From: Klebsormidium nitens
Taxonomy: Eukaryota; Plantae; Klebsormidiophyceae
DNA length: 64,000 bases
Assembly (NCBI GenBank): GCA_000708835.1
Contig: DF237202.1
Location: 57,540-121,539, forward strand
Direction: 5' to 3'
Part shown: piece after piece, positions 1 to 64,000 of the stretch
How the letters are laid out: each line of letters begins with the position of its first letter
Position numbering within the stretch: the stretch's first letter is position 1
The notes under the pieces: model-generated
Database searches by the model: none
What the model was told of the DNA's origin: nothing
Seen by the model: the letters and a program-made list of their open reading frames with translations, nothing else
Position numbers and translations under genes: made by a program

Positions 1-1081
1 CGGATGGATAACCGGAGGCATGTTGAGAAGAGAGTATTGGTGAGGAAATGTAAGGTTATGGAACAATGCACATATGTATTTCAAAAGGTTGGAGATCTGG
101 GTCGCATTGACGATAGAAAAGCAGTAGCTTTCAACATCAAGTTGAGTTGCAAGCTGGCTACTTATCCAATGCTGAGCTGCAAAGAGTAGCAAGGATTGCA
201 ATGCTGTCAATGTTGCTGTGCTTTAAGTACAATCAAGCTGGGCATTGCTGCAGCTTCATGCAGATGAGGTTCATGAGTGGCCCTTAGCAGAAGAAATCCG
301 TGAGTCCTGTCTTTCTCTAGCATCACAAAGATGTCAAGGTGGTGAATCACACAAAAAGCTAGCGAACTAAAGCCAGCAATCAGAATCCTAATGATGAAGA
401 GAACAGAAGATCGAGATGCGGACAAAACTCACAGATGCATTTGGTGGCAGTCTGCCAGCTCTTCAGCACCCCAGAGCCGGTCCCAAACGAAGCCGCCATG
501 ACAACAGATACGCCACCGCTTTCGAGATATTTGGCCTGTGCTCGCAGCTAAGACAGTTGCAAAAGGGTTCCCGTGGAGATAAGGAAAATAGGTGCAGGTT
601 ACATTGGCATTGCGAGCTGGAAGCGTACTCAATGTAGATCACTGCATTTGAAGCTGTTTACCTAGTAGCGAAATGCACCATACGGTATTATACGGCAGCT
701 CTCCATTGGCACTCTCTCTTGCATGGGTGCAGCTATAGGACATGGAAGTTGGAATGAGTCGAATGACCCTTCCACCGCTGACAGCCTGCAATGTGTTGCT
801 GCCACGCCTTGCTGGCATTCTTCAGACCATTTCTTACAGGACGTAAAACCATCAGAATCCAGATGATCCTGATGTACAGCAGTACACAGTCTGCATGAGC
901 TGGCGCCATAACCTGACATGCTGCAGCCTGCGAGGCGGCCATTTACCAGCTGCAAATGCAAATTGCAATCCTGTCCGCTCAGGGCTGAATCCTGCTCCCG
1001 ACGCCGCGTCTCCATTGAAGGCTGTCTGCGGCGCCATGATGATGATGAGAGCATTGAATGATCAAGCTTCAACAGTTCTAC
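1..1081 (-). CDS. Probable partial multi-exon gene of unknown function running off the left edge
   Basis: Phase-compatible candidate exons: 1081-947 (phase 0/0), 547-433 (LRAQAKYLESGGVSVVMAASFGTGSGVLKSWQTATKCI, donor gtgagt) and 176-<1 (open QHWISSQLATQLDVESYCFSIVN..., acceptor tttgcag). No family recognised. Confidence 0.35.
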
Positions 1082-1864
1082 CTAAACTTGCAGTGCCACG
1101 TGTTTACCAGACAACCCAACACCACGGGCAGATTCCACATCGGACGGTTCCGAATGCATACTATCACCAAATCAATTGAATGACGCCAGCACATTCTTCT
1201 CTGATTCATTGGCTATTATATTCACTCCTTTCCACGTGTTCGGCGTGGTTTGCCGGCCGGCCAACACTGTGAAGTTTGAACCGTCCTCGAAGCGGTCGCA
1301 AGTCCGGTCACTCTGGTCAGTCGATCAACAGTCACTTCATCACTTCGGTCTGCAGGATGACAGGATGGTATGAACGCGGACAAAGCCAGCAAAAAGAGCA
1401 ACAAAGGAGCCGTGGCAATGTGCACAACCATGGCCCCAATCAACGGAACCCGCCGGGCGCGACTTCCGATCAGCCTCTGTATTTATATACGACAGTTATT
1501 CATGATCTGTTCATCTATAGTTAAATTGAATATATTTTGGTGCTTCCTTTAGGCAAGCTCGTGAGGCCTTGATACCTTAGCATCAATATTGGGGTCAACT
1601 ACATGGCCGCGCGCGCGGCGGCGACGTCAACAATATAGCTAAGGCGCTATAGACAGTACGTGAGAATGGCTGATTCGCGCACTAAAGTAACGGTGGCAGA
1701 AGTATCGATTTTCTGATCAGGAGGGGACGTGGGGCGCAGCCGAGACAATGGGCTCGCGGGCGCGATCAGCCGGTTATACTCAGATCGGAACAGCTTGAAC
1801 TTATAGAAGCCGAGCAACGTATTCACTCACTCACGAACTCAGTCACACTCAAGAACATTTGCGC

Positions 1865-2624
1865 CTACATTGTACACACTGCAAAACTCAGCGTCTTCAC
1901 AAGTTGGGCTTTGCTTTGCAGAGTGTGGAAAAGATTATGCACCACGACGGTACCCCCCGCACCACCCGGCAGTCCACTGGCCGGGCGCGCAAAACATACT
2001 GAACGATCTCGATATACCATGCATGTCTCTGGTAAAATATAGGCCGGCATGCGATGCGTGCATACTAAATAATCTTGCCGAGTCTTCGGTAAAAGAAAGA
2101 GGATATTCTGGACGGTGACGCTGACGTATTCAAGTCGGATCCACCGTGCAATACTCAACGACCGTCGAAGGGTTCCCGAGAGCTGCGGCGCTATGAACGG
2201 ATCCCAGCTGTCCACATATGTAAATGCTGAGCGCTAGATCGGGATTCTGTGTTAGTAAAGCAGTGGCGATAAGGTTCGCTGTTTCGATGATGCAACGAAA
2301 ATGCTGCTCGTCAGTGATCGACGGCTCTGTCGACTGGCCCGGACTTCGAGGCAGCACTTCTGCTTCACAAAAAATCGGAACAATCCGAGGACTCGGTTGA
2401 AGATTGGACTCAGCCGATATACCGTCCCTTGCTGCTATGATGTATCTGTGGCAAAAAGCGAACGGGCTTGGGGAAGGAGTCTCGGTTGAGCTCAGGCGAA
2501 TTGTTGAGTCGCTCAACAATGAAGGCGGCGCACACGGTACCAATACTTTCAGCTTACTTGAGAACGAATGATACCGCTTCTCTTTGCGCACTTCGCGCAG
2601 GAAATTGTTGAAAATATTCGACAC
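1865..2624 (-). pseudogene. Intronless, stop-interrupted coding-like remnant (possibly TE- or virus-derived)
   Basis: A 164-aa ORF (2130-2624) continues past a single TGA in the same frame (IRQRHRPEYPLSF...MFCAPGQWTAGWCGG). An overlapping 116-aa ORF lies in another frame. No clear splice sites and no recognised family. Confidence 0.2.
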
Positions 2625-2972
2625 AAAAACTGTCGGTAGCTAGGACGGAGTCATGGCCCTGATCCAGTGATCCAAAAGTTATCTATGCTTACTTGCTCTC
2701 AGTAGACTTCAAATTCGTAAACGGGTATTTATGAATACTTACAACAAATGCTTTGGGCCTAATCGAGGCCCTTAATGCTGTACAGCTTGATGCGGTGAGC
2801 CCAATCAAGCAAACCGCTTCCCACTATTTAATCCACTTCGCTGATTTCGTTTCCCGGGTGCCAGTGCCGCGGTGTTTCGTGTTGTAGGCAGACCCCGGAC
2901 ACCGGTGCCTTGCCCAAACGGCCCCAATCTCACTTTTTTACGCTGCGAGCCACACACTATATATCCTATCAC

Positions 2973-5900
2973 TTACTCCAAAACAAGAGCCGCTCTCATC
3001 TTCTTCGCCTTGTTCCAGCACTCCCCCAGAAACCGCCCATAAACATCCAAAACCCCAAACGTCGCCTCCGCGAACTGCGGCTCGAGCCGCGGGTTCGCTT
3101 CGACGAACTTGTCGCGCAGCTCCGCGCTCTCGGCCGCGTGCGTGACGTCAAGGACCACGTGGTGGTGCAGAAACGTCAGCTGGGGCAAAAAGGCGTCGCC
3201 CAAAAGCGCGCGCACGCGCGCGATCATGGGCGCGCCCAGGACGAGCGACAGCTGCTCGATCGCGCTCTGGATGGCGACCTGGGCGTACGGCTGCTTGGAC
3301 GCGATGTACCTGTAGAGTGGACGTCCGAAAATGATATCAGACTGACCGGCTCAGGCTTTGTAAAGGTGAATCTGAAGGGAAACGTCTGCGAATGGCAAGG
3401 CCCTGGGCGTACGGGTGCTGAGACGCGATGTACCTGCAGAATAAACGTCCGAGTATGCTTTGGAACTTGATGGGCGCGCTTACAATCTATCAATTATATG
3501 AAGACGTACTAACGAACATCTCCAAAATGGCAACTTAGGCGCGTGTAACTGCTTAAATCCTGATCACCTGGCTAGCAAGCGTCCAAAGAACGAACGGAGA
3601 ACACGCCCAACTGTGTCGACCATTTAATGGAGTCAGATTGAAGTCGATACCGGAAGCAGCATGACGGGAACTCGTCAGCGTTCACTACTTATCAGTGCAG
3701 CCAGACTAATAGAATACCGAGTCTCCGTGGCAGGAGATGGTACGATGGGACGGTCTCGTTTTCAGCACGCAAAACGAGTCTTTGTTTTTCCGCTTGGCAC
3801 CTTCTGAGGGCAACACCAGTGCCAGTGCTCCAAAGACCGCTCTGGCCGTGAGACGTTTTGTAACGTGGGCTCTGCTCAAAGTGGCAATCTAGCGCAGAGC
3901 GGCGATCTTGACACTCAGGGCTCTTCCTCACGGCGCGTCTTTCCTCCTACCCAAAACCTTCCAATCTCGTGCGCAAGTCTTCCTATGCAAACAGAATAAG
4001 CAGTTCCTAGAGGAATGGGCAGTCTCCGTCCCGTAGCTCACCTGTCATGCAGCTCGTCATAGTCGTGCACGCTCTGGAAGTACGGTGACGTCAGGAGCGC
4101 GTCAGCGGACATGGGGCTGCCGGGGTGCTTCGCGTTCCAGGAGGCTGACAGCTTCGTGACGTCATTCCGGAACCACCGGTCGTGGCCGGCTTCTTCGAGA
4201 GCACCCTCAACCAGGCTGCGGGTGCGAAACGAAGATATACTATTGACAGATTTTATCGAGATAGCAAAAATGCGAAATACATGTTTACGTTCCGAGTGGT
4301 CATTGATCGGCCAGCTTGGCGGGTGGGAATTGGGTCGAGGCAGTAAAGAAGTAGCGAAACGGAGATGCGTTGAACGATGCAAAGTCAGGCTGGGGCGGAG
4401 TGAATGCCAATCTTACTTTAACGCCTCAAAATACATTCAAGGTAACAGGTTCTGGAAACAAGTCGTCAGGAAAACAGACTTCAAGATGACCATGCGGTGA
4501 GCTTGATGATAACCGAATGGAAAGGATTATGGAAATAATCGCTATAAAGTATATGCGATGATACTCGGGAGCCTATCTAGAAATTGGCAAACAAAGGCGA
4601 CCTGTATGACAGGGATCAGTAGAGGAAAGGTAGACTCCGGTTTGCCGTCTAGAACCTCACTCTGGTCGTTGTGGGCAAGCGGAAAAACTTCGTCAAGGAT
4701 CCATGAAAGGGCAGAGACCTTGTAATTCGCGGTTGAGGTGTAAGCCAGAGCTTGACAAAATTCTGACGGCTGTCAGATTGCAGTCGCTTGCGCCAGCTTA
4801 AGTGCCAAGGGTGCCAATATTATCGGAAAGAAGTCATAGGACTTTTGGGCCCCTTAACCAAGGACGGTTTTGGGCAGGTTAAAATTCTGGTTATCTGTCC
4901 AGTAACCAGACTTGGACGTTAAACAGCTTTGGAGCAAGGTTGAAACCCGGTTAAGCTGTCCAATAACTCAAGCCTCAAGTTGGTTACCAATCTGGTTAGC
5001 AGCCAAAACTTCCTGTGAGTGAAGCCACCTTCTCCTATGTCCTCAGGTTCATCAAATTTGGGCAGAGTGAGAAGACGACGGCTTACCTGTTTCCCAGTTC
5101 CTGCAGCATCTCGACGTCACTGCCTGCGTTAGCAAGCGCCAGGCACTCCTGCCCCGCTCGCCGAATCCACATCTCGACCTGCGCAGAAACCACCTCTGGA
5201 TTCCAGCCCAGGCCAAAGTCGAAAAGACTTGGCAGATCCGGCCCTAGGCTGTGTACGTGTAAGCTCACTCACAAGTCATGAGCCTTTCAAAAGCTCGTGT
5301 AATCATTGAAGTCTGTCTGATTCTGAGAGCGAAGCAGACCACAACAGGGATCCCTCCCTACCTGCTGCACTGGCAGCCCTTAATGGATACAAAGACAGGT
5401 CATGATTTGCCTCCCTCCCCATCTCATCTGCTGTAGGAGCAGTCTTTTGGCTGGTCACTTCAGGTTCCTGCTGGATAGTCTGGAAGTCAGAAAGAAGGTC
5501 GAAGGGACGAATGAGTATGCCAAAATATTGTGTGGCTCACCTTTTCAGTCATGCCAACTCCTTGGGAGCAGAACACAAGGAAGAACAAGTGCAGTAAGTC
5601 GGTGTCATCGCACGCCGCCAGCTCCTGAAGCTCCGGAACCGCCGCCAGGGCCTGGGGCGCGGCCCTGTAGTCCTGTTGGGATGCTGACGTCAGCGCGGCG
5701 GCGACGTCTGTGGTTAGGGCAGCGGTGGCCACATTGCGCTGCAAAATATTGTGGATGGGCGTAAACGGAGGAAGAAATGTTCTCAAAATGCGTTTGTGGA
5801 GTCAGCGTCAGTTGAGTGTGGATCTTTGCAGAAAGTGCGCACAGAGAAAATGTGATGCTTTTGGCCCTCTTGATTGCGAGAACAAGCTAGCTGGAATTGC

Positions 5901-6699
5901 TTTGCTGTAAGGCAGCTGGCGGCAGCAGCCTAGCAATCAGTCCGGAACTTTGATATTGTCAGCTGCTACTATGGCATCGATTCTGAAATCTGACTCACTG
6001 CTAGGCGCATCAGCCCCTACAGAATCATGCTTCAGGTCCAGATTGGAACATGTTTACGAAACCTGCTTCCAGACACCAAACCACTGAAAATCTCATTGAC
6101 AAAAAACTCCTGACTGCCCAGAAATTACCCACAGCTTTCTGAAACTACTCAACCAGATCTGACTCTCAACAAAGTTGAGAAGCCTCAACCCACCCATGAG
6201 CTCGCACACCCTCTTGGAATACAAGCTTTGGGTTCATGGATAATTCAGCATAATAGAATTCTGTGGCTACCAAAATAACCTTTTCATTGGTGGGCAATCA
6301 GCTGGGGCCTCAAATCACATTTCGTGCGACAGTCTGATGCAGGCATCGGGGGGAGCAAGCAAAGAATGTCAAGCTTACCATATGGCACCCATTTATTGGA
6401 GTCTTATCCAAATCAACAACAGGATTCAGAAGCTTGGTTGTCAAACAGGTTCGACTTACCTCTGGCCTCCTTCCGTAGAATGTTGCTGCAGGCCATTGAC
6501 GAGACTTTTCTGACGGGCCTAGCTGTCTTCCGCAAGATCTGAGAAAGGAAGGAAGCAATGCTGGGCGTGCTGACACCGCTCTGACGACACCAGTGTGAGA
6601 CGTTCTCATCTGGGCTTTGACCTGAGTTTCCTCAAGTAGAGGGCCAATCACCCACTGATGGCAATATTGCAATCTGGTCGTGGCCCTTACTGCCGCCAT
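2973..6699 (-). CDS. Heme-oxygenase-like diiron oxidase (HDO / iron-containing redox enzyme superfamily) with N-terminal transit-peptide-like extension, ~346 aa
   Basis: Exons 6699-6460, 5738-5541, 5178-5087, 4215-4042 and 3309-2973, all GT-AG and phase-consistent (a possible 18-nt microexon lies at 6016-5999). The spliced product reads ...SQGVGMTEK|VEMWIRRAGQEC...ELGNS|LVEGALEEAGHDRWF...ELHDR|YIASKQPYAQVAIQSAIEQL...FLHHHVVLDVTHAAE..., giving the E-x2-H, E and H-x3-D-x2-H ligand pattern of HDO diiron enzymes. Confidence 0.85.
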
Positions 6700-8489
6700 G
6701 GTACCCGAATGCAGCTTGGGTCGATTGATGCTGGCGTTGCGCCCTTTTTGCTTGTTCAGTTGACCTCCGGAGCCTCTGTGATTGGTTTCTGAGCTGCTGT
6801 GTGAGGAAGAGTGCGGGACGGCGAGGGAAGGGGCTGGGGGATTTCCACTAATCAGCTTGAAAACAATTTGGGCTTGTGACAACGATACGGACTCTTGGGT
6901 TGAGAGAAGGGTTTGACTTTGTGACAAGAAGCGCCGGCCAGCACACAGCTTACGTATGCCGATCGATTCCTGAGCTGGCGCTTGTAACTAGCAGGTTGAC
7001 TGGAGAAGGCACGGGCCGTAACCTTGTAAGCCGGCCAGCTTGGAAGCCTGCTGGGGTCTCACCCTCCGCATGCGAGCTGCCTCATTTCATTAGATAGCTT
7101 CATTTGATGGAGTTTGCAGCAATATTGTCTCGAGAGTGACCGCCCTTCAAGGGCCGTCTTGAAGTTGAAAAGCCGCCTCACAGCATGCATTTATTACTCG
7201 GCTTTGCTCATCCAGTTGCGCCATGATGTCAGGATGGTGCTTGAGCATCTTAGATTCTCAGAAATGGTTATATATAGGAAACCCGGTTATTAAAGTGTCT
7301 GTAAGAAGGGGACTAAGATGACTGACAAAGCCCAAATCCAATTTCTACCTGCTCCGCAGCCTTGCCCAGCCTAAACCCGCTTACTAATTCCACCCGTCCC
7401 TGGACGATAATAGCTTACTATAACCTACGATTTTAACTATGGTTGAGCTACGGGGATTTTGGAGTACACCATGCCCATGATGAGATCATCCTCGGATGTA
7501 CTAAGCCGGAATTCAATGCGAGAGCCGGACAACTCGACGAAAGTTCCGGATGGGATATTGTTTTTCGATGCCGCCACTTTCACATCGTTGCAAAGGCTGC
7601 AGTGTCGAGACTACGGAACTGAGCAAGTTTCGATGTCGAACGGTAACACTCAGCACTGGTCGGTCTGCGCGCCTCTATAATGCATCCGCTGCTTACGTAT
7701 TTATGAACGAGCTCATCATTGTTGTTGTCGCCGCTGAATGATGAGCACACTCCAGAGTGAGTCCAGACAGGTTCTTTGCAGGGCCCAGGCCCCGGCAGGG
7801 AAGGTGTGGCTCGTATTACTCCGGGGTCCAAAAATCTTCAGATCTGAGTATATATGCAGCGACTACAACTCACAAGCACACTGGACTACAACTCACAAAC
7901 AGTTCCAAATTCCAATCTAAGAGTTGCCAGTCCAATATGCATTTTGGACAGTTCTGAGTTTTGAACGATTTGGACAGAGGCCTTTTCTTGTAAGCCTCCG
8001 CAATATATCCAAACGAACAGAACATTATAAGTGCATGCATCCTGCTGCGATCATCTTCGCTCCCAGAAAGTTCGTTTTCAAAATAAGTACACCGGCATTC
8101 CGAGAACAAATGATTGCAGAGGCATCTTTCAGATCCCGCACCACAGTTTGAAGTCTACGGTACTACTGGAGTCTCAAAGGAGGGCGTGCGCCGATGGCGC
8201 CGCCAGCACAATGCCGGGCCAGCTGCAGTGGTTGATCAAAGCGCGTTTGACTTAAGAACCTTTTGACTTATCAATACCAAGTATAAGATGAAAGGGTGTG
8301 TGCGATGGGCAGTCAGAAGGCGCTTTCCCACAAAGACACACTTCTCAAGCATAAACTTTGAGTCACTCACCTTCAACGCAAGCTGGCGCTGCGTATTAAT
8401 CGCAAGGACTGCGGTGGGCCAGCATTATGATCCGTCTTTCAGCTGACCAATTCTCCAGAAAGCAGCTTTCGTTGTGGGGGGGAACAACA

Positions 8490-11133
8490 ATGATGGCTGC
8501 CAGCTGCAACCTTCTTGCGGCGAGACCGCTCTCTTTGTGCAGCTGGTTAGATCCAAAGCCTTCAACACGTCTGGTTACCGCAAACCCCATCGATCAGCTC
8601 CTGAGCGCAGGGGCCCTTCGCCGTGGCAGGTTAGCAAAACGGGTTTGCACAAATCAGACACGGTCAGCAGGCGGCTTGCACGGCATCAGAGGTTCGTTGG
8701 GTGGGCTAACCCTTCCGGCTTTTGACCCAGAAACCCCAGGCCCCCCCCTGCTTGACCACGCCTTAACACCGTCCCTCCAACATCAGCAGTCTCTGGAGAT
8801 TCTTGAACGGCCGCCCGAGATCTTCATGCCCCTAACTAGAAAGGTTTGCCCCAGCTTTACTTACAGATGGGCTGTGCTCACCGATGCCCCTGGCATTGCA
8901 AACCTTTTGAATCGCCCAGAATATTCCAATCAACTGAAGCCCACAAGCGTCTGGGAGATTGAAGCGCGCATTCTGGGGGGGTCACTTTTGGTGGCGGAAT
9001 GCCCCCACACGGGCCAGGTTTTGGCGACAGCGGGGTGTGACGTGTTTGCTGGGGAGCAGGGGAGGGGGCGAAAGGAGACGCTTTTGAGAGATCAATTCCA
9101 GTGCTGGGGGAAGGATGCTTTTCAGAATCTGGAGGAAGCGGGATGGTACCATCCCACAAGCATGTGAGTCCTTGGACAGCTAACAAATCTTGTTCAAAAG
9201 ATCAGAAGACAAAAGCTTCTGTTCAGAATATCAGAAGACAAAATTCAGCAGTACTTTGCACTGATCCTTCCACAATCTTGATGAGTATGACCTACATTTC
9301 AACCAAGCCAAAGATGATTTTGTGGTAGCTTCTAGACACTTTCCGAAGCACCCTGCTGTCAACATGAGGATGAAGCTTTGGCTCTGGTTTGTGTCGATCA
9401 TCTGCTATGGAGGCAGATCCGAGAAACACAGGTTGATTCAAGGAAATTTGCAGCTGGAAACTTAAGGGGTATGCCTAGGCTTGAGCTAGGTGGAAGTGAG
9501 ACAGCATACTGGCATTCCAACTACGCCAATGTTGGCCCTATCAAGAGCCATGAAACGTTTTCTTTTGCTAAGTTACAGTGCCTTTCCAGTGAATTACTTC
9601 AAGAGGTTAGAGATGGGGGTTAAAATTTAGTTACCCTGGCTTGTCAATGACATCTTGCCTCTTGACTTGGAACGCGCTTTAATAAGATAGAAAAAAAAGC
9701 AAGGGGGACATCTTTTGTCCTGGCACAGCTCATCTACACTTTTGAACCTTCCAGGCAAACATCCAAGAAAGGCACATTCGTGCCTGACCAAGGCCCAACT
9801 TTCCAAAAACTGCTCGAAACTGTACACACCTCCCAGCTTGGAGATGGGCCGCTCTCGGGTGCATTCACAATGATCTACAATTCCAGGTGAGTCCCCCTGC
9901 CTCAGCCTCTCCTTTTATAACATCAAGAGAGGCCATAGTTTCATTCAAATGTCTTTTACAAGGGTCGTGCTGCAAGCCGCCATTTCAACCTTTGTTCCAG
10001 CAAGAATGGGAAAGGAGGTTGTCGATCTCTGGCTGAAACTTAGACTTAGTGAAGCTAAGTGGGCAGAAACAGCGGATGGCTCAAAAGGATTTTCAAAGGA
10101 CAGGGTTGGGCTCTGACGTGAATGCGAAAAAGTAAAAGTCCGGCTGGATATTCACGAGAGTTCCTCGTTGCCACCAGCCGCCTCAGAAGCCTCCCTACTA
10201 GATGCACCCTTTACCAGGAGACTCCTTTGACGGTCTGTTTGTGAGGGGAAGAAATTGCAAGAAACTCAAAAAATATAAGCTGCGCAGAAGACGACGGCTT
10301 TCGTATTGAGTCTCGCTAGGAAGCCTCTCATAGCAAGTCTGTGATTCTGCATCCCCGAACACTGACCCCCTTCTCTGAGCCCCCAGAGGCTCTCTATAGC
10401 TCGCTGAAAGCTGAAGCCTACGTTCTCTTTGGTTTCCCAGCTGTGTTGTACTTCCTCAGTTGGTGGGTACTCCCCAGGCGGCCAGACTGGTGCGTCAGAA
10501 CCTCAACTTCACAACCGACAAGGTGGGTCGTTCTGACCGCACATGTTTGCTAAGGTCTACTTCAGCAATTAAGGTTTGAATTTGTCAAGTCCGAAAGTCT
10601 GGTGTTGAAGGCCTTGAGGAAAACGTTTTAGGCTCTGCTTGGAGATCAAAAGTTGTAGTTGGAAAAGATTTGTGTTCCGATCCGTTGAGTAGAGAAGAGA
10701 GAACCACCCAGGCACGTCTGGTTGGTGTCGTTTTGAAATCTACAGAACGCCAAAGCTTGTCCGTCGCAGTCAATGTGCAGATGGGTACTTGTTTTGAAAG
10801 CTGTGATTCGGTGTCCTCATATTAGGTTGACCTCTGTGCAATCGTCTCTTTCGGTCTTCTTTCTTCGCCAAACCTGGTCTCTTTGAATAACCACAGGTGA
10901 TCAGCACCTTGACCAGCGCCAGTGGACCTCATGACGTCACCCATCCATATGACGTCACGTGCACGGCTTCTTCCTACCGTCAGCCGGTGTACTTCGTCAT
11001 CGTCAGCGCTGCAGCAGAGGCGAACCGGGATAAGCTGTTTCACTTGCACGCATCGGCGATCCCCCCCTTCCTGGACAAAGTGCGGAAAGCTCTGGGCGTG
11101 ACGACCAATCCGCTCGACTCAGAAGAAGTGTGA
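8490..11133 (+). CDS. GNAT-fold acyl/acetyltransferase-like protein with transit-peptide-like N-terminus, ~374 aa
   Basis: Exons 8490-9163, 9755-9886, 10441-10522 and 10897-11133 are phase-consistent (donors gtgagt, gtgagt, gtgggt). GNAT-like elements: FTYRWAVLTDAPGIANLL (beta1-alpha1), LLVAE...QVLATAG (beta2/3), YNSCVVLPQLVGTPQAARLVRQ (motif-A-like). The first ~60 aa are Ala/Ser/Arg/Leu-rich and nearly free of acidic residues. Confidence 0.65.
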
Positions 11134-11879
11134 GCTTTTAATTCCTACGAACTCCGTTTCTTGGAAATAGGAAAGAGTTGTCCTGCTAGGGCCGAACGCG
11201 CTCGACTTAAAAGAGAAAAAAGCTTCAAACTTTTACAAACTTTATGAAGTCCGCTCTCCGACAAATAGAGAAAGAACCTTCCAGCAAGGGAAACCGCTCC
11301 AACCAAGCCGACTTAGGCGAAGTGCGTTTTTGAGGTCTTACCCTCCGGTCTGGAGCCTTCAATTCCGCCGTGAATCCGGTCTAATTCCGGTCAGGCTTGC
11401 TAGCGTCTGATTCTTTCTTAAAGCAACATCGTGCAGAGCCCAGCAGAGCAGTGTTGATGAACAGCATTCGACACCCCTCTGGCGACCCATCTGCTGTGGT
11501 TTGCGCTATCAAAATTCGGTGTGTCAGAGGAGAAGCAAGGACGGGGTTGCAGTCCAAGGATGTTTGTCTTTAATCGGCTGTCACGCCGGAAAGCGCAGGT
11601 GTTTGGTGGTTGTACGGAGGTCTTGCTCATGAGCCCCTGAAATTACGCTCTGCCCTATATGCGGCTTAAAGCCGTGTGCGCCAAGCTTTGTCAAACTTCG
11701 ATGGGCCCTTCTAAGCACACGGGAGAATCACGTACCCGTGAGTAACGCACGAGCGTTCCTTCCGACCAAGCTGGGTGAAGAAGCTCACGCTTGTGGACGG
11801 GCTTTTCAAAGCGCAGGTTTTTCTCTCCTTTTCCCTCCGGCTCAAAAATGACGTTCTTCCGTACTCTGGATGGCTGCAG

Positions 11880-11991
11880 GCTACCCCCCATTCCGTGCGC
11901 CATACTGCGGCACACCATGCCCAAGACCGACGTCCCGGCCTTCGCATTCTTCAGCTACGTCGCCCTGGACCCCATCGACCATAAGCGCTTG
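11880..11991 (+). other. Isolated exon-like segment (LPPIPCAILRHTMPKTDVPAFAFFSYVALDPIDHKRL)
   Basis: Acceptor ctgcag, donor gtacgt and strongly GC3-biased codons. No partner exons could be linked. Confidence 0.3.
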
Positions 11992-13001
11992 GTACGTGCG
12001 CTCGGGAGCCCCATAAGCTCTCAGCTCGTTTCGGTAGCGCCGTAAGCCATCATCTTCATATATGTCGGGGGGACCGTTTACATTTTGGGGCGCCATAAGC
12101 CATCCATTGGCGTAAGGGCCTTATCGCTCTCACCTGGTAATTGGGGTGCCATAAGCGATCACCTTCTATCGCGGGCAGACGCTACAAGCTCGCTAGTACA
12201 GTCGCGCAGGCGCAGAAAGCTCCCACTTATGTAGAGGAAGCCGTATATATGCACTTGGAAGCAGACTAATGTTCGACGGGGCTACAACAGGGAGAACGGG
12301 CTAAGGAAAATGAATGGCCCTGATCAAATATCCATGTCATTTGAAATAAGGCAGAAGGTATAGGGCCAGTGTATGTGTATGGGAGGGCGGTCGAGTCCTT
12401 TAATGAAGTAGAGGGTGCTTTTGCACAGACTTGACTCACTGCTGGCAATCAAAAAGGGGATTAAAATGTCAGTGTGAGCAGTAGACTATGAGAAGGGCTT
12501 CGTGAAATATACGGTCCTTGGGTTAGAGTGCCAGCCCGAGCCATAAGTGGCGCAATAGCAGCAGAATAACAAGATAAGACGTAGAACAACGTATGTACAG
12601 TGCACCTCAACTTGTCAAGCATCACTCAACTACATATAGATATCCTGTTAATCGAGAATGCAATCCAAATGTGTTTGAGAGCAACGCAATCGCTGATTTT
12701 AGACTCAGATGGTAAGAACTCAAGGACCCTACATCGAGAAATCCGCATGGCTGAACCAGAGAACTTGTTTCGCATTCAGGCGCATGATTGAATGAATCTA
12801 TCTCGCGGCGGCCATTGAATTATTCTGCATTTGCTTTCCATACCGAGGCCCGGCCTGATATTCAGGAATTTATGATAAGCTTGGAAGATTGGTATGTCGA
12901 GCCGCGCAAGCTTACTGTCTAGCTGCTGACATCTTGAGACGGTTCACGTGCACCAAGTTGAAAGCGGTAGCTGTGCCTGGATTGGTAACTAGTCAGAGCG
13001 T

Positions 13002-13036
13002 AACTTCAAAACTTCAAAACTTCAAAACTTCAAAAC
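13002..13036. repeat. Tandem 8-mer (AACTTCAA) x4
   Basis: aacttcaa repeated four times consecutively. Confidence 0.9.
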
Positions 13037-15039
13037 TCGCGTGCTTATGACGGATATGTCATGCATTCAACAGGTTGGCAGAACGCCAACTAACGAAGCT
13101 TCTGAGTCATGCGTAATCTTGATTAGTCTCTCTGATTTCGTGGAAGCCAGATCATGTGTGCGTTATGACTTGAATGAACGGTATCCCAGAGTTAAATGCG
13201 CGCAAACAGCTACTGACACGCATGACAGGATCCAGAAACATATCGTACGGCTCTACTGGCAAGGTGAACCTCTTTGATTGATTGTCAACGCAAGCCGCGC
13301 GCTGCCAAGCGCCTTACGTCGATCAACTCGTTGGCATGATAGGCCCGGCTGTCAATTAAAAGCCTCGCTTTTAATGCGACCTGTCCGAGAAGTTCTAAGA
13401 ATTCTTCCAAATAAACAAGCTCTGCTGCCTCTCTGCTGGACCTCACCCCCACCTACAGCGGCACCCCAAGCGTTGCCATTCAGCGGCCGTTTTACGCCGT
13501 TGGATTACTACTTGGTCGCTGTGGTAGGCCCGTTAAGCCCTTTTCCATTCCTCAATCAGCAGGAAAAACCCCTTTCTCGGTCCTCGCTCCTTATTTGAGC
13601 AGGGCTGAGACAGCGCTTCTCTGGAAACCAAGCTCAATAGTTGTGCCCCGGCGGAAGAGACAGCGTTTTCTTCGTACAGCACCTTTGTGACCTGAGACTT
13701 TCATAATTTTGGACAAGAAGTTGTTGCCTGATTTCGCCGTCCAGGTTTCATTGAAAGTCCTCAGAGAGCAGAGATTCTGCAAGTCAGATTAGTCTTGTGA
13801 CGCAGACTTGGAGGGCCGGAAACGAAGCTCTTCAAACAGGGTTCCTGAGAAGATGTTTACTTTATACGCCAGCTTTCTGGCAATTCAAAAAGCCAGCCAT
13901 GTAGCGACAGTCCTTCGATCGTCTCGCAATCAATGGGCTTAACCTTCTATTCTCAAGGAATCGAACTCGAGAAGCAACTCATTCATGTTCAAAAACGATC
14001 CGGTACGAAGAGGCGAAGTCGCATATTTCTGCTCAACAACCGGCCATTTTCAGCTAAAACCTTCAACGGTCGTTCCATTGGCGCTGCGATTTCAGCTGAA
14101 TGACCCCACTCCGCGGCACTCGTTCTTTCGTCCCTCAAACGATTTGACCTGCTGGTCAAGCCCCGAGTGTTTCATTCGAGTGGGTAACCGGGTTACCCAA
14201 CCGCCGCTTTCCTGCGGCACACGCCTCCTCTTCCAGACGAACCCCAGCCAGGGTGACCACCCCCTCTTGTGGTTAACTGTGACCCGGCCGTTAACCCCGC
14301 CACCAGGAAGCAAAGCAGATTCGTCTGCTGCGACCTCACCTGGTACGTTCAACCCGCTTCGCTTAACCAAACCGCCCGCTCCCTAACCAACATCACGAGT
14401 AGTATACCTCCACAGCCGCAAACACCATCGCTGCGCTAAATGACGTTAGCAAGCCCGCCGGGCCCCCGGTCTTCCGCCGCCGGCCACGGCCAACCAACTG
14501 TAACCCGATTCGTTACTTCTAACCCGAGGACAAATTGACCCGCACCAAAGCCGTCGGTGACGTAAGCCCAAACCCCCGGGGGAATCCCTCTGGGCCCCAC
14601 TCCCAAATTACTACCAAGGCCCCTGAGTCCCCGGTTCCTGCAAGCGCCGCCCCGAGTACGTACTCTGGGGCTGCGTCACAATATTCATGTAACCGGTGAC
14701 TTCCACGACGCCCGGCACGTCTGGTCCGGGCACCCCTTTTCGAAATGTATGCACTCGGCTATCTATAAGGAGGTCAGTGCTGGCCCAAAGTCTGCAAGCC
14801 CGCTGCGACAGGTTGAGGAAAGACAGAAGATGGAATTTTGGTAGACAAGAATCCTTCAGTTCAGAGGAAGCACCTCAATGATGACCTGGCTCTCTTTGCG
14901 ATTTTAAGCTAGGCGCCAACTCTCTATCTGTTTTGACAAACCTCTCTTCGGGGGTGTACTCATCATCTCTCAGCTTAGCTGCGTACCAGACTGTTCGCGC
15001 AAACCCCTTCGCGTACGGTTTGCTATAAGTCTTACAAAA

Positions 15040-15819
15040 CACAGGGGGGATTGATCAGTAACCTTGGTAGGTTGTGCCAAGGTTATTGCATAGGTTGTCG
15101 CGTAACATAGGTAGTAACCTAGGTAACCTTGGACCTGGGTTGAGTGGCACTCTTAACCCGGGTAGGTTCTGCACAACCCATGCAGACCCGGGTAGCGAAC
15201 AACTTCGACCTGGTTTGTTGATAACTCAAATGCGCAAAAGAAGAAATTTGAGACTTTGTGACGCTTTTTGGCCGTTAAGAAAGATGAGATTTTCCAAAAG
15301 GATGACACCATCTTGTAGCCAAGGACGTTCCAAAGCATGGTTAAGTCGCAAAAAAGTCGAAGTCGAAAAGGAAACGGAGGAAACGGATTGGGAAAGTGTG
15401 CACTTTGGTGCTTTTCAAAGGCGTTTCCGAGAGGTAAAAAGAGAGCGCAGCCATGGGCTCTCTGGTTCGAACCCACGTTCTAATGCATGTCTACCAGAAC
15501 CAAGCGTCTTACCACTATGCTACCGCTCCTTTTGATCTGAAAACGTTCTTCAAAACAAAATCCATTAACGTTTGTATGCCCAGATTAAGAACAAACCACC
15601 CAGGTTGTGGCGTAACCTGGGCCCAAATTTTTTGTAACCTAGATGTGCCTAGGTTGTTAACGACCTAGGGACCTCGGTTACTCACAACGTGACACAAGTC
15701 AAATTATTGTACAGCAACCTAGGTGATACCGAGGTTGTCAACAACCTTGGTCCCGTAACCTAGGCATAACCTGGGTGCCTAGGTTACGGGACCTAGGTTA
15801 CCGACCAATCCTCCCTGTG
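15040..15819. mobile_element. Non-autonomous CACTA/EnSpm-like element, 780 bp, CACAG termini
   Basis: TIR CACAGGGGGGATTGATCAGTAACCTTGGT versus reverse complement of the right end CACAGGGAGGATTGGTCGGTAACCTAGGT (4 mismatches). Flanked by a 3-bp AAA duplication (15037-39, 15820-22). Dense subterminal AACCTAGGT/AACCTGGG-type repeats at both ends; no ORF. Confidence 0.8.
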
Positions 15820-18800
15820 AAAGGCCCGGTCAGTTTGCTACGGCCCTGCGCATGCGTTTTACGCAATGAGCGCCTGATGACGTCAGCAGGTTTTATCCGG
15901 AACGGCCTGGCCAGGGACGCGCTTACCTCTGCTGTGTCCGGAGGAAAGGGTTTGAATGTGACGCCATCTTGGGCAGAGTATCACAATCTCGATCACACAA
16001 GAAGCTCGAAGCGCAAAGCTAGGAAATGAGTAACCTTTGAGCCCCGACTCGGAGGGCTTCGTATTTGACCGGAACTATCGAGTGCAGGATGTGCAGTACT
16101 AGAATGTGCGCGTCTTACCGGGCATCTCACTCGCAAGGCGAATCAAACGGGGGCGCAAGGTACCCTCCCCCCTGGAGCAAACTTCTGCATTATTCCCCAC
16201 GATTCAATCATTTCAGTGCGTACAAGGCCGGGCCATAGAATCTTAGAGAAGTTACATACGGAATGGAGCCCAACACACGGGTAGAGTACTGCTGCTTGAG
16301 TACAGCACAGCTGGTATATAGCTATTTGCAAGTACTATTTTAACCCGTCATAGGTTCCTCAACTGCTGACATGACGCTTCGCTGCCCTGCAGTATTGTAC
16401 GTTCAACGGTTTTGTAAGATCTGACCGCTCGGCTAGACTCCTGGTTTGAAAAAGTGCAGAACTTGGGCCGCCCGATCGATGTCCCAACGTAAGCCGGACA
16501 GTTTCCTTGACTATACCGTTTGAGGGCTAGTCAGGGTAGGGGGAACCTTCATATGACTACCAGTAGTAGGTTTTTGATCTTGTAATGAACCACCCTTGAC
16601 GGATGGGGTTAAATTGCCGTATTCTTAATGAGTGGATAAACCTGACGGTTGAGTCTGGCGGCGGGGCAAAGGCCTTCTGAAAAGGGCGCGAACATGACTG
16701 AATCGGAACGACTTGAATGGTTGTGGGGCTGATCACATGCGCCGGAAGTAAGTCGGCCTAAGAGTCACAGTGCGCTGCGGGCGGGCGCGAGCAGCCGCAT
16801 ATGCGGGTGAGGTAGTCGTTCAGTGCGTCATGAAATGCACTGATAGGGAAACTTCTAAATGATGGCCGCTGGCTTGAGGATTCATCTCGGCTTCGACCGG
16901 TCGTAGCCGGTCCGCATATCCGCGGAAATTACCGATATGCCGATAGCAGCGGGATAGGGGCGTCGCAGTGCAAGGACCCCGCGCCCGTTCCCCGGCTGCT
17001 CTCCGGCGACCAGCCTCCCCCGGTTGCAGGTTTGCAGTCGCCCGAAGGCTGCTCGGCGGTCGATCCGGATTCGGAGAAACGGGACAACGGGACGGAGGCC
17101 TGCGGCGCGGCCAAGATACTAGCAAAGGAAGCCAGCGCGACGCGCGCTGTTCTGGGCGAATCCCTAGCTAGCGTATACCAGGACGGAAAACATATGATGT
17201 TATGAGCACGGCTGCTAGGCGCGCTCGCGCGGTGCGCGCGCCACACCTTCAGCTTTCGCAACGGGCACGGCTAACGCGGCCTTGCACGATGAAGTCGTCA
17301 TCTGGCACTTCGGCATTAATTTGGTACCAAATATGGAGAAGAGAAAAAACATTCCACAATTAAAAGCAGATTCGATTTCGACCGCGTCTGCAAGGAGGCA
17401 ATCCGCTTCTTGACTGAGGGGATATCGCCGGCGGGATACGGTGCCAGGGGTTCTCACTGAAAGCCCGTTAATATTGCGTAGCAATTGCGTCAGGCGAGTC
17501 TAGACCAAAAGCGCTTTTGGAAGAGAGTCAAGAAAGTCTGACGTAGCTCTGACGTGCCTCTGTTTCAATGATCCGCGTCATCATCACACGGTCTCGTCCT
17601 TCTTTAAGGCCTCCTGGTAAGTGCCAATGATATAAGGTACATATGTCGACGTTGTGACGCAATCACCTGGCCGGCTAGCATGAGAATCCCCGCTTTCTCG
17701 TATAACTACTGGGCTGGCGGCCGGTGATCACCAACGCGCGGCCGCAGGGTTCAGAATACAATTTAACAAGCCTTCGACAGCTCTACACCGTTGCACTTCA
17801 AAAATTCTCGAACATCAACGGTCCGAAGCAGTGTGTTGCTGCGTCGTCCTTCAGGACAGACTTAGATGCGCTTCATGATCAGCTTCGGAACATCCAAACA
17901 TGTAGTATGACTGTTGCTGATTCTTAGGGTGTTCTCGAAGGGACCCGGATTGTATTCGTGAGTTTGGGTAAGGAGGAGAGACGTGTCTTGAAGGCGCTCA
18001 AATGGCAGAATGGGGTTCATGAGCATTCCGACGACAGTGATGTGATATCCACGTGCTATCGGCGTTCATATTCAAGTAACTGAATCCGTGCAATCTGATC
18101 CGGAATGTATCTATAGCATCGGCAACTCTCTATATATAGCTGACGTGTACAGCTTCTGGCAACGGGAATAATCCTCGAAGGAGGGGTGTAATTTTAGCGA
18201 CCACGACGGGAAGGCCGAGCTTTTAGCGTCTAACTAAAGCCCCTATGCTTGCACCTGTGTTCAATACTGTTCCTTCAGTGGTTCTATACGAGACCCAATC
18301 TTGGGCTCCTGTTTCGAGAGCAGCCCTGCTTGGAGAGGGATCACTGGGTACTTTGACTTTGCTGGTGCCCTTAACGGTTTGCCCCAAGCTACCACTTGAC
18401 AACTTAAGAATACGTTTGAAAAGTAAGACCTTGAGCAGAAAGGGTGGAAATTTGTCTGCATCTCCTTCTCCTGAACTTTCCTGGGAAAGGGGCTTTCGGT
18501 TGCAGGCTAATATATATCTAGCTAGAGAGTCGTTGTGAACCTATCAGGAGGCCTTGTCGAGGGAAAACTATGAGAAAGTCTGGATATCCCTCATTCTCAT
18601 TGAAAAAGGGGGAAATGCCCAAAATACCCTGTGGGGAATCGGGCAATGAAAGCCTTTCCGGAGCAGAATCCGGGGTCTCTCCATCAAAAGAAACAGGAGC
18701 CCGTTTCAAAAAGGCAAATGAACCAAATGCCTTCGCAGTGCATGCGGCATCATCGTTGTGAGCAATAAACCAAACATCGGAACTCTACATTGAGAAGCAG

Positions 18801-19420
18801 ATACCTCCGGTTATGAAGGAGCTGGCGTCGCTGACAACGAAGCCTTCAATGGTTTACTAATTCATAACCCTCTGCAAGTCACCGTTAGCTAGCGCTTGTT
18901 TGCCGTCAGACTGTTTCGGTATGTCATTAGGAAGCGCGGCGGGGTACGTCCCGGCCGCGAAACAGATCCATCACTGGTCTTGCACGATGTGGATGCATTC
19001 TTGAGAAGGATTGAATAAGGCATTATGCTTGTAACTTCTTGTCAGAATGTCGTTTTCATTAACCACTTTAGTCAATCTGGATCTACGTGTCTGCCAGGCA
19101 TTTTCAGGCCCGCCGGCGCGTTTCAGAATCTGATCCAATCACATCCTTCGGTCGGCCGGGCTTTCAATCTCGCTCTCTGTTGAGGCAGTGCCTCAACTTC
19201 GATTACGCTAAACTAGTATGCAATCTCTTTCCTATCAAAACACGTTGTTGGAATCTTCTCTAGCTATTCTATTGGTCCTCACGGCAAGCCATCTCCGTCG
19301 TTCGCGCTCCGCACGATGTGGCCACTCCCCCTATTTACACACCATCTACTGTTTACCCCTTTTCGAGTCAAGTGCTAGCCACGCACACTGAGCGCGCTTG
19401 AACCGAGCGGAAGCCGTTTC

Positions 19421-22400
19421 TTAAACCGGGTCCTCTCTTTGACCTGAGGCACTAGCGCTGGTGCGGACGGAGGGCCTCTTGAGGGCGGCTGGCTCCTCGG
19501 GGGGGTTCACCGGGGCGGAAGTTTCGGCCGGGGGAACGTAAGCGGGGGCGGGTTGAGGGGCGTCTGACGGCCCGGCGGCGGTTTCCGGGTACAGAGCTCC
19601 AAACTGACCAGCGGCTGCAGAGAGAGATGGGTCAACGTTAGATGTGGAAATGATGACGTTGAACAGAGCTGAGCTTAGTACTGAGACGCAGAGGTTGTTC
19701 CCTTGATTTTCCGTACACTTGCCCCAATGAAATCAATCAATCTTAATGGGAGTTGGAGTCCCATTATCTTATCCAATCACGCTCTTCAAATGAGTGTTAT
19801 CCATCTTCGTGATGTCTCAGAGTCGTCTGGTATCTTTCTTTTCCCGAAAATCACGCTTGAACCTCTTCTCGAGATTGTTGTGTTGGCTGTTTGCAAACCC
19901 CGCTTTTCTGAGCGGTTCCTTAATTCCGGCAAGCCCAACTTCCAGAAAGCTTCAACAGTCTCTTGCACGTAAAGTGGCGGCAGACGCCTTACGCACTTTC
20001 CTTGACGTCCGCGTCATTGCGCTGAACATGTGCGAGAAAATAGAGACCCCATATCCCACACATTCTCTGGCTTTATGCAAAGGGTTATTCAAGATACTAG
20101 ATATGAGAGATGTTACGACTTATCCGGTCTGAATTAGCGCCCGAAACCAGCCCACCCACTCACTTTTCTTTCTCTGCATAACGACCCACGCGACCGCGGC
20201 CGCGATGAGCGCCACGCCGAAGAACCCGCCGACAACTCCGCCGACAATCGCGCCGACGTTCGTGGTGCTCTTGGAAGAAACCACCGCGGGGGGCGTAACC
20301 GGGGCGTTTGTAGGGGGGGATGTGGCGGGAGGAAGGGCCGGGGGAGGGATCCCCGGGCTCTCGGGAAGGACGACCTTCGCAGCCGCGACTTCGAACGCCT
20401 CGGCGCTGGTTGCGGCCTGGAAGTCGGCGAGGCTCCTGCGGGTTTGAAAAGGGTTTGGGGTTTAGAAGAGAGGATAGGCAATACGCGGAATGCAGAACTT
20501 GCGATCCAGGCGTTCCGGAGTCACGTGGACAGGGCATGAGCTTCGCGCAGGAAATGCTTTTGCCGTGGTTCCGTATTCCTTGTAATTGAGATTGTCTTCC
20601 GGATTACAATAATGGATTGTGGGTTGTCAGACATCGGATGTTTTGAACAATTGCATGGGGTACTTGTAATGAGAGAACCGGGGGTAGCTTCCCCGGTAGA
20701 CCCTACGGTGCGGGGGACTTTGAAAATTGGAAATTTGGTGAGACAAGCTGAACGTAACGGAACAGACGATGCGACGAGGATGCGACTAGTTTCTGGCATG
20801 AACGGCGAAACTCAAAAAGAGGCGCACGCTCGCGCCTCTGATGACAGCTGAATCTGGAGGAAAGAGTGCTGTGTAGAGTGCTGCGAAAGGCAGCAAAGCA
20901 GCGGACGCAGTTTTCCACTAAAAAGCGCTTCTCTACACACCAAACATCAGACAGCGATAACGTCAAGCGAGAGGACGGCATGCATCTGACGTCAGGGCCA
21001 ACTTCGGGTGAACATCTCCAGGTCTCGCACCCAAAGACTCGCTCGCAACCAGAATGACGAAACCTATCGCAAAGATGACGTCAGAACAGACACTTTCACG
21101 AAGAAGAGAGTCAGAGAGAAGCCCTCACAGCGTGCCGTTGGCGAGCGCCTGGATGTTGGTTTTGAACGTGGTTTGCGTAACCACGTCGATGGTGTAAAGC
21201 CGCTTCAGGAGCTCCGCGGAAGCCGTGGCGTTGCCCATCATCGACGCCACGTAGGACGGGTTAGCCACTAACTCCTGCAGTTTCGCGTTAACCACCGCGA
21301 TCGCCTGAACGACCGCCGTGATCGCGTCGCTGGAAATGTTGTTCAGCCCCGCAACTTGGAGCAGGCTCGCCGTGTTGATCGTGTCGTTAATGACCTGGGT
21401 TAGGAAGCTAACGTCCTCTAACTGGAGGGCGGACCCGGTCGAAAGGAGCCGGCGGCTGCCACCTGTCGTCACGCTATTGGTCGACATGCACTTGCCGCTG
21501 ATAATGGTGTTAATCAGGTCGGCGACCAGTCCCACCGGCCCGCCGATCAAACTTTCGCCCAGAACCCCAACGCTGGTGATCTTCCCGCCGGTCAGCAGAA
21601 TGAGCGCCGCATACTGGTCCGCATTCGCGGCATCCCCGAGGATCGCTTGCGTGATCCCCGCCAGGGCGTCGTAGTTGCAGACGTCAGGCTGAGCTGGCAG
21701 CCCGAAGCAGCCGGAAAGAAGCGCCGCGGATTGCGTCAGCGTGACGAACTTGGTTTCCAACATCTTCTGCTTGATCGTAGTCAGGGGCGTCAGCGTCGAG
21801 CACTCCTGGGGGGAGGCGAGCGGGGTCGCGAGGCGGAGTCCGGTTCCGTTGTTGGTGCAGACCGCGGAGAACGCCGGAACCGGATCTTGCGGGAAGAGCA
21901 GGGAGTCGCCGGTGCGCGTGCACGGGCCGAAGCCGCCGCCGTCGGTCGTGCACGTGAGGTCGAGAGCCGTGCATTGCCCGGTGTGTGTCGGATCGAAGCA
22001 GATCTCGCAAGCAGTCAGGTAACCGCTGCCTGTGAAACGGAAAGAAAGGACGAACGGTCAGTTAAAGAATGGTGAAGTTTGTTGTGAGCTCGACATGGGA
22101 ACAGCTCTGTTTTTGACGGCCGGGTCTTCGGTTGACTTTTGGATGGGTTCTAACTGATGTCGCACGCGGTCCGGTATTCGCCGCCTCTGAACGGGAAAGA
22201 AACGAAGTCTCAGGTTGAATGGTCAATCTGGACATGATGGATTCCGTCAATCGCTTGAGCTCCAAATCGAAACTAGGGACAGCTTCAATACAGCAAGTAC
22301 CATCTGGTTGTGGACCTGTCCATTAAGATTTCGTACGCGGTCAAGTAGACGCTGCCTGAAACCTGGGGACAGTAGAGGATTTGTGAACGGCTTATTTGTT

Positions 22401-25400
22401 CACTATCGCGGTTCAGATACTTCATCTTGTTTGAAAGTCGTGTAATCCCGCTTGAAAGACTCTGGTCAGGGTACCTCTGATCTCGAACTGGTCCGAGGCG
22501 ATCTCGCATGCGGTCAAGTACTTATTGGCTCGAACAGAACGACGGAGCGACTGTGATCCGATCGTCCATCCAGATCGAGTCGATGCATTGAAGTTTGTGT
22601 TCCTCGCTTCGAATTTGAGCTACAAACTCAATCAGATTCCTTCATTCCAAAATCAAATAATCTCATCCAGTTTCAGATGGTCGAAGCAGAACTTGCAAGT
22701 CATCGAATTCCGCTATCCCCCTGGAACAGCACAAGAGAATCTAATTCATTCAGTACCGCCAGTGATCGAGAAGAGGCCAGTCAAGTAAGGATTCGCTCAC
22801 CAATTGCGATGATACCGAATATGCTGTAGTAGTCGTCGCGCTTGCCTCCCGGGCCTGGCGCAGGCGCGGGTGCGGGGCCACGTACCGGCGCGGGAGCGGG
22901 GGCCTGCGGGGGGGTCCCCGGCGGGGGGGGTGGGATATAAACGCCGCCGTTGCCGGTCTGCTCGGGGCAACCAAGAATGGTGCAACCGGGGTCGGGCTGC
23001 TGAGGAATCGAACCGCCCGGTGCGCCGNNNNNNNNNNNNNNNNNNNNNNNNNNNNNNNNNNNNNNNNNNNNNNNNNNNNNNNNNNNNNNNNNNNNNNNNN
23101 NNNNNNNNNNNNNNNNNNNNNNNNNNNNNNNNNNNNNNNNNNNNNNNNNNNNNNNNNNNNNNNNNNNNNNNNNNNNNNNNNNNNNNNNNNNNNNNNNNNN
23201 NNNNNNNNNNNNNNNNNNNNNNNNNNNNNNNNNNNNNNNNNNNNNNNNNNNNNNNNNNNNNNNNNNNNNNNNNNNNNNNNNNNNNNNNNNNNNNNNNNNN
23301 NNNNNNNNNNNNNNNNNNNNNNNNNNNNNNNNNNNNNNNNNNNNNNNNNNNNNNNNNNNNNNNNNNNNNNNNNNNNNNNNNNNNNNNNNNNNNNNNNNNN
23401 NNNNNNNNNNGGGGGGGGAGCCCCCGGGGCCGCCAGGGGAACCGGGGCTGCCAGAACCGGGGGAGCCGGTGGATCCTGGGCTCCCGGAACCAGGGGAACC
23501 GGTGGAGCCGGGGCTGCCAGAACCAGGGGAACCGGTGGAGCCGGGGCTGCCAGAACCGGGGGAACCAGGGGAACCGGGGGAACCAGGGTTACCGGGGCCG
23601 CCCGGGCCACCGGGGCTGCCCGGGGAACCGGGTGCACCCGTGGCGGAGGGGCTCCCGGGAGAACCGGGGACGGGGCAGCCGGGGTTACCAGGGCAACCGG
23701 GGGGGTTAGCGTCACCGGGGCTGCCGGGGGGGGATCCCCCGGGGCTCCCAGGGGATCCTCCCGGGGGCGGCGGGCCGTAGAAGGGGCACGGCGCGTAGAA
23801 GTCGAACTCGCCGTCGGTGAGGTCGTCCATGAGGAAGCGCGACCAGCGGTAGTCGTCCTCGGAGTCGTCCCGGGACATTCCCCCGAGCACCGCCACGTTC
23901 GCCATGCTGTCGAGTGCTGCCGACGCGCCCATGAAATCGGGCGAGTAGCTGACGGTCAACGCGGCGGACCCGGCGGCGGTAACAGTCCCGTCGAGCGAGG
24001 CCCTGACCGTTGCCGTGCCGACGTCGAGGTTGGGCGGGGACTGGCACGTGACCACGAACGTGACCAGGGCGTTGTCCCCGGTTTCTAATTCGTCGAAGTC
24101 GGTGGGTTCCTCAGTGAAGAGCACGCGCTTTGCGGGGACGCGGAGACCGTCGAAGGAGCAGAACGCCGGGGCGGCGGCAAGGGGGATCAGACCCGAGGCG
24201 TCGGCCTGCAGCGCATGCGCAGGGAATTGCGGGGTTGACTTTTTGAGGTTAGAAGGCCGAAACGATCCGCTTGCAACGCAGAGTGCAGGCCATTTTAATA
24301 GAAAGGACGTCAAGCTCAATGGCCGGGGGAAGGAGGCTTGAATTGATCGTTAGCCTTTGCCGGAAGTTGACGGGTTTGGATTTATCGAATAAGAGCCTTC
24401 GAAACGACTTTTGAGAACAGAAGTGGGTTGGGACACTCAGCAGCATATCTTTGCAGACAAGGAATCAGACTCTGGTCAAGTTGAGGCATCGTTCGTGAGG
24501 TTCTCCGAGCCATAGCAAGAGTTCACTCATCGAAGTATCCTGTAGGTCCGTTAAGCGATTAGTAGACCAGTACCCAGCAGAAGCGAGCGAGACATTGAAC
24601 AACGGGGAGCAGCGTCTGAACGCACCGCCCAACGTCAGTATGATCTCAGCATTCAACGCCTTTTTTGGGACTCCAAACCTTTTTCCTTATTGAATTACCG
24701 GTTCGAAGGTTTTCAACTTTAAGACCAACGCAGGTTGCCCAAAGCACTCAAGTACAAGTGCAGTTGTAAGAAGAAGCGAGCGCGGCGCAGGCGGGAAACG
24801 GTACGTACCAGAGAGTCGATCCCGGAGGGTGAGGACCGGGCTTTCAGCGTGACCTCCACGTCGGTGCTCGCGAACATGGACACCTGGCGGGGGCTCACGC
24901 GCATCGTCTTGAGCTTGCCTGGCAAACATAAGCGCGCGCATGGTTAGATGACGAGCTTCGAAGTTACTTTCCGGTTGAGCAAGTCGGATGCTTCTCTCTT
25001 TGTGCGATGGGTCCTCGATACGAGGATGTGCTCTGCTTCTTACCTGATGAAGTGTCAGCCGCCGTCGATTTGAGACATGTTTGCGTGTCAATCCGAAACT
25101 TGTGCTCAGTAAGCATGCCCCTGTCGAAAAGGAATCGGTCTCGAGGAACACAGAAATTTGTCAAAGGCGCGAAGCGGAAGCGATTCTGATTGCGAGGCAT
25201 GTTTGTGGTGTGCCTTTTGCGTGCTTGATCCAGCTTCGTCGGGAAAGGAGAGAGTTTTGAAGGTCCGTTGGCGGATGCCAAAATTCTTGCAACTCAGCTT
25301 GAATTGGGATTGAGTTTGGCAGCTAGGTCTAACCAGTGAACCACCTTCTAGGTCCTGTCAATCGTTGAGGGCTTTCTGAAACTGTTCCAAAAGGAGGTCC

Positions 25401-27028
25401 GTCTGTTTCCTGGCCCTCTCTTGAAGCTCGAGATCCGAAACTCCTCTGACAAAAGCAGTTCTCCAAGATGTTCTTCGGTGGACCCTAGCTCCCAGCTCAA
25501 GTCCGCAAGATCTTTTTGTGGTTAGAAGTCAGAGTGCATCGATCTGGGGAGCCTTTCAACCTTCAAAAGAGCCAAGCTAGCACGGAAAACGCTCTAAAGC
25601 TCCAAATCTGCGAGGTTGATACGATTCTTCGTTTTGTCTACGAGGCTGGCTGCCTTTGCACAGGTTCAACAGATCTCCTTTAGCACACGAAGACCCTCTT
25701 CATCGTTTATTGTGAATTGAGGACGATGCATTACGATGCGGCTGCCTTTAATACCTGACCTCCAGGAAAGATAATCTCGACCCAAAGAGGAGTGCGCCAG
25801 CCAGTGGTTGCGAAGAAAGGTGCTTACTGTAGTACACGATGGGGGCTGCCTTTCCCAAATCTCTGAAAAGATGTTATCGACGGAAACAAAGCGCCCCAGG
25901 ACTCAGTAGATGCCAAGGTCCAATGGTGCTTACTGTTCTTTACGGGCGTTTCCTTTTTGAAATCTCCAGATGAGCTGCCTTTAGCACAATAGAAAGTCAG
26001 TGGTTGCGAAAATCGGACGGAGCTCACTGTAATACACGATGGGAGCTGCCGTCTGAAGCGTCCGGCCGTCCAAATGAACGGTGAGCGAGGTCCGGTAGCT
26101 GCTGCCGTCCAGCTTGGGGACAGGGCACGTGATAGACCCTACACACGTGGCGGAATTGTACGTTTAATCAACGGTGGGAATCAAAATTCCAACTTGGCTG
26201 GATTGTGATGACTGCTGCGATTCGGGGAGTAGAGAGTCAGGATCCGGTGGATCCGTCATTTAACAATCGACTGACCGCTTCTGTGGAGGAAATGTTTTAC
26301 ATAGATATCAGTATGTCCTTCAGCAACGTCGTGTACAGATCAGATCCGACCACGCGGACGCTTTTAGTGGCACTCTTATACGCTCACTTAATACTCGTCA
26401 GAACAGATTTGTCGAAGTCGCTCGAGTTGATTCTTCAAGAAATGTGATGGCTCGATTCGGGTCAAACTCTCCTTCGTCATTGCCAGGTTCGATGCCCCAG
26501 CTTAAGATCACTTTCATGCTGCTAACGCCTCCCTCAACAAACTTTCTCCGTGATGCAAAGACCCTTCTCAATATAATTGAAAGGCACTGCCTTCCTTTTG
26601 TTGACTGTACCCAGTTTCGGAAAGGATTCAGCACAACAACTTGACTACATTTTTCCTACAGCCTTTCAGGCGGACCGCGCAAAGGTATCTACAATGCAAC
26701 GAAATCGCGGGTGCTTTACTTTCCGCGCTCCAAATCCCCCACAATGTCTCTACAAATCTGACCAAGTTCATCAAGTTCCAGTCCGAAGACAGGATTACAG
26801 TATTTTTATCGCGGGCCATCTCTTACCTGACTCCCCCTCAGTCGGCCCCACGGTCTCAACACCATGCTCGAACTTGCACGTGGCCCTCAACCCACCGCTG
26901 CCCTTATAGCTTATGGTGGCAGTTCCGCCGGAGGATGGAAACATGCGCGGAGTGACTGTCTCACTCAGTGCTGGCGCGACAGATAGCATGAGAGCCAGGC
27001 ATAGCGAGAGGAGAGCATTCCTAGCCAT
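19421..27028 (-). CDS. Type I cell-surface protein: signal peptide, 2x IPT/TIG-like, Gly/Ser/Pro repeat, bacterial-surface-protein-like domain, TM helix, Pro-rich cytoplasmic tail (~1060 aa nominal, includes gap)
   Basis: Exons 27028-26827, 26138-26028, 24918-24809, 24205-22801, 22029-21129, 20435-20164 and 19614-19421 are phase-consistent. Signal [25 protein letters not shown]-like [15 protein letters not shown]...CKF...ITCPVP...LTVHLDG and [16 protein letters not shown]...FCSFDG...VTCQSP...[42 protein letters not shown]. Confidence 0.85.
23028..23410. other. Assembly gap (383 N) inside the low-complexity exon
   Basis: Run of N flanked on both sides by Gly/Pro-coding repeats. Confidence 1.
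23411..23770 (-). repeat. Coding tandem repeats: (Gly-X-Pro)n and a 33-nt [11 protein letters not shown] unit x3
   Basis: Translation [62 protein letters not shown]. Confidence 0.9.
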
Positions 27029-28385
27029 GCTGGCAGATTGAGCCTTGCTCCTGGTGGCTGTTCTGCTGGGAGGATGCATCAGTCTGCAGCAAAGAATGGG
27101 TAATCTAACGTCAGGACACAGTCACGACATTTGTAGGCAAGTACAGCAACTGCCGTATGACAGCCTATAGAGCAGGGGAGCAGACAAAATGCAGACAAAA
27201 TCTACAGATGTAACGCGAACCTTCATCGCTTCTGCAGAAATGAGTGTACAATATTATGACAGCCTTGGCTAGTATGGATCCGGAACCAAACAGGAAATGT
27301 CTTGAAGCAGAAAATCGAGGCGTTCCTCTTCCCAAGGGATCTAAGACATCCAGCAGATCTTGAAGCCAAAGTTTGCTGCCGCTTTTGCCTGTTTCAATCT
27401 TCTTTTGCATGCTTTCGATGACCCCGTGCACCGTCACCTTGCTTCCTTGTGAAGCTGAAGACTGCGGCACTGTCTGCTTGGGTTTGATTAAGACCTTAGC
27501 AAACCCTAAAGCTAAGTCAACGTGCTTTTAGACCATCAGAAAAAGTCCATGGGATAGAAGGACAGTCTTTGCCATACTAGATCAAACTCCTCTCGATCAA
27601 GAGAAAGTTACTCCTCAATGTCCCAAGAATCTGCCACAATTCTCACCTTCCGATGCTCCTTCCTCCTCCGAGTTCATTCAGCAGGGCGCTCTGTTTGATC
27701 GCCTCTTGTTCAGATATGAAGAGCCTGCTTTCAGCGTTACTACAACGCCATAGGAGAAAGGCCACCTTCAACCTTGAGCACCAAGCGCCTCAGTCGCGCC
27801 CTTCTCAGATTACTCTGAACCTTCTGCTTTGAACTGCGACCAGACCAAATTGATAGGCCAAGCTGATCAGGCTGATGCCTTCTTGAGCAGACTACGTAGA
27901 TCTATGCGTAAATCTGCAGGTCTCAGATTGCCACCAGGCTGCTCAAGCTGCTCAACCCTTCACCAGCTAGAGAATCTGAAAATACATACGTACCTAGTGC
28001 AATTTACCATTCGCTTGTTGTTTAGACTTAGGTACCTAGATGTAGAACGTTCAACATCTCGTGCCGTTCGTTCCATGTACCTACCTATGCCAAATGTGCA
28101 AGCGTACGGTTTGCGCGCGGTACTTATCCTACCTACGGTATTGTACCTATATTACACATGTCCAGGACGGTTCCAAATGAAAGTAACACTCAAAGAACGG
28201 TTGGTCAGCGAGTGCATCGGTGGCCGTCGATCTGATCCTGCAAGCGTACACTCCCGTCGACGCTAGCTGTAAACGGCAAGTGGCCCGGCCGTTTGCCACG
28301 GTTTGGGGTCCCGGGCAGAGCGCCGTTTGAATAGGAAGAATTGGGGGCAGGTTGAGGTGGGTTTCACAACCAAATATTCATTAAT

Positions 28386-29241
28386 ACTGGCGACATTTGT
28401 GTTCACTTATTAAAGTGGGCGTCGGATTTCAAAGCCGGGAAATGCACACTAGTGAGTCTGAGTCCTGAGGAGAGCCTCGAGAAGGCGAGCTCTGAGCCGT
28501 CCGATAGATTTAACTTGGACGATTAACCGTCCGATGCCCAGGTGCACTCGCGAGTGCAATTGGGCGTATGCACTCGCACTCACACTTTAAGCTTGTGTTC
28601 ACTGAGGTGTCCACCCGGGGCAAAAAATAAACTAACAAGATTACACGCTCCGCACCCGTACCCACCCTAACCCCCGAACCAACCCTACCCGTCCCCGGGA
28701 GCTGTACGTTCTTAAGTGAACACGGCGCTAAGTTAAAGTGGGCGTCGGGGTATAAAAGCGGTATTTTCAAGACAAAATCGGGACTCGGCCGAGTCGCCGT
28801 AGCTCCGAAGGAGGCTAGCGCGCTCGCCGTCCGAGGTCCTGGGTTCAAATCATAGAATTTCTACTTTGCCTCTTCTTTTTTGCCACATCTGGTTATTAAG
28901 GCATGCTTTTGGGGCCGTACCGGGCACCTGATATGACCCGAGACAGGCCATCTGGCGATCTGGAATTGACCATACTTAATTCGGGCTGATCGAACGGTGG
29001 ATTCTATGTCTAACACGAGTCTACCTGGCAAGTATGCCTTGACGTCATGCAACTTCGGCGGTACCTCTAAGCCTAAAAGTACCGTAACAATGCACCGCGG
29101 TACGCTGACGAAAATCTGATGTCACTAGCAATCGCTACCGTTCCGATCGATGGCGCACCGATCGAGCCGATGGAATCCTCAGCGTCCGATCAAAATGGGA
29201 CCCGCGGGTCCCACGCCCACTTTAACACAAATGTCGCCAGT
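28386..29241. mobile_element. TIR-bounded non-coding element (~855 bp) with a nested smaller IR unit (28595-28723)
   Basis: ACTGGCGACATTTGTGTT at 28386 and its exact reverse complement ending at 29241, each followed inward by AAAGTGGGCGT. The inner unit is bounded by GTGTTCACT/AGTGAACAC. TSD not clean (TA/TT). Confidence 0.6.
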
Positions 29242-29778
29242 TTTATTCATTAGCTTTTCTTAACCCTCCGACCCCTCAGACAAACCGACGGCCACATCGA
29301 GCTCCGGATATCCAGAGTATGCCATCCCGACCGTCCAGTCAAGCAAGTTTTCATCTGACGGTGCGGATCATGGTTCACCAAGTTTCAGTGGTGATGGTTT
29401 GGTCCCCTGACAGGCTGACCGTCACCACCCGGGTCACTTGTTGAGGTCACATTTGCGCCCCCAGGATCCTACCTGGCCCATACACAGGTATCTTGTGTTT
29501 TGAGCTGGATTTTAGATACGGTAGGATAGTGTCTGGCTACACTAACGGTGCACTAACGGAGCTTAAGTTCACTGCTGACCCCGCTTCTCGAGGCCCATTC
29601 AGCCGTCGGATGGCGGTTGATCGGTCACGATTCTATCTGTTAGATAGCCCTTTCACTACTATTGTTTGCTGTATCCGATCCGCCCTCTTGAATTTTCGGC
29701 AATGCCGGCAAACGCCATCAGGCCTTGTAATAATTGCCCCTGTTCGTCCTCTCCCGTTTCCGCCTCCACATACCGGTA

Positions 29779-29960
29779 ACTCTGGTGTGACCTAACGGGC
29801 GTGTGACCTAAGATACAAGTTACCCGGGCACTTCAAACTAGAACACCTAACCCAAATAATCACCCGCTCCGCACCCCAACCCACCCTAACCACCATACCA
29901 ACCCCACCCGTCCCCCGGGTGCCTATCTTAGGTCACACGGCTCTTAGGTCACACGAGAGT
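29779..29960. mobile_element. Tc1/mariner (Stowaway)-type MITE, 182 bp
   Basis: ~37-bp imperfect TIRs, each containing two GTGTGACCTAA(G) copies. Flanked by TA on both sides (29777-78, 29961-62). Confidence 0.8.
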
Positions 29961-31721
29961 TATCGAAGTCGCCTCCACAGACCGTTGCCGAAATCACCGA
30001 GAGTTGTTGAATCCGGTTTATACATGACTCCATAGTCGCAGAACTTGGAAAATACTCACCAATCCGAGTTATTGTATGTTGGCTTCAAGTTCTCCAAGTT
30101 CCCACGTCCCGAGTCGGCCCCGGTGACTCATTGCAGTTCTTCGCACCAAAAATATGCCCGGTTGAGAATACCGCCCAGCCGCACCGTGACCGTCCGTTCG
30201 CGGACTCAATTCCGCCCGGGCTCCGCGCGGTAGTACGGGCATGGAACCAGTACGGTACACCAACAAACGGGCATTGACTGCATTGCCATTTTTCGCGATT
30301 GATAAATCGCCCCCAAAACTTGTCATTGATTCAACATAATCCGCAGAATCCTTCTTTTCTCGTCGCCGGTAATGATACTTGATCTCTCGGGGAGCGACTT
30401 GGGCTCATTTTCACAGGCTAGGCGCTGACCGGTAGACATCCAGAAGGGATGAACGGAGCTCGATCCGACGCGATCTCTGGCGCGGTGTGGACAACTTGGA
30501 ACCGGCCCGGGATGAACGTCAGAGTACGTAGGCCGTACGTGTCCGTGCATGGCGCACGTTGACGCTGTAGGTCTTTCTGGGGTAGGTGTATCCAGTCACG
30601 AGACGCACCTACGAATTGGATTCAAAGTTGAGAAAGTCGGACGGTGCCAACGTGCCTACTGCCACTGGTCGAACAGCAACAACGTCAGACTCTGGATCAA
30701 ATATTATGTGGTGAGACCCGGCACCCTTTCAGCGACTGAGAAGCGCTCAATCTGCCTACAGGTAGTCGCTGCAATGAGGGAGTGCTATAGGCTTTTCAGC
30801 GACGTAGAACTCCACAATTAATGAGGCTATTGAAACGCCGCAGAACGTACTTGCGCTAAAAGCACACTGACGCGACTCATGCATGCAGCGCCAAAACGAA
30901 ACCGTCAGTACCTATCGTGTTGTTTGAGGTATGTACCATAGCACGTACGCTGAAAGCACACTGAAAATTACGGTGCCTCAATAGGTACCGGTACCTAGAA
31001 TTTAGCAATTTAGAAATTAGCACCGCGACCGAAAATAGGTATAGCTCGATTGTTGAAGGTAAGAACCCGGGGGACGGGTAGGGTTTTTGGGAGGTTCGGG
31101 TATACCCAGTATTCGCTATGGGGGGCGCAATGTTATTGATGGCCGGGCTGATGGCCGCCCCCAGTGGCAAAACTGCTCCTCATATGTGGAGGGAGCTGGA
31201 CTTATATAGGTATGCACTCGCGCCTCGACGGCAATACGGTGACTACTAGACATCCCACAACCAACTACGGTACCTACCGTCCTCTTTGGTACTAGGTATT
31301 GTAGGGCGTGATCATTGCCGATCGGTACGACCAGCCGGCATCCCCCCGGGCTCTAGTGACTAGGCCTTGATAGTCTGGAGGCTGGTATGTGAACTGCACT
31401 GGCTAGTCTCGGCGCAGCCCCGGGGAGTGTACTCTCATATTGTAGGTACACAAGTACAGGGGCAGCTTTAAGGTACCGTCGGTAGCGATCAAGAAACCTC
31501 AAGTCCGACAAGTTACCTTGCTCAGACACCGTGACTGGCGCCAGCCCACGTCATTCACAGCACGCACTGCTTGCGTAAGAAGGCGACTTCCCCGGGCAGA
31601 TTGTTGCCACTCGCGGAAGTTCAAAGGAGTTTAGCGCCGTTCGATTAAGAATGTCAAATATTTTAGCGGCTCCTGTTCTTTGGTCAGGGGTCGAGATCCC
31701 GGTCGGACTTCGAAGGGATGC

Positions 31722-31770
31722 GACCGCATCTGACCGCATCTGACCGCATCTGACCACATCCGACGCATCC
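31722..31770. repeat. Tandem 10-mer (GACCGCATCT) x3 plus degenerate copies
   Basis: gaccgcatct gaccgcatct gaccgcatct gaccacatcc gacgcatcc. Confidence 0.9.
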
Positions 31771-31830
31771 TAGTTCGATTTTGACTTACTACCGGTACAA
31801 GAAAAAGATCTTCGAAGATTTTCTGAAGCG

Positions 31831-34670
31831 ATGGAGCCTTGTGATGCTCCGCGGCTCATGCCTCGTGCAAGCCTAGGAGGAAGTACGCCCGCGGCTGTGG
31901 CGTCTGGTCTCTGGTCATGTGAGGTCCTTGCCAAATCCGGGGCTGCCAACTGGTCGCCAGTTCACCGCTCTGGCCATCCTGCAAGTTGCTTGCGGCTTGC
32001 GCTGCCTTTCACCGTCAGGGTGCAGACTCACAACTCCAAACAGGTCTCACATTATGAAGTTCCAGCCTGCCCTGATCAAGGCCTGATGCCTGATTCTGGT
32101 TGCGAATGGTAAGACTTTTTTCCTGTAGGTGGAAGTTCGTGTATACCAGCTAGAATGCTGCCATGCAGTTGGTAGAAATTTACAATAGTTGATCTCTGAA
32201 GGTGAGGGATTCGAGTAGGGCTGAGGATTGCATCTTTGGCCTGCGCAACGTCCTACAATTGACTTGTTGAAGGACGCAGGTCTGGTGGTGCTGTCTTCTG
32301 TGTGACCGGCAGCTGTTCCCAGACAATCCACTTGTCCTGTCTCTTTTGGCCCTCACAGCAACATTCTCATGTAGCATCATTGGTTGGGCTGATTGAAGCA
32401 GGCGGATGTCAGCTGGCCTTGACATCCTGCTGAGACCGACACCATCAAAAGTGGTTACGGTGGAAGCTTCTCAATAGCATCTGCACAAGGATCGCCACCG
32501 ATCCGGAGGAAGTTTTGAGCATCGTCATTCAGGGCTACATGTGCAAGGTGGGTGGAAACCTTTCCTACTGTTAGAATAGTGATCACTTTGCCCCTTCGCT
32601 CTGGCTGCCAAATATGGCTTAGTAGCCAGCAACCAGCGACTCATTCATCTACCTTGGTTGTCTTGTTGTCTTTTTGGGATCTTCAGGTACACCTGGACCA
32701 ATTGATGTGAACATGGCTTCAAATTTTCGGAAACAGTGCTTCAAAACTTAAAGAGCCTGTTCTGAGAACGGCGCCCATGTTCGTAGTTCGCCCATGGGCC
32801 GGGCTTGTGCGATTCTCCTCATGCACCCTTCTGGAAGATGCTGTACTTGGACTGGTGAGGTTATGGAAGATTCACTGGGATCAGCTAGTAAGTTTTGTGC
32901 GAGGTCGTATCTTTGGCAATTGGTAGCTTGGCTTGGTCAGAGATGATTTGAAACAAGTACTCTGTTCTGGTAATCTACAGGCTCGCCAGACGACTGTGAC
33001 ATAATACGTTGCGGGATGCTGGTGGTGGAGCGCATCGTGTTTTCCTGGGTGAGGTCTATTGCCTACGCCCTTGGTTGTGCATGGCAGTCGCTGAGGAAGC
33101 AATACACCTTGTATCTTTCAGTGGATCACAAGTCCTGAAAGAGAAGGACTTCGGAACAAGCAGTTGATTAGTGACAGCCTTCTGAATGAGCCGTTGATCG
33201 GTGACAGCCTTCTGATCTGCCACCTTCAAAGGTTTGTCACCTCCATAAAGACGGTGCTTGTGATGTGCACAGTAAGTTCCAATCTATCAATCACGACAAG
33301 TCTAGATGATCAACAATGGGTGTACCACTACTCCCTTAGCTGACCTGAATTCATGAATCTATCGATCGGTTAGTTGTCGAAGGAACCTTTAGTGACAGCA
33401 GCTTTGCCTTATGCTCTCGGGTGGTTTTATGCTTGGGGCTTGAGTGGGTTTTTAAGAAAATGTCGATGGCACCTGTAGATTGAAGATCAGCCACTGGCTT
33501 GAGCTGAGCTTCCCCTTGAATCAGTTGCGTGCGGCACCTGAGGGGACTGCATGTGTATCTGATTGAAGTTCTCAGATGGAGACTTCGAAGATTGCTTGAC
33601 AAGCTCCTTTTGTGAGCTTGTGGTAGCCACAGGAGTGAGCGGAAAGTTGAGCTGCAGATCTGCATCGAAATTCAAAGGCCTTTTGCCCCCAACTTCCACA
33701 TGCATGAGTTGTAAATGGTTTCAACATGACTAGGTTAGTGTTGAGCTTCTATCTAAGTAAGCATGGTCACCAGCACACTCCTTCTGTGGTGATACCTTTT
33801 CACATAAAGGGGGTCAGAAGGTGCGAACGGGGTGTGCTCGACCAGTCAAATTTTGAAGCCGGTGGGCAGGGCTGTACTTGCTACTAATCTCATGTTATGG
33901 ACGTTTTCCGATCACTACACCCTTTGGCCGTTGTGGTATTCTGTGGTTGCCACAATCCATACAAATATGGACATTTTTAAGCTGGGAGTAGCAAGATGCT
34001 CAAAGTATGTCCATCATTGTTGCAGGTGAGGCTCCTTTGCTAGAAGCTTGCAGGCGTGCAGTCTTCTCCAAGACGATGGGTGCTGAAAAGTTGCAGGATA
34101 TGCAGCACCGACGCACTCACGCTGCCCGTATGCAGCGGAGTGGCTGTGTGACTATGCAAATGATTCAGGTGGGTCGTATTTCTCCTACCAGAGGTATCTT
34201 GGATGAAGAACTAAGGGATTTTGTGGGCCATGTTAATGGACAAAACGGAATGGTCGATCTCTGCTAAGAAGCGAATGGACAAGCACTTGACTTGATTCCT
34301 GGGTTTCATTAACGAATACTTTTTTTGCAGGTTCTCCAATTTACCACTAGCGCACAAGTTTGTATATTAGCCTAGGGACAAGTGCTTTGATCTTTCTAGG
34401 GGGCGTGACTGTCTGACACGAGGCACTTGCTACTTTTTGTGCTTCTCCTGGAAGTCTTCGGTCAGGCCACAAGAATAACTGGCACACTGGCCAACAGTGC
34501 TCGTTCCAAGGGGAACGAGTGCCTTTGACCATTGTTTCAGGTTTGCTTGTGGCCTGGCCCTGGCCTTCCAGGCGGGGCATGGCAAGCAACAAGTGCCTCG
34601 TCCCAGGCAGTCAGGCACTGTGGAAGAGCAGAAGGTTTTGGTGGTAACCAACAGTGATGATTTGTTCAAG
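31831..34670 (+). pseudogene. Possible intron-rich gene or decayed gene of unknown function
   Basis: Several exon-like blocks with splice signals (WLRWKLLNSICTRIATDPEEVLSIVIQGYMCK|gtgggt; GSPDDCDIIRCGMLVVERIVFSW|gtgagg; GEAPLLEACRRAVFSK...MQMIQ|gtgggt). I could not join them into one stop-free frame. Confidence 0.3.
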
Positions 34671-35831
34671 TGAATGGTAATTGAACTTTGGAAACGGTCA
34701 CTCAAAAGAAGGCTGTGCGATTTTTACCCCAATCAATTAGCTACAACTTAAACGCACTTGGGAATCAGATGTGAGGCTGATATACACGTATCTTAGCTAT
34801 CATGTCGGCTCTTTATCATACTTCAAAAGATTACGATGTTGCAGCTCGATCTAGAATGCGTTGCATCGTGGTTGGGTATCATGGATCCATAAGAATGGTT
34901 GTGCAATGTCGCTCATGTACATAGTTGATTGTCAGTTCGTTGCGCGTCACTGACCTATGAGTCTAAGTTTAGACAATTGCGGTATACATCATGACGGTTC
35001 CATCTTACAATCGATTGCATGCATGAGGCTTTGATCGCAAACCGATGGAATATGCAGTGCATGCACATGGAGTGTGCAAATGTGAAACGGTCAAAAGATG
35101 CGATTGAGTTAGCTGCATATCTTGTATAAGTACAAAATCAGCGGCCATGCATGGCCTGCTCCGGCGCCCCGATAAGTTGAAGCTTGATCGGCTACTATCA
35201 GACACAAATAATAGAAGCTCACGATCGGATTCGAATAATGCGATCGCGAATCACACAATCACTAACTTGATCTTGTAGCTCCTAATATCGAGCTAGTCAT
35301 ATGTAGTCTCATATACCGGATCATAAATTTAGTACGTGACTTCACAGTCTAGCTGGTCGCGATGCCGGGTACTCATTTATACGCTACATCTTGGTGCTGC
35401 CAGACGGTCCAATCTAGGTACGTCGTGTGACGCACACATGCATCACATACGCCATCAGTATAATTGACAATGCCTAAGTACTCTAAAAAAGGTCTCCCAA
35501 TCATTGGAAGCGCACAACTTCCAATGCCTCCTTTTTGACATGCTGAATCTATCCAGCTCACGAGCATCTATTGTGATGCCAATGGACTCTAGCTAGAACA
35601 TTCGACGGAATATGCGAGTAGATCCCAAGTTCGCCCATTGGCCCCTGTCATCTCAAACGAGCCCCGAGAATCCAGCGAAATTTCAAGACCCGCTTTTCCA
35701 TCCCTAACTACCTCGTGGACCCAATTTTACATCATGCTACATCTGCCGTCAGGACTGTCCAACCAAAGAGCACCACAACCACACGATTGAAAAATCCACG
35801 GTGCATCCGACCCCCGATCTACTCCCCGACC

Positions 35832-38800
35832 TCATGACGTCACCACAGACGCGCGCCCCGCCCTCAGTTGCAGTCGTTCCACCTCGTTCAGCACTCGGGG
35901 GAACTCCAGGAACAACCGGGAGTCTCTCCCGAGCAGTCCGCTCCGCCCCCCCGCGCTGTCCTTCGGCTGCCGGTTGTTCCCCGTCAGGTTGTTGCACGGG
36001 CTTCCCCCGGCCACCAGATCGAACGGCCCCTCCGCGATTAGCTCCGCGATTCTCGGGGTCGTGAGCTGCTTGATGTCTGTGACGAACGAGAGTTCCCCGG
36101 AGTTTCCCAGATTATGGACGCGCCACCAATGGTCTACAACGGTTCGGCAGTGCTCGTCGATCTCGACGCTGATGTAGCGCTTGATGGTGACGCCGAGGCG
36201 CCAGAGCGCGACGCCGAGGCCCGAGATTCCGTCGAAGAGCGACAGGACGGAGATTCCGCCCGGGATGGAACGGAAGTAGGGCACCAGCGGCGAGAGAAGG
36301 CGAGCGATTGTGTCGACCTGCAAGAGTGCGGGTGCTCAATTTGTAGTAGATTCTTTCCCGGCTGGAGACCTCCGGTTGCAAGATAGCCCGGGATAGGGGG
36401 TCAAACACTTCGCTTGCGAACCGCTCTACCTTGTTGCAAGTGACTAAAGCGAGCAGGACTTTCATGTTATGAGTCAGATGGCGCCGATGATCCGCACCTG
36501 ACATAACAATGTCCTTCGTATCTCCATCACGTGCTTCGCTTCTGATTAAAAGTCCAGGTTCAATAGATAATCCACCTGGGCCAAATTTTAAGAACGCGGC
36601 AGCGACACTTTCGCTCGCGACCTGGATTTCCGGCCTTTTGTATTGGAGCAATCAGAGGCACCCACTCTTGGTGCAATTCGAAACTTGACGAACTATCTGG
36701 CTAGGAGAGACGAAGAGTAACATAATCTGAAGACCCTAACTTCTCAGTCCTGAGGTTTTCGGGCTAACTGAAATCCTGAAATTTTCTAAGGTCCCAAAAC
36801 ACAGCACTACATTCAAGCACATAGAAAACCTAACTGGAACGGAATAGTACCAGAACGGAATCTACCCGCTGGCAGGATCTGCCCCGAGTCTCAATGGGAT
36901 CCCTGATACAAGCCAACAAACTGAAGTTGCAAACTTTTGAGCAGAGCAAAGAATGAAAGAGCACGAAATTACCCGGACAAGTTGCCTAGGAGCTCGAACA
37001 GAAAGCGGCTCCAAGAAGCCCCCACCCGGGTGGATACCAGAACCGTACGGCTTTGCTGCCCAAGGTTTTTCAAAAGTCAAGGGCCACTTTGTGAATTTCG
37101 AAGTTCTTGACAAAAGCGATCCGCCAGGAGTTCAAAGACCCGGCTCCGAGGAAAAGCCGCACTCGGGTGTCGTACCAAAACTGTAACAATTGCTGGCCTA
37201 GGGTGCCCACATTCTCGAAAGGTTTACGCGCCAACATCCTCAAACCCTGTACACCTTGACAAAGGTAGCTCAGAACACGTGCCGGGAACGAGTGCCGAGG
37301 AGCTCGGAGACCCGGCTCCAAAGGGATGCCGTTCTCGTCTGCGCTACAAGAACGTGCAGACCTGTCGTTCCGAGACCCGCCCACGATGTCGAAGCCAGAC
37401 AAGCGCCCTATTTTCCCAAGAATCGGACGCTTTAACACACAGAAACCCAACACAAGACAAGCTTGCCTGGAACGAGTTGCCGAGAAGCTCGAAGACTTTG
37501 CTCCGAGGGATGCCGCACTGTCGTGCTACCACAAACTCGCAGATCTGCTGGCAGGCAACTCCCCAAATCTCCACAAGGTCAAGCGTAAACGTCTTGAACC
37601 ATGAACTTACTGACAGGCAACGCCCAAAACACGTACCTGGAACGAGTTGCCGAGCAGCTCGAAGACTTTGCTCCGGGGGATCCCGCAGCGAGTGTGGCCC
37701 CTTGGGAACCCCATGATTGTCTCCACTTCCTCCTCTCGAATATTCGCCACGCTGGTGGGGCTTGTGAAGATGAGGTTGTACGACCTGCAGTTGCGCAAAT
37801 GACTTGCTTCATGGATTTTGAAATGTTCGGTCTCATGGTGTTTGAGCGTGCTAGGGGGGTTTGACACCTCGGAAAACAACGAAAGCTATCAAGGGTAACA
37901 CCGATCGAACTCGAATTGAATCAAAATGGATGCAGAACTGTTGCGGGGACCCAAACGATTGCCAATACCACTGAATACACGGACTCAGTCGATGTGCTAG
38001 CGGTTTCTGAGATCTTGACCGGTTTTCAAGGCCGAGCTTTTGAAAAGCACACCGACGTGCATATCGCCTAGTCAGACACTTGGTGACGTCGGATCAAAGG
38101 GCTCCACGTCAATTGGTGAAGCTGGGCGAGGCCACCACGAGCTAAATCCGCCGACTCTGCCTCGAAACCCTCTATTCAAAACCAAGCGTGTTACAAACAC
38201 GACAATGCAGATTCTGGCAGCAAACCCTGCTTCGTTGTCGAGCTACGTTCCGACGCACCTGATCAACGCCCTCCGCTTTGTGTTCAGCGATGGGTTCATC
38301 GCCCCCCCCGGCTGCCGCAGTATCTTGTTCAGTACGCCGATCATATTGGGGTGCAGCTCCTTGGTGTTTATCATGTTGAGCTTGTCGGTCGTTTTGCGAC
38401 GGTCCCACTCCGGGAAGTTGGCGGCATACTGGGGCCACACTTCGGAGATGCGCAGCGGAGCCAGGGGTTCGAGAGTGGTCCGGCCGGCGCGGGGAATGTT
38501 GTGAGGGTACCTGGGTTAAGGAGGGGTTAGGACGGGTTAGTGGAAGGCCTGCTTGTGAGAAGTGGCTTAGTGGGAAGTGAATTAGGGGACGGTCAAGGAC
38601 GATTCGAAGGGAGCCTTGGGAGGACTGGTTCATTCACTGAGACCATTTGAAAATGGCATTGGGAGGAGGGTTTCTGGAGGACTGTTGAAAGGCAGTTGTG
38701 GCTACATGATCTGACGAAAATCATCAGATCGGAGTCAAGTTGTCCCAGACGAAAACCGAGTGTGCTCAAATCATTGCAAGAACATCTCAGATCCGCTGAA

Positions 38801-41800
38801 AAGGGTTTGGAACAAACGGCTTTCTGCTTGACTGCATCCGGGGGAATGTCCGAGACAATCCCCAGTTCTCGTCGGCCGGCAAGCATCCCTTGGAACAGCC
38901 AATCAGTCGAAGTTTCGAGATCAGCAACAAGCTGCAAACTTCCAAGCTGACGTCAAGCACCCGGTGATCAGGCATATGCCCACGTCCTAACCTATCTAAG
39001 CTGCCCTGTGTTTGGAAACAAGTCTGGACAGCAAGCACGATAAAAATTACAAAATTTGGAGGGAGCAGGAAGCCTGGAAAGCTTCAAGAGCGCTCTGCAC
39101 ACAGACTGCCAACACACAACTCGGCGGCCAATCATGCATGACAGCTGTCAACCTTAAAGGGATCACAACTTGCTCACTTTCGCTTGCGGTTCGCCACAGA
39201 GTACTCCACGCTGTTGATCTCCTCCGGAGGGATCCCCCAAAGGTGCCGCTGCATGAGGTCCCACACATTTTCCCGCTCCTCTAGTTCCCCGTCCGGCCCC
39301 ACCCCCGACTGCCCCCTGTTCGCGTGCGCCACGTTCTCAAAGAAAAAGAGGAACGTCCGGGGGCCGTTTTCCACCGCCGGCCGCCACCGCTGCTCGAAAT
39401 CTTCTGCAACCACAGGGCCGCGCGCAGCTGCCACGTGGCGCCTTCTGTTGGCGCTGACTTCACCAATGACGTCATCTTCGTCAAGCTGGAACTCGTTGTC
39501 GACCTCCGACTCGGGCCCCTCCTCTTCCGACGCGGCCCCGCACGACCGTTCCTGCTTCCGGGTCTTGCCGCTTTGCGAGCATGGCTCGACTTCCCGTGGT
39601 TTGACGGGCCCCCGATTTCCGTTCCGGTACAGGTAGAGCGGAATGTCGTCCGGTTTGCTATAGTCCTCCCCCTCGACTAGGATCTTCACGTCTTCTTTCC
39701 AAAGCGCGACCCACTCTACTTCGTCGTCAATGAGATACTTGACTTTATGGCGGTGCGAAGGCGGGTCGTACTCGACCGCCTTTGCGGTGTAGTACTTCTT
39801 GTCGACGTCCCACCAGATCGCAAACGCATCGATCAGAACTTCGACCTCCTCCCCCAAAAGGCTGAGAATCGCGCCGGGGTGGTTCTCCTCCTGCAAAAGC
39901 TCCGCCTCTAATAGCGGCACATCCACCCCCCCTGTGAAAGCGGTGCCTCCGACCCCCCCCGAGAGTTCGTCGCCACTCAGGGGCGGAAGATGGCGCTCGA
40001 AAGGTGCTGTGGGTTGGTCGTTGTTGGGAACGGGTCCAAGTTTGGACCGTTTTGGCGAGTGTGTGGGAGTTCCGCTAACGAAGTAGGGTTTGGGCAAGAC
40101 GGGAGGGGTTAGGCTCTGAGGGGCATCAGCAGCCGACTCAAGTCGATCCAAGCCGTCTGCGGGGTTTGACTGTCTAAAGGGGGGACGGCCTGTTTCCTGT
40201 TCAATCTCGTGGTTGCCTGGTTCTTCTCCCCAGCTAACGAAGTCAAACGACTCCTCAAAACCGCCCCTCCCGCTCTGTTTGGACCGCTCAAAAGGCTCCG
40301 GCGGAATGCACGCGTTTGGTTCCGTCCGATATAGTCCGGTTCCGCCCCTTTCCGTCGAGTTCCGGGTAAGTCCCAGTGCTTCCGTCCGGAACTGCTTGCG
40401 CCCGCCTGGCGCCATGCAGTCCCATCCGAACCCCTCTGGATCCGTACGGCTCCATTCGAACACCCGCCCTCTTGTCCGAATGCGTCCGCTTCCGTCCAAG
40501 TCCGTCTGGTTCCGCTCCGTTCCGTCCATTCCCCCGGATTCAAGTGCCCCAAACCCTGCTCCTCCGGCTTCACTGCGCACATCCCGGGCTTGAGGATCCG
40601 GGCCTCCGCTCAGCAAATCAGCAGCTTCCACGTGGCACGTTTCTCCTGCTCCGACTAACCCGTCCAGATTCGGCATTGCTCCAGTCGACGCCTCCTCTTC
40701 CCTGGGGCCCTCTTCCGCTCGGCCAGGGACTCCGATGCCGCTCTGCCGACTGCAGACGCTTGGTTCCGGCCTCTTGCTCTCGTTCCGTCGTTCCGCTCCT
40801 CCAGCCTCGGCACCTTCAGAGACGCCGCCTGGCATGAAAGCCATCAGTGAGGGGAGGCGAGTCTCGCAAGGCAGCAGTCCCCGTTCTGCTTGGGCTGTCC
40901 CGGTCGTTTCTCTGCCTCTTCCACTTGTGCCGGGAGCGGGTTCCGTTGGGCGCACGTCCGAAGGTTCCGGCGGAACGCCCTCGTCCAGAACCAACCGAAA
41001 GCCCCCGCTGCAGCGCTCACCGACTCTACACTCTTCTCCCGTATCACCGGCGCCCCGCTGACTTTCTGCTCGCCAAACGGGGGTGGATTTCCTAGCCAAA
41101 TCCACCCCCCTTGCCGAAGATTGCCGGACTCCGCCTGCTTCAGCACCCACACCAGGCTCTCCTTGGAATTGCCCACAATCTCCGGGCCAGTTGGTCATTC
41201 TGTGCCCTAAACCCGCATCCAAACCCCCGGTTAAACCCCAATCCAAGCCGGGCTGCGCGGGACTATTTCCTGCCGAACCCCTCCCAGCACCGTCTGCTTG
41301 GATCCGATCAAAACCCTCGAACGGGGTTCGAGCAGAAGAGTCCACGTCCAGGGGGGGCAATTTCGTGCCTGATGTGACCCCCCCTTGCTCCGCAACTGGG
41401 CGCCTTCTGCGATTGACGCGCAGCGGTGGGCTGCTGTCTTCGTCGTCATCGTGAACAGGAGTCTCGTTTAGCGGGGGCACGTTTGAGGGGACGGGGGTTC
41501 CGCTCGAAATGGGGGCGGCGCCGAGTTCTGGTTGGTTTGATGGGGGAGTGTTGGTGATGTCAGAGCCCGCCTCCTGAAAGAAAAGTAAAGCACAGCCACG
41601 TGTCAGCCGTCTGCAACATTTTCCCTCAAGAACGAAGCCGAATAGACATTGTCAATCCAAGGTCCCGGAAGGTGGCTGACACATTATGTCGTGTGCAAAC
41701 CCTTGAATTTCCTGAGACACTCCTCGCTGACTCCGGGTTCTTGTACAGCAGACTCCTACTCCCGATATCTTTGCCAATGGAAACAGGCTGGAACCTCCGA

Positions 41801-44636
41801 TACCTGTCTTTTCAGCACAGAGGAACGACTCGTTTTGTGACTCAGCTTTTCTTGTCCTGGCCTCAGCCAAACGAGCCCTTTCACTAACATCCTGAAAGTG
41901 TGAACAAACCAGCGAGAAGAAAGGACGAGCTTCTGGATTCAAGCCAAACTTCGGATCGTCGAGAAGGGTAACCCCGCCAACCAGCATCTCAACCTGGAGG
42001 CAGCCCAGAAATTTGACAATTGAAGCAGATGGGTCAAGGGTACAGAAGAACTAAACAAGAGTTGAGGAAACCGAACTTGATTTCCACGAGTCCCTCCCAT
42101 TACTCTATTGGTCCCCAGCCCGACCTTCCTCAGTTGACGTAATTAGGAAACATAGACAACGACAAGAAGTCTGTGAAACCCGTGCCCAGTGGCTTCACAG
42201 TTTTGCTGACAAGGAGATTCTCTCACGTCTAGTTCCGCCTCCACGTCTTTGGCCAGGATCCAGTCGAGCGCATCCGTCACGCTGCCCCCTCTAGTTGCGC
42301 CCACCGCCTGTCGCGCCTGTTTTGAGGCGTAGCCCATTTCAACCAGTTGTTGGATCCGGGAATCCGGTTCCGCTGACGCTTTCGTTCCTCTTTTGGGGCT
42401 GGGAGACGCCTGCACAATTGGTTGTCAACTCGTTCGCTCCCTATGCATCAACCTCCAGCCTTTGACCAGCTGTGCAAGGCGCTTCTTTTCCGAGGAGGAT
42501 ACTTTGCTGGGTCCTTAAAGGCTGGAAGAAACCTGGAAGAAGGTCGGTGCTGATGCATGATCAGATTTGCCCACAAGTCCTCTTGCGTGGCCTTATCAGA
42601 CGCAACCAAATCAAGAAATAACAAGTCACAGAGAAAGCCCCTGATGGTCGTTTCAGAGGGAGACTCCTGCAAATGCCCCTCAGGTGGCGTAATGTGATTC
42701 GATTCTTTATTTCTCTTGACTTGTCTTCCTTCAAACAAGAAGTAGCCTGTGTGCCGACCAGTTGCTGCGATAGCGAGTTGAACCCTGTCTGACTCGTACG
42801 TTCTTCACAGAATCTTTCGCTCCAACTACGATGACGGTTATGATCACTCTGCTTCTGTCAAAACACAGCTCCATTCTGCACAGGCCAGAAATTGCCACGT
42901 GTCGATTCACATCATCCATCTTCCCCCTGCCCACAAATCATTTCTCCACAAGCTGCCACGTGTCACTCACCGCGGCCACCTGATCGTGTCCCCTCTTCTT
43001 CCCTCCCCGGCTCATCGCCCGAATCGCGTCCAGATTCTCTAACTTCAACCGGGCCCCGTTCGGAAGCTCGACGAACTCAAACGCCAGGAGCTCCTGAGCC
43101 ACGCGCCACCGGAGCCGCTCGAAATGGGGCCTCAGACGGGCCGGGAGACGGGCGCCCAGGTCGGCGGCCGAGAGGGTTGGGGTTTGGGAGAGCAAGTTGT
43201 AGACGGCCGCGGCGAGGTCTGCTTCAGTCTGAAGGGGTTCGAAAAGGGGCCTGATGAAAAGAACGGACGAGCTGTCAGATGCAAGCCTGGAACTTCTCAT
43301 TGAGAAAGGTGCCCGCGTGGTGATGAAATAGCTACTTGAACGGGGAGTGTGTGGAAAGGGCTCGAAGCGGGGAGAAAATACGGTAACAAGAGGCGCGGAC
43401 CTTGACTAAACGGTCGGTAACGATCTTTTGCGACTGTCCGAGGCCGCAGGTTTCTTTCAACTGAATCTCGGTAGTATATGTTCTAGGAGGCCCCCAGAAT
43501 CGTAATGGAGTCGGGCAGGTCCCAAGTCACTACCAACATCTACATTGCTTGGTTGCGAATAACGGCTTTGTTGGCCAGCAGGGGCGACTGAAGGAATGGT
43601 CTGCCAGGGGGAAATTCTAATATAAGGCCCGTTCAATGATACTGGCTAGCTGTTAGCCCATGCACCCAAAGAGCCCATATGCTTGTTTGACCAGGCGACC
43701 AATTCGTGGAGACTCTCTGATGACGTGTCCCAAAGGGTTTGGACCATCTGGTGAATCATAGGTGTCCAAGCTTGTTAGGCAGGGACTCTGATATTCGAAA
43801 TGAGGCACAGAGAGCCAAGATTGATCATGACTGTTCTCCCGAAACGGAAGGCGAACTGGGAATTTCTCTGGTCGTCTTCGATTCCTTGAAACAACGCTGT
43901 GAATTCAAACCTTCCAGCCTGCGAACTAGACAGACCCGACTAGCCTTGAAGTATTTCATCCAGGTCAAAAGCTCAAAGCTTGACAAAGAAAGCAATCAAT
44001 GCATCTTTGGCCCCAATCAGTCATGTCGTTATGAGTCATGTCGTCTTTGGAAGGGAGATAACGTTTGTCAAAGCTGATACTCTCCCAGCACCGATACGCA
44101 CACGCAAAACAAGATGGCCATCATAGATCGTCTTAGTCCCTCAGTCCCGATCATATCATGCACCAGACACATTGATTGAAAAGTCTGCCTCACCTATACT
44201 CCTCGGCTGGGTCTCCGAGCGCATAGTGGGCTCTTGTTGTCGAGATCCAAATCAGCAGCTGCTTCTCCCCGTACCCCTGAAACGACCGCTCCAGTATCGG
44301 CCCGATGTCCTTCACTTTGCAGCCCCGACTCTGTAACTGCGCGGCCCCCAGACCCTCCCTTTCTGAACAGCCCACTTCTGTGATCTGTCTTTGTGACAGC
44401 CCGCCTCTGTCATATGGTTCAACAGTCCCACTGAATAGAAGATCTGCCCCCTCCAACACTTCTTGGATCTGACGCAAGTTGTTGGTATGACGGCAGTAGA
44501 TTTGGAAGTGGGTCAATCTCCGCCAGGGCCGACGGTCTTCGGCATTGTCGCAGTCGCCGAACCTGGCTGCCACGCCTAGTTCCTCCGTTTGCAGAATTGC
44601 AGACGTCTCGAACGCGGTGGGCAGGGCAGAGTCCAT
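35832..44636 (-). CDS. DRM: DRM-type (domains-rearranged) C5 cytosine DNA methyltransferase with N-terminal RFTS, UBA and Tudor-like domains, ~1395 aa
   Basis: Exons 44636-44194, 43250-42971, 42409-42227, 41573-39178, 38510-38259, 37784-37637 and 36317-35832 are phase-consistent (a possible extra exon lies near 41890-41765; the start codon is uncertain). Catalytic motifs are in DRM order: VI FFFENVA, VIII NRKRKYPHNIP, IX/X EEEVETIMGFPRGHTR...LGNSFQVDT, then I VLSLFDGISG and IV FDLVAGGSPCNNL. Confidence 0.92.
36960..37680 (-). repeat. Degenerate tandem array (~155-185 bp period) of the 3' end of a DRM exon plus its donor site
   Basis: The true exon end CGGAGCAAAGTCTTCGAGCTGCTCGGCAACTCGTTCCAG|gtacgt (37637) recurs near-identically at ~37467 (|gcaagc) and progressively more decayed at ~37283, ~37105-37160 and ~36973. 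Confidence 0.75.
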
Positions 44637-46774
44637 TGCAGCTTCTCAGCATGCACGAGGATCTACGCCGGGGTACGCAATGGTTGCGGTGGCTTGTTTA
44701 CTTCCAGAGCCCTCGAAGTGTCTGCATAGGAAGCGAGCAGAGTATGATGAACCAGAAGAAAGTAAGAGGATTCATTGGATGTCACTGCACTCAAATGAAA
44801 CAACTGTCGCAGATGTACTAGCTAAGAAGTGTTGATTAAGCTTCTTCGTACTGACCAAGCAACGGGCTGGACCTGCATTCCGAGACTGCTCTGGTTAAAG
44901 AGTACATGAATCAGCTTGCAAATTTCTTTTACTTACTGAGTTCCTTTTCACTGGGCAGCAGTCATTCAACTTAACTTTCTACCGGCGTCACTCGGCCTAA
45001 TCTGGGCACCCAATAAATCAAACCTCTATTGACACAGGCGGACAGTAAACTCCGTGTGAAGAGACAGCTTGAAACTGATCTGCATGCCGGAAATGTGGCG
45101 ATGGGAGGGTGGGCATGAACACACCTTTTGGTTACATCCCTTCTGAAAAGAAGTGATCAAGTTGTTCAGACCGCTACCTAAACACTGGATGATTGCTGAG
45201 ACTCAGCTGACTCGTCAGCAAGAAATTGCTGGATTTGGTCTGCACTGGTAAGTGGGCTTGTATTGATTTGACAACTATACCGTGTCTCAACTTGTCACAC
45301 ATCATCAAGTAGAGCCTGTTAGCAAGCCGCTCGAACTTAGAAGTGGTGCTAGGGGCAGCACAGGCCAACTTTTTTTGTGCATTTTTTCTCCAAAGGCCCT
45401 TCCAAAATGTACCGCTGCAGTCAAGTTGTCAACGATGTGACCCATTCGCTCAGTTTCAGATCATAGCAACCACCTTTCGAGAGAAACCAAATGCCCTCCA
45501 TCTCTGATTGCAAAGACCGCTCCACAAAAAGTCCAATGCCCCATTGCAATACCCACCTGTAGCTTCCATTCCACTGAAGAGAACCACAAGTCGTTGCCTT
45601 ACGCCCTTGAAAACCCAAGGTGCGCTGTTCTGTCCCTCTCAGTGGTCTCGCCTCACACAGCATTCTATCAGCATTCAACAAGGCGCCCCCAAATGCCAAC
45701 GGCTACAGTTTGCTGCGCCATTGCTTGTTTTATCAGCAGTAGAGCAGAGCGTCTTGGAACAGCAGATGGCAGCTGCTTGGGCAGGAGCAGGTGCAAAAGA
45801 CTTCCTGGCAACCTGTGATTCCCCATTCCTCTTGAAAGGGCGGCCAAGTTGCTCCCGTATACATTCAAGAGGACTAAACTTTGAAATTTGATCTTGCATT
45901 CACAATCACGGGTCTGGGTCCTGCATTGATCTGACTGCAGCCTGCAGGAACTGAAACATTTGAGGAGGAAGCTTGCAAGGAGGGAACCATGATGTCCACT
46001 GTCGCTCACTGTGACTACGGTATGAGTGAAATGCATACCTGTGTGAAATGAGTGAAGTGCATACCTGTGAGCAAGCTGTTCGGCCTACGACGGGCCCTGA
46101 CGGCGGATCTTCCCGGCACTGGATACTTCTCCCGAGTGCCCAAACCGCGCCCGGGGAGGTCCTCGAGTCTTGACCAGTGACTCCTGAGTCCCGACTCCTG
46201 AATCAGAGGACTCAAGACGTCCCGGCCCGCTTTGCAATTTGAAGAGCACCGGGCTATCTGATCGAGATACTTTGCGGCAGCTGGCCGTCAATGCGGAAGG
46301 CAAGTTCGTGCTGGAATCTTGCCTGCCAATACCACTGCCAGGGCAATGCAAGAGAAAGGAGGGATTCGGAGAAAGCTCAAGATTGCCCACTGCCACTGCC
46401 AGCGCTACGTTTTGAGGCTCTTCCTTTCAACAGAAAAGCTTGCGCATTATGACGGATTGAGGCTGGGCAAGGTCCGTGATTTAATTGCGCCTTCATGTGG
46501 AAGCTGTCATCTTTGTACCTGAGAGTTTGCTCCTGTTATGGTATGTCATCGATTTCGAGATTGGAATCCCGACGAAGTGGCAGCGGGGGCAGGATTTCTT
46601 GCAGCTCCTGAAGTCTGCAGCTGCTCCTAGTGCTACCGCTCGGTGGCGAATTTCGGGCGCTTTGTTGCGGGAGATGGCCCCATGATAGACAAAATGAAAA
46701 GACAAGGGGATGCAATGTGAGAGAATGGCGAGGAAGAAAAGATCAGAGGATGACCGGAAAGAAAACGTGCGGTG

Positions 46775-49700
46775 ATGGAGAAAGGGCGGGGGTCTTCCCG
46801 CGGAGCGAGTAACCGCCGGCGCCCCCGGGGGGGCTCTCGGTGGTCGCCCACCAAGAAACCAAGGCCGGTTTGGCTCGCGGTTTTGCTCCCCTTCCTAGTT
46901 CTCCTGGTCCTGATCCAGCTGGCGCAGCCCTTGCTGAAAGATGAACAAAGCTGGTGGACCAAGGAGCTCTTTCTTCAACCGCCGTTTGCGAAAGTTTCGG
47001 AAGTGCGGACGGCGATCTGTCTCTCAGGGGGAGCGCGCTCGTTTGAGCTCACGGGACCGAGCATTAAGGATCGGCTGCTGAGCGCTTATCCCAACAGCGA
47101 CGTGTTCCTGGTGGTGCCCTTTGATGCGGACGCCCATAAGCTATCGCTGCTGGCCGGGACGGGGAACATCGTGCACGCTGAGGTGGCGGTGCAGGCGCTG
47201 ATGCGCGAGGATGATGTCAGCAAGGAGCTGTTTGATGAAATTGGATCGCCGAATGGAGTACAGGTGAGGTGGCAGAGTGTCATTGGCCGCTTCAAATCTG
47301 CTTCTTGTTTCTAGATCTTTAGTGGTTGAGAGCATGTCAAGTATAGGGACTCAAAACCGTCGAGTGCTCTGTGAGTTCTGGTTTGTTGATATCTGGTTGT
47401 TGAGGTTTTCCATATGTCCATCTCACCAGCTTTTGCTAGATTGGATGCGAATCTTGTAGACAATATTGCGGCATTGTTTGGGCGTTGCATTTCATTTTTC
47501 ACACCAACACACGAGGCTTCCAAGTTCCTGAAACAGGCAGCAACTATTCAGCTGAGTTTCTGCTATCCGAAGTTGGGACACGAGAATTTCGGGAGTTGCC
47601 GCCTTGAACCTGTGTGTACCCATCTGTATCTTCCTGCCAAAGTTTTGGGATTGCACAACCAGATTCTAGCGACCTTTGTTCACAGCAGGTTAGGAAGTAA
47701 GCCTCCTGTAGAGGGCGGCAGAAGATGAGGTATGCACCCAGATTTCGTGGCGGAGCCCTGTTTTTGTTCACAGACTTGAGAGTTCTGCCAGCTCTTGTGT
47801 GACACTTCTGGGCACATGGCTGGGAAGTTTGTTTCAGCACTCTTTGTTTTGTTAGATGTCATATACACAGACCTGATAGATCCCAGTTCTAGTGTCCTTT
47901 CCCTCGCTGTCGTGAGTTTTGTCTAGTGAACTGCCTGTCGGTCATGATGATTGTGCATTTTGCAGCTGGCTGGAGGCGGTCACGATAAAAAGAGCATCGC
48001 GCTTGAGACTTTCTGGGTCGTTCATTAACCATGCTCGAAATAAGTGTGTCAGACGGGAGGAGGATCATGCATCCCTTGCTGATACATTTTTGACACCGGC
48101 TTCCTGCCTGCTTTCTCCTTGGCTGTTCGCCTTGCTCTAGTGTCAGATTGTTGTGAATTCACTCCCTTTCTTTCGCACGACCGTTTGGAGCAAGCGAGGG
48201 CTGCTTGCCGTGCAGTTTTTGTGTCACTTTTGGAGTCTCCTCTTCATTGCCTTCGCGTTTTCCCCTTTTGACCAAGGTTCAAGATGTACAGCTCCTCTGG
48301 TGAAACAGATTAGCTTGGACCCTTTTGAGTGCACTCGCTTGGTCACACCCCTTCGAATACAGCCCCCTCTCGAAATCAAAGCAAAGCCCTCTTCTCATTT
48401 TGAGTCCCATCGTGTGGCCCAGTTCAGCCTTTTCCGTTCATCCAGAGAACCATCAGTGCCAGATCGGACATTTGGTAAGGTTCATCTGACAATAGGGTAA
48501 CCAGCATAGCGTTGCACAAGGCTTCTGGAAGAATCGGCCCACAGACAGACTGAGACAGCCGCCAAACTATGTACCGGACTCTTAACATGTCAAGGCCTTT
48601 TATCTGCTTGATAAAGCCTGCACCTTTATACACGTTGAAGAAGACGGCAATGTTGGTGGAGGAAATTTGTGGTGAATGATTGGTGGAGAATAATTTCCGC
48701 TGTACCTGGATCCTGTCAGCACAGAGCGGAGCTGGGAGACAAACGGCATTTGACCTAGGAGCCCCTCTCAGCTGAAAGACCATTCTCTGATCTTCAGAAT
48801 TCACGGTCCCCATTCTGAAGAGGACCCCAAAAACGACTCCGGTCGAGAACCTTGACCATTTGCTGTGCCCCCCTCCCTGCAAAAAAGCTCTCCTTTCTTT
48901 CTCCTCTGTTTAGTAAGCGTTGTCAAAGTGCGCTTCACTACTTTCTGCGTCCCGCAAAAGCTGCTCCAGTTAAGCTTCTCTGGGCTTTTTCAGGTTTTCT
49001 CCCTTCGCTTGTACATATCCGCCCACGTTTCTTGTTCACTGCACTTACTAGACTCCAACTCCCCTGCTCAAGTCTTCTGTTGATATCCCGACGCTCTTGG
49101 CACAGTCTTTTCATTCTGACAGTTTCTCAGTTTTCACCACTCGCTCCGTGTCTGTGCTGTCTCTTTGTCTACATGTTTCCCCTCCCAAGTCGCTGAACTA
49201 TGTCTGTGGCCGGACTGCGGTCTTTACAAATTGGAGAAGTGATTGAAACGTGAGAACGGATTGAATGGAAAGTTCCTCATCTTGCTTCTTTGACCTCTCT
49301 CCCTCACCCCCTACTCGCCGCAGGATCTAACAGGTAGCTGTTGCTCTTGCAGTAGACACTGCAGCTGTTGCTGGACGCATCGCCAAAACAACCTTAACCT
49401 CTTCCCTCTATTCCTTGCTCCTCAGCTTTTCTGGCGCATCGTTTTCTTGCCCCTCCAGACTTAGTTACGCATGGCTTTCCTTCACTTCTTCAACGAACTA
49501 AAGCCTGAACGCAGAGTCTTTGAAACACTGTCAAACCTATTTTATTGCAGGGCCTCCTCCAGTACTTCGCCCTCGTCGAGTCGTGCCAGGCCGCCATTAC
49601 CGCCCACGAGCGTACCCACCGTTTCCGCTACGCTTACGTTCTCCGCACGCGGCCCGATGGGTTCTGGAACGCCCCCCCCCCGCCGCTCTCCACCTTCGAG

Positions 49701-50822
49701 CGCGACACTTACTACGCTCCGAACGGCGTCGATTTCGACGGCGTCAACGATCGCCTCGGCCTGGGGGGCCGGCGCATCATGTCGAAAATGCTCGCGCGGA
49801 GTAGCACTAGAAGCGAGCTCTACGCGGCGGGGCTGCGAAACGCCAACTCGGAGATTGCGCTGAAAGCGCAGCTCAAAATCCGGGGGGTGAAGCTCGCGCG
49901 CCTCGACTTTCCGTTCTGCGTGATCACGCGCCGGACGTTTCCGTTCGTGGACCGGCCGGAAGAGGTCCCCGTTGTGCCGATCGGGAGCGCCGTGACGCTC
50001 AACGGGGTTTACTGCAAGCCGTGCACGCCGATGCTCGCCGGCCAACGCGCGTTCGACAAGATGGGGGGGTACCGCAAATCGCTCCGCTGGTTCGGGACTC
50101 CCCGTGCCGGCGCCGAGATCTGCAACAGCACGGCGGAATGGGAACGGAACTGGGAGCGCGCGTTCGACGCGAAAGTCGGCCCGCAGCTCGCAGCCGCACG
50201 ACACGCGTTTCGCAACGAGACGTTTGACGCGTGTAAGCGGCGGGTCGCGAACTTCGTACAGGAGATCCCGGAATGGCGTGGGCCGTCCCCGCGCGAAATG
50301 TGTTTGATGTCGTTCTTGGGTAAACCCAGGCGGGTTAAGGGGGTAATGATGTACGTTCAATTACTGCGGGGGCCGGCGGATGCGCGCTCGACCAGTTTCG
50401 CACTCGGACGGAACTCGCCCCTAGGTATTGCGTTGGCTAATGTGAGTACTTCCACTGACTTTGCTGCTATGAGCACTGACCGGTTGTGTCAAGTTAATAA
50501 GAAGTGTAGATACCCCAGCGCTGCGGACAGCGCGAGACTGACACAAACTTTACCGAAAAAGGTTTACGTAGGAGTCTTAGAGGTGGCCGGGCTAGAGTTG
50601 GCGTCTCGCTTCCTTCAGGAGGCCAGAAGCGATCCGGATCTCTGGGTTTGTCAGATTGTGTTAACTTACCACGATTCAGACCAAGACGTCAAGGAGTGGG
50701 AGTCGCTGAGACGTGCTTATCAAGAGGCCGGGTTTTGGCAAGCCACTTGCGAATGGACGGCTCGAAACGAGGCGCGCTGCTTGTTGTTTTCGGATAAAAG
50801 GTGTAACTTAAAGTTTCTGTAA
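46775..50822 (+). CDS. DUF7796-like type II membrane protein (putative glycosyltransferase-like) with C-terminal FkbM/Methyltransf_22-like extension, ~586 aa
   Basis: Exons 46775-47263 and 49551-50822 (phase 0, 2287-nt intron). Basic N-tail plus TM (VWLAVLLPFLVLLVLIQLA). Plant-family motifs TAICLSGGARSFELTGPSI, SPNGVQGLLQYFALVESC, YVLRTRPDGFW, GVNDRLGLG. Confidence 0.85.
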
Positions 50823-50900
50823 TGGACCATATTGATACCTCTACTGTGACAGTCGGAAGTGCAAGGTCATCAAAGGCAATTTTTAAAGAACTGTTTTCAA

Positions 50901-51040
50901 GAATCACCTTGACGAACCTCAGTCTGACTCCACCTTTCCGATGCTCATGCTTTCAATCTGCTTCTCGTCAGTACGATTCTTGTCCCGCAAAGAGCGAACA
51001 GCATGTGCCAGGCGGCTGCGGCGGGACCCTCAATCGCAAA
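50901..51040 (+). repeat. Dispersed ~140-bp repeat, copy 1
   Basis: Shares gaatcaccttgacgaa...cagtctgactc...acgattcttgtcccgcaaagagcg(a/g)acagcatgtgccaggcggctgcggcggga with 62487-62616. Confidence 0.85.
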
Positions 51041-52908
51041 AAAGTCTTTGTTGATTGTATATCGCACTAATTGGACATGCATCTGGTTCAGTCATCGCGG
51101 TCAATGGCGAGTGCATGTGTGCATCGAACGAATTGTTGCGTATGTGCCAAGCCTACACAGACATGTGAAGCCTGACAGCTACAAAGGCTGCATGCAAAGT
51201 TGCAAAGTAAGCGATTTGTTGCGCGGGCAATCATTCAACAGAAGTGACTTGACGACTGGAGGTTGCATTCTGATTCAGATTTATGAGACTCAATCAGAAG
51301 ACTCTCGGTGAACAATTGATTGCGTTGCAGAGCTCGATATATCGGCTGCATGTGCATATACATACCGCTCATGACCTTGTCGTTATACAATACCCGGGTT
51401 TTCCATTACACACGTCCAAACTGAGGATCGGATCCGATGCAGGCTAGGAAGCCTGTGAGGACATCCTAAGATCCTAATATGAACGGCATGTCAACTTAAG
51501 TTTACAGCCTACGATATCTAGTCAGCTCTCCTCATTTTGCTTAGACCAAGACGGTTGCGGTGCGGCGTGTACACATATACGTCGTGTTCTGCATGCTACT
51601 ATGACTGTTGCACATCGATCATTGGCATGGTCGACCCACGGTCGACTCGAACTCTAGATGCACTTATGCCAGCAGATTGTCACTACCGTAGTTTCTTCAA
51701 GGCTGGGCTGAGGTGGACCCTCTGGTCAAGGAGCTGTTAGCAAGCAGGAGCGCCAGATGAGCGCCTCATTTGTCAACAGTCTCATTGCGTAGCAATGGGC
51801 CCGCGCCCTGAACTTGAAACCGTCCCCTCTAATTCAAGCGCCTCATCTCACACTTGTAACGTACAAGTTACAACTTACAGAGCCTCTGTTGAGAGCCTCT
51901 GTCGAGTCTCTGCGCCACCTCTGCGCAGTTTAACTAGTATTAATTACTACACATGCAAGCAGGAAGCCACATCATGAGTCGTCCGGGTGACCTGACCAAA
52001 GTGCCAGGTGTTCGAACTTCGTCCGCAATGGTTCCGAACCTGCGCACTTTTCACGCCAAAAAGTAACGTACCTGTCCGAAAGCGACGGCAGGGGTGTCCG
52101 AAAGCGACCTCATGCGGCGCCTTGCATTCGGCAATTCCCCTGATAAATGCTGAGCGTCCAGCTGTGAGTGAAAGTATCTTCGGTGGAGTTGCACGCCTGT
52201 GCTTTTTCCAATTGATTTGTGCTGGTCGCTTCGTCGTAAAAGTTCAGCGCTGATGTCAGACCAACTCTGCTACATCCTGCCGCTTTTCCTGTGGTCTCAA
52301 AGTGAGGCTCACTTCAGTTGCGGCATTCTGAAGACAAGGGAAGCTTTTAAGGAGCAATGCTGCACTTTCTCCTGCAGTGATTGCCAGGGAACAAGCGGAG
52401 TACTAGCCACCCCAACCAAGCATGGTTTGGTCCAATATCGAAGTCCGTTCTTTCCGCGCCCGTCGCAAGGGCCCTGCACCGCCTCTGACCTGCCGCATTG
52501 ATTGCGCTTGTTGAGGGGCCGGGCCTGCAGAAAGGTGAGCACATTGCCTTCCTGACAATTGAGTGGCCGTCCTGGGTCGACTACACTTTTGGACATTGGT
52601 TAGCGTTGCGCTTGACAACCCCCCCCAGCCTGTGACTGCAATTATCATGGAGCTGGTGATGTCGTCAGAATCACAGGCCACTTGTGACCCCCTTTGTGTC
52701 AGAGCCTTTATGCGCTGCGTTTGAGCGTGGACGTGAGCTGAGACATGGCCTGCCTTTTTTGTTAGTCCAATACATATTCAAGGACTCGGTCAGCAAGTCC
52801 AATGGAAGAATCCAGTCACTGCGCTTGTCTGGCTGTCAGAGTAGGCCATAAAGGTGCACCCTTTCGCCGAACTCTGGATCTGAGCTGCTGAAGCATCTCC
52901 AGGTGACT

Positions 52909-52970
52909 TGTTGAGTCAACTAGGTATGAGTTAACCAAATATGAGTCAACCAGATGTAAGTCAACCAGGT
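52909..52970. repeat. Imperfect ~15-bp tandem (TGAGTCAACCAGGTA-like) x4
   Basis: tgagtcaactaggta tgagttaaccaaata tgagtcaaccagatg taagtcaaccaggta. Confidence 0.8.
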
Positions 52971-53111
52971 ATATGATGTTTTGTGCACAGGCTCAGACGA
53001 CCCTACATCAGCAGCTATAGCACACTGGTATCTCGCTTCTAAAAAGCCTCACTTTGGGCCTGCACCTGTCCTCCTAATTGGGACTTTGGCTAAATTGCAG
53101 CTCGTGGCGGG

Positions 53112-53649
53112 ATGGAGCCAGTGACAAGTGTGGAGTGTCTGGTTGTCGAGCTGGGCAACTGCGTTCTAGATGGGGCCTCAACTCTGGAGGAGGCAATCTC
53201 AGCACTAAGAGGGTATCTCTCAAAGGCAGAGGATGCTGCTTGGTCTCAAGCAATCGCAGTCATGGCTGACGGGGGCGAGGCAGTGCGCCAACGTGCGCGG
53301 CAGGAGCTTGCCAAAGTCCTCTCCGCAGAGCTCACTGGACCTACTGGGGGCCTGATGTGCGAGAAACGGAAAGTGGACAGATTCCAGGGGGCCAGAACTC
53401 GTGCAACAACTGTGGTAGGACTTTGCATACGTTCCTTGTCCTTTCTGTTGTTTTGTGACCCGCAGTTCTCTATGCACTTGGTGGGAGCGTAGGCTCTTCT
53501 GCTTACCTTTGGGAGAAGCTTGCAGGAAGGGAAAGTTGTATTTTAATGCAGCAACGCAATTTGTGCAGGACCTTATAAGCCTGCAACTTGTTAGACAGCG
53601 TGCTAGAAACAAGGGCGTTCTGTGGGAGTGGAACCCAGTGGGGGGCTAA
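53112..53649 (+). CDS. Candidate exons of unknown function (separate small gene or 5' part of the ARM/U-box gene)
   Basis: Helical-looking ORF MEPVTSVECLVVELGNCVLDGASTLEEAISALRGYLSKAEDAAWSQAIAVMADGGEAVRQRARQELAK, preceded by acceptor ttgcag, with a candidate donor gtagga at ~53415. Linkage unresolved. Confidence 0.35.
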
Positions 53650-54187
53650 CGTCTGCCAAATGGAAACTTTGTTTGTTTCAAAAGGTATTGTTGAAGACAC
53701 TGCAGAAGGTGTTCCAAGACACTGCAGAAAATGCTTTAAGAACTGAAATGAGCGCAAAATCAAGCAATAGACACATCAATAATCAAGGCTAATGTTGAGG
53801 CTTATTTTTGATTGTTTTTTGGGTACGTACAGCTTTGATCTGCACGGTATGAGGATAGCTGGATGCGGCCGTGCAACAATTCCCAGGCTCGTCCTGCCTT
53901 AGCCTATCTCTGCCGTTCAGTATTGCTGATATGCAGCAAGCAGAAAAGTCAAGGTGGCATCACTTATTACGGTGATTGCACGTACGTGGATCGCAAGCCT
54001 GGGCTCATTGTTCTATCTGGCTGCTCGGGGGAGGTTTTCAATGGGCAGTCAAAGGCCCTTGCCTGAGCAGCTCTGGTCACTGACCTGTGCGCAATATGGC
54101 AAGACAACCAGTCGTCTCAGACGTCCAGCGATCTGCATGATCCAGCTCAATCATCGTCGCCTTACCCATCTTTCTCTGGCCCTTCAG

Positions 54188-57100
54188 GAGGACCTCCCCC
54201 CTTACTTCCCCTTACGAGACAAGAGCCCCGAAGAACGCGTTCAGAAGTACAAAGAGCGTGTTCAAAACTGGAGCCTGATGGAAACCTGCGAGGTCTTTGA
54301 GGCCGCCATAACCGACCCCACAACCGGCCCTGACGATCGGGAGAAGCTGAAAGAGTTTCTCCAGGCCAAACACTACCGCCCGGCAGAGGAGCGGCTGCTC
54401 GCGCTGCGGCGCGCCACCCGGGCCTTCTCTGCTGTGGCGGAGGCGCAGCGACGGGTCGTGGAAGGACGGGCCATGGGGCAGCATGGGGGACTAGCCGTGG
54501 CGCAGTTGCGGGACGCCCAGGGACCAGCTGTTGCGCAACTGCAGGATGGCGGGGGATCAGCCGGAGCACAGCAGGCCCCTCGGTGCGGTATGCTCGGTTG
54601 TATGCTCAAGGGGCGCGGGTGCTTCCCGGACGTTGATCCAGAGGAGCCGCAGTGGACGTCGTGCGAGCCGTGCGGAAAGAGGAAACGGGGGGGAGACGCC
54701 GCGTCTTCGTCCACACCAACGCAGCAAGGATCGTGGAGCGGATCGGACGCTTTTGGACCGGGCTCCCTCGGGCAGAGCTCGTTTGAACAAAATTCGTCCG
54801 GACTGGGCTCATTCGGACAGGGATCGTGGGGAAAGTCCTCGTTTGAAAAGGGATTGTCGGGACAGGGCTCATCCGGGCACGATCTCTCCTTGGAGTTGTA
54901 TTTGTTGGAGTCTGAGACCGAGGCGGGACAGGGCTCATTCGAGCAGACTCTCTCCTTCGGGTACTTGTTGGAGTCTGAGACCGAGGGGGGACAGGGCTCA
55001 TCCGGGCAGGATTTCTCTTTCGGGTACTTGTTGGAGTCTGAGACCGAGGCGGCAGCCGACCCACAGCACGGACGTCCGAGCTCAGAGGACAGCAAGCTGC
55101 AACTGGCATTGAACGAGGAAGAGGAGGAAGAGGAAGAGGAGAGCGAGACAGACGCTGAGCACGATGACGTCAGCAAGAGCGACAGTGACGATGACGACGC
55201 ACCCGAGGCCGGGGGCCAGGGAGTGGCTCCTCAAGGCCCACAAGGGGATCCCCCCGACAACGGCGGCGGCGGTGTTCCGTATACGGAGGACTTTGGCGGC
55301 CGGGACTTACACCCGGCGGAGTTTGGCGGCGCTCGAGACTACGGCTACAAGAGAGCCGCTGACTCAGAGGGCCCGAGGCACGTGATCTGCGGACAGCGGA
55401 CAGGGTTCACGTGGGCCGGATCCGGACCCCGTCGGCGCTCCCTCGGGGCTGCGGCGGGGAATGCAGCGGCCAAGGCCTGCTTGGCTTCGTCTTCGGACAA
55501 GGTGGTCAAGTCCAGTTCGGACGGCGCGCTGTCCGCGCTGGAGGAGCGGTTGCAAAGGGTGCTGATCGACGAGGAGGTGCGTACTAGAACTTTGTCCGGT
55601 CCTTTTTGTAAGGTTCGTTGCATTTTAGAACTTCGGTGCTCGTTAGTCCTCCTCTGTTTCTTACCGGCCAAGGTTCAAGATTGCAGATACCCCTGTTGGA
55701 ACGAGCGCTTATTTCGAAACGAATGGCAATGAAGACGACGGCTTGAAATGCTGCTACTGCTCTTGCGATGCTTTCGAAAAGCTACCCGTCGACGTACTAC
55801 TACTGTCAGAACTTTAATGTGCGCGCACGGAGTCTTAACATGAACGGCTCTTCCTGTTCAGGACGCTGACTCCGGTTCCGCTGAGTCCGGTTCCGCTGAG
55901 CCCACCGGCGGCCGGCGCTTGCCGGAGCTGCCGCCGATTCGCATGCGGCAAAGCGACGACCGCAGGGGGCTGCTCGCCGTGCTGCCCGCCGTGCTGCCTC
56001 CAAAGGCGGCCACGTGAGTCTCGTGCCAATTATACTCGGTCGAAGTTTCACCATAACCCATTACTTTTCTTTCCGCAATTTGCGGAGCATGGTGTTTTTT
56101 GCGGTAAGCTTTCCAGCAACGCTGTTCTTTCTTGCTCTCTTGTTCGGAAGGGCTACAATGAATCTAGAAGCCGCCCTTGCGCTGCTTGTTTGATCGTCAG
56201 AAAGGGTGGAGGCGAGAGCTAAAGCGCGCCCCCTTTTCCTGGCGGACGCCATGACCAACTCAAAAAGTGCACAAGAAGAATCTCTTCCTAAACCGTTCCG
56301 ATCGGCGTTCAACGGTCTCGATCCTCCTTTACAGAAAGTCAAATGTGCACAAAGTAGGACATGGTATAATTGGAACGAGAATTTTCAGCCACATGTTTGC
56401 TTGTCGCTGCTTCATCTGGGACTGCCGACTTTTGCGGCCCTGTCTTCCAAACTCTCTACGCTTTATCTCTGCTTGAAGTTCCGCCTTGCGTGACAATACT
56501 CGCTGGAAAGAAAGTCTGTCTCTCAGGTTATTCTGTTTTCATGCCAATCGCACTGTTGTATCAGGTGGGCCGGCTTATGTTCCTCACATTTTATGCCTCA
56601 GGTACGTGACTGAGCGAGACGCTGCAGCAGTGCAACGCAACAGCAATGACGCCAAGTCCAGCCTGCCAATTGCCGTTCCTCAGAGGCCCTCTCTACCATG
56701 CCAAGACGAGAAGAACGTGAGTCTGTCCCTGTCCGTTTCTGGAGGCTGCTCTTTACCGCCCGTCTTTGGAGCTGGTTTCTCATCACTGCTGAGTTGAAGT
56801 CCTCGAATGGGCAAGGATAAGATCGAGCGACAGTCTGGCAGGGCGGTAGATCAGCACGTCTTTTTCCGGCTTGAACTCGGCAACCAGTTCATGTGTTCAA
56901 CAAATTGAATTGGAAGTGTGCGGTCGAGGTATAAAATCTAACCCAAAAGAATAACTGAATGACATAAAGCAAGAAGTGCAGAAATCAGAATAATCTGTCG
57001 GATTAAGCTGTGTATAATAAGCCAAGCAGCCTGGGACGGGTGAGGTTACTTTGAGGGTTTAGGGTGGGTACGGGTGCGGAGCGGTTTATTTGGAGGGTCA

Positions 57101-60100
57101 GGTTTTTGGTGTTAGGGCAGGAGCTTACTATACCTGAATTGAAGAGACATCTAAGATGCGCCACAGAGATAGAGCGCAAATGAGGGGCCTCGATACCGGA
57201 AATTTCAAAGTGTTCCTGGGGCCTTTCTGCCTGCTCCATCTGCAAACATTAATCTTCCCCCCACTGTTATGAGCAATCTCACTCTTGTTCTTTTGAATTG
57301 CAGTCTTATGCATCTTACGCTGTGCTTTCTGCGCCTCTCCTCAGGTACCGCCAACCGCGCGTGAGCTCTTTCTCGCCAGCCTCAAGCCCTGCACGCTGAC
57401 GCCGTTCGAGTCCGCTCTCGCGTCCGCTCTCGAGCTGCTCGACGCTTCGGACGTCCGCAACGGCCTCGCAAACCTCGCGCAGCTCCTGGCGCCGGGCCGG
57501 CGCTCGGACATCCTCGGCGTGAACGCCGCAGCCCTTTCTCACGTGGTGTCCGCCCTCATTACCGGTTTGGACCGTCCGGATGCTGCCACGTGGCAGCAGC
57601 GCGAGCTCCTGGTCACGTGCCTGTTGGAGGTCAGCGAGAACACCCGACTGGTTCCCCTGGTGAAGCGCCCGGTCCCCCCGTTCAACGTACCGGGCACTCG
57701 CCGGATCGTCAGCGCGCTGTGGCGCGCGTTCATGGCGGTTAAGCAAACCGGCTGGCCCGACCGCGACGGCACCCCTGCGCTGATCCGGGTTCTCGCTAAC
57801 CTGGCCGCCTCTGACCTGGAGTGCCACCACGAGATCTCCCGCCACGGGGGGCTCTGCCTGGTGCAGGGTCTCGTAACCCTGGCCAGCCAACCGGACGACC
57901 GCGAGCCGTCCGATCCCGTCCGCAAGCCGTCCGAAGCCGTCCGCACCCGTCAGCATGCGTACCAGTGGAGGCGGGAGGTCATCAACGAAGGCACGCGCGC
58001 GCTGAATTTCATCCTGCCTACGTGGGGGAAGCAGCAGACCGGGGGATCCCTTGGTGGGGCGCGCGAAGAGAAGAAGCTGACGCAGAAGAGGCTGGAAGCC
58101 GCATCAGAGGCGCTGCGCGTCATGGCGCTAGAGGTGAGCAATCGCAACGGGTTTGCAATTCTGAGAAATTTTGAGAATTGTGTGGCAACTTTGCAAAAAT
58201 TACCAAGCTGCGCTCCTTAGCGCGCTTGCCTAGCGCGTGCGAGAGACGAAGGTTGCCATCTTTTTACCGATAGCTATCGTAGCTATCAAGATAATCAATT
58301 AGAAGTTTTGCTTCAAAGCCCATTTTTGTTTTATTGTCTCTACGTTTTTTCATTTTTAAGGTTTTCGCATCTTTTGCCTAGATTTCCCGGTATGATTTTT
58401 GGTTCCTATCCGGGAAAAGTGCCCGTTTTTGGAAACGCGGCAACCACTCGGGGCAAAGTGCAGCCATCAATATCCTTCTTGCCCCAACTAATCATCTTGG
58501 AAGTTCCCCCCGGTTGTAGCAGCTTCGCAGGTCGAACGCCGACTGCCACTTGCTTGATGAAATTGTGCTGCTTATGTCCTGCAAGGATCACTGCTTTCCC
58601 AACAACTCAATGCGCTCTTGAATCAAACCGTCATTTGACACTAGGCCGCTCCCTTTTTCAGGGCAAAAGTGCGAGCGTGCATGTCGAAGCCCTTGACATC
58701 AAAAAGGATTCGTGTCCCTTGGAGGCGGTTGCGGGATTCACCCATGGCGGCACTTTCTGCCCAGACCGGAACTTGGGAGTATGGTGCACCGACTACCTCA
58801 GGTAAGGAAGCAAGCAGTCGGACTGATAAGCAGGCAATTCTTTGGACCCGCCCGTAAGGCAACTTGAGCACCGCTTGGCTTTGACAGACTTTCTTTGCAG
58901 GAGCGTTTTCGTCTAGGCCTGAAGGCCTGACCGATTGCACATTCTCCATCGAGAAGCGCCTCGACACTCGGTCTGCATCAAGTTTCCTCTTCAGATATTT
59001 TTAATGAGCCAATCATCTCGGATCCTTTGCTTTTGAGAAAACCACACGAGTCGATCCTCTTTGATGACTGGGGTTTGTGAGTCTGCCAAAGCAGATTGTC
59101 TTAACTTCATCCTCACAGAAGGTAACTGATTTGCGACTGCGCCTCCCCCTACGTTCAGGGATCAAGTACAAGAGCTCAAGCAGCTGCTGATGAGGCCAGC
59201 TGGCATCGATGCGCCGCCGCCTGTACAGCTGGTAAGTAGCCGGGAAGCATAGAATCAAATACCTTTTGCAAGGCGAGCCCGGGGGCCCTTGCATCGAGTC
59301 TCTGCAACTTTTTAGAAAGTGGGTCTGTGCTAGAGCTCTAGCCTGAGGCGAATGGCAATCTGCTCCGAAGCAGATACCGTAGAAGGCAGTCTCGTGCTCT
59401 TTCTCACGGTCAGGGTGATTGCTAAGCGGACCGCTTCGAGGCCTGCCACCAATTCCGCTGAACACAAGGCCCCTCCAGTGCAACCGTCTCAAGGGGTTCA
59501 CTGCTTTCTTTCAGGAGGCCTTGTTGAAGGGAACCCCTGCTGGCAACGAGACGCACTGCACGCAGACAGAGGAGACGATGGAGCAGCGCGCTTCCAAGGC
59601 GGCGGAAAAGGACACGCTGACGCTCGCGGTCCAGCTGCAGATGGCAAAGGAAAAGGCACGCCGCTACCAGAAGGAGCTCCAGGTGGGCACGTGACCAGCT
59701 TTCAAGGGAAAGCTGAAGGCCTGCAGCACGTTAGAAGAACTTCTGACCCCTGGTTACTTGCAAGCCACGAAATTTGCTTGCAAGGCGTTTTGAAGATGAG
59801 ACGTACTGAGCATTGAGCCCTGCCGTGGAAAGCAAGCCTTGTTCTTTGAGTTCTGATCACAGGGCGTTATTGCCATCGTCAGTCGGAGTACTGTCCAGAG
59901 TGTTTAGTCCGTTGCTTGCTTGATCGCTCGATCACTCCTCAGTCCCGTGTATGGCGGGCCCTCTGTCTGGTGCAATTATATCCCAAGGCATGGCGAACAC
60001 ATGAACTCTCTTCCAAATTTGATGGAGCCGAAGGTGGGTCAAACAGATTCAATAACGGAAGGCTTGACCCCAAAAAGACGCTGTCTCGTGCATCAAGTGC

Positions 60101-61259
60101 AAACAAACAAGTTCACATGACATGTGTCTTTTTCGGACGATTATCGAGAATGGACGTGTTCCTTTGCCCGCAAGACACACGAAAGACCGCGCGGTTCGAC
60201 TTGCTTCCGCCCGCGAGCTGACGTCACGCTGACGCCATCGCCCGACGTCTCGTTCCGCAGGCGGCCTATGACCTGCTCGACCGCGGCACTAGCGCGAGCT
60301 GCGTTAACCAGGCGCTGGTAGCCTTCTTCTCGGACGCTGGGGTTAGCGCCAAACCCAGCACGGAACCCTTCGACAACTTCCCCACGGGCTGTCTGTGCCC
60401 GGTCTGCCACCAGGTCCTTAACCTGGCGGTTATCCTGGAGTCCGGTTTCTCCTGCTGCGCAGCGTGCACCGACAATCTCTTTGGTGGACAGGAGACTGCC
60501 AAGTGTCCCGTCACCCAGGCGCTGATCCACCGGAGCAGGTGGGTGCCGCGAGCTGACGTCACGCATGATGTCAGCAAGTCACGCGGCAAGAGCTTGCGAA
60601 TAGCGCGCTCAGCAATCGCTGCAAGAGAAGGTCATGCAGAGCCACGTGGCAAGGGATATGAGCACGGTCACGCGTTTCCGAATGTGCTTACCGTCGTGCG
60701 GTGTGCTTATCGCGTTTGCGAAGCCCCTGATCGAATGACCAAAGGCGAGCACACGTTTTACAGCACGGACGGTTCTGAACTAGCGACGGGGTCACATGAT
60801 AGCTTTTCACTGGCCACCTCGTTACGCACTGCGGGATTGGAGCGTTGAAAAGAAAAGTCTGTTTATAGAAGCTTGGCAAATCCTCGTTGCTACGATCACA
60901 GATAGGAAAGATATGGCTTGAGCGATGCGGTCTCTTTCGCGTCTTTTTCTCAACCGCTCTCTCTTCCCGCCGCGCGCAGGGTCATTCAGAACGAAGGCTT
61001 GCGCCTGACAATCAAGAACTGGGAGGAGTCAGCCCTCGAGTGGCTGACGAAACAAAGGGCCCTCTTGGGCGCTCCAGCGCCCCCCCTCGCGCCTCAGCAC
61101 GTCTTTAGCGCGCGCGCGGAGGCAACGCGGCCGCCCGTTGGCTCCCCGCGCGCACGTCGGCTCAGCAGGGACGTGCGGCGGCCGGAAGGCGCGGACCGCG
61201 CGAGGGTGACGTTGCCACAGTCGCCGTTGAAAAAGGTGGAGGGCTTCTTGCTACGCTAA
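54188..61259 (+). CDS. ARM-like repeat protein with coiled coil and C-terminal U-box/RING hybrid (putative E3 ubiquitin ligase); 5' end not determined
   Basis: Exons 54188-55576, 55862-56013, 56602-56716, 57345-58133, 59515-59682, 60261-60538 and 60980-61259 are phase-consistent. ARM-like LIRVLANLAASDLECHHEISRHGGLCLVQGLVTLA. The U-box-like segment PTGCLCPVCHQVLNLAVILESGFSCCAACTDNLFGGQETAKCPVTQALIHRS|RVIQNEGLRLTIKNW appears only after splicing. Confidence 0.8.
54860..55051 (+). repeat. Coding tandem repeat, 63-66 nt x3 (GQGSxxxxxSFGYLLESETEx)
   Basis: GQGSSGHDLSLELYLLESETEA / GQGSFEQTLSFGYLLESETEG / GQGSSGQDFSFGYLLESETEA. Confidence 0.9.
57012..57133. mobile_element. Small MITE-like unit (122 bp) inside an intron
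   Basis: IR GTATAATAAGC / GCTTACTATAC (10/11). Its minus strand carries the CGCTCCGCACCCGTACCCACCCTAA core also seen at 28646 and 29865. Confidence 0.55.
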
Positions 61260-61737
61260 TTGCTACCGTACCTTTGGATAGAGCCCTAGCAGCCGACACC
61301 TGGCATGGCATCATTGCAGAAGTCTGGCCTGTAATCAATATGAGGGTGATCGAACGGTGGCGCGGCCCTGCATGCTCCAACTTTGGAGAGGGTGCGCTGG
61401 AGAACTTGAAGCGCAAGTAGCGCAGGTAGCGCAGCTTTGGCCAGGTCGCCTAGCTGGCTGCAGTAACTAGGGATGAGATGTTAAGCCCTTGAGCGGATTG
61501 GAGCGAGACCAGAGGACGGCAGGCTGGCGCTCAGGAATACTGCAGATTCTTTGTTGTAATGCAAGCGAGCCCAGGGATCTGAGACGGCATTCCGGAGTTT
61601 GGATGCGACAACAAACAGTCCACTTGCTTCCATGTTGGCTCGTCCTGGGTGCCTCCCTCCGAAGCTACCCACCGCCCAGGAGACAAGCCCGCCATAAACG
61701 TATAGAGGGAGCGACCACAGTCACTGCCTGACAATAT

Positions 61738-61890
61738 GCGGTTTCGGTATAAAGGTTGTATATATGGGTTTTGTGTGTAGGTTGTTATACAAGGTTCTGC
61801 TTGTATGGGGTTTGTATTTGGATTGTCATATAGGTTTTGTGTGTAAATTTTGTACATAGGTTCGGTGTACAGGTTCTGTACCATAGTTCC
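61738..61890. repeat. Degenerate GT-rich tandem array (TATAGGTTTTGTGTGTA-like units)
   Basis: Recurrent (a/g)ggtt(t/c)(t/g)gt(g/a)t motifs, with a local drop in GC and strong G/T strand bias. Confidence 0.6.
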
Positions 61891-62486
61891 TGTCTATAAG
61901 CTTTGTAAATAATCGATCAATTAGGGCCTGAACAATTTTAACGGTTGCACGGCAGTTTGAAGGGTTTCTTTATCATAAGATCTCATCGCGAAGTCACTGA
62001 TGTACGTGCAGACGTCTCCGACACATACCTTTCGAAAAAGCTGAGCCACAAGACTCTGCCATTCGTATACTAGTTGCATGGTTTCAAAGGTGGCCCTTGC
62101 CTCCAAAACTCTTAAATTGCAGATCAATGCGTGCAGTCGGATCGGATGCAAAGCGCCGCCGCCCCTTCTGAGACCAACTACATTACCAATTCAAAGCTCG
62201 CGATGATCTTCTCACTCGAGGCAATGCGCGGCGGCCGGCCCCATGATGGCCGTCATTAAAGTCAAGATCATAAATTATGATGTTTTTTATCTGTTTGACG
62301 ATCGAGATTATCTACTAGCTAGGGCCCCGCAGGCCCGGGGCCGTGCAATGTCCAACTGACTACTTACGTACAGTGGCGCATGGCTTTCGGCAATTCGACA
62401 GCATCCAGTGCTGTACCTGCACATGACGCGATCAGCTTTGCTTGCTATGTCGATCATGCCAAGTACGCACAATAATGCGATCATGT

Positions 62487-62616
62487 GAATCACCTTGACG
62501 AAAATCAGTCTGACTCTTCTCCCATGCTTCGATCTGCATCATGTCATCACGATTCTTGTCCCGCAAAGAGCGGACAGCATGTGCCAGGCGGCTGCGGCGG
62601 GAACCCCCGTCGCAAA
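62487..62616 (+). repeat. Dispersed ~140-bp repeat, copy 2
   Basis: Same-orientation match to 50901-51040. Confidence 0.85.
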
Positions 62617-63387
62617 GTTCCCCTGTACAGTTATGAACGGTTCCAGCACGATCCGACGTTTGGATCAACTATGAGGCAATGAAAGCCGCAGGGAATGCAT
62701 GATAGCATGATGAAAGCTGTAGTGGGTCAAACGTTTGTTGCACGTTTGTTATTTCTGAGTGTCCAGCAAGAGGTGTACACCTTTGCATCTGATCATTCAT
62801 CCCCAGGCCCGATCCTTGGTCTCCAAGCAGATTGCATAGATTAGTCAGTTAGTTTATTTGCATAGCTCCAATGGCAGCAGTTGCGGGTTCGATCCCGAGA
62901 ACTGAGCAACATACTAAGCAGACCAGAACTGATTGGGATTCAATGTGAATTAGCATCTTGGACAATCTATATTGCATGTCAAGCTGAGCGATAACTTGGA
63001 AATTACATATACAGACCTTTCACGATTGGAACTTGGGTTCAGGTAATTGAAGTCCATCAAGCCTTCTCTCTAGATCACTGATCCAACATATTATATACTG
63101 CTCTCAACATGCCTATGATTAAATGTTATCGTTGTGTGGGGATCAGGATGCGGAGAGGGTTCTCTCGTGCCTATGAAACGAGAGACAAAACTGATCTTGC
63201 ATTATGGCTTGGATGCATTTTCAGTCTTGTCGATTTTGTCAATCTATATTAGGTAGTCGATAAATCGTTCAGTGGCAAATTCTGGCAATCCATATCATTT
63301 GCCCGAGAATACAGCTTATCTCGCCCTCCCTATACTCTCCCATTTTGACCAATGCCATGATCCGAGTACGCCGACAAGTTACAACTA

Positions 63388-63723
63388 CCCGTACGACCAA
63401 GGTATGATTCCGAATAAATAAAGAATTATTTGCATTCGGAAAGTTGGAAACTCCGGATAAGCAGTCGGAATCTGCTTTTTCGTAAACCGAAAATAACTGC
63501 TAAATCCCATTCGGAAAGTGATTTTATAGGCCGTATGAGTACACGGTACGTACCTTTTGCGACAATTGGCCCTGAAAATATAGGTACCGGGATACCTCAC
63601 ATTGATTCGGATTTAGGGTCGGAAAGTGGAAATCAATATATGATTTGGGCTCGCATCATCGCATTCACTAAAATAATTGCTTTTTTCGAGCATTCGGAAT
63701 TATTTATACCTTGGTCGTACGGG
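63388..63723. mobile_element. Tc1/mariner-type MITE, 336 bp
   Basis: Perfect 18-bp TIR CCCGTACGACCAAGGTAT / ATACCTTGGTCGTACGGG flanked by TA on both sides. AT-rich interior with repeated ATTCGGA/TTCCGA motifs. Confidence 0.85.
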
Positions 63724-63773
63724 TATGAAGTTCAAGAATGGAAAACTGGACTCCGACTTCCATGGGTTCTAGG

Positions 63774-63991
63774 CAGGGTTTCCCACAGCCGGCAACAGAA
63801 CCTGGACCTGGCCGGCCGAGAAGGGACCCCGGCCGGTGCCGAAGGCACCCCGCCGGCTGGCTAGCCGGCTGAAAAGCAGGCAAATAGTGAGCTCAGCCGG
63901 CCGGTAGAGCCAAATGTCAGCAATCGAGCCGACAGAACCGGGGGGCCGCCGGCAACTGGCCGGCCGGGACGAAACTCCGTGGGAAACCCTG
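63774..63991. mobile_element. hAT-type MITE, 218 bp
   Basis: Perfect 13-bp TIR CAGGGTTTCCCAC / GTGGGAAACCCTG and a perfect 8-bp TSD GTTCTAGG (63766-73, 63992-99). Interior rich in GCCGGC repeats. Confidence 0.92.
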
Positions 63992-64000
63992 GTTCTAGGA

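Follow-up and report, generated by a model that had tools for sequence, protein, structure and literature searches.

Is a head-to-head gene pair in the green alga Klebsormidium nitens, one gene encoding a bacterial-type oxidase and the other a protein with some likeness to acyltransferases, an operon inherited from bacteria? The pair lies on scaffold DF237202.1 in the window, the whole 64-kb stretch of DNA that was analyzed. KFL_002530080 (protein P0002) is on the minus strand and KFL_002530090 (P0001) on the plus strand, head-to-head, and both contain introns. An earlier note had read them as a heme-oxygenase-like diiron oxidase (HDO) and a GNAT acyltransferase forming a co-regulated, possibly co-transferred mini-pathway. 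Our best explanation as a whole, to which we give a probability of about one half, is that a bacteria-derived HDO stands beside a separate GNAT-like gene unrelated to the bacterial partner of such HDOs, and that the pair did not descend from an operon.

The reading of the minus-strand gene as a bacterial-type HDO agrees with Pfam, fold and ligands. P0002 scores 34.1 bits against Pfam PF14518 (cut-off 28.9). Its AlphaFold model (pLDDT 85.7, pTM 0.81) has 3dde, CADD and UndA as best Foldseek matches (probability 1.00), and a PDB profile search ranks 3dde first (8e-05), with CADD/pABA synthase next. The six ligands E145, H148, E213, H245, D249 and H252 are invariant or nearly so in a 42-sequence alignment and are all kept in the alga; E213 and the H/D/H set align with CADD columns. 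Judged by sequence and predicted structure, the product of KFL_002530080 is a heme-oxygenase-like diiron oxidase and looks functional. By analogy with the superfamily, it would use a 3-His/3-carboxylate dimetal site to activate O2, and its substrate would be a small, amino-acid- or acyl-derived molecule to be oxidized.

A homologue search with the last HDO exon gave 141 representative matches, typically ~245 aa long. The 80 HDO-homologue loci, collected with an 8-sequence HDO alignment, come from Gamma- and Alphaproteobacteria, Cyanobacteria, Myxococcota, Acidobacteriota and Actinomycetota. All relatives of the algal HDO are bacterial except the intron-bearing orthologues of Klebsormidium-like algae. 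These are carried by eukaryote-like contigs (L085–L088; 1.6–4.1 kb, ending short of the position of the P0001 neighbor) with the same intron positions as K. nitens. The subfamily to which the algal protein belongs is uncharacterized and otherwise bacterial. A quick tree with weak support puts the algal HDO on a very long branch (2.58); the tree could not place it, and no bacterial donor was identified. Judging by distribution rather than by a rooted tree, the HDO most likely passed from bacteria to an ancestor of Klebsormidium-like algae, and the gene would since have gained introns and a presequence-like N-terminal extension.

On the minus strand, the last HDO exon (2973–3309; P0002 residues 196–306) bears ligand E213 and the H245/D249/H252 helix, matches PF14518 by itself (E 5e-05) and ends in the stop at 2973, as the earlier note had it. 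E211, the nearly invariant neighbor of ligand E213, is Ala in the algal protein. The acceptor junction of this exon has an upstream duplicate at 3402–3457 (minus strand; 84% identical to 3278–3333 in a repeat search), and L088, a close relative, has the junction only once. The E-x-x-H ligand motif (EEAGH) lies in the exon at 4042–4215, which has fitting phases, is part of P0002 and is conserved in L085, L087 and L088. The exon at 5087–5178 starts with VEMWIRR; its joint with the preceding exon recreates the bacterial GVGMTE-VE-WIRRAG block. The end of the N-terminal extension and the first core helices are encoded at 5541–5738 (GC3 0.74), in agreement with P0002 and with an orthologous exon in L085. 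A hand-drawn exon at 5362–5479 with an EANH motif was rejected because its phases misfit and bacterial homologues run GVGMTEK straight into VEMWIRR.

For the 5' end, the earlier note had drawn a coding exon at 6460–6699 (minus strand), an open frame of 80 codons with a GTAAGT donor. The public model uses only 6460–6538. No RNA contig covers the exon, a search with it showed no conservation in L085 or the orthologous contigs, and its codon-position GC profile is flat (GC3 0.48, against 0.72–0.86 in the HDO core exons). The public model has an alternative first exon at 7063–7103 (minus strand; MKLSNEMRQLACGG), placed from the P0002 sequence and the gene span, which begins at 7103 and is spliced to 6538, here also without RNA support. 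Two start codons 1.8 kb apart had been proposed, at 6699 (minus) and 8490 (plus; 1791 bases between the ATGs). The one at 8490 is that of the public P0001 model; the one at 6699 has neither RNA nor homology behind it. The shared 5' intergenic region (6700–8489) measures 1.8 kb, or ~1.25 kb from 7103 to the transcript seen from 8356. It has no long ORF in the ORF list and carries two RNA-like contigs, at 7809–8056 and 8356–8576.

The plus-strand gene is covered by RNA-like contigs. Exon 1 (8490–9163) encodes the N-terminal extension and the segment with a marginal GNAT match, and its donor at 9163 is confirmed by RNA. The public model drops 8630–8866 as an in-frame intron; RNA contig X1 is unspliced across 8686–9054. 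Exon 2 (9755–9886) is bounded by joints 9163>9755 and 9886>10441, seen in two or three runs, and exon 3 (10441–10522) by GT..AG joints in runs X2, X3 and X4. Exon 4 (10897–11129) follows through joint 10522>10897 and ends at the donor AGAAGT/gtgagc, with a loose contig end after 11130. The earlier note ended the gene at 11133. Instead, the RNA contigs join 11129 to a fifth exon (11880–12045, plus strand) with the true C-terminus and stop, and the stop at 11131–11133 is intronic in contigs that reach the exon-4 junction. The loose-end consensus of X2 and X3 leads to 11881, behind a ctgcag acceptor, and fits the P0001 C-terminus. Three GT..AG joints are seen, and the loose end is consistent with a fourth splice, into exon 5; P0001 is an expressed, spliced five-exon gene.

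What P0001 encodes is less plain. Neither the protein nor its exons match Pfam even at E<=10, and NCBIfam gives no match at E<=0.01, so that P0001 matches no GNAT-clan profile in either database. Two word-indexed searches for homologues found only P0001 itself. The earlier call of a GNAT acyltransferase, which these profiles do not reveal, draws its support from ESM Atlas neighbors and a PDB match. All 20 feature matches and all 10 structure rows in the Atlas are GNATs, with a TM by row of 0.50–0.68 to an Atlas model of pLDDT 0.52 and pTM 0.55. In the PDB, the best match of the N-terminal half is the GNAT 4h89, marginal (E 0.037; range 0.037–0.22) and located over the acetyl-CoA motif region. 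QGRGRK of P0001 there aligns with RGRGVG of 4h89; its last position is Lys, against Gly/Ala in motif A (Q/R-x-x-G-x-G/A). A motif A candidate in exon 3 (QLVGTP) was dropped because the one statistically supported alignment puts the motif in exon 1.

Could P0001 be no acyltransferase at all, but a young lineage-specific protein whose GNAT likeness is an artefact of low-confidence models, so that its pairing with the HDO is meaningless? The absent profile matches and homologues fit this, as do a weak codon-position signal, the Atlas pLDDT, a single-sequence AlphaFold model of pLDDT 33 (unusable for fold search) and a feature overlap of 125–133/256, which is about what chance or distant matches usually reach. 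Against it stand the uniformly GNAT Atlas neighbors, a GNAT as the sole near-significant PDB match, and a reading frame open through five exons, with three joints confirmed and the fourth indicated by the loose end. We find this reading rather doubtful. At best, going by these models, the product may be a very divergent long-insert GNAT-fold protein; the gene is seen in this alga alone, and weak evidence suggests a faint likeness to acyltransferases.

In bacteria the partnership of HDO and GNAT is real. A FeeM/Acetyltransf_5-type GNAT accompanies the HDO homologue in 46 of 83 bacterial loci (55%), fused in 26 and adjacent in 20; Pfam assigns the partner to Acetyltransf_5 and FeeM. Adjacent genes are on the same strand and co-directional, and the GNAT may be upstream, downstream or fused in either domain order. 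In Cyanobacteria, the HDO-GNAT operon also contains an aromatic amino-acid lyase and an acyl-AMP ligase. Bacterial members of the subfamily work with a FeeM/LuxI-like N-acyltransferase. The check proposed earlier, whether bacterial homologues of the two proteins are neighbors, therefore has a split outcome: the HDO homologues do have a GNAT neighbor, and P0001 has no detectable kinship to it.

That kinship was sought by several routes. BLASTP, phmmer, hmmsearch and hhalign with P0001 or its exon 1 found no similarity to the bacterial partner. A profile built on an alignment of 50 partner domains of the bacterial loci, both fused and adjacent ones, gave P0001 -1.6 bits in hmmsearch and a probability of 0.3% in hhalign, and matched nothing in the rest of the 64-kb window. 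With phmmer, P0001 found nothing among 4350 ORFs of the bacterial loci, and a comparison with the fused proteins gave no match either. Bacterial partners at comparable HDO divergence are 24–35% identical and are all detected by the profile. The Atlas neighbors of P0001 belong to Acetyltransf_1/7/10-type clusters, with no overlap with the Acetyltransf_5/FeeM neighbors of the Frankia partner. On these comparisons, P0001 is probably not a descendant of the bacterial GNAT partner, as our best explanation has it; the head-to-head pair, then, was most likely not inherited as an operon. Of the mini-pathway claim, the link between HDO and GNAT holds in bacteria, and a co-transferred or co-regulated algal pair is not supported.

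The same data bear on a relic of co-transfer, in which an HDO and N-acyltransferase operon or fusion arrived as one piece, an inversion left its two genes divergent, and rapid evolution of the acyltransferase erased all recognizable likeness but the GNAT fold. The frequency of the bacterial linkage, in every order, speaks for it, as do the GNAT neighbors and 4h89 match of P0001 and the very long branch of the algal HDO itself. However, partners of equal divergence remain detectable while P0001 has no sequence or profile similarity to them, its Atlas clusters lie apart from those of the Frankia partner, and the algal orientation (divergent, against co-directional) is unlike every bacterial arrangement seen. 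We regard the relic as quite unlikely. Equally low is our estimate for the full scenario, in which this streptophyte alga would have captured the bacterial module, split and inverted it, and equipped it with introns and organelle presequences. Its product today would be an oxidized metabolite or signal of N-acyl or aryl-acyl type, and the acyltransferase would have diverged beyond sequence recognition.

Alternatively, a two-gene unit might have been built in the alga from a transferred HDO and an unrelated host GNAT-like gene, with a bidirectional promoter, one organelle and one pathway, and no co-transfer. The divergent layout with 1.25–1.8 kb between starts would suit this, as would the work of same-family bacterial HDOs with acyltransferases. 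So would the basic, acid-poor N-terminal extensions, which the earlier note had rightly seen on both proteins (D+E 4–5%, net charge +4 to +8; by composition, D+E is 9–14% in the mature parts). However, compact algal genomes commonly contain divergently oriented neighbors, and the HDO 5' exon, hence the presequence, lacks support. The four RNA-like runs with P0001 transcripts also have no contig on the HDO 5' part (5300–7100, the sole stretch examined), which carries little weight because contigs cannot prove absence. We consider such a unit improbable; the two algal genes may be linked in function, but nothing found here supports it. Given the missing kinship of P0001 to the partner, the differing orientation and the lack of HDO 5' contigs, plastid targeting, co-regulation and co-transfer of the pair are conjecture.

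Several points weigh against our preferred reading of two separate genes. Given the bacterial partnership, a GNAT-like gene beside one of the very few HDO genes of the genome is unlikely by chance (roughly 1–3%, an estimate and not a computed value). The long HDO branch means that a partner could have diverged past detection. P0001 is only weakly assigned to the GNATs, and ‘GNAT-like’ may err either way. Finally, bacterial origin is taken from distribution, with no donor named.

Among natural-product enzymes the HDO family is growing fast, and we know of no characterized member from a eukaryote. Intron-bearing and conserved in Klebsormidium-like algae, the HDO described here offers a clean candidate case of a gene taken up from bacteria near the base of the lineage leading to land plants. 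The bacterial HDO with its FeeM/LuxI-like N-acyltransferase is an uncharacterized module whose partnership is strong and repeatedly reinvented, as fusions in both domain orders and the cyanobacterial lyase-ligase-GNAT-HDO operon indicate. By analogy, the module suggests N-acyl or aryl-acyl amino-acid-type products for the algal HDO as well.

Literature searches on both locus tags, and on HDOs together with GNATs or N-acyl amino acid synthases, returned nothing relevant. UndA, BesC, AetD, PolF and other characterized HDOs share the fold and the 3-His/3-carboxylate pattern of the algal protein (PMC13108848), at Foldseek E 0.005–0.1 and with no sequence-level match. Unlike the bacterial relatives of the algal HDO, no FeeM-type GNAT partner is described for them; the same review never mentions a GNAT or acyltransferase with them and does not describe the pairing (PMC13108848). 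CADD, the self-sacrificing 4-aminobenzoate synthase (1rcw, 8va9), has the HDO fold and aligns in its carboxylate and H..D..H ligand columns (E 0.005, 12% identity), but its genomic context differs (folate pathway). Closest is Sden_3740 (PDB 3dde), a ‘TENA/THI-4 domain of unknown function with heme-oxygenase-like fold’, the top match by profile (E 8e-05) and by structure (TM by target 0.78). It has the H-x-x-H-E-x-G-H and H-x-x-x-D-x-x-H helices in common with the algal HDO at only 14% identity, and being of unknown function gives no substrate clue. The bacterial partner belongs with the FeeM/NasY-type N-acyl amino acid synthases and LuxI-type synthases (PF21926, PF13444, PF00765), none of which P0001 matches. 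The alignment of P0001 with 4h89, an Acetyltransf_1-type GNAT, spans beta-strands and the R/Q-G-x-G motif region; long inserts interrupt the remainder of the fold, which is distributed across five exons.

A protein search matched the first plus-strand exon at 100% identity to 'hypothetical protein KFL_002530090 [Klebsormidium nitens]' (P0001, 349 aa). Looking up this protein's genome position placed it on scaffold DF237202.1 of GCA_000708835.1, and also showed a 306-aa PF14518 product encoded on the other strand (window 2973-7103), with an amidase gene further downstream. The locus DNA is eukaryotic, intron-rich and about 50% GC, with GC-richer exons. Searches and structure models on the two genes used the database proteins P0001 and P0002 and individual exons.

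The earlier note had called the minus-strand gene a heme-oxygenase-like diiron oxidase/oxygenase (HDO), and this call holds. Its public protein, P0002, scores above the PF14518 gathering threshold (34.1 bits versus 28.9). AlphaFold with a 42-sequence alignment gave a model with pLDDT 85.7 and pTM 0.81, in which about 45 disordered N-terminal residues precede an all-helical core. Foldseek ranked 3dde, CADD, UndA, AetD, PolF and BesC, in that order, and a profile search of PDB sequences likewise put 3dde first (8e-05), with CADD/pABA synthase next. The ligand columns E145, H148, E213, H245, D249 and H252 show little or no variation, and the alga keeps all six residues; the alignment places E213 and the H/D/H residues on the ligand columns of CADD.

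P0002 (306 aa) was recovered by a representative search with the HDO last exon. Its minus-strand exons 5738-5541, 5178-5087, 4215-4042 and 3309-2973 have strong coding signal (GC3 0.72-0.86) and together reproduce the conserved bacterial block GVGMTE-VE-WIRRAG; a candidate exon at 5479-5362 was rejected against this model. Two 5' ends are candidates: the start at 6699 proposed from sequence alone (an 80-codon exon) and the public start at 7103, spliced into 6538. The 80-codon exon has a GC3 of 0.48 and shows no conservation in one orthologous contig, and neither version is covered by an RNA-like contig in four runs. Under either model, about 60-100 residues precede the start of the bacterial homologues. 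Two tandem copies of the last exon's acceptor junction lie on the minus strand (window 3278-3333 and 3402-3457; 56 nt, 84% identical, 124 nt apart). Both copies read ...CAG|GTACATCGCGTC and encode RYIAS-x-x-PYAQ, and the reading frame of the upstream one ends in a stop. A close relative, L088, has a single copy; there, about 360 nt (L088:1477-1837) that are absent from K. nitens interrupt the last exon as an extra intron or insertion.

The HDO last exon matches 141 representatives at E<1e-3, typically about 245 aa long. Look-ups of sampled clusters named Myxococcota and Pseudomonadota MAG proteins, and bacterial genomes from at least seven phyla supplied 80 related loci. Closer relatives are limited to gene fragments on short contigs of about 51% GC (L085-L088), 65% identical in amino acids (L085-L087) or about 88% in nucleotides (L088), which share the K. 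nitens exon-intron structure. They are orthologues in Klebsormidium-like algae, and the HDO gene is therefore resident in the alga, inherited vertically and bacterial in type. Its acquisition from bacteria we infer from distribution; in a quick tree the branch of the algal protein is very long (2.58), it has no supported sister, and no donor can be named.

For the plus-strand gene, four runs of a single study supplied contigs for comparison with window 5300-11200. The 'RNA' type of these runs is a guess, yet the contigs carry GT..AG joints. Hand-derived exons 8490-9163, 9755-9886, 10441-10522 and 10897-11129 agree with P0001, and the joints 9163>9755, 9886>10441 and 10522>10897 are confirmed by contigs. 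The stop claimed at 11131-11133 does not survive: it is intronic in contigs reaching that junction. A 255-base loose end after 11130 maps at 11881, with a ctgcag acceptor in front, which gives the gene a fifth exon, 11880-12045. The public model removes window 8630-8866 from exon 1 as an in-frame intron. Since contig X1 is unspliced across 8686-9054 and the stretch has exon-like GC, the longer exon 1 is at least one real isoform; the annotated 349-aa P0001 may be short of 79 residues, among them those that begin the first predicted beta-strand. Between the two genes, in 'intergenic' DNA, an RNA-like contig of run X4 covers window 7809-8056; an unannotated 5' exon, a non-coding transcript and DNA carry-over are all possible sources.

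P0001 probably has a GNAT fold (roughly 70-75%), as the earlier note proposed, although it has no Pfam or NCBIfam match. Its nearest ESM Atlas clusters by features are all N-acetyltransferase-like (20 of 20, score 0.93), and the 10 structure rows are likewise all GNATs (TM by row 0.50-0.68); P0001 has no more than 125-133 of 256 features in common with these neighbours, however, and its Atlas model reaches a pLDDT of 0.52. The best PDB match for the residues of window 8835-9161 is the GNAT 4h89 (E 0.037; 0.22 with whole P0001), in an alignment spanning strands and the R/Q-G-x-G loop.

Many bacterial relatives of the HDO do have a GNAT partner. In the two full-length homologues nearest to the algal protein, P0143 and P0145 (37-39% identity), a co-directional gene for a PF13444 protein of 238-239 aa lies 27-38 bases downstream. 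We scored all ORFs of 83 loci with an HDO profile and a jackhmmer profile seeded with the PF13444 neighbour, a count that takes in three near-identical metagenome loci (L002-L004). The GNAT is fused to the HDO in one ORF in 26 loci, adjacent on the same strand downstream in 11 and upstream in 8, ambiguous in one and absent from 37, mostly Myxococcota. The partner scores above threshold for Acetyltransf_5 and Acetyltransf_1 and matches the FeeM and autoinducer-synthase models more weakly; in the ESM Atlas it lies nearest to FeeM, N-acyltyrosine-synthase and exosortase-acyltransferase clusters.

The linkage that the earlier note asked about exists in bacteria, but P0001 is not detectably that GNAT. 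The two show no BLASTP similarity, P0001 scores -1.6 bits against the partner profile with hmmsearch and reaches a probability of 0.3% with hhalign, and neither the ORFs of the bacterial loci nor the fused HDO-GNAT proteins give a match to it. No partner-like segment occurs anywhere in the 64-kb window, and two homologue searches returned P0001 alone. Where bacterial HDOs are 35-40% identical, the range into which the algal HDO falls, their partners are still 24-35% identical and easily detected. Bacterial pairs are co-directional or fused, whereas the algal pair is divergent. The algal 'GNAT' is a divergent gene with no detected homologues.

The claims of a mini-pathway, plastid location and co-transfer are unproven. 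Both N-termini are indeed basic and acid-poor, compatible in composition with presequences. The four runs in which P0001 contigs are spliced have no contig on the HDO at 5300-7100, which argues weakly against tight co-expression. We consider any functional link between the two algal genes doubtful, and their joint transfer from bacteria distinctly improbable.

The pairing of HDO and acyltransferase in bacteria is real and seems not to have been described before; we found no account of it in the literature searched. Comparative evidence is strong that this HDO subfamily works with an N-acyltransferase. The single-ORF fusions (within L029-L084, e.g. L036:5899-7389) come from Acidobacteriaceae, Rhodoblastus and other bacteria, with Silvibacterium bohemicum among the examples. 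Fused database proteins include P0011, P0056, P0078 and P0091, and among representatives the opposite order occurs in P0056 (FeeM-HDO) and P0091 (GNAT-HDO); the two domains seem to have been fused independently more than once. Other architectures were also seen. P0041 and P0069 (about 810-845 aa) join an N-terminal PilZ (c-di-GMP binding) domain to a C-terminal HDO, and GGDEF-EAL genes flank the pair in L002-L004. Myxococcota without a linked GNAT (L021:225-1649, L031:2274-4004 and 11 other loci) carry a conserved ORF just upstream, whose product (about 475-595 aa, no Pfam match) overlaps the HDO start and may be an alternative partner. In Nostoc, Symploca and Amazonocrinis (L010-L015, about 1600-6800 per locus), a co-directional four-gene operon encodes an aromatic amino-acid ammonia-lyase, an AMP-binding ligase, a FeeM-like GNAT and the HDO; L014 has a second HDO copy directly downstream. 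This gene content suggests an aryl-acyl donor, which recalls aryl-homoserine-lactone synthases.

What the first reader, a model, noticed from the sequence alone, without database searches (positions are those of the whole stretch)
35832..44636. A DRM de novo methyltransferase wearing a DNMT1-type RFTS domain plus UBA and Tudor readers
Seen: the catalytic domain has DRM's rearranged motif order (ENV, RKR and GNSFQV precede LFDGISG and GGSPC) with the catalytic PC intact. Exons 44636-44194 and 43250-42971 splice in frame to give DRRPWRRLTHFQIY...LLFSGTVEP...IGPILERSFQGYGEKQLLIWISTTRAHYALGDPAEEYR|PLFEPLQTEADLAAAVYNLL, the signature I recognise as RFTS (DNMT1-RFD). A UBA (RIQQLVEMGYASKQARQAV...VTDALDWIL) and a Tudor-like module (LLGEEVEV...IWWDVDKKYYTAKAVEYDPPSHRHKVKY..DDEVEWVAL, ~39680-39870) follow. 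Established: angiosperm DRM2 carries only UBA domains and is targeted by RdDM, while RFTS typifies DNMT1/MET1 and in DNMT1 binds ubiquitylated H3. Inference: this is a chimeric methyltransferase targeted by chromatin marks (ubiquitin via RFTS/UBA, methyl-lysine via Tudor) rather than small RNA, possibly an early or alternative state of plant de novo methylation. I do not know of this architecture being described, but cannot exclude it.
Basis: partly seen in the sequence, partly recalled or inferred. Interest (0 to 1): 0.88.

Follow-up and report, generated by a model that had tools for sequence, protein, structure and literature searches.

The report
RFTS-bearing DRM methyltransferase of Klebsormidium
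This Klebsormidium nitens gene (already catalogued as KfDRMb) encodes a plant-type "domains-rearranged" DNA methyltransferase with a DNMT1/MET1-type RFTS domain at its N-terminus, a combination I found only in Klebsormidium-like algae and found discussed in none of the papers I could read.

Summary
Seven GT-AG exons on the minus strand (44636-35832) give a 1395-aa protein. It is identical to the annotated K. nitens protein, listed as KfDRMb (kfl00253_0110) in Yaari 2019.

- **RFTS:** Pfam 66 bits, E 4e-18, with the match running across the exon 1/2 junction. The AF2 model (pLDDT 82) hits DNMT1, MET1 and DIM2 RFTS structures in Foldseek (E 2e-13).
- **UBA:** real (UBA_7, E 1.5e-8).
- **Catalytic domain:** collinear with tobacco and Arabidopsis DRM structures (E 3e-59). 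PC, ENV and GNSFQ are intact.
- **"Tudor":** a conserved, beta-rich 105-aa module, but not shown to be a Tudor. There is no Pfam hit, the best PDB match is E 0.013, and the model has pLDDT 52. The cage Trp equivalent is Arg in two of four orthologues.

The exon order recurs in relatives: all seven exons in one, with matching intron positions, and the first four in another. RFTS, UBA and Tudor-like parts have dN/dS 0.13-0.23; the linker has 0.71.

I found no RFTS-DRM outside this lineage. K. nitens also has a 697-aa DRMa and a DNMT3, so "ancestral state" is unsupported. Targeting by ubiquitylated H3 is a plausible inference and remains untested.

The parts
44194..44636 (-). Exon 1 (aa 1-148). 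Start codon, with an in-frame TGA 12 nt upstream. Encodes the RFTS N-lobe (beta-barrel). Includes a K. nitens-specific loop insertion of about 20 aa (aa ~78-100) that is modelled with low confidence.
42971..43250 (-). Exon 2 (aa 148-241). Encodes the RFTS C-lobe (helical bundle). The junction codon AG|G encodes R148.
   Evidence: dN/dS 0.13 against L002.
42227..42409 (-). Exon 3 (aa 242-302). Encodes a single UBA domain.
   Evidence: Pfam UBA_7 and UBA. dN/dS 0.23.
39924..41573 (-). First part of exon 4 (aa 303-852). A Gly/Pro/Glu/Arg-rich, fast-evolving linker, presumably disordered.
   Evidence: No Pfam hit. No tblastn match to L001 between aa 380 and 848. dN/dS 0.71. Composition.
41406..41441 (-). 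Short conserved motif EDSSPPLRVNRR (aa 347-358) inside the linker.
   Evidence: Identical in P0001, P0002 and P0003.
39600..39923 (-). Conserved beta-rich "Tudor-like" module (aa 853-960). The fold assignment is unproven.
   Evidence: dN/dS 0.14.
39178..39392 (-). End of exon 4 (aa ~1030-1101). Start of the permuted methyltransferase domain, with motif VI (FENV) and the RKR motif.
38259..38510 (-). Exon 5 (aa 1101-1185). Middle part of the methyltransferase domain.
37637..37784 (-). Exon 6 (aa 1185-1234). Motifs IX-X, ending in GNSFQ.
35832..36317 (-). Exon 7 (aa 1235-1395 plus the stop codon). Motif I (LFDGISG) through motif IV (GGSPC) and motif V.
   Evidence: Pfam DNA_methylase. Also.
36838..37636 (-). 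Part of intron 6 holding four decayed tandem copies, each about 170 bp, of the exon 6 end and its donor site.
46772..47314 (+). Divergently oriented neighbouring gene (DUF7796) that bounds the 5' side of the locus. The same neighbour in the same orientation is present in relative L001.

Best explanation
The locus is one gene, KfDRMb of Klebsormidium nitens. Its domain order is RFTS (both lobes), one UBA, a linker of about 550 aa that is presumably disordered, a conserved beta-rich module of about 105 aa, and a circularly permuted DRM-type C5-cytosine methyltransferase domain that looks catalytically competent. That much is shown or strongly supported (about 0.85).

The mechanism is inferred, at about 0.4. 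The RFTS, probably helped by the adjacent UBA, would bind ubiquitylated histone H3 tails, or another mono-ubiquitylated replication-coupled mark, laid down by a VIM/UHRF1-type ligase on already methylated DNA. It may also hold the catalytic domain inhibited until that ligand binds. This is how RFTS works in DNMT1 and in Arabidopsis MET1. The result would be a DNMT3/DRM-type enzyme under DNMT1-type, self-reinforcing chromatin control, which could help perpetuate non-CG methylation on silent transposons. The conserved beta module would give a second, still unidentified, chromatin or partner contact. Nothing here excludes that the enzyme also works with an RdDM-like pathway.
For: **One gene**
- All seven exons join in frame with GT-AG borders. 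The product is identical to the annotated 1395-aa protein.
- The RFD profile match continues in register across the exon 1/2 junction.
- All seven exons, in the same order, with introns at the same protein positions and phases (intron 2 ambiguous), occur in relative L001 at about 55% identity. Exons 1-4 occur in order in L003 at about 46-68%.
- A divergent DUF7796 neighbour bounds the 5' end in both K. nitens and L001.

**Domains**
- RFTS. UBA. DRM domain.

**Selection**
- dN/dS is 0.13 for RFTS exon 2, 0.23 for UBA, 0.14 for the beta module and 0.17 for the N-terminal part of the methyltransferase domain. The linker is at 0.71.

**Precedent for the mechanism**
- Arabidopsis MET1 RFTS1 and RFTS2 bind dual mono-ubiquitylated H3. 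RFTS2 and the connecting linker autoinhibit the enzyme, and H3ub relieves this (PMC12474915).
- The DIM2 RFTS reads H3K9me3 and gates activity (PMC11315935).
- K. nitens has CHG and CHH methylation on silent transposons (PMC5890265).
Against: - No transcript data were available here, so co-transcription of the RFTS exons with the catalytic exons rests on annotation and comparative structure.
- No ubiquitin- or H3-binding residue of RFTS was verified. The DNMT1 W464/W465 pair that reads H3K9me3 aligns to R-S ("ERS" against "EWW"; the residue numbering is from my memory).
- The DRMb RFTS is only about 20-30% identical to MET1 and DNMT1 RFTS domains and sits on a long branch, so its ligand may have changed.
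- I did not check here whether a VIM/UHRF1 ligase exists in K. nitens.
- K. nitens carries RdDM-type genes, so small-RNA guidance is not excluded.
Confidence: 0.5

Rival explanations
1. KfDRMb is still an RdDM-type, small-RNA-guided enzyme. In this reading the RFTS serves only as an autoinhibitory, dimerisation or protein-docking module with no ubiquitin reading. The long linker or the conserved beta module docks it to an AGO or Pol V-like complex.
For: - The literature read here reports an NRPE1-like subunit, a CLSY/DRD1 homologue and other RdDM-type genes in Klebsormidiophyceae.
- The closest sequence match of the beta module is the Tudor of RDM15, itself an RdDM factor that binds a Pol V subunit.
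- RFTS domains are known autoinhibitors.
Against: - The linker shows no AGO-hook signal. GW/WG counts are 3, 1 and 0 in three orthologues, against 1.7, 1.9 and 0.8 expected.
- The linker evolves almost neutrally.
- The RDM15 match is not significant.
- K. nitens has a separate, conventional-length DRMa that could serve RdDM.
Confidence: 0.25
2. The fusion is a gene-model artefact. On this view the RFTS exons (1-2) make their own short transcript of about 255 aa if the exon 2 donor is not used, and the DRM gene starts at or after the UBA exon.
For: - No transcript evidence was examined.
- Read-through of the exon 2 donor meets a stop after 14 codons, so a stand-alone product is formally possible.
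Against: - The introns between exons 2/3 and 3/4 are only 561 and 653 bp.
- Every junction is in frame with canonical splice sites.
- The same exon order recurs in L001 (~55% identity) and, for exons 1-4, in L003 (~46-68%); junction positions match in L001, apart from the ambiguous intron 2.
- The published annotation gives the full 1395-aa product.
Confidence: 0.1
3. KfDRMb is a catalytically inactive regulatory paralogue, like angiosperm DRM3. It would use its reader domains to bring or stimulate another methyltransferase such as DRMa or DNMT3.
For: - It is one of two DRM paralogues in K. nitens.
- Motif I reads FDGISG rather than the FxGIGG of NtDRM.
Against: - Motif IV GGSPC, motif VI ENV and motif X GNSFQ are intact and invariant between K. 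nitens and L001.
- The whole domain aligns with active NtDRM and AtDRM2 at E 3e-59.
- FDGIxxG is also the DNMT3A form of motif I (from my own knowledge).
- The N-terminal part of the catalytic domain is under purifying selection.
Confidence: 0.08

Closest known systems
DRM family: Arabidopsis DRM2, tobacco NtDRM (PDB 4onj, 7l4c), Marchantia MpDRMa
   Same: - Circularly permuted DNMT3-like catalytic domain, with motifs VI-X placed before motifs I-V.
- About 38% identity across the whole domain.
- Intact catalytic motifs.
- A UBA domain N-terminal to the catalytic domain.
   Different: - One UBA, where angiosperm DRM2 is usually described with three (my own knowledge).
- An N-terminal RFTS, a linker of about 550 aa and a conserved beta module. 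None of these was seen in any other DRM retrieved.
- At 1395 aa it is roughly twice the length of the paralogue KfDRMa (697 aa) and of the Marchantia DRMs (723 and 758 aa).
DNMT1 / MET1 / DIM2 maintenance-type methyltransferases
   Same: - They carry the RFTS (DNMT1-RFD) domain at the N-terminal side of a C5-methyltransferase domain.
- The fold matches over both lobes.
- In the RFTS tree the KfDRMb domain lies on the side that holds plant MET1 RFTS1-type domains.
   Different: - No BAH domains and no CXXC.
- The catalytic domain is of DNMT3/DRM type and permuted.
- The RFTS is only about 20-30% identical and sits on a long separate branch.
RDM15/PDS5C-type single Tudor domain (PDB 7de9, an H3K4me1 reader)
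   Same: - It is the best PDB sequence match of the conserved beta module, through a shared WW-x5-YY...Y pattern.
- The predicted secondary structure of the module is all-beta.
   Different: - The match is not significant (E 0.013; E 0.095 with a profile).
- There is no Pfam Tudor hit.
- The residue aligned to cage Trp616 is Arg in two of four orthologues. Asp643 aligns to Ile/Ala/Val, and Asp645 is kept in only two of four.
Animal DNMT3A/B (PWWP-ADD-MTase)
   Same: The general logic is the same: a de novo-type methyltransferase carrying its own chromatin-reader domains. The catalytic domains are related, with E about 1e-16 over motifs I-IV.
   Different: The reader domains are different (RFTS, UBA and an unknown module, against PWWP and ADD). 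The motif order is permuted.

Membership tests
DRM (domains rearranged methyltransferase) | Motifs VI-X precede motifs I-V in the primary sequence. | tested here: met
   - Collinear alignment with NtDRM and AtDRM2 over aa 1070-1386.
- A canonical-order DNMT (P0055) aligns in swapped order.
- ENV, RKR and GNSFQ lie upstream of LFDGISG and GGSPC.
DRM (domains rearranged methyltransferase) | Catalytic Pro-Cys (motif IV), ENV (motif VI) and the AdoMet loop (motif I) are present. | tested here: met
   GGSPC, FENV and LFDGISG are present. They are invariant or near-invariant against L001.
DRM (domains rearranged methyltransferase) | UBA domain(s) lie N-terminal to the catalytic domain. | tested here: met
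   UBA_7 at aa 259-302, 34.9 bits against a cutoff of 27.
DRM (domains rearranged methyltransferase) | The enzyme acts in RNA-directed DNA methylation, guided by small RNA and Pol V. | not testable with these tools
   This needs genetics or biochemistry. The linker has no AGO-hook enrichment.
RFTS / DNMT1-RFD domain (PF12047) | The profile match is above the Pfam gathering score. | tested here: met
   66.1 bits against a cutoff of 22, E 4.4e-18, profile positions 2-134 of 144.
RFTS / DNMT1-RFD domain (PF12047) | Two-lobe fold: a beta-barrel N-lobe and a helical C-lobe. | tested here: met
   AF2 pLDDT 82, pTM 0.78. Foldseek hits 6pzv, 5wvo, 3epz, 3av4, MET1 and DIM2 at E 2e-13 to 6e-4, with about 230 aligned columns for the isolated DNMT1 RFTS structures.
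RFTS / DNMT1-RFD domain (PF12047) | Binds ubiquitylated H3, or autoinhibits the catalytic domain. | not testable with these tools
   The only evidence is precedent from DNMT1 and MET1. The DNMT1 WW pair is not conserved.
DNMT1 / MET1 family | BAH domains and a canonical-order DNMT1-type catalytic domain. | tested here: not met
   No BAH hit even at E up to 10. The catalytic domain is DRM-type.
Tudor (royal family), RDM15/PDS5C type | Significant sequence or profile match to a Tudor family. | tested here: not met
   Pfam Tudor_3 gives E 0.23. 7de9 gives E 0.013 with a single sequence and E 0.095 with a profile.
Tudor (royal family), RDM15/PDS5C type | Five-stranded SH3-like barrel fold. | tested here: inconclusive
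   The model is all-beta but has pLDDT 52. Foldseek's best E is 0.39. Several Tudor domains appear among the weak hits.
Tudor (royal family), RDM15/PDS5C type | Conserved aromatic cage (W616, Y623, Y641) and Asp pair (D643, D645). | tested here: not met
   Using the alignment, across the four orthologues the residues are:
- W616 equivalent: W, R, W, R.
- Y623 equivalent: Y, H, Y, F.
- Y641 equivalent: Y, Y, F, F.
- D643 equivalent: I, A, V, A.
- D645 equivalent: D, D, R, G.

Sources: for the orthologues, for the RDM15 residues. The underlying alignment is itself weak.

The most novel reading that the evidence does not exclude
KfDRMb is a self-reinforcing, replication- or ubiquitin-coupled maintenance enzyme for non-CG methylation. 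In this reading a DNMT3/DRM catalytic core has been placed under DNMT1-style control, reading H3 ubiquitylation through RFTS and UBA, and works independently of small RNAs. This would be a third solution to perpetuating non-CG methylation in the green lineage, beside CMT-H3K9me2 and RdDM. It arose, or survived, only in Klebsormidiophyceae.
Probability: 0.2. Interest if true: 0.8.

Novelty: new variant of a known kind. Interest (0 to 1): 0.6.

Why it matters
RFTS is treated as a hallmark of the DNMT1/MET1/DIM2 maintenance lineage. DRM and DNMT3 enzymes are described with UBA, PWWP/ADD or DUF3444 companions, or with none.

A DRM paralogue with an RFTS kept under purifying selection shows that this regulatory module moved onto a de novo-type catalytic core at least once. 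It happened in the algal class where the papers read here place the first appearance of DRM and an NRPE1-like subunit, together with Charophyceae.

The locus offers a natural experiment on what an RFTS can do outside DNMT1. It also bears on how non-CG methylation was targeted before the angiosperm RdDM machinery was complete. The proposals are directly testable with recombinant domains and with existing K. nitens RNA-seq and methylome data.

Tried and rejected
1. **Homologue searches by domain.** The RFTS region as query found only the protein itself. The catalytic region found long DRMs, none with PF12047.
2. **RFTS profile against 1.84 billion representatives.** Beyond Klebsormidium-like exon fragments, every hit I characterised (P0006-P0025) is of MET1 or DNMT1 type or carries only RFD domains. 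None of the hits matches P0001 outside aa 8-281.
3. **Two metagenome scans,** one with the Tudor-like alignment and one with the last exon. Both found nothing.
4. **Tudor assignment.** Pfam, a PDB sequence search, a 4-species profile, AF2 with a 3-sequence alignment and Foldseek all stayed below significance.
5. **AGO-hook in the linker.** Rejected, because GW/WG counts are near chance.
6. **Extra exons between the UBA exon and exon 4.** The candidates at 41993-41804 and 41891-41804 break the frame (190 and 88 nt, worked out by hand from the sequence). The direct join is in frame and matches the annotation.
7. **BAH or CXXC domains, meaning a disguised DNMT1.** Absent.
8. **Literature.** No text mentions an RFD or RFTS in any DRM. 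The book chapter by Ma, Kim and Cerutti (2017) on domain organisation of algal DNMTs could not be read.

Full report
**Identity of the locus**

The window is eukaryotic, at about 52% G+C. On the minus strand, seven exons with canonical GT-AG borders join in frame to give a 1395-aa protein. The exons are 44636-44194, 43250-42971, 42409-42227, 41573-39178, 38510-38259, 37784-37637 and 36317-35832.

A search with the large exon returned a 100% identical, 1395-aa NCBI protein of Klebsormidium nitens named [quoted passage not shown]. Pfam PF22562 and PF12047 are already precomputed on it. Supplementary Table 1 of Yaari et al. 2019 lists a K. flaccidum/nitens DRM of exactly this length as KfDRMb (kfl00253_0110). 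The same table lists KfDRMa (697 aa) and KfDNMT3 (893 aa).

**Checking the domains**

*RFTS.*
- Exon 1 alone hits Pfam DNMT1-RFD at 44 bits, profile positions 2-103.
- The spliced protein hits at 66 bits, E 4.4e-18, profile positions 2-134 of 144. The match continues in register across the exon 1/2 junction, which is itself evidence for that splice.
- Sequence search of the PDB finds DNMT1 RFTS domains (6pzv_C, E 1e-10, query 6-194) and plant MET1 (E 4e-8).
- An AF2 model built on a 41-row alignment has pLDDT 82 and pTM 0.78, with a beta-rich N-lobe and a helical C-lobe.
- Its 18 significant Foldseek matches are all RFTS domains of DNMT1, MET1 or DIM2. The best is E 2.4e-13, with about 230 aligned columns.

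*UBA.* UBA_7 and UBA are above or at their cutoffs.

*Catalytic domain.*
- It aligns collinearly with tobacco DRM 4onj (E 3e-59) and Arabidopsis DRM2.
- A canonical-order DNMT aligns with the two halves swapped, which shows the circular permutation directly.
- FENV, RKR, GNSFQ, LFDGISG and GGSPC are present. They are conserved in the relative L001.
- No BAH or CXXC domain is present.

*"Tudor".*
- Amino acids 853-960 are strongly conserved: 59 of 105 positions are invariant among three species.
- No Pfam family matches; Tudor_3 gives E 0.23.
- The best PDB sequence hit is the RDM15/PDS5C Tudor 7de9 at E 0.013. A four-species profile gives E 0.095.
- An AF2 model from a three-sequence alignment is all-beta but has only pLDDT 52. 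Foldseek gives nothing significant, although several Tudor domains appear among the weak hits.
- I mapped the RDM15 cage residues (W616, Y623, Y641, D643, D645; PMC8184781) through the alignment. The Trp position is W, R, W, R in the four orthologues. The two Tyr positions stay mostly aromatic. D643 aligns to Ile/Ala/Val and D645 is kept in only two of four.
- The module is real and conserved. Calling it a methyl-lysine-reading Tudor is not justified yet.

**One gene or two?**

I had no transcript data, so the evidence is indirect.
- The annotation gives the full fusion.
- All junctions are in frame, and the introns after exons 2 and 3 are 561 and 653 bp.
- A 153-kb metagenome contig, L001, from a relative at about 55% identity carries all seven exons in the same order. 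Its introns lie at the same protein positions and phases: EYR|PLF, EAExD|, RKRK|Y, ALxR|SYNLIF and GNSFQ|VDT. Only intron 2 is ambiguous.
- A third lineage, L003 at about 46-68% identity, carries RFTS exons 1 and 2, the UBA exon and the large exon in order.
- L002 and L004 are close relatives of K. nitens and of L001 respectively, and carry parts of the gene.
- A DUF7796 gene lies divergently upstream of exon 1 in both K. nitens and L001. This bounds the 5' end of the locus.

Selection was measured between K. nitens and L002 unless stated otherwise:

| Region | dN/dS |
|---|---|
| RFTS exon 2 | 0.13 |
| UBA | 0.23 |
| Beta module | 0.14 |
| N-terminal part of the methyltransferase domain | 0.17 |
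| Linker | 0.71 |
| RFTS exons, L001 against L004 | 0.22-0.29 |

The RFTS is therefore a maintained, functional part of a conserved unit and not a decaying neighbour.

**Distribution and origin**

- An RFTS profile searched against 1.84 billion representative proteins gave 45 hits at E up to 0.001.
- The two best are exon-sized ORFs from Klebsormidium-like contigs. Every other hit I characterised (P0006-P0025) is a MET1/DNMT1-type protein or fragment, or carries only RFD domains, and includes sequences from Amborella and Rhododendron.
- None of them aligns to KfDRMb outside aa 8-281.
- Long DRM homologues, including Marchantia MpDRMa, have no RFD. They match only aa 1030-1388.
- In a quick ML tree of RFTS domains, the three DRMb sequences form one clade (SH-aLRT 95) on a long stem. 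They sit on the side of the tree that holds plant MET1 RFTS1-type domains, apart from the animal DNMT1 clade and the plant RFTS2 clade. This fits an old capture of a MET1-type RFTS, but the support is modest and the branch is long.
- K. nitens also has a conventional-length DRMa, and I found the RFTS form nowhere else. I therefore read DRMb as a lineage-specific paralogue. The alternative, that it is ancestral and was lost elsewhere, is not excluded. My searches of other charophyte classes were limited by the length and word filters of the tools.

**Mechanism**

*Shown.* The protein is a catalytically intact DRM domain preceded by a complete RFTS, a UBA and a conserved unknown module, and all of them are under purifying selection.

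*Inferred from established knowledge.*
- In DNMT1, the RFTS binds H3 mono-ubiquitylated by UHRF1 and plugs the catalytic cleft.
- In Arabidopsis MET1, RFTS1 and RFTS2 bind dual mono-ubiquitylated H3, RFTS2 and the connecting linker autoinhibit the enzyme, and H3ub relieves the inhibition (PMC12474915).
- In Neurospora DIM2, the RFTS reads H3K9me3 and gates activity (PMC11315935).

The most likely reading is that the RFTS, with its UBA neighbour, recruits and/or activates KfDRMb on ubiquitin-marked, already methylated chromatin. That would give a self-reinforcing route for the CHG and CHH methylation seen on silent K. nitens transposons (PMC5890265). I put this at about 0.4.

The main rival, at about 0.25, is that the enzyme is still small-RNA guided and the RFTS is only an inhibitory or docking module. 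The linker has no AGO-hook signature, which removes one route to that rival but not the rival itself. A gene-model artefact (about 0.1) and a DRM3-like inactive paralogue (about 0.08) are less likely, for the reasons given under those rivals.

**Comparison with what is known, and novelty**

By its catalytic domain and UBA the protein is a member of the DRM family. It also carries a bona fide member of the RFTS domain family. It is not a DNMT1 or MET1, because it has no BAH domain and its catalytic core is permuted and DNMT3-like.

The papers I could read either use only its methyltransferase domain (Yaari 2019) or describe the companion domains of the DNMT3 lineage without any RFD (Sarre 2025). 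None mentions an RFD or RFTS on a DRM. A 2017 book chapter on domain organisation of algal DNMTs could not be checked, and public databases already show the Pfam hit. I therefore rate the finding as a new variant of a known kind and of real interest to specialists.

Noticed in passing
window 36838-37700 (minus strand, intron 6): The last ~50 nt of exon 6 and its donor site, together with the start of intron 6, form the first ~170-bp unit of a tandem array. Four more units follow inside intron 6 and are progressively decayed. The second copy still reads GIPRSKVFELLGNSFQ, but its GT donor has changed to GC.
   Followed up: partly
window 46772-47314 (+) and L001 302-853 (-): A DUF7796 gene lies divergently upstream of the RFTS exon in both K. 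nitens and the ~55%-identical relative L001. The spacers are about 2.1 kb and 3.3 kb. This is conserved head-to-head synteny.
   Followed up: partly
window 41406-41441 (aa 347-358): The short motif EDSSPPLRVNRR is identical in three species, inside a linker that otherwise evolves almost neutrally. It could be a nuclear localisation signal or a docking motif.
   Followed up: no
window ~44335-44405 (aa ~78-100): K. nitens has an insertion of about 20 residues in an RFTS N-lobe loop that is absent from L001 and L003. It is modelled with low confidence (pLDDT about 50).
   Followed up: no
L003 4347-4599 and 8603-13255: The ENA contig has a frameshift inside RFTS exon 2. After about 8.6 kb it switches to bacterial-looking genes (SIS, Peripla_BP_6, ABATE). 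This looks like a low-coverage, possibly chimeric assembly. The catalytic exons of this relative were therefore not recovered.
   Followed up: no
not in the window (Yaari 2019, Supplementary Table 1): K. nitens has a second DRM of conventional length, KfDRMa (kfl00018_0570, 697 aa), and a DNMT3 (893 aa). The RFTS-bearing gene is therefore one of two DRM paralogues.
   Followed up: partly
window 41804-41993 (minus strand, intron 3): There is an open stretch with AG and GT borders (VEMLVGGVTLLDDPKFGL...). It is not in frame as an exon, at 190 or 88 nt, and is not in the annotation. A possible alternative or relic exon was not examined further.
   Followed up: no
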